Assembly: GCF_000020025.1 (NCBI RefSeq)
Contig: NC_010628.1
Span: 7,020,001 to 7,052,000, forward strand
Source of the DNA: Nostoc punctiforme PCC 73102
GTDB taxonomy: Bacteria; Cyanobacteriota; Cyanobacteriia; Cyanobacteriales; Nostocaceae
Direction of reading: 5' to 3'
DNA length: 32,000 nt
In this document: positions 1 to 32,000 of the stretch, in pieces
Numbering within the stretch: the stretch's first letter is position 1
How the letters are laid out: the number at the start of each line of letters is the position of its first letter
The notes under the pieces: generated by a model
Databases searched by the model: none
Told to the model about the DNA's origin: nothing
Seen by the model: only the letters and a program-made list of their open reading frames with translations
Position numbers and translations under genes: made by a program

Positions 1-1
1 A

Positions 2-2908
2 ACAGTGATTTTGCAAAATGCCACTGAGCAAAATCTGTTTTCGGGAGATGAGTATGTAATCCAAAAACAACCTAAATCCGTACTTTGTTTACCGATCGCA
101 CGTCAGTTTAAATTACTTGGTATTTTGTATCTAGAAAACAATCTCATCCCCAGCGCTTTTACACAGGAAAAACTTTCCGTACTAGATATTTTAACAGTTC
201 AAATAGCTATTTCTCTAGAAAATGCTCGTCTTTATCAAGGTTTAGAGAATAGCCAAGAACAGCTTAACCTCGCTTTGAAATCTGGCAAAATTGGCGTTTG
301 GAGTTGGGATATTGCCAATAATCTATTTGACTGGGATGAACAGGTTTACCAACTATTTGGGTTAACACCTGAAACTTTTGTTGCAACCTCTGAAACAATT
401 TTAGCCCGTCTGCATCCAGATGATAGGTCATTGCTGGCTCAATCGTTGAGCCGAACCATTAGCGAAGGCGTAGAGCATGATTTAGAATATCGAATGATTC
501 GAGATGATAGTAGTATCCGCTATCTAGCCTGCCGGGGAAAAGCCTTTTTCAACAAAGCAGGTAAAGCCACACACATGAGTGGTGTTGTGCTTGATATCAC
601 AGATCGCAAACAAGCTGAAGCCGAACGTATCCAGCTAATTCAAGAGCAAACCGCCCGACAGGAAGCAGAAGCCGATCGCCAACGAGCAGCATTTTTGGCT
701 CAAGTCAGTGCCACCCTTGCTTCTTCTCTCAATTACGAAAGCACGCTAGCAAGCGTGGCAAACTTAGTTGTGCCTTACTTCGCCGATTGGTGCAGCGTCG
801 ATCTGCTACAAGACAACCAATCAATTAATCGGGTAGCAGTTGCCCACCGAGATCCAGAGAAAGTTAAACTCGGTTGGGAACTTCATCAGCGTTATCCGAG
901 AAAGTTGGATGAACCAGTAGGTGTGCCTAAAGTACTGCGTACAGGAATTCCTGAAATGGTAACTGAAATCTCAGATGCACTCTTAGCAAAAGGCATTCCA
1001 GATGCAGAACATCTAAGGATTATACGTGAAATTGGTTTAAAGTCCTGTATGATGTTGCCCTTGATGGCACGTGAAAGAATTTTTGGTGCAATTTCCTTTT
1101 TTACTGCGGAATCAGAACGTCGTTACAGCACGGTTGATTTGTCACTAGCTGAAGATATTGCCCATCGAGCAGCGATCGCCATTGATAATGCCCGCCTTTA
1201 CCAAGAAGCGCAGCAAGCCCAAAAAACGGCAGAGATAGCCCTAGAGCGCATTGCCCGTCTCCAATCGATCACGGCTGCCCTTTCAGAATCGCTGACACCA
1301 GCCCAAGTATCTGAAGTCATTGTAGAACAGAGTATGGCTGCTTTGGGAGCCAATTCTGCCCTCGTCGCCTTACTGAATGAAAACAAGACTGAACTAGAAA
1401 TTGTGCAGACAGTTGGCTATAACCAAGATTTAGTGGACGCTTGGCGGCATTTTCCTATTGATTCACCTTCCCCTTTAGCCGAAGCTGTGCGGACTGGACA
1501 ACCTGCTTGGGCTGAATCAAGACAAAATAGAATAGCTCGTTACCCTCATCTAGCTGAAGCTTACGCCCAATATGACATTGATGCCTGGATTTCTATTCCA
1601 TTGATGGTAGAGGGTTCGGCAGTTGGAGGTATAACTTTAGGATTTGCCCAACTTCAAGAATTTAGCGAAGAAGATCGAGCGTTTATGTTGGCTGTTGCTC
1701 AACAATGCGCCCAAGCGATCGCTCGCGCCCACCTTTACGAAGCTGAACTAACGGCGCGGAATGCTGCTGAATCAGCAAACCGCATCAAAGATGAATTTTT
1801 AGCCGTGCTATCCCATGAACTGAGAACCCCGCTTAACCCGATTCTCGGTTGGACAAAGCTGATGCGGAGTCGTAAACTTGACCAAGCAACAAGCGATCGC
1901 GCCCTCGAAACCATTGAGCGCAATGCCAAATTACAAACCCAATTAATTGAAGATTTGCTTGATGTCTCCCGCATCCTTCAGGGTAAACTTAACCTCAACT
2001 TCGGCCCCATTAATTTGGTATCAGTCATTGAAGCTGCGATCGAGACAGTGCGTTTATCAGCACAGGCTAAGTCCATCGAGATTCAGACAATTTTTGAATT
2101 TGGTGTCGGCTCAGTTTTAGGTGATGCCAATCGATTGCAACAAGTCATTTGGAATATCCTTTCCAATGCCATTAAGTTTACTCCTAGTGAGGGACAGGTA
2201 AAAATTAAATTAGAGCAGGTTGGCTCACAGGTACAAATCTGCGTAACTGACACAGGTAAAGGGATTGCACCTGAGTTTTTACCTTATGTCTTTGATTATT
2301 TCCGTCAAGCAGATGGAGCCACAACCCGACAATTCGGTGGTTTAGGTTTAGGATTAGCGATCGTCCGCCATCTTGTAGAACTCCACGGGGGAACTGTGCA
2401 AGCAGAAAGCCTGGGTGAAGAACAAGGAGCAACTTTCACTGTTAGACTTCCATGTTTACAGAATGAAAGTAAAGGAATTAAAGATAAAATAAATACCTTC
2501 TCACTGCTGCCAGAACAGTCCTTACCCTTATTTGGCTTAGAGATTCTAGTAGTGGATGATGACGCAGATATGAGAGAGTTTTTGCCATTTATGCTGGAGG
2601 AGTATGGTGCATCTGTTACCGTTGTAGCCTCAGCCATTGCAGCTTTAACTGCACTGAGTCAATCCCAGCCAGATTTGATTATTAGCGATATTGGGATGCC
2701 AGAAATGGATGGTTATATGTTGATGCGACAGATTAGGAGTCTAAAACCAGAGCAAGGTGGGACAATTCCCGCGATCGCTTTAACTGCCTATGCTGGAGAG
2801 ATGGATTATCAGCAAGCGATCGCTGTCGGATTTCAACAGCATATTTCCAAACCTGTAGATCCAGAAGAATTGGTAAAGGCGATCGGATTGTTAATTAAAA
2901 GTTTGTAG
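2..2908 (+). CDS. Hybrid sensor histidine kinase, 5'-partial at the window edge (GAF end, PAS, GAF, GAF, HisKA, HATPase_c, REC)
   Basis: The 967-aa ORF stays open to the window edge. H-box 'LSHELRTPLNPILGW'. N/G boxes 'NAIKFTP', 'DTGKGI', 'GGLGLGLAIV'. C-terminal receiver with 'VVDDD', 'IISDIGMPEMDG' and 'ISKP'. GAF-like blocks end in 'AIAIDNARLY' and 'IAISLENARLY'. Confidence 0.9.
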   Translation, partial: TVILQNATEQNLFSGDEYVIQKQPKSVLCLPIARQFKLLGILYLENNLIPSAFTQEKLSVLDILTVQIAISLENARLYQGLENSQEQLNLALKSGKIGVWSWDIANNLFDWDEQVYQLFGLTPETFVATSETILARLHPDDRSLLAQSLSRTISEGVEHDLEYRMIRDDSSIRYLACRGKAFFNKAGKATHMSGVVLDITDRKQAEAERIQLIQEQTARQEAEADRQRAAFLAQVSATLASSLNYESTLASVANLVVPYFADWCSVDLLQDNQSINRVAVAHRDPEKVKLGWELHQRYPRKLDEPVGVPKVLRTGIPEMVTEISDALLAKGIPDAEHLRIIREIGLKSCMMLPLMARERIFGAISFFTAESERRYSTVDLSLAEDIAHRAAIAIDNARLYQEAQQAQKTAEIALERIARLQSITAALSESLTPAQVSEVIVEQSMAALGANSALVALLNENKTELEIVQTVGYNQDLVDAWRHFPIDSPSPLAEAVRTGQPAWAESRQNRIARYPHLAEAYAQYDIDAWISIPLMVEGSAVGGITLGFAQLQEFSEEDRAFMLAVAQQCAQAIARAHLYEAELTARNAAESANRIKDEFLAVLSHELRTPLNPILGWTKLMRSRKLDQATSDRALETIERNAKLQTQLIEDLLDVSRILQGKLNLNFGPINLVSVIEAAIETVRLSAQAKSIEIQTIFEFGVGSVLGDANRLQQVIWNILSNAIKFTPSEGQVKIKLEQVGSQVQICVTDTGKGIAPEFLPYVFDYFRQADGATTRQFGGLGLGLAIVRHLVELHGGTVQAESLGEEQGATFTVRLPCLQNESKGIKDKINTFSLLPEQSLPLFGLEILVVDDDADMREFLPFMLEEYGASVTVVASAIAALTALSQSQPDLIISDIGMPEMDGYMLMRQIRSLKPEQGGTIPAIALTAYAGEMDYQQAIAVGFQQHISKPVDPEELVKAIGLLIKSL

Positions 2909-3328
2909 TCCGCGGCTCTAGTACAGTACGGCGTAAATAAACCACCTATTCTAAATCAATGAAACTCTTACGCTGTATTCATTTTGACTTTTGACTTCCG
3001 CCTTGCGGTACTAGCCCAACTTTGTTTGCATAGCATCTCGGAGAGAGGTCTGGATCTGCTCACTAAAAGATACGGATAGCATTGTTTTATCGGTTAAATC
3101 AGAGGGGTCTGACCCTCTATTTATCATCTGTATCCGTCAGTGGGAAAGGGTTTTGGTCAAATATGGCTGTTAGTAATCAATTTCCGCCCTTATTCACAGG
3201 ATGACGCTAGCTAAACAAGCGATTAAACTATGGATAATATCAAGGCATTGTTGTTTTTAGCACAACTTACATAAATTTCATCTCATTCTTAAATCTAAAA
3301 TCTCATCCTGCTATATAAAATACCAGTT

Positions 3329-5914
3329 ATGTCAGTGTATCAAGGAAGTTATGGGGAAACCACCGATTTGATTATTGGTGTTCACAACCAAGAAAACCTC
3401 GAATTACAAACAAATTCTGCTCCTGTAGGCGCTCTTGCCACAAGGAAAGGAAATTTTTCTACGTTTCTTGCTCCCCTGACTCAAGATACTTTTAAGCAAG
3501 TCGTTCAGGATGTCGAGCAAAAATTACAGATTGTTCATCAAACCCTATCAATGCTGGATTCTCAGGGGTTTGAAACTCTTTTGCAAGAAATGTTGCATTC
3601 GATTACCTTAAAAACCGGGGAATTACTGGGGGCAGACCGGACAACAATATTTTTATTGGATGAAGAAAAACAAGAACTCTGGTCGATTTTAGCTGAGGGG
3701 GAAGGCGATCGCTCTTTAGAAATTCGTATCCCCGCCGATAAAGGGATTGCTGGTGAAGTCGCTACTTTCAAGCAAGTTATCAATATTCCTTTTGATTTTT
3801 ATAACGATCCCCGATCGCATTTTGCCCAAGAACAAGAAAAAAGAACTGGCTACCGCACCTACACCATGCTGGCTTTGCCACTGTTAAACGAACATGGACA
3901 GTTAGTTGCGGTAGTACAATTACTGAATAAATTAAAATCTGGCAATAATCACGCCGCTCCCCTTGCAGAGCGCGTTGATACCAAAGGTTTTCTCTCTTGT
4001 GACGAACAATTATTTCAAGAATTTGCCCCTTCAATTCGCCTAATTTTAGAGTCGTCGCGCTCTTTTTATGTCGCCACCCAAAAACAAAGAGCAGTGGCGG
4101 CGCTAATGAAGGCCATCAAGTCCCTCTCTCAAAGCAGCCTCGACTTAGAAGACACCCTAAAGCGGGTGATGGATGAAGCCAAGGAACTGATGAATGCCGA
4201 TCGCAGTACACTATGGTTAATAGACCACGATCGCCATGAATTGTGGACGAAAATCACTCAAGATGATGGTTCAACTAAAGAGTTGCGAGTCCCCGTAGGC
4301 AAAGGCTTTGCTGGTATAGTAGCGGCTTCTGGCAAGAAACTGAATATTGCCTTTGATTTGTACTACGATCCTGATTCTGATACAGCCAAACAACTCGATC
4401 AGCAAAATGGCTATCGCACTTGTAGCTTACTTTGTATGCCAGTATTTAACGCCGATCAACAACTGATTGGCGTTACCCAACTCGTAAATAAAAAGAAAAC
4501 TGGTGATTTTCCCGCTTATAATCCAGCTGATTGGCCCAAAGCTCCCGACTGCTTCCAAGCTAGCTTTGACCGCAACGATGAAGAATTCATGGAAGCTTTT
4601 AATATTCAAGCCGGAGTTGCGCTGCAAAATGCCCAGTTGTTTGCCACAGTTAAGCAACAAGAACAAATGCAACGGGATATTCTGCGTAGTCTTTCCAATG
4701 GAGTGGTTTCCACTGATAAAACTGGCTTAATTATCGCCGCTAATGAAAGCGCCCAACGTTTGCTAGGACTGGGAATAGATGACCGTTTAGAAGGTAAATT
4801 AGTTACTGATGCGATCGGCATCAAAGAAGGCGATTTTAGCAAGTGGTATCAAGATGCTTTACATGCAGTTGACTTAAAAGGCCGCCAGCAATATTACCCC
4901 GATCGCACACTTGTAACTACTGGTACAGAAAGTCACAGTATTAATTTATCCATTAACACAATTGCCGATGCTAGTGACCACGAGCAAGTCCGTGGGGCGC
5001 TAGTGGTGATGGAAGACATCAGTGATGAAAAGCGGCTCAAGAGTACAATGTACCGTTACATGACCCAGGAATTAGCCGAAGAACTGCTGAAATTAGATGA
5101 TGCTAAACTAGGAGGCGATCGCAAAGAAGTTTCGATTTTATTTTCTGATATTCGCGGCTACACCACTTTGACAGAAAACTTGGAAGCAGAAGAAGTGGTA
5201 AGTATGCTCAATGAATATTTTGAATCAATGGTGGAGGCAGTCTTTAAACATAAAGGCACGCTTGACAAATACATCGGCGATGCGATTATGGCTGTGTTTG
5301 GTTCTCCTCTTGCATTAGAAGAACACGCTTGGATGGCAGTGCAAACATCCTTAGAAATGCGCGTTCGCCTGCACGAATTTAATCAACGCCGCTATGTAGA
5401 TGATAAGCCCAGAATTAAAATCGGCATTGGCATCAACTCAGATACTGTGATTAGTGGGAATATTGGCTCTAGTAAACGGATGGAATTTACCGCCATTGGT
5501 GATGGTGTTAATCTTGGCTCTCGATTAGAAAGCGTCAGCAAACAATATGGTTGCGACATTATTATTAGCCATAACACTTTTAAACCCTGCCAAGATAATA
5601 TTTGGGCAAGGGAACTAGATTACATTCGTGTCAAAGGCAGAAATGAGCCAGTAGCCATCTATGAATTACTCGGTTTGCGTTCCAACCCAATTGAAAGCGA
5701 AAAATTGCAAGTCATTGAGCATTATCACAAAGGACGCGAGTATTATCTCAAACGTGATTTTAACCGTGCTAGGGCTGAATTTGCCCTAGTTTTAGCAGCA
5801 GACAACCAAGATAAAGCTGCTATGTTGCATCTTTTACGTTGTCAGCATTGGTTACAATCACCTCCAACAGAGTCAGATTGGGATGAAGGTGTCTGGACAT
5901 TTCAAGAGAAATAA
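3329..5914 (+). CDS. cyaB: CyaB-type adenylate cyclase (tandem GAF, PAS, class III cyclase catalytic domain, TPR-like tail)
   Basis: 861 aa. Two GAF domains, including 'LVNKKKTG...FDRNDEEF' (NKFDE-like cAMP-GAF signature). PAS segment 'LRSLSNGVVSTDKTGLIIAANESAQRLLG'. Cyclase motifs 'VSILFSDIRGYTTLTE', 'KYIGDAIMAVFG' and 'GDGVNLGSRLES'. Length and layout match Anabaena CyaB1/CyaB2, but which paralogue it is cannot be decided here. Confidence 0.9.
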   Translation: MSVYQGSYGETTDLIIGVHNQENLELQTNSAPVGALATRKGNFSTFLAPLTQDTFKQVVQDVEQKLQIVHQTLSMLDSQGFETLLQEMLHSITLKTGELLGADRTTIFLLDEEKQELWSILAEGEGDRSLEIRIPADKGIAGEVATFKQVINIPFDFYNDPRSHFAQEQEKRTGYRTYTMLALPLLNEHGQLVAVVQLLNKLKSGNNHAAPLAERVDTKGFLSCDEQLFQEFAPSIRLILESSRSFYVATQKQRAVAALMKAIKSLSQSSLDLEDTLKRVMDEAKELMNADRSTLWLIDHDRHELWTKITQDDGSTKELRVPVGKGFAGIVAASGKKLNIAFDLYYDPDSDTAKQLDQQNGYRTCSLLCMPVFNADQQLIGVTQLVNKKKTGDFPAYNPADWPKAPDCFQASFDRNDEEFMEAFNIQAGVALQNAQLFATVKQQEQMQRDILRSLSNGVVSTDKTGLIIAANESAQRLLGLGIDDRLEGKLVTDAIGIKEGDFSKWYQDALHAVDLKGRQQYYPDRTLVTTGTESHSINLSINTIADASDHEQVRGALVVMEDISDEKRLKSTMYRYMTQELAEELLKLDDAKLGGDRKEVSILFSDIRGYTTLTENLEAEEVVSMLNEYFESMVEAVFKHKGTLDKYIGDAIMAVFGSPLALEEHAWMAVQTSLEMRVRLHEFNQRRYVDDKPRIKIGIGINSDTVISGNIGSSKRMEFTAIGDGVNLGSRLESVSKQYGCDIIISHNTFKPCQDNIWARELDYIRVKGRNEPVAIYELLGLRSNPIESEKLQVIEHYHKGREYYLKRDFNRARAEFALVLAADNQDKAAMLHLLRCQHWLQSPPTESDWDEGVWTFQEK

Positions 5915-6186
5915 GTGACTTTGCTAAATCGAAGCAGTAATTATCATCTTTCTTGAGTTTCCAGTCTCTGGCTGAAAACTCAAGAAAAATTGAGTATTTA
6001 TTAAAAAGCAAAATCTATTTAAATTATTTTTTAAAATATCTTAATATTTCTCAATTAAGTTTAAAAAATCTTGGGGTTGGATTAAGAATCAATTAAGATA
6101 AGTCGCTTTGTAAAGGTTAGTTGATATTCCTTGTCAAACTGCTGGTGAAGTTAGAAACTAAGAAATACAACACACGCAATTATTTT

Positions 6187-6678
6187 ATGACTGCTATTTC
6201 TAGCCTTGAATTCAAACGACCAATTTGGCAAACCACTATTATATTGACTTTGGGCTTTTGGCTCAGTGCTAGTTTAGTTTTAGACTGGGTAATTATGCCT
6301 AGCCTTTATCTTTCTGGCATGATGAGCCAAGCTGGTTTTACAACAGCAGGCTATACGATTTTTTGGAACTTCAATCGGATGGAATTATTGTCTGCTGCTG
6401 TAGTACTGACAGGGGCATTAGCTTTGGGTAAAACCCAATATCACTGGCGTATTGGCAGTATTATTTTATCTGGACTGCTGCTAACTATAGCTGTGCTTGA
6501 CACTTATTTCTTAACTCCGCAAATGTGCGCCGTAGGAGTTCAGCTAAACCTATTTGAAGCAGCTGCTGCTATTCCATCGACAATGAATTTACTACACGGT
6601 AGTTATTGGGTACTGGAAGTAGTTAAGTTGGTGGCTGGTGGCACACTTTTAAGCTGGTGCTGGCGGGAGCAAGTTTAA
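6187..6678 (+). CDS. Hypothetical integral membrane protein (about 4 TM helices)
   Basis: The ORF track opens at a TTG at 6121. The ATG at 6187 ('MTAISSLEF') is the more plausible start. There are several long hydrophobic segments, and a strong terminator follows the stop. Confidence 0.6.
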   Translation: MTAISSLEFKRPIWQTTIILTLGFWLSASLVLDWVIMPSLYLSGMMSQAGFTTAGYTIFWNFNRMELLSAAVVLTGALALGKTQYHWRIGSIILSGLLLTIAVLDTYFLTPQMCAVGVQLNLFEAAAAIPSTMNLLHGSYWVLEVVKLVAGGTLLSWCWREQV

Positions 6679-6728
6679 GTAGATGGAGAATTATAACGGT
6701 GAGAATATCTACTTATAAATCTCACACC

Positions 6729-6759
6729 AAAGACGCAAAGAAATTCTTTGCGTCTTTTT
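6729..6759 (+). terminator. Rho-independent terminator downstream of the membrane protein gene
   Basis: Perfect 12-bp stem: aaagacgcaaag (6729-6740) pairs with ctttgcgtcttt (6746-6757) across a 5-nt loop, and the stem runs into a T tract. Confidence 0.7.
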
Positions 6760-8069
6760 GCTACATATACTTTATGGGTTAATGAATGCAATATTTACGA
6801 CGAGCTACGCCTACGCAGGCAATTTTGTATTTATATTTGTGACTTTTAAAGCTTGAGATTCTTCGGTTAAATTGCTATTATAAAATGATTCAGTTATCTA
6901 TTAAGTGTAATTAAATAAGCAGGCAAAATTATCTTTTACTGTACATTTTTACCCTTCCCGGATATTAGAGCAAAAAAATACTGAAAGATAATATTAATTA
7001 GTTTTCATGGTTACTTTACTGATTTATCATGAAGTTTAGATATTTCTTCTAACTTTTTTTGAAAATTATAGTAATCTAAATTTTAGTGAGTACATTACTT
7101 CTTATCTACCATCTAGCTGAACATAGCTATTTTGCAGGTATGTACTACCAATCAAGAATTTCGTTGTAAGTTCTTGAATTTGTCACTTCAAATTGTGCCA
7201 GGTGAATATTTCGCCCCAAACAACATTAGAACCCATTTCCAGTACTTATGAAGAGATTCCCTTCTGCTGGTTTGGTCGCCTGTGCATCTCACCACACACC
7301 ATTATGGCGGCAATTGTCAGCTAACTCATCCTTGGTCGGAGGTTTCCCATTCTTGTTGTGCAATTGATAGTTTTGCCCAATCCCAACACTAAGAGTTGCT
7401 CTACAAGCTCAAGACCTAAGTAAGAAATTGGGTTTTTTGAATGCTTAGTTTCCAATAGTACTCTTTCTCTTTATGAAGTTTCCCTCAAGAATAGACTTCT
7501 AGCAAAAGTACCCGACAACTTTAGTCATGGTGACAAAACATTGCTCTCCAGTGCTAAATTAATCCATAAAAGCCTTGATAAAGGAGCTTTTTCGTTTACA
7601 GCACTGGAGATTTTGATTGCCTCAGACTTAAGTATGATGGGCAAAAAAAACTTTTCTAAGAGAACTAAAGTATCTGCAATTTTAGGCTACTAGATACGGA
7701 GAATAATGATACTTTTGTGACTGATGGGCGAGAGCCAATAGTCTATTTGTTGCACTTGAGTTACTGTTAGATTGGCTAGATTAGCAAAAGATACAGAAAA
7801 CCAATCTAGTTTTTGAAATACTATATCCTGGCAACCAGTCGGGCCATTTTGCTATTGGGCAATAATATGGATTGGTTTAGTTGTAATTCGTGCTTTCTAG
7901 CTTAACAGAGATTGGTTAATTAAGAGTTGGGGGGTGTGGAATCTCTGTACTAACTCAAATGTGACCGCTATATTTATCTGATTGTGCTTCCAACAAAGTC
8001 GCAGTGAATTCCGAAAAGGTAATTCACTAATTTCGCCTGCAATGTTAATTTTATTCCAGAGCTATCCCA

Positions 8070-9173
8070 ATGATGACACTTCCGATTAATAGATACAGAT
8101 TTTTTCAAAAGCTCCAGCCTTTATCTTTGTTGAAAAAAATCACTGGTAAGTCTGTTACTGGTTGTTTACAGGTGTTTAGCAGATCGGGCTCTTGGTCAAT
8201 ATATGTAGATGAGGGTAAACTAATTTATGCCTGCTACTCAGAGAAAATGTTTGAGCCACTTTACAGAAATTTGCAACGCTTGAGTCAGCAAATTTCTACT
8301 CTCCCCCGTGAAATTCACGAACAGTTACGGGCGATATTTGAAACTGGGATTGAAAATCAGGCAATACCGAACCCAGATTATTTGGCTATTTGCTGGTTAG
8401 TTAATCAGAAATATATCAGTCCCTTTCAAGCGGCGATGCTGATAGAGCAGTTGGCGCTAGAAGTTCTGGAGTCATTTCTGAACTTAGAAGAGGGGAGTTA
8501 TGAATTTATTCCTGAAAGCTTTCTAGATGACATGCCAAAGTTTTGTCATCTGAATCTCCGCTTACTGGTTGAACGATGTCAAACGCCCCAAAACGTTGGC
8601 GTAGCATCTCGTAGAGAAGCAGCCGATCGTCAGACTTCACCGACTTCTCAATCACAACGTTCAGAATTGTTCAAAATCAATGAGCTAAAATCTAAGAGCA
8701 AAAGTACACCAAACTCTTTTAGAACGAACGGCTATAGACCACCAATCTACTCTCTTAATAGTAGTGAACATAGGGGTCAGCGAATTACCGAACCTCCTGT
8801 TGACAAAAAAATTTACACAATCTTTTGTATTGATGATAGTCCTACGGTATTGAATACTATTCAAAGTTATTTAGATGAGCAAACATTTTGTGTTGTGGGA
8901 GTCACCGATTCTTTAAAAGCTTTAATGCAGATTGTTCGCACAAAACCCGACATCATTTTGTTGGATATTTCGATGCCAAATTTAGATGGATATGAACTCT
9001 GCTCTTTGCTGCGTAAACATTCACATTTTAAAAATACACCTGTAATTATCGTGTCAGAAAAAGTAGGATTTATAGATAGAGCCAAAGCTAAGATGGTCAA
9101 AGCATCAGGCTATTTAACTAAGCCTTTTACACAAGGAGATTTACTAAAAGTAATCTTTAAACATATTATTTAA
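8070..9173 (+). CDS. patA: PatA-type response regulator (N-terminal PATAN domain plus C-terminal CheY-like receiver); possible patA orthologue
   Basis: 367 aa. The N-terminus 'LPINRYRFFQKLQPLSLLKKITGK..GCLQVFS..WSIYVDEGKLIYAC' is PATAN-like. The receiver has 'CIDDSP', 'IILLDISMPNLDGYELC' and 'YLTKPF'. The gene is monocistronic with a very long ORF-free upstream region, as reported for patA. The orthologue assignment is from memory and is not verified. Confidence 0.6.
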   Translation: MMTLPINRYRFFQKLQPLSLLKKITGKSVTGCLQVFSRSGSWSIYVDEGKLIYACYSEKMFEPLYRNLQRLSQQISTLPREIHEQLRAIFETGIENQAIPNPDYLAICWLVNQKYISPFQAAMLIEQLALEVLESFLNLEEGSYEFIPESFLDDMPKFCHLNLRLLVERCQTPQNVGVASRREAADRQTSPTSQSQRSELFKINELKSKSKSTPNSFRTNGYRPPIYSLNSSEHRGQRITEPPVDKKIYTIFCIDDSPTVLNTIQSYLDEQTFCVVGVTDSLKALMQIVRTKPDIILLDISMPNLDGYELCSLLRKHSHFKNTPVIIVSEKVGFIDRAKAKMVKASGYLTKPFTQGDLLKVIFKHII

Positions 9174-9490
9174 TTTTCTCATATAATAAATAACTGCACT
9201 TAATCAATTTTTTTAGATTCAAGGTTAAGTATTATTTGGATGGCTAGTGTTCAAGTTGTAAAAGATTGTCTGATTTAATTGAAATTAATAATCATTTCAA
9301 CTATAAAAATTACCATTCTATTAAGATAATGAGTACTAAACAAGCTATATAAATTAATTTTCATGAGTGGGAAATCACTCAATACGAATATTTTCTGTTA
9401 GAGTTGACGATTTTAGTAAGTCTGAGTAATTAGTATAGAACTCATATTTAATTTTTGAAAAAACTCCGTACAACTCAAAAAGCCTTCTTT

Positions 9491-9525
9491 CCTATTGCCT
9501 ATTGCCTCTTGCCTCTTGCCTTCCC
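9491..9525. repeat. Heptanucleotide tandem repeat (cctattg/cctcttg, about 5 units)
   Basis: Read directly: cctattg cctattg cctcttg cctcttg ccttccc. A near-identical array with a similar 5' flank ('gtacaact...') occurs at 18514-18552. Confidence 0.85.
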
Positions 9526-9551
9526 ACGCAGTAAGTTAAAAATCAAAGCTC

Positions 9552-10505
9552 CTATATCTCCCTCAGTATTTCTAAAAGCGATCGCTCCAAAACTTCGCTG
9601 ATAACTTTATTACCTTGCAAATTGAGGTGAATGTGATCGTGATACAAACCTTGCGGGTTGTTCGTTGAATTGAATATCGGTAAAAAGTCTACATAGTTAA
9701 TTTGCTGGGCTTTAGTAAAATCGCTCAAACGTTGCCGGGCTTTAATTTCGTAATCACGGGGGCCTGGTTCGGCAATTTCTCGCAGTAAGGGAGTCATAAC
9801 TAGTAAAAATTGGCTGTTGCTTTGGCAAGTCAAGGCTTGTATTTTGCCGATCGCTTCCAAGTTAATCCCCACGCGATCGCCTGCTTCATTTTGCACCGCT
9901 TTCATTTCAGGAATTGGCTTCTGCTTAACGATATAACGTTGCCACACTTCCGCTAACGCTAGGGGAGGTTTACTATCAGGATAGTTGCGATCGCGTCCTA
10001 CCGGTAAAGAAGTGGGAGGAGTAGCAAACAAATCATCGGTATTAATTAATAACACTACTGCTTGCGCGTTGAAATTGCTAAACTTCTCTAAATAGGCTAA
10101 CTCGTTCCTTGGCCCCCAAGAGTTAGCTGAAGCATTCAGTACTTCTACTTCCTGATAATTACGATGAGTGGATGATGCTAAAGAACGCATCATGATCGCC
10201 GATATTGTATTAGTCTGATCTGTCCACCAGCCACCATTAGCAATAGAATCCCCTAACAGTAAAACTCGCAGCGTAGAAGGTGCAGGTGTTTTATTTATCG
10301 CACTACCTCGCATAGAATACTCATTAATTTCAATGCGATTACCAAAACGACGGGTACGCTGGTTAGGAGCCAATAAATAGCCAATCTGCTCATCACCAAT
10401 GTAAATTAGCGGATTACCAAAGCCAAAGAGCGATCGCAGTCCGATCTCGACTATCATAAATAATCCCAGAACTACCGCCAAAATTACGATCAGCGCCACT
10501 TTCAC
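9552..10505 (-). CDS. Membrane-anchored SGNH/GDSL-family hydrolase
   Basis: 317 aa with an N-terminal TM helix 'VALIVILAVVLGLFMIVEIGL'. Block I 'LLLGDSIANGG', block III-like 'LINTDD', block V 'DHIHLN' (DxxH). Confidence 0.8.
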   Translation of the reverse strand: MKVALIVILAVVLGLFMIVEIGLRSLFGFGNPLIYIGDEQIGYLLAPNQRTRRFGNRIEINEYSMRGSAINKTPAPSTLRVLLLGDSIANGGWWTDQTNTISAIMMRSLASSTHRNYQEVEVLNASANSWGPRNELAYLEKFSNFNAQAVVLLINTDDLFATPPTSLPVGRDRNYPDSKPPLALAEVWQRYIVKQKPIPEMKAVQNEAGDRVGINLEAIGKIQALTCQSNSQFLLVMTPLLREIAEPGPRDYEIKARQRLSDFTKAQQINYVDFLPIFNSTNNPQGLYHDHIHLNLQGNKVISEVLERSLLEILREI

Positions 10506-10862
10506 CTACCCACACCCTTTAATACCGTGTTGCTTCTCAACGATACTAACTGACACATTCGGCATTGGAAAGAGGTACAGGGGCAAGGTGTAGAAGGAAA
10601 AACTTTCTTTGTTCCCCTGATTTCATCCACTCTTCTAGCACCTGAATTAAGGTGATTAATATGTATTGGAATCTATTTCTAAGCTTTAAAAACAGCAATT
10701 ACATGGCTATTAACTGTTTACCTAATATGTCTACTTTTGTGTAAGAGTATAGCAGTGTTTTCTAGTGATATAATTTTATATTACCAGTATTACTATGACT
10801 ACAATTTTTATCATTTTATCAATTAATTAATTTCGCAAATTTTTTTTCGGGGGTAAGGTAGG

Positions 10863-10970
10863 ATGATCAAAATAGCCACACGTAAATATTTAGGCAAACA
10901 AAATGTCTATGACATTGGAGTTGAGCGCGACCATAATTTTGCACTCAAAAATGGCTTCATAGCTTCTAAT
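10863..10970 (+). other. Split DnaE intein, C-terminal half (IntC, 36 aa), ending in Asn followed by the +1 Cys of the extein
   Basis: The 36 aa match the published Npu DnaE IntC as recalled. The terminal 'ASN|CFN' splice junction is present. Confidence 0.9.
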
Positions 10971-12215
10971 TGTTTCAATAAATCCCATTCGACCGCCTAT
11001 GGTTATGTAACTTATCAGACAGCATATTTAAAAGCTAATTACCCATTGGAATATATGGCAGCCCTGTTAACTGCTAACAGTGGCGATACCGATAAGGTAC
11101 AGAGATATATTACTAACTGTACAAACATGGGTATTTCCATAGATCCGCCAGATATTAATCGTTCTGGTGTTGATTTTACACCGACATTGGGAAAGATTTT
11201 GTTTGGATTTTCGGCGGTGCGTAACGTGGGACAGAATGCGATCGCCTGTATTTTAGAGGCGAGAAATGAGACAGGAGAGTTTAAATCTCTCGCTGATTTT
11301 TGCGATCGTGTGGATTTACGTGCTGTTAACCGTCGGACTCTAGAATCGCTGATTTACTGTGGAGCCTTTGACAAAATTGAATCCAACCGCCAACAGTTAA
11401 TTAATGACTCAGAATTAGTGTATGATTGGGCACAATCTCGCGCCAAAGACAGAGCTAGTGGACAAGGGAATCTCTTTGACTTATTAGGCGATGGATTTTC
11501 TTCTACTCAGAATAAAAGAGTAAATAATGCCTTTGAAACTGCTCCTAAATCTAAACCTGTGACAGATTTACCCCCACAGAAAAAGTTGCAGATGGAGAAA
11601 GAATTATTAGGTTTTTATGTATCAGACCATCCACTGAAATCCTTACGGCAAATAGCACCACTTTTAACTCCAATTAACCTTTCGCAATTAGGAGAGCAAA
11701 GGGAAGACACAAGGCTTTGTGCAGTTGTGATGTTAAATAACGTCAAAAAAGTGGTGACAAAGAAAGGCGATCAGATGGCCATTTTGCAAATAGAAGACCT
11801 AACCACACAATCAGAAGCTGTAGTTTTTCCTAAAACTTATGAACGCATTAGTTCCTTACTTCAAGTTGATACAAGATTGATTATTTGGGGGAAAGTAGAC
11901 CGACGCGACGAGCAAACTCAATTTATTGTTGAAGATGCAGAGCCAGTGGAAACAGTACAAATGGTAATGGTAGAGTTAAATCCCCAGCAAGCAGGTGATA
12001 TGGAAAAACTACATCTCTTGAAAACAATTTTGCAAGAGCATTCAGTAGACAAAGAAAAGGCAAAAATGCCAGTTATTGGAATTATCCAAACTGAAAAGTC
12101 TCGGAAACTTGTTCGCTTGGGTTGGCAGTTTTCTGTACAAGATTCAAGAATAACCGTTCAAGCTTTGCAAAATGCTAGTTTTCCTGCTCATATCAAATCG
12201 CTCACTGGTAGCTAA
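10863..12215 (+). CDS. dnaE: DNA polymerase III alpha subunit, C-terminal fragment (DnaE-C), preceded by the split-intein C-fragment
   Basis: The ORF starts 'MIKIATRKYLGKQNVYDIGVERDHNFALKNGFIASN' and continues with the extein 'CFNKSHSTAYGYVTYQTAYLKANYP...' (Pol III alpha finger and OB-fold region). SD-like 'aaggtagg' lies just upstream of the ATG. Confidence 0.95.
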   Translation: MIKIATRKYLGKQNVYDIGVERDHNFALKNGFIASNCFNKSHSTAYGYVTYQTAYLKANYPLEYMAALLTANSGDTDKVQRYITNCTNMGISIDPPDINRSGVDFTPTLGKILFGFSAVRNVGQNAIACILEARNETGEFKSLADFCDRVDLRAVNRRTLESLIYCGAFDKIESNRQQLINDSELVYDWAQSRAKDRASGQGNLFDLLGDGFSSTQNKRVNNAFETAPKSKPVTDLPPQKKLQMEKELLGFYVSDHPLKSLRQIAPLLTPINLSQLGEQREDTRLCAVVMLNNVKKVVTKKGDQMAILQIEDLTTQSEAVVFPKTYERISSLLQVDTRLIIWGKVDRRDEQTQFIVEDAEPVETVQMVMVELNPQQAGDMEKLHLLKTILQEHSVDKEKAKMPVIGIIQTEKSRKLVRLGWQFSVQDSRITVQALQNASFPAHIKSLTGS

Positions 12216-12417
12216 TACCAGAAGTGAAAAATCCATTAATACTGAAAAGCATCTGAAAAATTAGTTTTATTGAACTGTCAACAGTAAATTGCCTTAAGTA
12301 TTCAGGATTTAAACCGTTTTTTTAGTTACTTATGCGGATGATAATTTCCTTTAGGGAATGGTATCTTTTTATGCTAACACCCTTAAGGCTGCGACCGGGG
12401 GAAGGAGTTATAACTTG

Positions 12418-12999
12418 ATGATTGTAAATGAGCTACATAGATTTGTTTCATACTGTAAAAAAATTCAACCCCAAACTCACGATGACATTCAAAAGTTTTT
12501 TGAGGGAGTCATCTTATTTCCTTATGACAAGGAACTTCTATTACAAGCTTATTTATTTCTGAATATTAAAGACTTGTTTCCCTCGTGCGCTGAATTGCTG
12601 TTATTTGAAAAATCTCCAATTTCAGATTATACAGATTTAGGGAAGTGTGATTTTGTCTACCGGACTTTTAAAGGTAGTCTATTTTTAATTGAAACTAAGT
12701 TTATTGATACAGAAGCAACAGGAGCAACAGAAAGAAAAAGAAGAAATAAACACAGAAACAAAGTATTTGAGCAAGTTATAACTTTAAAAGGTCGATTTAG
12801 TGAATATTGGAATATGAGGCTAGATCAATTAGAATGTGGGGTTTTCACAACAGATGCAGAAGTTGCTTGGCGAGGAAGCAGTGTAAATGTCACATCTAAA
12901 TCAATATCTATAGATCATCTCGAAAAATGGCGAAGAAGTTATCACACTAGTGAAAAAAGTTATGAAGTAAGCAAAATAATAGTGCAAAAACCGAATTAG
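12418..12999 (+). CDS. Hypothetical protein with a PD-(D/E)XK nuclease-like motif
   Basis: The ATG at 12418 sits 10 nt after a strong SD 'aaggag', so the track start at 12358 is less likely. 'GKCDFVY...GSLFLIETKF' fits the D...ExK core of restriction-endonuclease-fold proteins and is followed by a basic helix 'ERKRRNKHRNK'. The local DNA is AT-rich. Confidence 0.5.
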   Translation: MIVNELHRFVSYCKKIQPQTHDDIQKFFEGVILFPYDKELLLQAYLFLNIKDLFPSCAELLLFEKSPISDYTDLGKCDFVYRTFKGSLFLIETKFIDTEATGATERKRRNKHRNKVFEQVITLKGRFSEYWNMRLDQLECGVFTTDAEVAWRGSSVNVTSKSISIDHLEKWRRSYHTSEKSYEVSKIIVQKPN

Positions 13000-13084
13000 T
13001 TTTCGGAATGCAAGTGAGTTTGTTGCAGTTTATGTTTTTTATTTTTGCTGAAACTTCAATCTTTACCTCTTTGAGTAAACCAAA

Positions 13085-13742
13085 TTATTTATTACAATCG
13101 GAACTTGCTAAACTGATAATTCGGACATTTGCTATCGATTGATTTGTTGCAATTATTATTTCTTGCAACTCGCTCAATAAATTCGTATATTCGGTATTCA
13201 GCTTCTCCAAAGTATTTTGATACTGAAATATTTCGTCTTTGTTTACATATTTAGATTCGCATAACTTCCTAAGTAATTGTCGGATAATTCTTATTTCTAG
13301 CTAAATCATTTTCAATTAATTTTTTCGAGATTGCAGCTTGTTTTTGAAATTGAAATGAGAATTCTTCAAGATAGTTTTTCATTACACTATTAACAACTTT
13401 TGCCGCTAAATTGGAATTTGAATGTGAATATGAAATATTTAAAATGTTTGTATTTGGAATAGTTTGAATCTTCAGATTTATAGTCAAATCTTCTGGAAAA
13501 AGAGATTCAGCGTTAATAGGAGTTAAATTTGATTTTTGAACAACACTATTTATTATTTTAGGTGAACGAATTGCATCTTCGTTCAAAGAAATAGAAATAT
13601 TTTTTTGCCATATTTCTTTTTTCAAAAATCACTTTCCTACTACTTGACATTTATAAGGTTTTGATGCAAATAAATTACCTGGAATTGCTAAACAGACTAA
13701 AATTATCAGTAGTTTTTTATCTAAACAATTAAAGATAGACAT
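13085..13742 (-). pseudogene. Decayed Wzz/GumC-like polysaccharide chain-length-determinant gene (N-terminal part only)
   Basis: The ATG at 13742 gives 'MSIFNCLDKKLLIILVCLAIPGNLF...' (TM helix), then an in-frame TGA at 13629-13631. The same frame continues as the 118-aa ORF ('ILNISYSHSNSNLAAKVVNSVMKNYLEEF', Wzz-like) to a TAG at 13269. A coiled-coil-like continuation ('LEKLNTEYTNLLSELQEIIIATNQSIANVRII') sits in another frame down to 13085. The second TM helix and C-terminal domains are absent. Confidence 0.5.
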
Positions 13743-14059
13743 TTTAAACTGGACGATGATAATAAATATTATATGCAACAAATTATTACATAATATCATT
13801 AAACCAGTACATTGTAGATAAGAGCTTATTTTCGTCTAGTGAAGCTGTTAATCTAACACAGCCATATCGAGCATCAATTTTTCTGTATGGAAAAACAATT
13901 ATCCAGATGTTAGCTTCACTAGCGATCGCCAACACTAGTATTCAGCAAAACCATCTGTAAGAATAATTTCATCTTTTTCCAACCATAAGTATCTTTGACC
14001 CGGAAAATATGTCAGATTACTGGAATAAGTACCAAACGTCTGACAGGAAAATCATACTA

Positions 14060-14590
14060 ATGAGAACTTGGGCTACTATTGCTGTGCTAGCTTCTTCTTG
14101 GCTAATATTTGGGGTTATATGTTCTGAGCCGATCGCCGCTACTTCGGGTGTAGCACAAAATGCCACACCATTTCCTACGCCAACAAGTCTGAAAAAGATT
14201 ACTGTCAGCAACGCTGAGTTTGGGTTGAAGAGAGTTGACACCAAAGGTAACGTTACCATTTTCCAAACAACAAGAGTGCCACTTCAGCAGGGAAACGCCT
14301 ACGGATGGCGGATTAAACTCAAAGACTACCAAGGTGAAGTAAAATGGCGCGAAGTATTGCGTTTACCAAAAGCTCCAGAAACTTGGGGAACAGATCGCGG
14401 TGAAGACTTCTCAATGTCACCAGACGGGATGACATCTGTGACACGGCGCACACAGTCAGCTCCAGAGGGTGTAATTGAGAATTTTTGGACGATTACCCCT
14501 GGCGATCCTGTTGGTAAGCATAGGATAGAAGTCTATATTGATGACCGTTTGATAAGTACTTTCGAGTTTGAAATTATCCCAGTGAAGTAA
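14060..14590 (+). CDS. Hypothetical exported or membrane-anchored protein
   Basis: The track ORF starts at 14009. The internal ATG at 14060 gives 'MRTWATIAVLASSWLIFGVI', a signal or anchor sequence. No motif was recognised. Confidence 0.55.
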   Translation: MRTWATIAVLASSWLIFGVICSEPIAATSGVAQNATPFPTPTSLKKITVSNAEFGLKRVDTKGNVTIFQTTRVPLQQGNAYGWRIKLKDYQGEVKWREVLRLPKAPETWGTDRGEDFSMSPDGMTSVTRRTQSAPEGVIENFWTITPGDPVGKHRIEVYIDDRLISTFEFEIIPVK

Positions 14591-14729
14591 GTGTAAGCTT
14601 TTCCACATTTAACTTGCATAATTGAGGCGCTCATGTTGCCCATCCCACAAAGTTTGATTTAATTCGATTATGTGAATTAAGTGTTTTTCAGCTAAAAAGA
14701 AGAGGCTTGCTCTGAGAAGATGTTTTAAA

Positions 14730-14808
14730 AATCCTCTTATCGGTATCAAAAGTTCTAGATCCCTCTAAATCCCTCTTTTTAAGGGGGACTTTGATTCCGG
14801 TTCCACCC
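14730..14808. repeat. Small dispersed repeat (gatccctctaaatccctc...ggactttga family)
   Basis: 'tagatccctctaaatccctctttttaagggggactttgattccgg' resembles the reverse complement of 19225-19285 ('gtagatcctcctaaatcctccgataaattggaggactttgagagg'). It lies between convergent gene ends. Confidence 0.6.
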
Positions 14809-14841
14809 TAACTCTAGGGCTGAAGCCCTAACTACAAACCT

Positions 14842-16581
14842 TTAAACTAATAATTGATATTTCTCTTGAGCTAGATTGTAAAGAGGTCGCCAAACTAAAT
14901 GATTGGTCAACACTACTAACAGAGACATGATCGCTGTCGAAGCTAATAATAGTGAGAAATTGCCTGTCGCGGTGGCGTAAGAAATCGTTGCCCCTAATCC
15001 AGAAGTACTAATTACTCGCCCTTGAAATGTAACGTACTCACTTACGATACTGGCATTCCAAGCACCACCAACGGCGCTAATAATTCCTGTAATTAGGTAG
15101 GGGAAGATTGCAGGTAAAATTAAGGTTCGCCAACGTTGCAAACGTGAGAGTTTATACACCGAAGCTGCTTCGATCAGGTCTGAGGGAATCGACTGTGCCC
15201 CAGCAATGACATTAAACAGGATATACCACATTGTCCCTAGCATCATCAGAGCGATCGCACCAATCTGCAAACCGCCGGCGATGCGGGTTAAACCTAGCAG
15301 CAGCACTGGAAATAAGGCTGTTGCTGGCACAGAAGCGGCGATTTGTACCAATGGTTGCAATACTTGAGCCAACCGTCGATTGCGACCAATTGCTACTCCC
15401 ACAGGTACAGTCCACAACAATGATAATATCAAAGCGATTATCACCCGCAACGCCGTTAACATAGCGCCTTTTATCACCTGTTGCCAATCATCCCAGCCTA
15501 GAGTCCGTAATAGTAGTACGGCTTCCCAAGTACCCCACAGGACAATTAAGCTGAAGCCACTAACAAATATCCAATTTAAAAAACTCGGCAAGTTGAGGTT
15601 GCCTTTGGCATTTATAGGTACTGAACGCACGGGAAACGACCGAATTAAACTGTCGTCTAAAACTGTTTGTAATGGCTGAAAAACGCGATCGCTAATTGCG
15701 CGTAAAGTAGGCGATCGCCTGAAAGTATCCAATATCCACGATTGGGGTGCATTTTCAGTTTCAATCATCTCTAACTTAAATCTTTCTGCCCAAGCAATCA
15801 GTGGCCGCCACACAAAAAAATCAGTTGCCACAATGATCGCAATCAGTAACACCAAGCCCCAAAATATCGCTTTAAAGTCTCCTTTGTTGGCTGCTGTGCC
15901 TAAAAAAGAGCCTAATCCTGGTAAACGAAAATCTTGATTCCCCAAAGTAAATGACTCAATGGCAATTAAAAAAAACCAACCTCCAGCCACCGACATTACA
16001 CTATTCCATACCAAACCAATCACACCAGATGGTAACTCTAATGTCCAAAAGCGTTGCCAAGGATTAAGGCGGTAAACCCTTGATGTTTCTAGTAATTCTT
16101 GCGGAATACTTTGAAGAGATTGGTAAAAACTAAAAGTCATATTCCAGGTCATACCAGTAAAAATTAGCAAAATTGCTGCTAGTTCTACACCAATTCTCTG
16201 ACCTGGAAACAGGGAAATCAAAGCTAGTACCACACCTGGTAAAAAAGACAATACTGGAATCGATTGCAGAATATCCAACATCGGAATTAAAATCCGTTCT
16301 GCAATTCGAGAGCGATAAGCAGTATAAGCATACAAGAGGGTAAAAATTAGGGAGAAAAAGTAAGCCAGTCCCATGCGAATCAACGTTTGGGCTGTATATC
16401 CTGGCAAAGCATTGATATTTGTAGAAATTGTGAGTTCAGGTTCAAAAGTACCGGTAAATTTAGAAGCAGTTCTAATAATTGCCACAATGAAAGATAAAAT
16501 TACCAGAATCAGCAATCCATCTTGCCAAGTCCAATTGCTACGTCCTAGAGTTTTATTAGCAGGAGTAAGAGGTCGAGTCAT
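14842..16581 (-). CDS. ABC transporter permease with duplicated transmembrane domains (NitT/TauT-like anion transporter type)
   Basis: 579 aa and strongly hydrophobic. Two internally similar halves each carry a permease EAA-like loop ('ETSRVYRLNPWQRFWTLELP' and 'EAASVYKLSRLQRWRTLILP'). It lies directly downstream of the ATPase gene on the same strand. Confidence 0.85.
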   Translation of the reverse strand: MTRPLTPANKTLGRSNWTWQDGLLILVILSFIVAIIRTASKFTGTFEPELTISTNINALPGYTAQTLIRMGLAYFFSLIFTLLYAYTAYRSRIAERILIPMLDILQSIPVLSFLPGVVLALISLFPGQRIGVELAAILLIFTGMTWNMTFSFYQSLQSIPQELLETSRVYRLNPWQRFWTLELPSGVIGLVWNSVMSVAGGWFFLIAIESFTLGNQDFRLPGLGSFLGTAANKGDFKAIFWGLVLLIAIIVATDFFVWRPLIAWAERFKLEMIETENAPQSWILDTFRRSPTLRAISDRVFQPLQTVLDDSLIRSFPVRSVPINAKGNLNLPSFLNWIFVSGFSLIVLWGTWEAVLLLRTLGWDDWQQVIKGAMLTALRVIIALILSLLWTVPVGVAIGRNRRLAQVLQPLVQIAASVPATALFPVLLLGLTRIAGGLQIGAIALMMLGTMWYILFNVIAGAQSIPSDLIEAASVYKLSRLQRWRTLILPAIFPYLITGIISAVGGAWNASIVSEYVTFQGRVISTSGLGATISYATATGNFSLLLASTAIMSLLVVLTNHLVWRPLYNLAQEKYQLLV

Positions 16582-16624
16582 AGCAGTTTTCTTTTGCTGT
16601 GAAGTACAAATAGCGAGGGGTTTT

Positions 16625-16652
16625 GAGGCAGGAGGCAGGAGGCAGGAGGCAG
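16625..16652. repeat. Heptanucleotide tandem repeat (gaggcag x4)
   Basis: Read directly. It lies in the 198-nt spacer between the ABC ATPase and permease genes. Confidence 0.85.
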
Positions 16653-16750
16653 GAAATAGAAACTCTATCTAATGCGTGATTCCTGCATTTGTATCTCATT
16701 TATTTGCAAAGTTCTGTAAGTAGAGAGTAGGGGCAGATCAGAGAAGAATA

Positions 16751-16790
16751 ACAAATGACAAATGACAAATGACCAATGACTAATGACTAA
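16751..16790. repeat. Heptanucleotide tandem repeat of STRR type (acaaatg/accaatg/actaatg, 5-6 units)
   Basis: Read directly. The array runs across the stop codon (16780-16782) and the last codons ('SH*') of the ATPase gene. Confidence 0.85.
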
Positions 16791-18105
16791 CAACAACTTG
16801 CTCTAAAAATATTTGTCCTGATGGCTCATCGTAGCCGTATATTTCGGCATAACGACCCCAATCTACGACGGTTTTTAATTGTCGTTCGGCTTCTTCTGGG
16901 CTAAAGTGACTTTCTAGGATATCTAATACCAGTTCTTCTGGAATGCGTTGATTATTTTTCGCTTCCAGAAGACGGTAAATTTGCTGTACCAAGCGAATAT
17001 TAGCTAAGAGTTGCGATCGCATGATTTGTTTGCGTTCATCAATACCACCATTGATAAATTCCTGCCCGACTGGTTTCAAGCTAATATCGCCTTCTGCAAG
17101 TTCTACAAAATCCATTAATTTTGCAGCTTCTACAATGGGCAAAATATCATCTACTTCTAATTGCAATTCTTGGGCCAGGCGATATAAGTCTTTTTCTTGA
17201 CGATCTTCTAAAAGTTCCAAAAGACCAGCAATGGAACCAGTTCGTACAGATGGTAAAGATTGATATTTTGCTGGTGGTGTTGCAGGTTCTACAGAGGTAG
17301 TCGTTGTTAGCTCAATTTTTTCTAATTCGGGGTTGGTGATGATTGTATAAACTCGATCTACCAAGGCTTGAAAAGTTGGATGTTTGCGATCGCGGTAATG
17401 GGGTAAAGTCACAGGTAAGTCAGCCCTAATTCTTCCCGGATTGCGTCCGAGAACAATAATTCGATCCGCCATAATTACCGCTTCTTCAATCCCGTGGGTG
17501 ACAATGAGAATAGCTTGGGTGGGTATGCGGCGTTCTAACCATAAATCTAATAATTCAAACCGCAAGTTTTCTGCCGTTAGCACATCTAATGCCGAAAATG
17601 GCTCATCCATACATAATAGTTCTGGTTCTACAGCCAAAGCCCTAGCAAATCCAACTCGCTGACGCATTCCCCCAGAAAGTTCTTTGGGATAGGCATTTTC
17701 AAACCCATCCAAACCAATAATATCAATCATTCGTAGCGCCTTTTGCCGTCGAGAATCTGGCGCTTCTCCTTTTGCTTTTAAACCTAGTTCCACGTTCTCT
17801 AGTACAGTTAACCAAGGATAAAGGGCAAAACTTTGAAAAACAATTGCTACCCCAGGATTTAAACCAACTAGGGGACGGTTATGATATATGACTTCACCTT
17901 GACTGGGAGGAATTAACCCAGCAACTATCCGCATTAAAGTAGATTTGCCTGAACCCGAAGGCCCTAGCAATGCAACTATCTCCCCTGGACGTAACTCAAG
18001 GTTGATATTTTCCAGAATGACAATCTGTTGGCCGTTGGGCTGCTGATAAGATTTGCTGACATTTTTTAGGACGATCAGCTGTTCGGTTGCTGTTTTAAAT
18101 ACCAT
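16780..18105 (-). CDS. ABC transporter ATP-binding protein with a long C-terminal extension
   Basis: 441 aa. Walker A 'GPSGSGKST', signature 'LSGGMRQR', Walker B 'LLCMDEPFSALD', H-loop 'VTHGIEEA'. About 180 extra C-terminal residues follow the ABC domain. Confidence 0.9.
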   Translation of the reverse strand: MVFKTATEQLIVLKNVSKSYQQPNGQQIVILENINLELRPGEIVALLGPSGSGKSTLMRIVAGLIPPSQGEVIYHNRPLVGLNPGVAIVFQSFALYPWLTVLENVELGLKAKGEAPDSRRQKALRMIDIIGLDGFENAYPKELSGGMRQRVGFARALAVEPELLCMDEPFSALDVLTAENLRFELLDLWLERRIPTQAILIVTHGIEEAVIMADRIIVLGRNPGRIRADLPVTLPHYRDRKHPTFQALVDRVYTIITNPELEKIELTTTTSVEPATPPAKYQSLPSVRTGSIAGLLELLEDRQEKDLYRLAQELQLEVDDILPIVEAAKLMDFVELAEGDISLKPVGQEFINGGIDERKQIMRSQLLANIRLVQQIYRLLEAKNNQRIPEELVLDILESHFSPEEAERQLKTVVDWGRYAEIYGYDEPSGQIFLEQVVVSH

Positions 18106-18513
18106 AACTCTTTCTTTAAGAAAATAACTAAATATAATCTCATGTTGAGGTTATTTTACAGTTAAAGCAGACTAAAAATATTTGATTCCGCTATTTGAAC
18201 CGTACTGTAGCCTAACGAATCATTTGCATCGTCATAAAATTAGCTACAAGATGGCTAAATAACCCGCTAATACTAATAGGAGTCCGAAATCATAATTTGG
18301 AAAGAGTTTAATATGATTGTATATTGATTTAATGAAATGTTCTTTTTATTATTTGACTATTCTGATTCATAATTGATTACGATAAATCTATTAATTGCAG
18401 CAATATAATAATCGTCAACCAGAATATTAAAAGGAAGAAGTTACTATAAATTGTTCTATAGGACTCATGTTTGATTTCTGAAAACATTCAGTACAACTGA
18501 GAGAAGCTTCTTA

Positions 18514-18552
18514 ACTATTGCCTATTGCCTATTGCCTCTTGCCTCTTGCCTC
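18514..18552. repeat. Heptanucleotide tandem repeat (cctattg/cctcttg), second copy of the 9491 element
   Basis: actattg cctattg cctattg cctcttg cctcttg cctccaa. The 5' flank 'cagtacaactgagagaagcttctt' resembles 'ccgtacaactcaaaaagccttctt' at 9468-9490. Confidence 0.85.
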
Positions 18553-18723
18553 CAATTATGGCTATACCACCCTGCGCGAACAGAAATCAAAACGGATTAC
18601 CATATTAGATATGTGCATTTGAGTAAATTGGAGTAATTGCAGATATTAAATAAAGAACCTCTATTATGGTGGTTACAATAGAAGCACCTTATATATTAGA
18701 GATATAAATCTGATTCTTGTTGG

Positions 18724-19101
18724 GTGGCGATTGTGAATACAGAGGAATTAAAAAGGCGTTTTGCCGCAGGGGAAAGATATTTTCCAGCCGTCAACTTGAG
18801 TAGAAACAGGCTGATTGGAGCTTATTTGCCTGGAATAAATCTATGGGGATCTGACTTGAGTGGAGCTAACCTAGCTAAAGCTAAACTCTGGGGAGCAGAT
18901 TTGAGTAGAGCTAACTTAGCGAAAGCGAATTTGACTAGAGCTAATTTGAGCGGTGTCAAACTGAATGAAGCCAATCTCCGGGGAGCCAAACTCAACTATG
19001 CCAAGTTATATGGAGCGAATCTAACTGGCGCTTACTACGATGAAAGCACTCGGTTTTCTAGAGGTTTTGACCCCATTAGTAGAAATATGCGGAAGGTGTG
19101 A
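18724..19101 (+). CDS. Pentapeptide-repeat protein
   Basis: 125 aa with a GTG start. Consecutive A(D/N)LxX pentapeptides: 'GSDLSGANLAKAKLWGADLSRANLAKANLTRANLSGVKLNEANLRGAKLNYAKLYGANLTGA'. Confidence 0.85.
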   Translation: MAIVNTEELKRRFAAGERYFPAVNLSRNRLIGAYLPGINLWGSDLSGANLAKAKLWGADLSRANLAKANLTRANLSGVKLNEANLRGAKLNYAKLYGANLTGAYYDESTRFSRGFDPISRNMRKV

Positions 19102-19145
19102 GTTCCACCAACCTCTCCCTGCTTTGAACTTTAGTTCAAGTCTAT

Positions 19146-19344
19146 CCCTCTCTGAGTCGGCTGAGGTGTACATACAAGTCTTTAAGATTTGCCCCACAAG
19201 CTTTTCATCCCCCCAACCCCCTTAAAAAAAGGGGGCATGAACCTCTCAAAGTCCTCCAATTTATCGGAGGATTTAGGAGGATCTACTACATTTTGGTTTT
19301 GTAGAGAGATGTGTGTACACCGTAGCTCCGACTCGGTGAGGGAC
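19146..19344. mobile_element. MITE-like small element with imperfect terminal inverted repeats and internal hairpins
   Basis: The left end 'tccctctctgagtcggctgaggtgtacatac' matches the reverse complement of the right end, 'tccctcaccgagtcggagctacggtgtacacac'. Internal hairpins are ccccc-ttaaaaaaa-ggggg and cctcc-aatttatc-ggagg. It lies in the intergenic region between convergent genes. Confidence 0.5.
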
Positions 19345-19478
19345 GGGTTTGTAAAGCAATTAGCATCTGAATGCTTAAAAACCGCAGAGACGCTGAGAGT
19401 GCAGAGGGAAAGGAAAGAGGGATAATTCCGATAAAAAAGGATTTGATATTACTAGATAGCAGTCAAAATGATGTTATT

Positions 19479-20495
19479 TCAAATAAGTGATGTTGATATA
19501 TGTTGATGCGAGCCATCTGACATAGATGAGATCAACATTTGTTCAAAGACTTTGGAAAGAGCAGTTTGAAAACGCTGACGATGCTTGAGTTTGAAGAAAG
19601 GTCGAACTATTTCTGCGTAGGTGTAGCCCGCACTTCGGCTACGCTCAGTGACCGCCGTAGGCATCGTAGCGTTACCGTCTCTATTATCAATCACTCGAAT
19701 TGCTCGTAGAGTTCCCAGTTGTATTTCTTTTTTTACCATCAACTCAGAAATTCCGATCGCACCGACACCATCTTCGATGGCTGCTTTTGTCATCTCTCCA
19801 CTGTTGAATACTAAAATTACATCCAGTTCACTGAGATTGATTTCCCAATTTTGTAAGGCTTCCTCAAACCTTTGCTGGGTTCCAGAACCTGGTTCGCGCA
19901 TCACCCAAGGGGTTTTAGTCAATTGACTTAAGTCAATTTCTCCCCACTCAAACCAAGGGTGTTTTCGACCTACTACTATTTGTAAGCGATCGCTGCCCAC
20001 TATTTCATAGTCTAGAGTACTCTGGAGCGCTGGCTTCACATCTCCTTCTACCAAACCTAAATCAAACTGTCCTGTGGCCGTTCCTAGACAAATCTCTTCT
20101 GTATTGGCAAGGCTACAGTTAATTTGAATACCGGGATATCGGCTCTTAAACTCACTAATCTTACTTGGTAGCCAGTAGTTACCAATTGTCAGACTTGATC
20201 CTAATTTCAATTCACCCCGTTGCAGATTGTTCAATTCTCGCAATCCACGTTCAGTCAAGGAAACTTGATCGAGAATTTTCTGCGCTTCCACTTGCAGTAA
20301 TTTACCCGCCTCAGCAATCTCGATATGGCGACCAATCCGATGGAATAGTTTCACACCATATTCTTGCTCTAAGTTGTGGATTGCTGCACTGACGGCAGGT
20401 TGTGTAATATAAAGCTCCTCTGCTGCGCGAGTAAAGTGTAAGTGCTGCGCCACAGCCAGAAAGATTTTTAGCTGCTCAAGGGTCATTCCTGCCAT
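19479..20495 (-). CDS. LysR-family transcriptional regulator carrying an in-frame repeat insertion near the C-terminus
   Basis: N-terminal wHTH 'LEQLKIFLAVAQHLHFTRAAEELYITQPAVSAAIHNLEQEYGVKLF' followed by a LysR substrate-binding region. At 338 aa it is longer than typical because of about 20 aa ('ATMPTAVTERSRSAGYTYAE') encoded by a dispersed repeat. It is divergent from the CadD-family gene. Confidence 0.85.
   Translation of the reverse strand: MAGMTLEQLKIFLAVAQHLHFTRAAEELYITQPAVSAAIHNLEQEYGVKLFHRIGRHIEIAEAGKLLQVEAQKILDQVSLTERGLRELNNLQRGELKLGSSLTIGNYWLPSKISEFKSRYPGIQINCSLANTEEICLGTATGQFDLGLVEGDVKPALQSTLDYEIVGSDRLQIVVGRKHPWFEWGEIDLSQLTKTPWVMREPGSGTQQRFEEALQNWEINLSELDVILVFNSGEMTKAAIEDGVGAIGISELMVKKEIQLGTLRAIRVIDNRDGNATMPTAVTERSRSAGYTYAEIVRPFFKLKHRQRFQTALSKVFEQMLISSMSDGSHQHISTSLI
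19613..19672. repeat. Short dispersed repeat (nested) inside the LysR ORF
   Basis: On the gene strand: 'gctacgatgcctacggcg[gtcactgagcgtagccgaagtgcg]ggctacacctacgcag'. The outer part recurs at 25108-25136 and 6804-6818. The bracketed core recurs at 24868-24890. Confidence 0.7.
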
Positions 20496-20615
20496 TTATG
20501 GTATCCCTACAACTTGGTGTCAAAGATTTAATCACTTTCATTTATCATTTTGACAAACAAAAGCATTTGATTCTATCGGTTAGTTTCACTAAAGTATAAA
20601 TCAAAGCCTTTTACT

Positions 20616-20680
20616 TAGTCATTTGTCATTAGTCATTTGTTTTTTGTAAATGGCCAATGATTAATGCCCAATTGCCAAGC
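20616..20680. repeat. Degenerate heptanucleotide repeat tract (tagtcat/ttgtcat...ttgccaa)
   Basis: Read directly, in the LysR/CadD divergent intergenic region. Confidence 0.6.
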
Positions 20681-20702
20681 ATCAAAATAAGGACTTCCAA
20701 AA

Positions 20703-21413
20703 ATGAGCGGTTTAGTAACTGCAATTACCACAGGGATCACGGCATTCACTGCCACCAACATCGATGATATTGTGATTCTGACGTTGCTTTTTTCACAGAT
20801 AAATAAAACGTTCCGCAGTCGTCACATCCTTGCTGGTCAGTATCTCGGCTTTGCTGCACTGATTGTTGCTAGCCTTCCTGGGTTTTTCGGTGGACTAATT
20901 ATACCGCAGGACTGGATTAGACTACTTGGTTTAATGCCAATAATCATTGGTGTGAGTGGTTCACTAAAACGCGAAGAGGATTCACCAGAGGAAGGTGCAG
21001 AAGAAACCGAGCCATCTTGTCCCTCTATAGTTAAGAGTTTTTTCTCTCCCCAAACTTGCAACGTCGCTGCGATCGCCTTTGCCAATGGTAGTGATAATAT
21101 CAGCGTCTACGTGCCTCTGTTTGCCAATTCGGAATTAGATAGTCTGCTGATTATACTCAGTGTATTCTTCGCCCTAGTGGGCGTATGGTGTTATACCGCT
21201 TATAAGTTGACCTACTTGCCTGCGATCGCACATTTTTTAACTGAAAATGGCAACACTTTTGTACCTTGTATCTTGATTGGTTTGGGCATGTTTATTGTCA
21301 CAGAAAACGTTACCTGGACTCTTTTATCTGTAGTTTCTAGTTATATATTCTCATTAATCTTAGGTTTCAATACTCAATCTTCGAGTGAAGAACAAGAAAA
21401 GTTAAGTATCTAG
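20703..21413 (+). CDS. CadD-family cadmium-resistance transporter-like membrane protein
   Basis: 236 aa. The N-terminus 'GITAFTATNIDDIVILTLLF' and the later 'FANGSDNISVYVPLFA' are typical CadD-family motifs, and the protein has multiple TM helices. Confidence 0.75.
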   Translation: MSGLVTAITTGITAFTATNIDDIVILTLLFSQINKTFRSRHILAGQYLGFAALIVASLPGFFGGLIIPQDWIRLLGLMPIIIGVSGSLKREEDSPEEGAEETEPSCPSIVKSFFSPQTCNVAAIAFANGSDNISVYVPLFANSELDSLLIILSVFFALVGVWCYTAYKLTYLPAIAHFLTENGNTFVPCILIGLGMFIVTENVTWTLLSVVSSYIFSLILGFNTQSSSEEQEKLSI

Positions 21414-21492
21414 AAAGATGTGCATCATGAATTTTCTTACGAAAATGAATTTAAAACTACAAAATATCTTCCCCATCAACAGGAATCAAAAC

Positions 21493-22155
21493 ATGAAAGT
21501 CTGGAAATCTCTTCTAATTGCCTTAATGATTTTCGCTAATCTAGCCTTCGCTCAACCTTCTTTTGCTGATAGACCAAAATTTAGCAAAAACCCTGATTAT
21601 ATCGAAGTCACTAAAGCTCTTAACGAACTGTCTAAAACAAAAGATGCTCAAACTCAAGTTCAAGGTCTGACACCAGAAGAAATTCAAAAGAGAGCCGAGG
21701 AATTAACACTGCAAAAATATGCTTTAGAGACGGGAATTAACTGGGGGAAATGCGAAAACCAAACAGGTAATACCATAGCAGTATACGGTAAAAGACCAAA
21801 TGATGAAGACAATGAAGATGCCGTATACGACAATGGTCTGTATTTTCTAGCTAATGGTCAGTCAACTAAAGATAACTGGGATTGTGATGGCATCTATCTA
21901 CCGAATGATATTAAGGTAGCAAACTTTACTTCTAGTCCGAATGGGCAAGGTGAAGAATTGACAGGACCTGTGGCTCTGAAAATCCTTGATGGAACTCAGT
22001 TGGTGATTAAGACAAATCCAGATAGTGGTGCGATTGAATTGAATGTTCCGACTGTAAAAGTTCTTAACAGCAATAAGGCTAACTGGTTTATCCCAGATAT
22101 ATCGCAGGCTATCATCGATACACGAGTTCCTAATGCGCCTACCAAGAAGTCTTGA
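21493..22155 (+). CDS. Hypothetical secreted protein
   Basis: The internal ATG at 21493 gives the signal peptide 'MKVWKSLLIALMIFANLAFAQPSFA'. The track start at 21418 is probably an upstream extension. No motif was recognised. Confidence 0.6.
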   Translation: MKVWKSLLIALMIFANLAFAQPSFADRPKFSKNPDYIEVTKALNELSKTKDAQTQVQGLTPEEIQKRAEELTLQKYALETGINWGKCENQTGNTIAVYGKRPNDEDNEDAVYDNGLYFLANGQSTKDNWDCDGIYLPNDIKVANFTSSPNGQGEELTGPVALKILDGTQLVIKTNPDSGAIELNVPTVKVLNSNKANWFIPDISQAIIDTRVPNAPTKKS

Positions 22156-22624
22156 AATAGAACTGCATAGTCTATTTTTGAAGGATTGTTCTCAATTTCA
22201 ATAGCATAACTAACAGCCAACATTAGAGAAAAAACCTGACTTGCACTGGTGAAAAATCTCTCTGATTCTTGGCTGTTTTTTTATGAACCCTTATTACTTA
22301 TACCAATTCAATTAATGATTGCAACACATCTTTGGGTAAAGACGCGATGAATCGTGTCTCTACAAATGGTCTATTTATCGCATTCTTTTTTCAAATTGGT
22401 ATTAGAGCGGCTCTATACTATCAATTCCGAGTTTCGAATTCTTCCATTAGGCTTGTTTTATTTCGATATCTGCATTAAAAAATTTTTGAAAAAAAATGTA
22501 CAATCATAATAAGCATATTTCAGTAGCGCAACTATTGCGCTGGGTGCAAGTCATCTGGAAAGAGATTTCCTACTACCTCCGCATTTTTTTGAGAAGAGCC
22601 GCTTTGGGGATAAGGGTGTTATTG

Positions 22625-23053
22625 ATGCAATTAAAATTGAAATCCGCAGAAGAAGATAAAGATCAAAAAAAGCCAGGACGACTCAATCCTTCTCGAATCC
22701 GAGATCACTTGGCAAATGAGCGTACCTACCTGGCTTGGATGCGGACAGGGATTGCTCTTTTAGGTTTTGGTGTTGTAATTGTGCGTTTGCGTGCCTTCCA
22801 TGTACCTTTAGTACCCCGTCCCGGCAACGGCTGGAAGTTAGGTTTAGTCTTTTCGCTGGTGGGTTTGATTACAGTGTGGCTCTCAACCAGTCACTATTTC
22901 GCTGTCCGTCGTGATATCGAAGAAGATACTTATGAACCGACAGACAGATGGGTGTTACTTTTCAGTCTCGCTGTGATGATTCTCGGAACTGGGGTAATCT
23001 ATTTTGTTTTTACAAGTTCTTTAGATCCATCAAGTCCACTTATCCCGGAATGA
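22625..23053 (+). CDS. DUF202 (YidH-like) membrane protein
   Basis: 'RDHLANERTYLAWMRTGIALLGFG' is the DUF202 signature, and three TM helices follow. The ATG at 22625 is preferred over the track start at 22496. Confidence 0.7.
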   Translation: MQLKLKSAEEDKDQKKPGRLNPSRIRDHLANERTYLAWMRTGIALLGFGVVIVRLRAFHVPLVPRPGNGWKLGLVFSLVGLITVWLSTSHYFAVRRDIEEDTYEPTDRWVLLFSLAVMILGTGVIYFVFTSSLDPSSPLIPE

Positions 23054-23095
23054 TGACTAAGTAGATAGGCAGACTTAATGCCTAGCTACTTATTT

Positions 23096-23818
23096 TCAAA
23101 ACCGCACTTTGTACATTTGGAATAATTCCCCTGATTTTTGCGTGACTATTTTAGCGCCAGCAGCCTTAATAGCTTTTTCCCAGCCAGCTACAGGCTCTAA
23201 AAACACCTCAGCCCCTAAATAGGTTTCTAAAACTGCCCAATCTTCTGCTAAAGGTTGTTCTGGATTAAGGATGTCAAACACAAAATGCCCACCTGGTTTT
23301 AAGACTCGCTTAACTTCTGCCAGTACTGCATTCCAATATTCCAGTGGAAAATAACAGCTAAATCCTGTGGCGATCGCTAGATCAAACTGCTCTGGTGAAT
23401 AGTTCAACTGATGGGCTGCTCCCAACTCAACACCTTTGAACAGCTTAGAATTCAACTGTGGCCCACGAGAGTTAAGGGTGTCGCGTGCCACATTACTAAT
23501 TTCTTGCCCATGAAAAAATGCTTGCCAATCCCGCCAAGGATAGATTAAGAAGCTGATACCACAGCCAATATCTAAACAGTGCTGGTTTTTTTGAGGTTGA
23601 GCAATTTCCCAAAAAGGGGAAGCAATTCTCCCTGAAAAACTACCTCCAATCCACTCACGGAATATCGGCATCGCCTGGACTTCAGTTGGGAGTTCAAAGG
23701 TTTCACGTTGATACTCTCGGTTAAAGCGATAGGCTATTTGGCCTAATCTTTCGTCCCAGTTGCTTGATTTGGCTGAAGTAAAGAGATTTTGGAACTGCGA
23801 ATCAGACTTTTTGGACAT
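23096..23818 (-). CDS. Class I SAM-dependent methyltransferase
   Basis: Motif I 'CLDIGCGISFL' and the post-motif 'LKPGGHFVFDI'. The ATG at 23818 ('MSKKSDSQF') is preferred because the upstream part of the track ORF (to 23893) runs through a dispersed repeat. Confidence 0.8.
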   Translation of the reverse strand: MSKKSDSQFQNLFTSAKSSNWDERLGQIAYRFNREYQRETFELPTEVQAMPIFREWIGGSFSGRIASPFWEIAQPQKNQHCLDIGCGISFLIYPWRDWQAFFHGQEISNVARDTLNSRGPQLNSKLFKGVELGAAHQLNYSPEQFDLAIATGFSCYFPLEYWNAVLAEVKRVLKPGGHFVFDILNPEQPLAEDWAVLETYLGAEVFLEPVAGWEKAIKAAGAKIVTQKSGELFQMYKVRF

Positions 23819-23959
23819 TAGATTTTTGCTACTCTTTCTAAGAATTGTAGTCAAATTTGTTTTGCGATCGCCTCCGGTGGGCGGGTACGCCATCGCCTAC
23901 GGCAGGCGGATACGCCATCGCATACCCATCAAATCTCCTACTGCGGTTTGTCCTAAGTC

Positions 23960-23998
23960 GTCATTGGTCATTAGTAGCAATGACTAATGACTAATGAC
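23960..23998. repeat. Inverted heptamer-repeat hairpin (cattggt/cattagt against aatgact units)
   Basis: 16-bp stem: gtcattggtcattagt (23960-23975) pairs with actaatgactaatgac (23983-23998) with one G-T pair. Further aatgact units run to 24006, ending 2 nt from the stop of the upstream minus-strand gene. Confidence 0.8.
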
Positions 23999-24007
23999 TA
24001 ATGACTG

Positions 24008-24712
24008 CTATTCAACTTTTTCATACCAGATACCTACTTTCTCAAAAGCACCATAAGCAAGCTTGAGAAAATTCACGACTCTCTGTTTCCCAATTATCCC
24101 AAATTCTTTATACTCTCTAGCCTCTGCAAAAGTCAGGCGATTTTGGTCAATTATGTTTCTTTCTCTGTATGCTAACTTCGGAAAATCTATAACTTTTATC
24201 TGATATTTATTTACTATGTTCTGAAAGTTGGAGTCTGACTCTAGATGCTCCCAATCATCACACAGCCCCAAATTCCTCACCAGAATATGAGGGATTTTTT
24301 CACCGTAAGTATTCACTGACTGAGTAAACAGGTTGATGCTGTCATATCCTCCTGTCGATATAAACCATTTACAAAACATCACTCCCTGCGAACTTCCTAG
24401 TTCAAGTAATTGATTAGATTCAATCCACCCTTGCACTGCTCTATGCGATTGTGCGGCTAAATTCACAATTACTGGCCTCTCTATGGCCCACTCGAATATT
24501 CTATCTGCCTTATTTGCCTGTCGTTCGTTCTCACTAAACACAGCATACTTACATATTTCCTTATATACCCCTGCCACATCTGGATTCGATCTATCTGTCT
24601 CCACTGGTACAAATGGGATTCTCTTATCCAGACAATACTGAATCATTGTCCTGGCAAAGAGAGATTTTCCTACCCCGCCTTTTTCACCATCCACAAAATG
24701 AATCGTCGGCAT
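24008..24712 (-). CDS. Orphan ParA-superfamily P-loop ATPase, TraL (IncP)-like
   Basis: The ATG at 24712 is preceded by SD 'gaggtgg'. 'MPTIHFVDGEKGGVGKS' carries the deviant Walker A KGGxGKS at the extreme N-terminus. The overall size (234 aa), 'ETDRSNP' and the C-terminal 'RLTFAEA' recall conjugative TraL as remembered. No other transfer genes are nearby. Confidence 0.6.
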   Translation of the reverse strand: MPTIHFVDGEKGGVGKSLFARTMIQYCLDKRIPFVPVETDRSNPDVAGVYKEICKYAVFSENERQANKADRIFEWAIERPVIVNLAAQSHRAVQGWIESNQLLELGSSQGVMFCKWFISTGGYDSINLFTQSVNTYGEKIPHILVRNLGLCDDWEHLESDSNFQNIVNKYQIKVIDFPKLAYRERNIIDQNRLTFAEAREYKEFGIIGKQRVVNFLKLAYGAFEKVGIWYEKVE

Positions 24713-25069
24713 TACAGCCACCTCTAATACTTATTAAAGCCTGATACATCTTTCCCAAAATAAGAACTTTTTGGCCGTTGCCGCCTAGTTGTTTTGGTGG
24801 TTTTATGAGAAAGTATAACCGTGATTTGGATATATTCCAACAGTCTCATTTTACACAGGTAAAGTCCGCACTTCGGCAGGCTCAGTGACCATCTGCGCGG
24901 ACTAAGACAAAACAAGGGGCTTAAGCCTCTTGTTGTAAGTTGATTGAGAACTAAAAACCGAAAATTTAGGTTTTCAGACATTCTTTACAACAAGAATTAG
25001 GAATTTTGAGAAGAAATTGCCAAGGGAAGTTGTTTAAAATAAGCCTGGAGTTACTTGCAGATCAACACT

Positions 25070-25288
25070 ATGGCGGAAATTCAGTTAGCGATTGAGGGTG
25101 AAGATGCGATGCCTACGGCGGGCTACGCCTACGCAGCAACAGAAGTACTTTTGGCAATTCCTGGTATATCTGGTAACTATGCAGTGAGTTCAGATGCACC
25201 GGAAAGAGAAGGAATAACAGCAACAGTTGCTACCATCGTTGGTATTGTTGGGGGTGCGATCGCTATTGCTGAACAAATCCGCAAGTGA
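25070..25288 (+). CDS. Small protein with a hydrophobic helix; the reading frame continues past an in-frame TGA to 25417
   Basis: The ATG at 25070 gives 'MAEIQLAIEGEDA...ITATVATIVGIVGGAIAIAEQIRK*'. The same frame reads on as 'YQEYKAKQSGKRIEKVLIVGRNGRRLLLEDATLEEIRQILES*' (TAG at 25415-25417). It carries a dispersed-repeat insertion ('MPTAGYAYA'). It lies 81 nt upstream of the CHAT gene on the same strand. Confidence 0.5.
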   Translation: MAEIQLAIEGEDAMPTAGYAYAATEVLLAIPGISGNYAVSSDAPEREGITATVATIVGIVGGAIAIAEQIRK

Positions 25289-25498
25289 TATCAGGAGTAT
25301 AAAGCCAAACAGTCTGGTAAAAGAATTGAAAAGGTGTTGATTGTCGGGCGCAATGGTAGGCGACTTCTTTTAGAGGATGCAACCCTGGAAGAGATTCGCC
25401 AAATTTTAGAATCGTAGAGATGCGATTAATCGCGTCTGTTGTTACGGAATTGGGGGTGGTAGACTTGGGGTAAATACTGAAGTCTCAGGATTCAGAAC

Positions 25499-28400
25499 GT
25501 GCAAACGCTCCACCTCGACCTTAAGCCAGTTGATGATAATTACGTAGAGTTACGTTACTTTGTTGATAATCCTAACCAGTATGAGAAGCGATCGCTCTGT
25601 TTAACAGAAATCGCCGACTTGATTAAGTTGGCTGAGAGAGATTATTACGTTTCGTTTTTCCCAGAGGATTATACGGTAACTGGGCGGCGGTTGTATAACT
25701 GGTTGGATGGGAGCGATCGCTGGCTACAACCCTTGCTAGATAAGTATCGGCGGGAGGGGATTGTGTTAGCGATCGCTACATCTGAAAAACTTGCTCATCT
25801 GCCTTGGGAAGTGTTGCACGATGGCAATGGTTTTTTAGTGCAGCGTGTCCCGGCTATTGTTCCGGTGCGGTGGGTATCGGATAGCACGGTAAAAAAATTG
25901 ACCATTGACGGGGAAGCAGAAAACCGGGCGCTGCAAGTTTTGTTTATGGCGACTTCGCCGTTGAATGTCGAGCCTGTGCTGGATTTTGAGGGGGAGGAAG
26001 CACGGATTTTGGAGGCGACAAAGCGGCAACCTTTAGCGCTGACGGTGGAAGAAAGCGGCTGTTTGTCGGAGTTGGGTTATTTAGTCGATGGTTACGGCAA
26101 AGATTATTTTGATGTTTTACACCTGACGGGTCATGCTACTTTTCAAGATGGGCAACCGCGCTTTATTACAGAAACCGCAACAGGTGAAGCTTTCTATGCG
26201 AGTGCTGGGGATATTGCCCAAGAATTACAATTTCAACTGCCTAAACTCATTTTCCTCTCTGGTTGTCGCACTGGGCAAGCTGGCAATTCGGGATCTGTGC
26301 CGTCAATGGCAGAAGAGTTGCTCAAATCAGGAGCAAAAGCGGTTTTGGGTTGGGGTCAAAAGGTTTTAGATGCCGATGCGACAGCCGCAGCAGCCGCATT
26401 ATATGAGGAATTATCAGCCGGAAAGCAGATCGCTGAGGCTGTGGCTTGTACTTATCAAGCATTAATTAAGAACAACGCGTGGGATTGGCATTTGTTGCGG
26501 CTGTATGCAGCAGGTAATTTACCAAGTTCATTAGTCACACCCAGAGGAAAACCTGGACGGAAACCAGCACCACCGCTTTCTGTTTCTACCCAGTTTTTAG
26601 ATGCCGCAGGTAAAGTCAAAGTCCCGACGCGGGAAAGTTTTGTTGGTCGTCGCCGCCAATTGCAAAGTTGTTTGCGAGTGCTGAGTCAATCAACCGATGA
26701 GGTTGGGGTGTTGATTCATGGCATGGGCGGTTTGGGTAAAAGTAGTTTAGCAGCTAGGCTGTGCGACAGACTGCCGAATTTTGAGCGTGTTGTCTGGGTG
26801 GGAAGAATCGATGAAGCGAGTTTGGTGAGTCGTTTGGCGGAAAAGTTGGATGACAACGAACAACGCAAAAGCCTACAAAATTATGATGAAGAATTGAGAT
26901 TTCGGCTGCGGCGAGTTTTCCAGGATTTGCATGAGCAAGCAAAGCCGTTTTTGTTGGTGCTGGATGACTTTGAAGTGAATTTAGAGACCTCTCCCCCAAC
27001 CCCTCTCCGAGGCGGAGAGGGGAGTCCAGTTCCCCCCTTCCCTAGCAGGGAAGGGGGGTTAGGGGGGTTAGGTCGCTTGCAAACGGAAGCAGCAGAGGTA
27101 ATGAAGGCTTTAGTTTGGGCAATTAAAGAAAATTACACTTCCCATCGCATCATTATTACTTGCCGTTACGATTTTGAATTTACTCTGTTGCAGTATTTCC
27201 ACAAGCAGCCGTTGGATGCACTGCAAGGTGCAGATTTGCAAAAAAAGTTTAATCGCCTCACAGCCTTTAGTGCTAAATCTCAGGTGGATGAGGCGTTAAA
27301 ATCGCAGGCGCAGAAGTTGGCGGATGGTAATCCCCGCTTGCTGGAATGGTTGGATAAGATTCTGCAAAATACAACTGTTGATGTGGCAGCAATTTTGAAT
27401 CGGTTGGCAGCAGATCCGGTGGAGTTGCGAGAGCAAGTTTTGGCAGAGGCGCTGCTGCAACAGATGGATTCAACTATGCGGGAGATGTTGGCGCGGGGTT
27501 TGGTGTTTGAGTTGCCAATACCAAGGGAAGCTTTAGCCGCAGTTTGTGACACTATCCCCAATTTGGAAGATTATATTAGTCGGGCGGTGGCGTTGGGGCT
27601 GTTGGAAGTGAGTCATGATGAGGCGTTACGAGTGCCGCGCATTTTGCCAGTGCAGTTACCAGAAGATGGGGAAGCTTTGCATAAGCAGGCGGCTGAGGTG
27701 CTGTATCGTCTGTGGTGGGAAGAGGTGAAAACAGAAATTGAGGAACAACGCTTAGAAATTCATCGGTTGGCGTTCCGAGGAAAGGTAAACAAGATTACTG
27801 TAGAAATTGCAGGGAAACTTGCAAGAAGTTGGAAAAGTCAAAGCCGATTTCGAGAAGCTGTTCAATTATGCAAATCAACTTTAGAACTTGCTGAAGATTA
27901 TTTAGTCTTACACGAGTTAGCTCGCTCTGAACAAGAATTAGGTGATGTAAATAAAGCTCAAACGCATTATCAACAAGCGTTAGATAACTGTCCAGCAGAA
28001 GACGAAGAAGAAAAAGCAGCAATTATTCACAACTTGGGAATACTCAAAGCCAATAGCGGAGAAATAGAAGAAGCGATCGCCCTTTATCAACAATCCCTCG
28101 CTATCACTGAACAAATCGGCAATGTCCAAACTCAGGCGGCGACGTTGCACTGTTTGGGAATACTCAAAGCCAATAGCGGAGAAATAGAAGAAGCGATCGC
28201 CCTTTATCAACAATCCCTCGCTATCACTGAACAAATCGGCGATGTCCAAGGTAAGGCGGCGACGTTGCACTGTTTGGGAATGCTCAAAGCCAATAGGGGA
28301 GAAATAGAAGAAGCGATCGCCCTTTATCAACAATCCCTTGCTATCGAAGAACAAATCGGCAATGTCCAAGGTCAGGCGGCGACGTTGCACGAAATGGGAG

Positions 28401-29251
28401 TACTCAAAGCCAATAGGGGAGAAATAGAAGAAGCGATCGCCCTTTATCAACAATCCCTCGCTATCACTGAACAAATCGACCATGTCCAAACTCAGGCGGC
28501 GACGTTGCACGAAATGGGAGTACTCAAAGCCAATAGGGGAGAAATAGAAGAAGCGATCGCCCTTTATCAACAATCCCTTGCTATCGAAGAACAAATCGGC
28601 AATGTCCAAGGTCAGGCGGCGACGTTGCACGAAATGGGAGTACTCAAAGCCAATAGGGGAGAAATAGAAGAAGCGATCGCCCTTTATCAACAATCCCTCG
28701 CTATCAAAGAACAAATCGGCGATGTCCAAGGTCAGGCGGCGACGTTGCACGAAATGGGAGTACTCAAAGCCAATAGGGGAGAAATAGAAGAAGCGATCGC
28801 CCTTTATCAACAATCCCTCGCTATCAAAGAACAAATCGGCGATGTCAAAACTCAGGCGGCGACGTTTCACCAACTGGGAATACTCAAAGCCGATAGCGGA
28901 GAAATAGAAGAAGCGATCGCCCTTTATCAACAATCCCTCGCTATCACTGAACAAATCGGCAATGTCCAAACTCAGGCGGCGACGTTGCACTGTTTGGGAA
29001 TACTCAAAGCCAATAGCGGAGAAATAGAAGAAGCGATCGCCCTTTATCAACAATCCCTCGCTATCACTGAACAAATCGGCGATGTCCAAACTCAGGCTAT
29101 GACTTTGTGGTGGTTAGGACATATAGCAGAACAACAGGGAAATTATAATCAAGCACTAGATTATTTGCAGCCAGCCTTGGAGATATTGCAGCGTATCCAA
29201 TCTCCTGATGCTGAGGAAGTTAGGCAAATGGTAGCGAGGTGCAAGATTTAA
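25499..29251 (+). CDS. CHAT (caspase-like protease) / P-loop STAND-like NTPase / TPR-repeat protein, 1250 aa
   Basis: GTG start. CHAT dyad candidates are His212 in 'DVLHLTGHATF' (26132-26134) and Cys256 in 'LIFLSGCRTGQ' (26264-26266). Walker A 'HGMGGLGKSS' starts at 26720 and Walker B 'FLLVLDDFE' is at 26951-26968. The C-terminal 400 aa are TPR-like repeats 'GEIEEAIALYQQSLAI.EQIG'. Confidence 0.9.
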   Translation: MQTLHLDLKPVDDNYVELRYFVDNPNQYEKRSLCLTEIADLIKLAERDYYVSFFPEDYTVTGRRLYNWLDGSDRWLQPLLDKYRREGIVLAIATSEKLAHLPWEVLHDGNGFLVQRVPAIVPVRWVSDSTVKKLTIDGEAENRALQVLFMATSPLNVEPVLDFEGEEARILEATKRQPLALTVEESGCLSELGYLVDGYGKDYFDVLHLTGHATFQDGQPRFITETATGEAFYASAGDIAQELQFQLPKLIFLSGCRTGQAGNSGSVPSMAEELLKSGAKAVLGWGQKVLDADATAAAAALYEELSAGKQIAEAVACTYQALIKNNAWDWHLLRLYAAGNLPSSLVTPRGKPGRKPAPPLSVSTQFLDAAGKVKVPTRESFVGRRRQLQSCLRVLSQSTDEVGVLIHGMGGLGKSSLAARLCDRLPNFERVVWVGRIDEASLVSRLAEKLDDNEQRKSLQNYDEELRFRLRRVFQDLHEQAKPFLLVLDDFEVNLETSPPTPLRGGEGSPVPPFPSREGGLGGLGRLQTEAAEVMKALVWAIKENYTSHRIIITCRYDFEFTLLQYFHKQPLDALQGADLQKKFNRLTAFSAKSQVDEALKSQAQKLADGNPRLLEWLDKILQNTTVDVAAILNRLAADPVELREQVLAEALLQQMDSTMREMLARGLVFELPIPREALAAVCDTIPNLEDYISRAVALGLLEVSHDEALRVPRILPVQLPEDGEALHKQAAEVLYRLWWEEVKTEIEEQRLEIHRLAFRGKVNKITVEIAGKLARSWKSQSRFREAVQLCKSTLELAEDYLVLHELARSEQELGDVNKAQTHYQQALDNCPAEDEEEKAAIIHNLGILKANSGEIEEAIALYQQSLAITEQIGNVQTQAATLHCLGILKANSGEIEEAIALYQQSLAITEQIGDVQGKAATLHCLGMLKANRGEIEEAIALYQQSLAIEEQIGNVQGQAATLHEMGVLKANRGEIEEAIALYQQSLAITEQIDHVQTQAATLHEMGVLKANRGEIEEAIALYQQSLAIEEQIGNVQGQAATLHEMGVLKANRGEIEEAIALYQQSLAIKEQIGDVQGQAATLHEMGVLKANRGEIEEAIALYQQSLAIKEQIGDVKTQAATFHQLGILKADSGEIEEAIALYQQSLAITEQIGNVQTQAATLHCLGILKANSGEIEEAIALYQQSLAITEQIGDVQTQAMTLWWLGHIAEQQGNYNQALDYLQPALEILQRIQSPDAEEVRQMVARCKI
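26987..27073 (+). repeat. GC-rich double-hairpin element inserted in frame in the NTPase domain
   Basis: Hairpin 1: cccctctccg (27000-27009) pairs with cggagagggg (27013-27022). Hairpin 2: ccccccttccct (27032-27043) pairs with agggaagggggg (27047-27058). Both stems are perfect. The translation is low-complexity, 'SPPTPLRGGEGSPVPPFPSREGGLGGLG'. The 'cccccaacccc' motif also occurs in the 19146-19344 element. Confidence 0.7.
28016..29095 (+). repeat. Nine tandem, near-identical 120-nt (40-aa) TPR-like coding repeats
   Basis: The period is exactly 120 nt. A core of about 66 nt ('ctcaaagcc.atag.ggagaaatagaagaagcgatcgccctttatcaacaatccct.gctatc') is invariant apart from three variable sites in all nine units, and each unit contains one GCGATCGC. 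Confidence 0.95.
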
Positions 29252-29271
29252 TTCGTAATTCGTAATTCGTA
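29250..29271. repeat. Heptanucleotide tandem repeat (aattcgt x3)
   Basis: Read directly. It begins within the stop codon of the CHAT gene. Confidence 0.8.
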
Positions 29272-29386
29272 GTACCCTACGGGAAGCAAGCTACGTAATT
29301 GGGAAAGTCGGAATTTAATTTGGCTTTGCGGGTTGGCAGCGATCGCCTATTTTGAAGAATTCCTGTAAGCGATCGCCTATTTTGCG

Positions 29387-29680
29387 TTAAGTTGATTTAT
29401 CCACGAGTCTTTGAACTCCATTAATGAGCCTTTGATACTCATTAAAGAGGTTCTGAACTCCATTAATGAGTCTTTGATACTCATTAAAGAGGTTCTGAAC
29501 TCCATTAATGAGCCTTTGAGCTTCATTAAAGAGTCTTTGAACTTCATTAATGAGCCTTTGATACTCATTAAAGAGGTTCTGAACTCCATTAATGAGTCTT
29601 TGATACTCGTTCAGCAGTTTTTTAGACTTGTGGCTTAGTTGTTGGAGATTGCGATCGCCATAATTCACCCCGAAGCACAT
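29387..29680 (-). CDS. Candidate small coiled-coil protein encoded by the 42-nt repeat (frame and strand uncertain)
   Basis: 97-aa ORF with an ATG start. It reads as heptads 'LFNEYQR LINGVQN' with hydrophobic a/d/e positions and no prolines. The other open frames are less helix-compatible. Confidence 0.35.
   Translation of the reverse strand: MCFGVNYGDRNLQQLSHKSKKLLNEYQRLINGVQNLFNEYQRLINEVQRLFNEAQRLINGVQNLFNEYQRLINGVQNLFNEYQRLINGVQRLVDKST
29401..29617. repeat. Tandem 42-nt repeat (two 21-nt half-units), about 5 copies
   Basis: The units start at 29414, 29456, 29498, 29540 and 29582: 'aactccattaatgagcctttgatactcattaaagaggttctg' with a few substitutions. Confidence 0.9.
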
Positions 29681-29803
29681 CCTAAACCAAAGAATCTGGA
29701 TTTACACCAAGCACTCTGAGACGTTCTGCTAGCATTTCCAGGATATTCTTTGCCTTCACGGAACCCGCAAACATACTTAACTAGTAAACGTAATATTTTG
29801 AGT

Positions 29804-29829
29804 AAAAGGCTCATTTAGATGAGCCTTTT
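29804..29829. terminator. Palindromic hairpin, possible bidirectional terminator downstream of the pirin gene
   Basis: Perfect 11-bp stem: aaaaggctcat (29804-29814) pairs with atgagcctttt (29819-29829) across a 4-nt loop. The A/T runs sit inside the arms. Confidence 0.5.
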
Positions 29830-29994
29830 AGGTGATTTCTCACAAAGAATATACCCAGGTTGACGAGTTTCGACTTCTCTGCGAGACGCTACGCGAACGC
29901 TCAACTCTCGATTCCTTAGTTGGTTGAGCGGAGTCGAAACCAACGGCGACAGTAGATTTATTAACGGAAATTGCCTTAACAGAGAAAGGAGATA

Positions 29995-30711
29995 TTAGCC
30001 TAAATCGAAAAGCAAGATTTCGCCGCCGATGTTGGTGCTAATTTCTAGCTGTTCTTCGCCATTGATTTGCACACCATCGCCGGCTCTGAGTTCTTCTCCA
30101 TTTAAATCGACTATACCTTGGGCTACTTGTAACCAGGCATAGCGATCGCTTTTGACTTGATAATTAACAACATCACCTGACTCTAAAACAGATGTATATA
30201 GCTCAACATCTTGGTGAATTGTTACAGCACCATCGCGCCCATCTTTAGAGGCAATTAAGCGGAGTTTACCGCGCTTTTCTTCGAGAGGAAAAGCTTTTTG
30301 TTCGTATCTTGGCGTTATTCCTTCTCGATCGGGAAGAATCCAGATTTGCAGTAAGTGCAGTGGTTCAGTTGGTGAAGGATTAAATTCGCTGTGGCTGATT
30401 CCAGTTCCAGCACTCATAATTTGGGCATCACCGGGGCGAATTACCGAACCAGTCCCCAAGCTGTCTTTATGCTCTACAGCACCTTCTAACACATAAGTGA
30501 GGATTTCCATGTCACGATGACTGTGGGTAGGGAATCCTGCACCGGGAGCGATGCGATCGTCGTTAATCACGCGCAGAGAGCGAAATCCCATACGGTTGGG
30601 ATCGTAAAAACTACCGAAAGAAAATGTGTGATAGCTATCGAGCCAGCCCATTTTCGCGTGACCACGGGCATTGCGATCGTGAATTAAGTGGGTAATTGTA
30701 TTTTGAGACAT
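29995..30711 (-). CDS. Pirin-family protein (bicupin, quercetinase-like)
   Basis: 238 aa. '[65 protein letters not shown]' is the canonical pirin N-terminal cupin with metal-binding His residues. Confidence 0.9.
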
Positions 30712-31102
30712 AAATCTACCTCTTTGTTAATGAGTATTTAGTTAGGAACGACTCAATTTTGGATTTTAGATTTTAGACTTTCCTGCGGAACGCTACGCGT
30801 AGCTTGCTTCCCCGCAGGGATACGCTCAGTGAACTATTTTAAATTGCAGGAAAAATCTAAAGTTGGTATTTGAAATCAAAATCGAATTAGCATACTTTTT
30901 CACTCACCTAATAACTTCTTCAAGTTTAAGTATTAATTTTGATGGATGACTTGTTGAAGATATTGGTGAATTTCTTGACTTCCTTTTGAACTATTTCAAT
31001 AGTAAGGTATATACATATAAATGAAAAGTACGCACTTAAAAGTGACGTACTTACCAAAAAGATACTATTAGATTTAAGAAAGACTACTTTTCTCAGAAGT
31101 GC

Positions 31103-31675
31103 TTATTTTACAGCAGCAGGAATCTTTTGAGTTTTAGTAGTACCAGCGTTACCATTCTCTTCTTTGATTTCTGCTATTTGTAGATGAGCTTCTAAGAACC
31201 AGAGTCGTTTGTCAATGGTACGAGAAATTTCGGTGTAAAGATCGGCAGTATCGAGGTCGTCTAATTCATCAGTTTTTGCGATCGCTTCTCTAATATGTTT
31301 CGCATAGAGTGCAAAGCGATCTGCTAAGGCTGTCACATGATCTTTACCATCCAAAATATCTAAGGGATATTCTGGCAGAATTGAATTACTAGCTGCGGCG
31401 CGGGCTGTTCCGAAAGCGTATCCGCCTAAAGCTGTGACGCGTTCAGCTACTAAATCGATGTATCCTTCCAATTCCCCAGCAAGTTCATCAAATAATAGAT
31501 GTAGCTGATAGAAGTCAGTTCCTTTAACATTCCAATGCGCTTGCTTTGCTTGGGTTTTTAAATCCGAAGTAGCTGCTAAGGTTTGGTTGAGAAGTACCAC
31601 GATTTGAACTCTCGCTTTGGCGGGAATGTCAATACGGGTAGGGTAAAGACGTGATGCAATGCTGTTGTCGCTCAT
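31103..31675 (-). CDS. dps: Dps-family ferritin-like DNA-protection protein
   Basis: 190 aa. 'KQAHWNVKGTDFYQLHLLFDE' and 'ERVTALGG' are Dps ferroxidase-site motifs. Confidence 0.9.
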   Translation of the reverse strand: MSDNSIASRLYPTRIDIPAKARVQIVVLLNQTLAATSDLKTQAKQAHWNVKGTDFYQLHLLFDELAGELEGYIDLVAERVTALGGYAFGTARAAASNSILPEYPLDILDGKDHVTALADRFALYAKHIREAIAKTDELDDLDTADLYTEISRTIDKRLWFLEAHLQIAEIKEENGNAGTTKTQKIPAAVK

Positions 31676-31831
31676 GGGTCTACGTTGTTAATGCCTTTTA
31701 AATCTAACTTTACAGATATTGGCTGGTTGTGCGAAACTCTCTGACGATGGATTGTATTAATGCCTGAATGTGTTACTGTTTAAGGCTTTATACCATTTGG
31801 AATTTTAGATTGGTCAAGTTAAAAATGACAT

Positions 31832-32000
31832 TTAGATGTGATGGTTTTCTATGGTATTAAATGTACCACCAAAAAGCCGATCGCGAATTACATCATTCTG
31901 CAAAAAGTCATGGGGAAAACCCAGTTCAATTTTGCTAATTTCATCTAAGCGTTGCAAATGTTCTGGCGAGAGGCTGACTTCTATTGAAGCTAAGTTATCT
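31832..32000 (-). CDS. Aldo/keto reductase, C-terminal end only (partial at the window edge)
   Basis: My own minus-strand translation gives '...DNLASIEVSLSPEHLQRLDEISKIELGFPHDFLQNDVIRDRLFGGTFNTIENHHI*' (stop at 31832-31834). This is the typical AKR C-terminal pattern. The ORF is too short to appear in the track. Confidence 0.6.
   Translation of the reverse strand, partial: DNLASIEVSLSPEHLQRLDEISKIELGFPHDFLQNDVIRDRLFGGTFNTIENHHI

Follow-up and report, generated by a model that had tools for sequence, protein, structure and literature searches.

Does the small open reading frame upstream of a large CHAT-STAND NTPase-TPR gene in Nostoc punctiforme PCC 73102 form part of a recognizable two-gene conflict system and, if so, is that system still functional in this strain? 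The two genes, Npun_F5697 and Npun_F5698, lie in a 32,000-nt window, the whole stretch of DNA analysed here. We assign a probability of about 0.72 to the reading that the pair represents a cyanobacterial EACC1-caspase two-gene conflict system built around a protease-licensed pore former, the effector allele of which is probably dead in PCC 73102. The EACC1-caspase identity is based on matches of a cyanobacterial sequence profile (A4), the order of predicted secondary structure elements and linkage to the downstream CHAT gene. This kind of system is already known, while the cyanobacterial member is new and unannotated.

Table 1. Positions of the gene pair and its features in the window.
Feature	Position	Strand	Details
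Npun_F5697, 5' part of EACC1-like gene	25070..25288	+	72 codons and premature TGA; exact match to ACC83998.1
Dispersed-repeat insertion, 21 nt, in frame, adds MPTAGYA	25111..25131	+	DNA alignment; splits a GCGATCGC site
Low-confidence loop, aa 38-48, predicted cleavage region	25181..25213	+	Conserved [RK]46-[ED]47; block-mean pLDDT 62
Hydrophobic segment ITATVATIVGIVGGAIAIA, central Gly patch, aa 49-67	25214..25270	+	Sequence, column conservation; fits published EACC1 description
Premature TGA at near-invariant Trp73 codon	25286..25288	+	TGG in strain UO1; Trp in 210/216 family members
Remnant of EACC1 3' part, in frame, untranslated	25289..25417	+	42 codons and TAG; translation 100% identical to intact Nostoc homologues
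Spacer between both genes	25418..25498	+	Palindrome AGAtGCGATTAATCGCgTCT at 25417-25437; no terminator-like site found
Npun_F5698, CHAT-STAND NTPase-TPR gene	25499..29251	+	GTG start, 1250 aa, intact; Pfam, genome annotation
CHAT caspase-like protease domain	25679..26485	+	Pfam CHAT E 1.5e-22; H212 26132-26134, C256 26264-26266
STAND P-loop NTPase core	26639..26974	+	AAA_16 and NB-ARC above cut-offs; Walker A 26720-26743, Walker B 26951-26968
GC-rich double-hairpin element TSPPTPLRGGEGSPVPPFPSREGGLGGLGRL, 93 nt, in frame	26987..27079	+	Just past Walker B; orthologue comparison
TPR sensor array	27866..29248	+	Pfam TPR_12, TPR_10; Tandem Repeats Finder

The first-pass annotation had read CHAT, P-loop NTPase and TPR regions into the 1250-aa product of the large gene, and coordinates, motif positions and Pfam scores confirm all three. 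CHAT (PF12770) covers aa 61-329 (80.9 bits, gathering cut-off 24), followed by a STAND-type NTPase (AAA_16, aa 381-492, 41.8 bits, cut-off 32.6; NB-ARC, 31.6 bits, cut-off 23.5) and a TPR region (TPR_12, E 8.8e-65; TPR_10, E 1.5e-49). The His/Cys dyad is kept, with H212 in LHLTGHA (aa 207-213) and C256 in FLSGCRTG (aa 252-259), and the NTPase contains both a Walker A (GMGGLGKS, aa 408-415, including K414) and a Walker B motif (LLVLDD, aa 485-490). H212, C256 and Walker A are invariant across 56 orthologues, among which Walker B is also conserved. In the TPR region, a 120-nt unit is repeated in tandem 8.9 times (28035-29097, 93% matches by Tandem Repeats Finder), and both length and identity of the region are highly variable between orthologues. 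Identity across loci spans 52-96% for CHAT, 39-95% for the NTPase and 26-88% for the TPR region, with total protein lengths of 860-1430 aa. PADLOC-DB 2.0 returned a generic TPR model and a weak REase_II match for Npun_F5698 and no Avs model; PADLOC 2023 may predate Avs12. PDB sequence searches gave no match to the large or the small protein. An antisense ORF of 369 aa (27980..29089) was rejected as a gene and represents a by-product of the TPR repeats.

The small gene is interrupted. Its ATG at 25070 and the hydrophobic stretch seen at first pass stand, but the intact gene, its charged tail (YQEYKAKQSGKRIEKVLIVGRNGRRLLLEDATLEEIRQILES) and the 81-nt spacing to the large ORF do not, as they had been obtained by reading through an in-frame TGA that closes the frame after 72 codons. 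Only if this TGA is ignored does the frame extend to the TAG at 25415-25417 and include the tail; the distance to the large ORF is 210 nt from the TGA and 81 nt from the ancestral stop. The deposited genome likewise annotates a 72-aa product. More than 400 homologues are 107-115 aa long, the gene is intact and full-length in 72 of 80 related loci, and sister strain UO1 has TGG at the codon where PCC 73102 has TGA. Judging from these alignments, a single G-to-A change converted the Trp73 codon to TGA in N. punctiforme PCC 73102. The TGA allele is known from one deposited genome of this strain; an independent assembly to check it was sought and none was found. Past the stop (25289..25417), the lineage of the window carries synonymous changes only. 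Npun_F5697 covers the N-terminal β-α-β part and the loop, then the Gly-rich hydrophobic segment and one half of helix 2. The remnant would supply what is left of helix 2, followed by two β-strands and the helix at the C-terminus. As the product stops midway through helix 2 and lacks the two C-terminal strands and the final helix, the EACC1 effector of PCC 73102 is most likely dead and the module disarmed, with the protease-sensor gene still intact.

Gene linkage was analysed across the small-protein family, which is present in 245 species-level genomes; the 80 loci kept are all cyanobacterial. In roughly 70 of these 80 loci, as counted by eye from the locus table, the next gene downstream on the same strand encodes CHAT, with or without NTPase and TPR regions; three further loci stop at a contig edge. 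The pairing is far beyond chance. Small-protein identity follows taxonomy, and conservation is high (60-95%). An EACC1 plus CHAT-AAA_16-TPR layout adjoins a Pfam-positive EACC1 in one metagenome contig and can also be found in Streptomyces and in another metagenome contig. Other neighbours were rejected as parts of the module: the divergent upstream P-loop gene (24008..24721) encodes a MobD/TraL-like plasmid mobilisation protein found at the locus in some Nostoc only, and the methyltransferase and DUF202 genes reflect local synteny only.

Contrary to the initial impression that no named defence system fits, the pair corresponds to the EACC1-caspase arrangement termed System 4 (Kaur, Burroughs, Iyer, Aravind 2020, PMC7159879), one member of which has been dissected experimentally (10.1101/2025.11.14.688446). 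In System 4, the product of the 5' gene has a single conserved hydrophobic helix with a Gly/small-residue patch at its centre and α+β elements on either side. The 3' gene codes for a caspase-superfamily peptidase at the N-terminus, after which comes a variable region that can include STAND NTPases and repeats (PMC7159879). The same layout is observed here: the small gene sits immediately 5' on the same strand, its full-length form of about 110 aa shows one hydrophobic segment with the Gly/small-residue patch between α+β flanks, and the identity and length spread of the large protein reveal a constant peptidase and a variable C-terminal region. An association with multicellular bacteria is also shared. 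As published, System 4 is prevalent in actinobacteria and sporadic in proteobacteria (PMC7159879), whereas the present clade is cyanobacterial and falls below the Pfam EACC1 threshold.

The dissected member, KrEACC1-KrAvs12 from Ktedonobacter racemifer DSM 44963, likewise consists of a gene of about 110 aa directly upstream of a gene for a large protein that joins a caspase-like Cys protease at its N-terminus to a STAND NTPase sensor. KrEACC1 is cleaved by KrAvs12 at Asp49 and only its C-terminal fragment is toxic; cleaved KrEACC1 permeabilises liposomes, with rings modelled via β-strand contacts, deletion of EACC1 abolishes toxicity, and the system's response is elicited by phage tail connector proteins (Evans et al. 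2025, bioRxiv 10.1101/2025.11.14.688446). Within EACC1, cleavage and pore formation are known for KrEACC1 only (10.1101/2025.11.14.688446). The pair studied here differs in that its protease is a Pfam CHAT domain while the Kr protease fragment is without a CHAT match, its sensor is a TPR array of near-identical 40-aa repeats and its effector gene is shortened by a stop in PCC 73102. With the protease partner differing, substrate recognition may differ too.

Assignment of the small protein to EACC1 depended on a profile of cyanobacterial homologues rather than on the current Pfam model. Neither the 72-aa product nor the restored 115-aa protein matched EACC1 (PF19953, gathering cut-off 23.6 bits), and of 21 close relatives 2 gave a hit, the better one at E 0.066. 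No match for the small protein came from Pfam, NCBIfam, PADLOC or PHROGs, and sources naming its homologues mostly list a "hypothetical protein". Profile A4, built from cyanobacterial homologues only, matched six Pfam-positive EACC1 proteins along their full length (positions 4-105), with E-values between 1e-11 and 2e-8 at a database size of 1.84 billion sequences (Z = 1.84e9). These proteins, P0281, P0283, P0294, P0297, P0303 and P0278, score 27.8, 32.0, 28.2, 27.3, 25.2 and 24.2 bits, respectively, against Pfam EACC1. In the full library search with the cyanobacterial profile, P0259 gave 1.2e-10. By these profile matches, the cyanobacterial clade is EACC1-like and is not captured by the present Pfam model. 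Direct similarity to KrEACC1-KrAvs12 is not significant, including in a direct profile comparison with the Ktedonobacter EACC1 family (13 bits in one comparison), so that EACC1 membership rests on intermediate sequences.

Predicted structures point in the same direction. AlphaFold2 models of the Nostoc protein (pLDDT 82: E2-10, H13-21, E26-32, E44-51, H55-73, E79-85, E91-93, H99-107) and of KrEACC1 (pLDDT 84: E3-11, H15-32, E37-41, E53-59, H60-76, E81-85, E91-96, H101-113) have an identical order of elements, β-α-β-loop-β-α-β-β-α, and in both proteins an acidic residue of the loop and a Trp of helix 2 are conserved. A low-confidence loop is found at the position of the Kr Asp49 cut in both models, and by analogy the loop at aa 38-48 is predicted to be the protease cleavage region. 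Position 46 is R/K in 201/216 and position 47 E/D in 185/216 family members, and G58, G61 and G62 of the hydrophobic segment are conserved in 166-183/216. Foldseek searches of the small-protein model against PDB and BFVD returned generic ferredoxin-like matches only (E > 0.001). Together with the A4 matches and CHAT linkage, the shared element order bears out the early guess that the small protein belongs to an effector-associated constant component class, and linkage and EACC1 homology likewise support the proposal of a conserved two-gene sensor and cell-death module.

Based on KrEACC1-KrAvs12, we hypothesize that the TPR array of the large protein would bind a trigger, most likely a phage protein, upon which the STAND NTPase would oligomerise and bring the N-terminal CHAT protease domains together for activation. 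The CHAT protease could then cut the EACC1 loop after the N-terminal, autoinhibitory β-α-β part, with a predicted site next to R46-E47. The freed C-terminal fragment, consisting of the hydrophobic Gly-rich segment, a helix, two β-strands and a helix, would form membrane pores and cause cell death. The small protein would thus probably be the executioner, a protease-activated pore former, and the caspase-like domain a licensing protease only. Of the roles assigned at first pass, the small protein as a target agrees with this analogy, while its role as an adaptor does not and that of the large protein as executioner is probably reversed.

Release of a small latent pore former from an inhibitory part by an adjoining protease is also seen in bacterial gasdermin-protease and Pepco (Trypco)-protease modules (10.1101/2025.11.14.688446). 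Their folds are, however, unrelated to EACC1: the inhibitory peptide removed from gasdermin is C-terminal, and Pepco exists as a barrel assembled beforehand, whereas EACC1 is inhibited by its N-terminal part and its monomers do not assemble until they have been cut. Another comparison is offered by Craspase (type III-E CRISPR), in which the TPR-CHAT protease Csx29 cleaves the small partner Csx30 encoded nearby. The combination of a CHAT-family protease, TPR repeats and a small partner encoded nearby is shared with the Nostoc pair, yet Craspase is activated by the Cas7-11 RNA-guided complex rather than a STAND NTPase, and its substrate is a sigma factor regulator rather than a predicted pore former. 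Csx30 has been listed among protease-associated modules (10.1101/2025.11.14.688446).

A different division of labour was originally proposed by Kaur et al. (2020), and resembles the adaptor role suggested at first pass: the small protein could sit in the membrane as a sensor or anchor and activate the caspase-like domain, with the death effector elsewhere. The conserved hydrophobic segment with its Gly patch would suit such a role. We nevertheless consider it very unlikely given the toxicity of the C-terminal KrEACC1 fragment alone, the liposome leakage caused by the cleaved protein and the effect of deleting KrEACC1. Further, the uncleaved AlphaFold2 model is a compact α+β fold with the hydrophobic stretch partly in a strand, fitting a soluble latent form, and Pfam detects no other effector domain in the large protein. 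The system might also work as described but for a purpose other than antiviral defence: in filamentous cyanobacteria it could drive programmed cell death during development or under stress, or the fragmentation of filaments. The family is widespread, unusually conserved for a defence gene and tracks taxonomy, and may thus not be antiviral. Moreover, EACC1-protease fusions to DnaK-like chaperones exist for which stress roles have been suggested (Evans et al. 2025, 10.1101/2025.11.14.688446), and the Anabaena caspase-fold protease HetF is reported to act on the developmental substrate PatU3. The fast evolution of the TPR sensor is, however, typical of arms-race sensors, frequent pseudogenisation of both genes would be unexpected for a core developmental function, and the sole characterised member responds to phage proteins (10.1101/2025.11.14.688446), making a non-antiviral role unlikely overall, if the more serious of these two alternatives.

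The status of the effector in PCC 73102 has to be judged against its relatives. Among 81 genomes, three in-frame stops were found, all at the same Trp codon (TGA, TGA and TAG), while each gene offers about 45-50 single-base routes to a stop elsewhere; the chance of three stops at one codon is 8e-5 to 3e-3 in a post hoc test on a small sample. In metagenomes, a scan for TGA/TAA alleles found none, and a TRG scan yielded 42 TGG and 1 TAG. The CHAT gene is broken as well in both other stop-bearing genomes, a close relative has a different lesion, a +5 nt frameshift, and both genes are frequently pseudogenised across loci. At locus L062, two family-invariant residues are replaced (G10R and the E of AEQ by A), which indicates relaxed constraint. 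UGA is the leakiest stop codon and is misread by tRNA-Trp. If the TGA were a sequencing error or were decoded as Trp at low frequency, giving an attenuated allele with a small dose of full-length toxin, the module could be fully or partly functional, in keeping with the 42 intact codons past the stop, identical in translation to functional homologues, the intact catalytic motifs of Npun_F5698 and the recurrence of stops at this exact codon in two other lineages. We regard this as improbable: one of the three stops is a TAG, beyond rescue by tRNA-Trp; the PCC 73102 TGA is followed by T, and UGAU terminates efficiently in E. coli; the short product is the one annotated in the finished genome; the close relative has its own frameshift; and the broken CHAT genes fit decay rather than regulation. 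It is very unlikely that the recurrent Trp-to-stop change is a selected safety catch instead of random decay, with a reversible single-base switch in which leaky UGA provides a low toxin dose and A-to-G reversion re-arms the system; if true, lineages could silence or attenuate a dangerous pore toxin without giving up the remainder of the gene or an intact sensor-protease. Alternatively, the 72-aa product itself could be functional, either as a decoy substrate soaking up protease or, once cleaved, as the source of a 25-residue hydrophobic peptide (G48-K72). It keeps the N-terminal domain, predicted cleavage loop and hydrophobic segment, and the clustering of three independent stops is in its favour, but two of these three genomes also have a broken gene for the partner protease, L062 shows relaxed constraint and the clustering was tested post hoc on a small sample. 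We consider this idea very unlikely.

Under the preferred reading, a probably dead effector in an EACC1-caspase system, a widespread but unannotated cyanobacterial gene pair gains a name and a testable mechanism, the EACC1 family extends past the current Pfam model and CHAT-STAND-TPR proteins become regular EACC1 partners. A literature search found the locus tags Npun_F5697 and Npun_F5698 in no paper, nor any cyanophage or expression data. The copy in the model strain PCC 73102 (ATCC 29133) is probably disarmed, so that a negative phenotype observed there would be uninformative, while relatives such as strain UO1 have both genes intact. The recurrence of stops at a single Trp codon poses a small evolutionary puzzle as to how cells tolerate or shed suicide toxins.

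Both genes also contain in-frame insertions. By DNA alignment, the 21-nt insertion in the small gene is confined to the N. punctiforme clade, and 7 other loci contain the same 21-mer at unrelated sites. The 93-nt double-hairpin element in the large gene, with a predicted fold energy of -64.6 kcal/mol, stands in for PRNESYVL in a patchy subset of orthologues, and copies are located elsewhere in loci L075 and L066.

Npun_F5697 and Npun_F5698 of Nostoc punctiforme PCC 73102 form a genuine two-gene module, strongly conserved and of a type already known. Scanning a single genome from each species returned 245 relatives, and in roughly 70 of the 80 loci kept (counted by eye) the small gene is followed directly 3′, on the same strand, by a CHAT-encoding gene, usually with NTPase and TPR parts, which bears out the two-gene module at the center of the first-pass annotation. 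Its statement that no named system matches was mistaken, as the pair corresponds to the two-gene EACC1-caspase system (Kaur et al. 2020, PMC7159879). EACC1-like genes also adjoin CHAT genes in Streptomyces and in a metagenome contig; in a further contig, a Pfam-positive EACC1 gene lies 10 nt upstream of one encoding a CHAT (aa 61-325)-AAA_16 (aa 380-499)-TPR protein, the same layout as in the window. In contrast to the window protein, the protease fragment of KrAvs12, from the characterized KrEACC1-KrAvs12 pair of Ktedonobacter racemifer, gives no CHAT hit, so EACC1 partner proteases belong to different families within the caspase superfamily.

The 1250-aa product of the large gene exactly matches ACC83999.1, presumably the next locus tag, Npun_F5698. 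The first-pass annotation described this protein correctly, including its coordinates, domains, H212, C256, K414 and Walker B. Pfam searches identified a CHAT domain (aa 61-329, E 1.5e-22) and, over aa 381-492, AAA_16 and NB-ARC, each above its cut-off; the TPR_12/TPR_10 array, a very strong match, starts near aa 790 and runs through to the C-terminus. Across the 56 orthologues compared, H212, C256 and the Walker A motif never vary, and Walker B is nearly invariant. The TPR sensor is the variable part in both length and sequence and is encoded by 8.9 copies of near-identical 120-nt repeats, which fits an arms-race receptor. An antisense ORF opposite the TPR repeats, itself repetitive, was rejected as a gene, being a by-product of this tandem array.

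Standard libraries gave no match for the small protein, and direct comparison of KrEACC1 (sequence from the supplement of 10.1101/2025.11.14.688446) with the Nostoc family was not significant. An exhaustive HMM search with A4, a profile built only from cyanobacterial homologues, yielded 233 cluster representatives. Its distant matches include actinobacterial-type proteins whose close relatives have precomputed PF19953 hits, and six exceed the Pfam EACC1 cut-off when rescanned; A4 matches these six over positions 4-105 (E 1e-11 to 2e-8, scaled to a library of 1.84 billion sequences). The AlphaFold2 models for KrEACC1 (pLDDT 84) and one Nostoc member (pLDDT 82) share their element order: beta-alpha-beta, a low-confidence loop, then beta-alpha-beta-beta-alpha. 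From this significant link via intermediate sequences and the agreeing predicted structures, we conclude that the small protein is a divergent cyanobacterial EACC1 missed by the Pfam model, in line with the EACC membership suggested earlier. The module represents a new cyanobacterial EACC1-module branch overlooked by current annotation.

In the Kr system, the caspase-like domain of KrAvs12 cuts KrEACC1, whose N-terminal part is autoinhibitory; toxicity is limited to the C-terminal fragment, and cleaved KrEACC1 permeabilizes liposomes (2025 preprint, 10.1101/2025.11.14.688446). The earlier casting of the CHAT protein as executioner is therefore not upheld. By analogy, the TPR array would sense a trigger, the STAND NTPase would oligomerize, CHAT would be activated and would cut EACC1 in the loop preceding the hydrophobic segment, and the freed C-terminal fragment would form pores. 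This loop carries a basic-acidic pair (R/K in 201 and E/D in 185 of 216 members), paralleling Asp49 of Kr EACC1.

The small ORF starts and contains its hydrophobic stretch as first annotated, and its 72-aa product matches Npun_F5697 exactly; it is not intact, as a TGA interrupts the frame, and the reported charged tail and 81-nt spacing require read-through to a downstream TAG. The 115-aa read-through translation has 406 homologues, typically 107-108 aa long, with 97-100% of the query covered in most matches listed. The stop aligns with a Trp kept in 210 of 216 family members. N. punctiforme UO1, whose orthologous locus shares the synteny and is 97% identical in DNA, has TGG at this codon, so that the window TGA is a single G-to-A change. 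The 42 codons 3′ of the TGA still encode protein identical to intact Nostoc homologues, with only synonymous differences within the window's own lineage. The lesion is therefore of recent origin, barring an error in the single deposited genome; an independent assembly confirming the TGA was sought and none was found. Truncation at this codon costs the protein half of helix 2, the two C-terminal strands and the final helix. The preprint describes these strands as packing on the N-terminal inhibitory region and models the pore ring as held together by beta-strand contacts of neighboring protomers (10.1101/2025.11.14.688446), so the truncated effector would be expected to be dead, and the allele of the model strain PCC 73102 is probably disarmed.

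In-frame stops occur in 3 of 81 genomes, in three separate lineages and always at the near-invariant Trp codon: the window (TGA), Microseira wollei NIES-4236 (TGA) and a Nostocales MAG (TAG). The TAG allele recurs in an independent metagenome contig, and metagenome contigs carry 42 TGG, one TAG and no TGA or TAA at this codon. With 45-50 single-base routes to a stop per small gene, the probability that all three would fall on Trp comes to 8e-5 to 3e-3 at transition/transversion ratios between 1 and 8, and to about 0.009 with transitions alone, both post hoc and from a small sample. A mutational hot spot or selection may underlie such stops. Both other stop-carrying genomes have a broken CHAT gene as well, and one of them has lost invariant small-protein residues. 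In the close relative Nostoc sp. LEGE 12450, a 5-nt CTTTT duplication inactivates the small gene by a frameshift near codon 27, while the CHAT-STAND gene (1112 aa) is intact. Fragmented large genes are common across loci, some possibly MAG assembly errors. Overall, these loci show a module that often decays.

Coordinates of features in the window and, where named, in related loci
Feature	Position	Strand	Details
DnaE C-terminal half	10863-12215	+	
MobD/TraL-like gene	24008-24721	-	
Small gene	25070-25288	+	ATG; TGA after 72 codons; includes hydrophobic stretch
21-nt repeat	25111-25131	+	GCCTACGGCGGGCTACGCCTA
Trp-codon stop, window	25286-25288	+	TGA
Trp-codon stop, L062	3751-3753		
Trp-codon stop, L066	2091-2093		
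Trp-codon stop, L107	~445		
CTTTT duplication, L049 (LEGE 12450)	~5990-6000		
Read-through stop	25415-25417	+	TAG
Palindrome	25417-25437	+	AGAtGCGATTAATCGCgTCT
Large gene	25499-29251	+	GTG; 1250 aa
Hairpin element	26987-27079	+	93 nt
Antisense ORF	27980-29089	-	369 aa
Intergenic tandem repeat	29405-29608		42-nt unit, 21-nt sub-period, 4.7 copies

The upstream methyltransferase and P-loop genes are conserved among close Nostoc only. The P-loop gene, variably present across the 80 loci, was rejected as a module component, as it encodes a MobD/TraL-like plasmid mobilization protein. Solitary and chromosomal, it is 81% identical to a Nostoc flagelliforme plasmid gene, occurs at this exact locus in some Nostoc genomes and not in others, and looks like a mobile-element remnant adjoining the module.

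Several repeats were also observed. Within the GCGATCGC site of the small gene, an in-frame 21-nt repeat adds MPTAGYA; the insertion is confined to the N. punctiforme clade, and seven other cyanobacterial loci carry the identical 21-mer, at positions unrelated to this one. Directly after the ancestral stop, between the small and large genes, lies a palindrome, perfect over 20 nt in other Nostoc, that might serve as an RNA hairpin or an operator. Just after Walker B, an in-frame GC-rich double-hairpin element (-64.6 kcal/mol) replaces PRNESYVL in the large gene; patchy in orthologues, yet 88-94% identical between genera and with further copies elsewhere in the related loci L075 and L066, it resembles in its behavior a very small mobile repeat tolerated within a coding loop. 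The tandem repeat 3′ of the large gene yields spurious repetitive ORFs on both strands. Elsewhere in the window, the ORF for the DNA polymerase III alpha C-terminal half opens with the C fragment of the well-known Npu DnaE split intein (MIKIATRKYLGKQNVYDIGVERDHNFALKNGFIASN, then CFN).

What the first reader, a model, noticed from the sequence alone, without database searches (positions are those of the whole stretch)
28016..29095. Nine 120-nt TPR units nearly identical at the DNA level, with substitutions confined to about 11 codons and almost all nonsynonymous
I aligned the nine units by eye.
- The central core of about 66 nt is invariant apart from three variable sites in all units.
- Differences fall in a few codons: unit positions 6 (N/C/E/Q), 7 (L/M), 9 (I/M/V), 13-14 (N/D, S/R), 31 (T/E/K), 35-36 (G/D, N/D/H) and 38-40 (Q/K, T/G, Q/K).
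- I found only one synonymous difference (ctc/ctt in 'SLA'), and it is linked to the Glu variant at position 31.
- Half-units recur in different combinations. The second halves of units 3 and 5 are identical, and the first halves of units 4-7 are identical. This indicates unequal crossover or gene conversion.

High internal conservation with hypervariable surface positions is the pattern described for sensor repeats of fungal NLRs. It would suit a rapidly re-specifiable ligand-binding surface. Each unit also carries a HIP1 site.
Basis: seen in the sequence. Interest (0 to 1): 0.75.

Follow-up and report, generated by a model that had tools for sequence, protein, structure and literature searches.

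The report
Shuffling sensor repeats in cyanobacterial NLR-like protein
The nine near-identical 40-residue TPR units are the C-terminal sensor arm of a Nostoc caspase-like (CHAT) / NB-ARC / TPR "NLR-type" protein, and they evolve by repeat shuffling plus amino-acid diversification at ligand-groove positions; this pattern is real but already described for fungal and, more briefly, bacterial NLRs.

Summary
Window 28016-29095 is nine in-frame 120-nt units (92% nt, 85% aa identity) inside a 1250-aa ORF (25499-29251, +). The ORF encodes CHAT protease + NB-ARC/P-loop + TPR.

- **Where variation falls.** It concentrates in a few codons. The four codons most variable in 36 related arrays (31, 9, 6, 36; ranked without this window) carry about 10 nonsynonymous events on 9.7 sites here. 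All silent sites carry 2.8 events on 26.7 sites (P = 2e-4). Whole-unit pN/pS (1.5-2.1) is not significant on its own.
- **Orthologues.** Syntenic Nostoc orthologues carry 6-14 units with different unit content. Silent divergence among the window's units (0.04) is 5-7 times lower than between orthologous N-termini (0.20-0.30).
- **Structure.** An AlphaFold model (pLDDT about 94 in the repeats) matches the LGN/Pins TPR domain. Positions 2, 6 and 9 coincide with LGN ligand-contact positions. Position 31 lies one helical turn from another contact position. Convex-face positions stay conserved.
- **Limits.** No coordinates were available for a direct surface map. Function is untested.

Highly conserved repeats in cyanobacterial NLRs, including CHAT-headed ones, are already published. 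This is a new member of a known kind.

The parts
25499..29251 (+). Whole gene: 1250-aa CHAT / NB-ARC (STAND P-loop) / TPR protein with NLR-like architecture
   Evidence: ORF list. Pfam: CHAT 1.5e-22, AAA_16 2.1e-10, NB-ARC 1.3e-7, TPR_12 8.8e-65. 1841 homologues, mostly Nostocales.
25679..26485 (+). CHAT caspase-like protease domain (residues 61-329). Candidate catalytic residues are His212 (26132-26134) and Cys256 (26264-26266).
   Evidence: Pfam CHAT hit. H212 in 'HLTGHA' and C256 in 'LSGCRTG' are at least 97% conserved in 80 homologues. Their assignment as the catalytic dyad rests on motif knowledge and was not tested.
26639..26974 (+). P-loop NTPase core of the NB-ARC/AAA_16 domain (residues 381-492). 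Walker A is GMGGLGKSS (408-416); Walker B is LLVLDD (485-490).
   Evidence: Pfam hits. Both motifs are invariant in 80 homologues.
26987..27085 (+). In-frame GC-rich hairpin mini-element inside the NTPase domain. It encodes TSPPTPLRGGEGSPVPPFPSREGGLGGLGRLQT and replaces 'PRNESYVLQS' of other orthologues.
   Evidence: Two perfect hairpins (10-bp and 12-bp stems) inside a 14-nt imperfect inverted repeat. Present in some orthologues and absent in others.
27776..28015 (+). Two degenerate N-terminal TPR-like units that precede and cap the conserved array
   Evidence: In-register translation. Helices in the AlphaFold model. TPR Pfam hits start near residue 792-806.
28016..29095 (+). Nine 120-nt / 40-aa highly conserved TPR units. 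In each unit, helix A spans position 37 of the previous unit to position 13, and helix B spans positions 17-34. The hypervariable codons are 6, 9, 31 and 36; codons 7, 13, 14, 38 and 39 vary less.
29096..29251 (+). Divergent C-terminal capping TPR (AMTLWWLGHIAEQQGNYNQALDYLQPALEILQRIQSPDAE), tail and stop codon. It is conserved in nearly all homologues.

Best explanation
**What it is.** The array is the ligand-sensing arm of a bacterial NLR-like STAND protein.

**Shown:**
- The domain order is an N-terminal CHAT caspase-like protease, an NB-ARC/P-loop switch and a C-terminal TPR superhelix. The superhelix comprises 2 degenerate units, 9 near-identical units and 1 cap.
- The units are kept near-identical at the DNA level and exchange segments, so blocks of codons occur in new combinations.
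- Unit number and content differ between strains.
- Amino-acid change is concentrated far above the silent rate at a few codons.

**Inferred:**
- Those codons line the inner groove of the superhelix. They lie on the exposed face of helix A, on the inward-facing end of helix B and on the B-to-A' turn. An extended peptide or protein surface would be bound there, as in LGN/Pins.
- Unequal crossover and gene conversion between units, acting with selection for new residues, re-specify the binding surface quickly.
- By analogy with other STAND/NLR proteins, ligand binding would release the NTPase switch and drive oligomerisation. That would activate the CHAT protease by proximity. The most likely setting is a conflict: phage or other invader sensing, or non-self recognition in a filamentous organism.
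For: **Architecture.** Pfam domains. The candidate catalytic His/Cys and Walker A/B motifs are invariant.

**Array.**

**Recombination.**
- 48 of 78 site pairs show four gametes. Blocks are codons 6-9(14) | 28+31 | 36 | 39.
- Identical half-units occur in different combinations.

**Homogenisation.**
- Silent divergence among the window's units is 0.040. It is 0.20-0.30 between orthologous N-terminal regions.
- Other orthologous arrays range from 0.07 to 0.34, so the highly conserved state is lineage-specific.

**Site-specific diversification.**
- In 36 arrays the within-array mismatch peaks at positions 31 (0.70-0.73), 9, 6 and 36.
- In the window these four codons have pN 0.43 against pS 0.04, and the rest of the unit has pN 0.018.
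- Event counts are 10.2 per 9.7 sites against 2.8 per 26.7 sites, P = 2e-4.

**Structure.**
- AlphaFold pLDDT is about 94 in the repeats.
- The best PDB matches are LGN/Pins TPR, TM 0.83-0.87, rmsd 2.2-2.6 A.
- LGN ligand contacts map to unit positions 2, 5, 6, 9, 12 and 27.
- Canonical TPR concave positions are 2, 5, 9, 12, 13, 33 and 34.
- Convex-face helix-B positions stay conserved, with mean mismatch about 0.10 against about 0.35 for the exposed arc of helix A.

**Strain variation.**
- Syntenic orthologues have 6-14 units.
- Three Gloeotrichia echinulata genomes have 9, 8 and 7 units with different signatures.

**Precedent.** Fungal NLR TPRs show the same pattern. Highly conserved repeats in NLRs are reported in Cyanobacteria.
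Against: - Whole-unit pN/pS in the window (1.5-2.1) is not significantly above 1 (P = 0.09-0.18). The signal depends on partitioning sites.
- Pairwise counts on recombining repeats are not a formal codon-model test.
- Silent sites of the unit may be partly constrained or exchanged between strains. The consensus-unit pS against L024 is 0.04 and against L003 is 0.06, below their N-terminal pS. Such constraint would inflate pN/pS.
- Position 31, the most variable, is on helix B. Position 36 is in a loop.
- There is no hit to any defined defence-system model beyond a generic TPR profile.
- The neighbours are ordinary genes (methyltransferase, DUF202, pirin, Dps) in conserved synteny, not a defence island.
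- No ligand, no protease target and no phenotype is known.
Confidence: 0.68

Rival explanations
1. Recent tandem amplification with relaxed constraint. The units are alike simply because they duplicated recently. The variable codons are unconstrained surface sites that drift neutrally, with no adaptive diversification.
For: Whole-unit pN/pS is not significantly above 1. Outside the four hot codons, the nonsynonymous rate per site (0.108) equals the silent rate (0.106) in the window. The sample is only nine units.
Against: - Neutral sites cannot exceed the silent rate, yet the four hot codons do so about 10-fold. They do so 4-10-fold in the four most conserved arrays.
- Solvent-exposed convex-face positions (18, 19, 22, 25, 26, 29, 32, 33) are not variable.
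- The same hot positions recur in 36 arrays.
- Multi-nucleotide codon changes are clustered in few codons (P = 0.016).
Confidence: 0.12
2. The protein is a housekeeping or developmental protease scaffold, in the manner of the HetF CHAT protease. Its TPR array recruits endogenous partners, and the variation tunes or tolerates those partners rather than tracking foreign ligands.
For: - The gene sits in a conserved syntenic block among ordinary genes in many Nostoc genomes.
- No defence-system model matches.
Against: - Unit number and groove residues differ between strains whose flanking proteins are 96-99% identical.
- The NLR N-terminus also diverges 5-7 times faster at replacement sites than its flanks.
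- A tripartite STAND architecture with highly conserved repeats is statistically associated with NLR-type conflict proteins.
Confidence: 0.15
3. The array, or its copy number and order, is an assembly artefact produced by mis-resolving near-identical repeats.
For: - Many short-read contigs of relatives end at or just before the array: L002, L008, L011, L015, L018, L021, L036, L039.
- The only public contig identical to this gene stops at window 27737.
- No reads are available here.
Against: - The array is exactly in frame. It is bounded by diverged cap units that are conserved in homologues.
- All nine units differ from each other by at least 3 nt.
- Comparable arrays of 5-9 units sit on chromosome-scale contigs of 5.4-8.4 Mb.
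Confidence: 0.05
4. The variation is written by a targeted mutagenesis system such as a diversity-generating retroelement.
For: Diversity-generating retroelements are common in cyanobacterial conflict systems. Variation here is sharply focused on a few codons.
Against: - No reverse transcriptase or template repeat is present among the window's ORFs.
- Only 7 of 19 variable columns have A as the consensus base, and the substitution spectrum is mixed.
- The target is a TPR, not a C-type-lectin/FGS fold.
Confidence: 0.01

Closest known systems
Fungal NLRs with highly internally conserved TPR/ANK/WD repeats (e.g. [quoted passage not shown]
   Same: - Tripartite layout of effector, NB-ARC and repeats.
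- Repeats 80-90% identical.
- Repeat-number polymorphism and repeat shuffling.
- Positive selection at a few positions that map to the concave TPR face.
   Different: - The host is a bacterium and the effector is a CHAT protease.
- The unit is 40 residues (LGN-like), not the 42-residue kinesin-light-chain type.
- The most variable site (31) lies on helix B.
- No allorecognition genetics exist for it.
Bacterial NLR-like proteins with highly conserved WD/TPR repeats, as noted by Dyrka et al. 2020 and the 2026 GBE survey, and the naturally occurring high-identity TPR-like protein of Marold et al. 2015
   Same: The phenomenon and the taxa are the same: Cyanobacteria, NB-ARC/TPR, and CHAT listed among the N-terminal domains.
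   Different: In the text I could read, those papers report occurrence only. They give no per-codon analysis, recombination test or orthologue comparison for a cyanobacterial TPR array. Marold et al. describe 42-residue units, a fact taken from a citing paper; the paper itself could not be opened.
LGN/Pins (GPSM2) TPR domain
   Same: - It is the best structural and sequence match among solved structures: TM 0.83-0.87, 40-residue period, 'xLGx' helix A.
- It binds extended peptides in the inner groove through positions that align with unit positions 2, 5, 6, 9, 12 and 27.
   Different: It is a eukaryotic polarity adaptor with diverged repeats (20% identity to this protein). It has no NTPase or protease. 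It serves as a fold and binding-mode analogue only.
Antiphage STAND NTPases (Avs, bNACHT)
   Same: STAND NTPase with a C-terminal repeat sensor and an N-terminal effector; ligand-triggered oligomerisation (own knowledge; cited).
   Different: No PADLOC model for these families matches. Their sensors are not reported as near-identical repeats. Their effectors are usually nucleases or similar rather than CHAT.
TPR-CHAT (Csx29) of type III-E CRISPR 'Craspase', and the HetF protease
   Same: A CHAT caspase-like protease combined with, or associated with, TPRs (own knowledge).
   Different: These have no NB-ARC switch and no highly conserved array. Their activation is RNA-guided (Csx29) or developmental (HetF).

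Membership tests
NLR-like STAND protein with highly internally conserved repeats (sensu Dyrka 2014/2020) | Tripartite architecture: N-terminal effector, central NB-ARC/NACHT NTPase, C-terminal superstructure-forming repeats | tested here: met
   CHAT 61-329, AAA_16/NB-ARC 381-492 and TPR from about residue 792 to 1245. Walker A and B are invariant.
NLR-like STAND protein with highly internally conserved repeats (sensu Dyrka 2014/2020) | Repeat units about 80-90% identical to each other | tested here: met
   Mean pairwise identity is 85% for amino acids and 91.7% for nucleotides.
NLR-like STAND protein with highly internally conserved repeats (sensu Dyrka 2014/2020) | Repeat-number polymorphism and reshuffling between strains or alleles | tested here: met
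   Syntenic orthologues have 6 (L003, L017), 7 (L009), 9 (L016, window) and 13-14 (L007) units. Gloeotrichia echinulata genomes have 9, 8 and 7. The four-gamete test is positive. Within-strain alleles were not sampled.
NLR-like STAND protein with highly internally conserved repeats (sensu Dyrka 2014/2020) | Positive diversifying selection on a few positions per repeat | tested here: met
   At codons 6, 9, 31 and 36, chosen from other arrays, there are 10.2 nonsynonymous events per 9.7 sites against 2.8 silent events per 26.7 sites, P = 2e-4. The four-codon pN is 0.39-0.45 against pS 0.04-0.10 in the four most conserved arrays. This is a counting method, not a codon model, and recombination is not modelled.
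NLR-like STAND protein with highly internally conserved repeats (sensu Dyrka 2014/2020) | Variable positions lie on the ligand-binding (concave) surface | tested here: inconclusive
   Positions 2, 6, 9, 13 and 39 fall on the exposed arc of helix A. Positions 2, 6 and 9 align with LGN contact residues. Positions 31 and 36 were placed only by helical phase, because no coordinates were available.
NLR-like STAND protein with highly internally conserved repeats (sensu Dyrka 2014/2020) | Role in non-self recognition or regulated cell death | not testable with these tools
   No experimental data. No defence-island context.
Tetratricopeptide repeat (TPR) | Helix-turn-helix unit with the canonical small/large residue pattern (4, 7, 8, 11, 20, 24, 27) | tested here: met
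   TPR_12 8.8e-65, TPR_10, TPR_2 and TPR_1 hits. TPR_2 profile position 1 equals unit position 1. L4, L7, G8, A20, Y24 and S27 are present. The model shows two helices per unit.
CHAT (caspase-like) protease | Conserved catalytic His and Cys | tested here: met
   H212 and C256 are at least 97% conserved in 80 homologues within the Pfam CHAT region. Catalytic activity was not tested.
Diversity-generating retroelement target | Nearby reverse transcriptase, a template repeat and adenine-specific substitutions | tested here: not met
   No reverse transcriptase among the window's ORFs. The substitution spectrum is mixed.
Catalogued antiphage STAND systems (Avs, bNACHT and others in PADLOC) | Match to a family HMM | tested here: not met
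   Only the generic 'TPR' profile PDLC01169 matches.

The most novel reading that the evidence does not exclude
The locus could be a fast, recombination-driven receptor-diversification device in a multicellular bacterium. HIP1-bearing, DNA-identical unit cores would act as recombination substrates, so groove residues are reshuffled on the timescale of strain divergence or even within cultures. The whole gene would be maintained as old, divergent alleles inside an otherwise conserved chromosomal block. Its N-terminus shows 2-fold higher silent and 5-7-fold higher replacement divergence than its flanks. That is the signature expected of balancing selection at an allorecognition or immune locus, which would make it a bacterial counterpart of fungal het genes.
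Probability: 0.15. Interest if true: 0.7.

Novelty: new member of a known kind. Interest (0 to 1): 0.35.

Why it matters
NLR-type receptors with near-identical, shuffling repeats are thought to let fungi re-specify recognition quickly. The published bacterial record I could read only notes that such repeats exist.

This locus gives a worked bacterial example:
- the variable residues coincide with groove-contact positions of a solved homologue;
- the convex face stays fixed;
- unit number and content change between strains whose flanking genes are nearly identical.

If the protein is an immune or non-self sensor that drives a caspase-like protease, it offers a tractable system in Nostoc, where genetics is available. 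It could test whether repeat shuffling re-targets a prokaryotic NLR, and what such receptors recognise.

For genome work, it also flags a class of genes that short-read assemblies routinely break or mis-size.

Tried and rejected
- **Whole-unit dN/dS.** Pooled pN/pS is 1.47-2.07. The deficit of synonymous events has P = 0.09-0.18, so it is not decisive alone. I moved to site classes defined from independent arrays.
- **Model coordinates.** The structure tool returns only confidence and secondary structure, and no file appears in /data. Solvent-accessibility mapping was therefore impossible. I used helical phase together with a residue-level alignment to LGN contact residues.
- **Primary papers not held.** The LGN structure papers (PMC3248549, PMC3158460) and Marold et al. 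2015 (DOI and PMC4811334) could not be opened. I used open papers that state the contacts instead.
- **Diversity-generating retroelement.** Rejected.
- **Defence-system membership.** No specific PADLOC hit. NCBIfam gives only sub-threshold TPR look-alikes.
- **Exact-protein look-up.** The window protein is not on record. The only identical public contig is a 2.7-kb Logan unitig that ends upstream of the array, so it says nothing about copy number.
- **Antisense 369-aa ORF across the array (27980-29089, minus strand).** I treat this as a by-product of a stop-free repeat. The sense frame carries all the domain hits.
- **Downstream 97-aa 'coiled-coil' ORF.** Related loci keep the DNA repeat but open different frames, so it is probably not a conserved protein partner.
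- **Rfam.** Nothing in the window.

Full report

Yes.
- Tandem Repeats Finder gives one array at 28035-29097 with period 120, 8.9 copies, 93% matches and score 1755.
- Cut at 28016, the nine units are in frame with a 1250-aa ORF at 25499-29251 on the + strand.
- Variable nucleotide columns number 24 in all nine units and 19 in units 2-9.
- Unit nt 28-90 contains only three variable columns: 37, 42 and 84.
- Each unit contains one HIP1 octamer, GCGATCGC, which encodes Ala-Ile-Ala.

Corrections:
- There are four synonymous differences rather than one. These are GCA/GCG twice in unit 1, TTG/CTG in unit 8, and CTC/CTT in units 3 and 5.
- Codons 3 and 4 also vary.

**2. What gene is it?**

- Pfam places a CHAT caspase-like protease at residues 61-329. 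A P-loop NTPase (AAA_16, NB-ARC) lies at 381-492. TPR_10/TPR_12-type repeats run from about residue 792 to the C-terminus.
- In 80 homologues the 'TGH' histidine (H212), the 'SGC' cysteine (C256), Walker A (GMGGLGKSS) and Walker B (LLVLDD) are invariant. The protein therefore looks functional.
- The conserved array is flanked by two degenerate TPR units upstream. A divergent cap unit downstream is itself conserved across homologues.
- This is the tripartite NLR-like STAND layout long noted in filamentous cyanobacteria.
- The window also encodes the C-terminal half of a split DnaE. That ORF begins with the exact Npu DnaE intein-C sequence. The source is therefore Nostoc punctiforme or a very close relative.

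**3. Family context**

- A protein search returned 1841 relatives. The best are 83-86% identical and are almost all from Nostocales.
- A profile of the 40-residue unit finds 2-16 units per homologue. Internal identity ranges from 0.30 to 0.95.
- In 36 arrays with at least 5 units and at least 75% internal identity, within-array mismatch is sharply peaked. Values are 0.73 at position 31, 0.68 at 9, 0.66 at 6 and 0.54 at 36.
- A second tier near 0.3 comprises positions 2, 13, 38 and 39. The core positions (10-12, 15-29, 32-35) are mostly below 0.15.
- The same four positions top the ranking when the window is left out.

**4. Selection**

- Pooled Nei-Gojobori pN/pS across the window's units is 1.47 for all nine and 2.07 for units 2-9. 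The deficit of synonymous events is not significant by itself (P = 0.09-0.18).
- Partitioning by site changes the picture. In the window the four hot codons have pN 0.43. Array-wide pS is 0.040 and pN in the rest of the unit is 0.018.
- Arrays L024, L012 and L003 behave alike, with hot-codon pN 0.39-0.45 and pS 0.07-0.10.
- I also counted minimal mutational events in units 2-9. The hot codons carry 10.2 nonsynonymous events on 9.7 sites. All silent sites carry 2.8 events on 26.7 sites (binomial P = 2e-4).
- Elsewhere the nonsynonymous rate per site (0.108) equals the silent rate (0.106).
- Variable columns are clustered into fewer codons than expected (13 against 16.3, P = 0.016).
- These are counting methods on recombining sequences. 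A codon model with recombination control was not available.

**5. Recombination and concerted evolution**

- Of 78 pairs of informative columns, 48 show all four gametes.
- Incompatibilities fall between four blocks rather than within them. The blocks are codons 6-9(14), codons 28+31, codon 36 and codon 39.
- The four-nucleotide CTT+GAA haplotype occurs on two different 5' backgrounds. This favours exchange over recurrent mutation.
- Silent divergence among the window's units (0.040) is 5-7 times lower than between the N-terminal regions of orthologues (pS 0.20-0.30, pN 0.05-0.07).
- Arrays at the same syntenic locus in other strains range from 0.07 to 0.34. Homogenisation or recent expansion is therefore lineage-specific.

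**6. Orthologue comparison**

- Twelve fetched loci share conserved flanking genes with the window. Upstream these are a methyltransferase, usually a 237-aa P-loop protein, and usually DUF202. Downstream these are pirin and usually Dps.
- Among them the array has 6 (L003, L017), 7 (L009), 9 (L016) or 13-14 (L007) units.
- L003 and L007 have flanking proteins 96-99% identical to the window's (pooled pN about 0.01, pS about 0.11).
- Their NLR N-termini have pN 0.048-0.057 and pS 0.20-0.26. The whole gene is a divergence hot spot in a conserved block.
- Three Gloeotrichia echinulata genomes carry 9, 8 and 7 units with different hypervariable signatures.

**7. Structure**

- A single-sequence AlphaFold model of residues 743-1250 has mean pLDDT 88, and about 94 across the repeats.
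- Helix A runs from position 37 of one unit to position 13 of the next. Helix B spans positions 17-34. The loops are at 14-16 and 35-36.
- Foldseek ranks LGN/Pins TPR domains first (TM 0.83-0.87, rmsd 2.2-2.6 A over about 350 columns). phmmer against PDB sequences agrees.
- In LGN, helix A lines the inner groove and helix B the outside. The Asn of each Leu-Gly-Asn triplet hydrogen-bonds the ligand backbone. That Asn aligns with unit position 9.
- I used the printed alignment to 4g2v_A/7ep7. An offset of +10 was verified at all seven cited residues. With it, the Gpsm2-Whirlin contacts map as follows:

| Unit position | LGN contact residue(s) |
|---|---|
| 2 | R136, R236 |
| 5 | Y139 |
| 6 | N100 |
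| 12 | K106 |
| 27 | D81, R221 |

- For canonical TPRs, positions 2, 5, 9, 12, 13, 33 and 34 are the most variable and all lie on the concave face. Pfam TPR_2 aligns 1:1 with unit numbering.
- By 100-degree helical phase, positions 38, 2, 9, 13, 6 and 39 fall in one 100-200 degree arc of helix A, opposite the conserved hydrophobic positions.
- Position 31 lies one turn (i+4) beyond position 27, on the inward-facing arc of helix B. Position 27 reaches the ligand in LGN.
- Position 36 is the residue before the next helix A.
- Convex-face helix-B positions (18, 19, 22, 25, 26, 29, 32, 33) are conserved within arrays, with mean mismatch about 0.10. The exposed arc of helix A has about 0.35.
- Variation therefore tracks one face, not exposure in general.
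- The placement of positions 31 and 36 remains an inference.

**8. Mechanism**

Shown:
- the domain architecture;
- intact catalytic and nucleotide-binding motifs;
- a TPR superhelix;
- segment exchange between units;
- strain-to-strain change in unit number and groove residues;
- a site-specific excess of replacement change.

Inferred:
- The groove binds a peptide or protein ligand.
- Binding releases the NTPase switch, and oligomerisation activates the CHAT protease.
- The selective agent is an invader or a non-self signal.

Evidence that weakens the immune reading:
- only a generic TPR profile matches in PADLOC;
- the neighbours are ordinary genes.

**9. Comparison with what is known**

- Fungal NLR TPR and ANK repeats show high internal conservation, repeat-number polymorphism and positive selection on the concave face.
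- Dyrka et al. state that bacterial NLRs also have WD and TPR repeats with 80-90% internal identity. They suggest these repeats might diversify in a similar way.
- A 2026 survey reports highly conserved repeats enriched in ATPase-containing proteins across domains of life, Cyanobacteria included. CHAT appears among the N-terminal domains of its curated examples.
- The finding is therefore a new, well-characterised member of a known kind.

**10. Rivals**

- Neutral amplification with relaxed constraint is contradicted by the 10-fold excess at the hot codons and by the conserved convex face.
- A purely endogenous scaffold role cannot be excluded.
- Assembly artefact is unlikely for the existence of the array. 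Copy number remains unverified, and many short-read contigs of relatives break at these arrays.
- A diversity-generating retroelement is excluded.

**11. Verdict**

The novelty class is a new member of a known kind, and interest is moderate to low.

Noticed in passing
window 10863-12215 (+): The ORF begins MIKIATRKYLGKQNVYDIGVERDHNFALKNGFIASN|CFN. This is the Npu DnaE split-intein C fragment fused to the DnaE C-terminal part (HHH_6 + OB fold). It identifies the source as Nostoc punctiforme or a very close relative.
   Followed up: partly
window 26987-27085 (+), inside the NLR gene: An in-frame GC-rich mini-element follows Walker B directly. It has two perfect hairpins (10-bp and 12-bp stems) inside an imperfect inverted repeat, and it adds 33 residues (TSPPTPLRGGEGSPVPPFPSREGGLGGLGRLQT) in place of 'PRNESYVLQS'. 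It is present in some orthologues and absent in others. Homologues carry other in-frame inserts elsewhere, such as 'LLAPHPLTPSPQARRGD...' and 'FLSHPYQEGDTGG'.
   Followed up: partly
window 29405-29608 (intergenic, downstream of the NLR stop): A 21/42-nt quasi-palindromic tandem repeat (9.7 or 4.7 copies). The 3' region 29252-29700 folds into a long imperfect hairpin (-137 kcal/mol, z = -6.3). Equivalent repeats lie 150-700 nt downstream of the NLR gene in most related loci, syntenic or not. Different reading frames are open in different loci, so it is probably a DNA or RNA element and not the 97-aa 'coiled-coil' ORF.
   Followed up: partly
window 25499-27895 compared with flanks 22496-24721 and 29995-31675: Against the closest syntenic strains (L003, L007), the NLR N-terminal region has pN 0.048-0.057 and pS 0.20-0.26. 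The flanking genes have pN about 0.01 and pS about 0.11. The whole gene, not only its repeats, is more diverged than its neighbourhood.
   Followed up: partly
window 28016-29095 compared with L024 and L003 arrays: Consensus repeat units of different strains differ less at silent sites than their N-terminal regions do. Consensus-unit pS is 0.04 against L024 and 0.06 against L003; N-terminal pS is 0.27 and 0.20. This hints at silent-site constraint or exchange of repeat units between strains or paralogues. With only about 27 silent sites it is noisy.
   Followed up: partly
window 16625-16654, 16747-16796, 18515-18551, 23979-24006: Short tandem heptamer repeats (GAGGCAG, AATGACA, CTATTGC, AATGACT) of the cyanobacterial STRR type lie in intergenic stretches.
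   Followed up: no
L048 (Logan SRR12750585 contig), matching window 25106-27737: A public short-read unitig is 100% identical to the window up to 27737. It then ends in poly-A junk, about 280 nt before the conserved array. The same or a near-identical strain therefore exists in a public run, but the repeat region is unassembled there.
   Followed up: yes
window 24008-24721 (-): A 237-aa P-loop protein with only a weak TraL/ParA-like match (42.9 bits against a cut-off of 360) and no Pfam hit. It lies immediately upstream of the NLR gene and is co-syntenic with it in Nostoc genomes, but it is absent from non-syntenic NLR loci.
   Followed up: partly
window 27980-29089 (-): A 369-aa antisense ORF runs through the whole array because the repeat lacks stop codons in that frame. 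There is no evidence that it is a gene.
   Followed up: no
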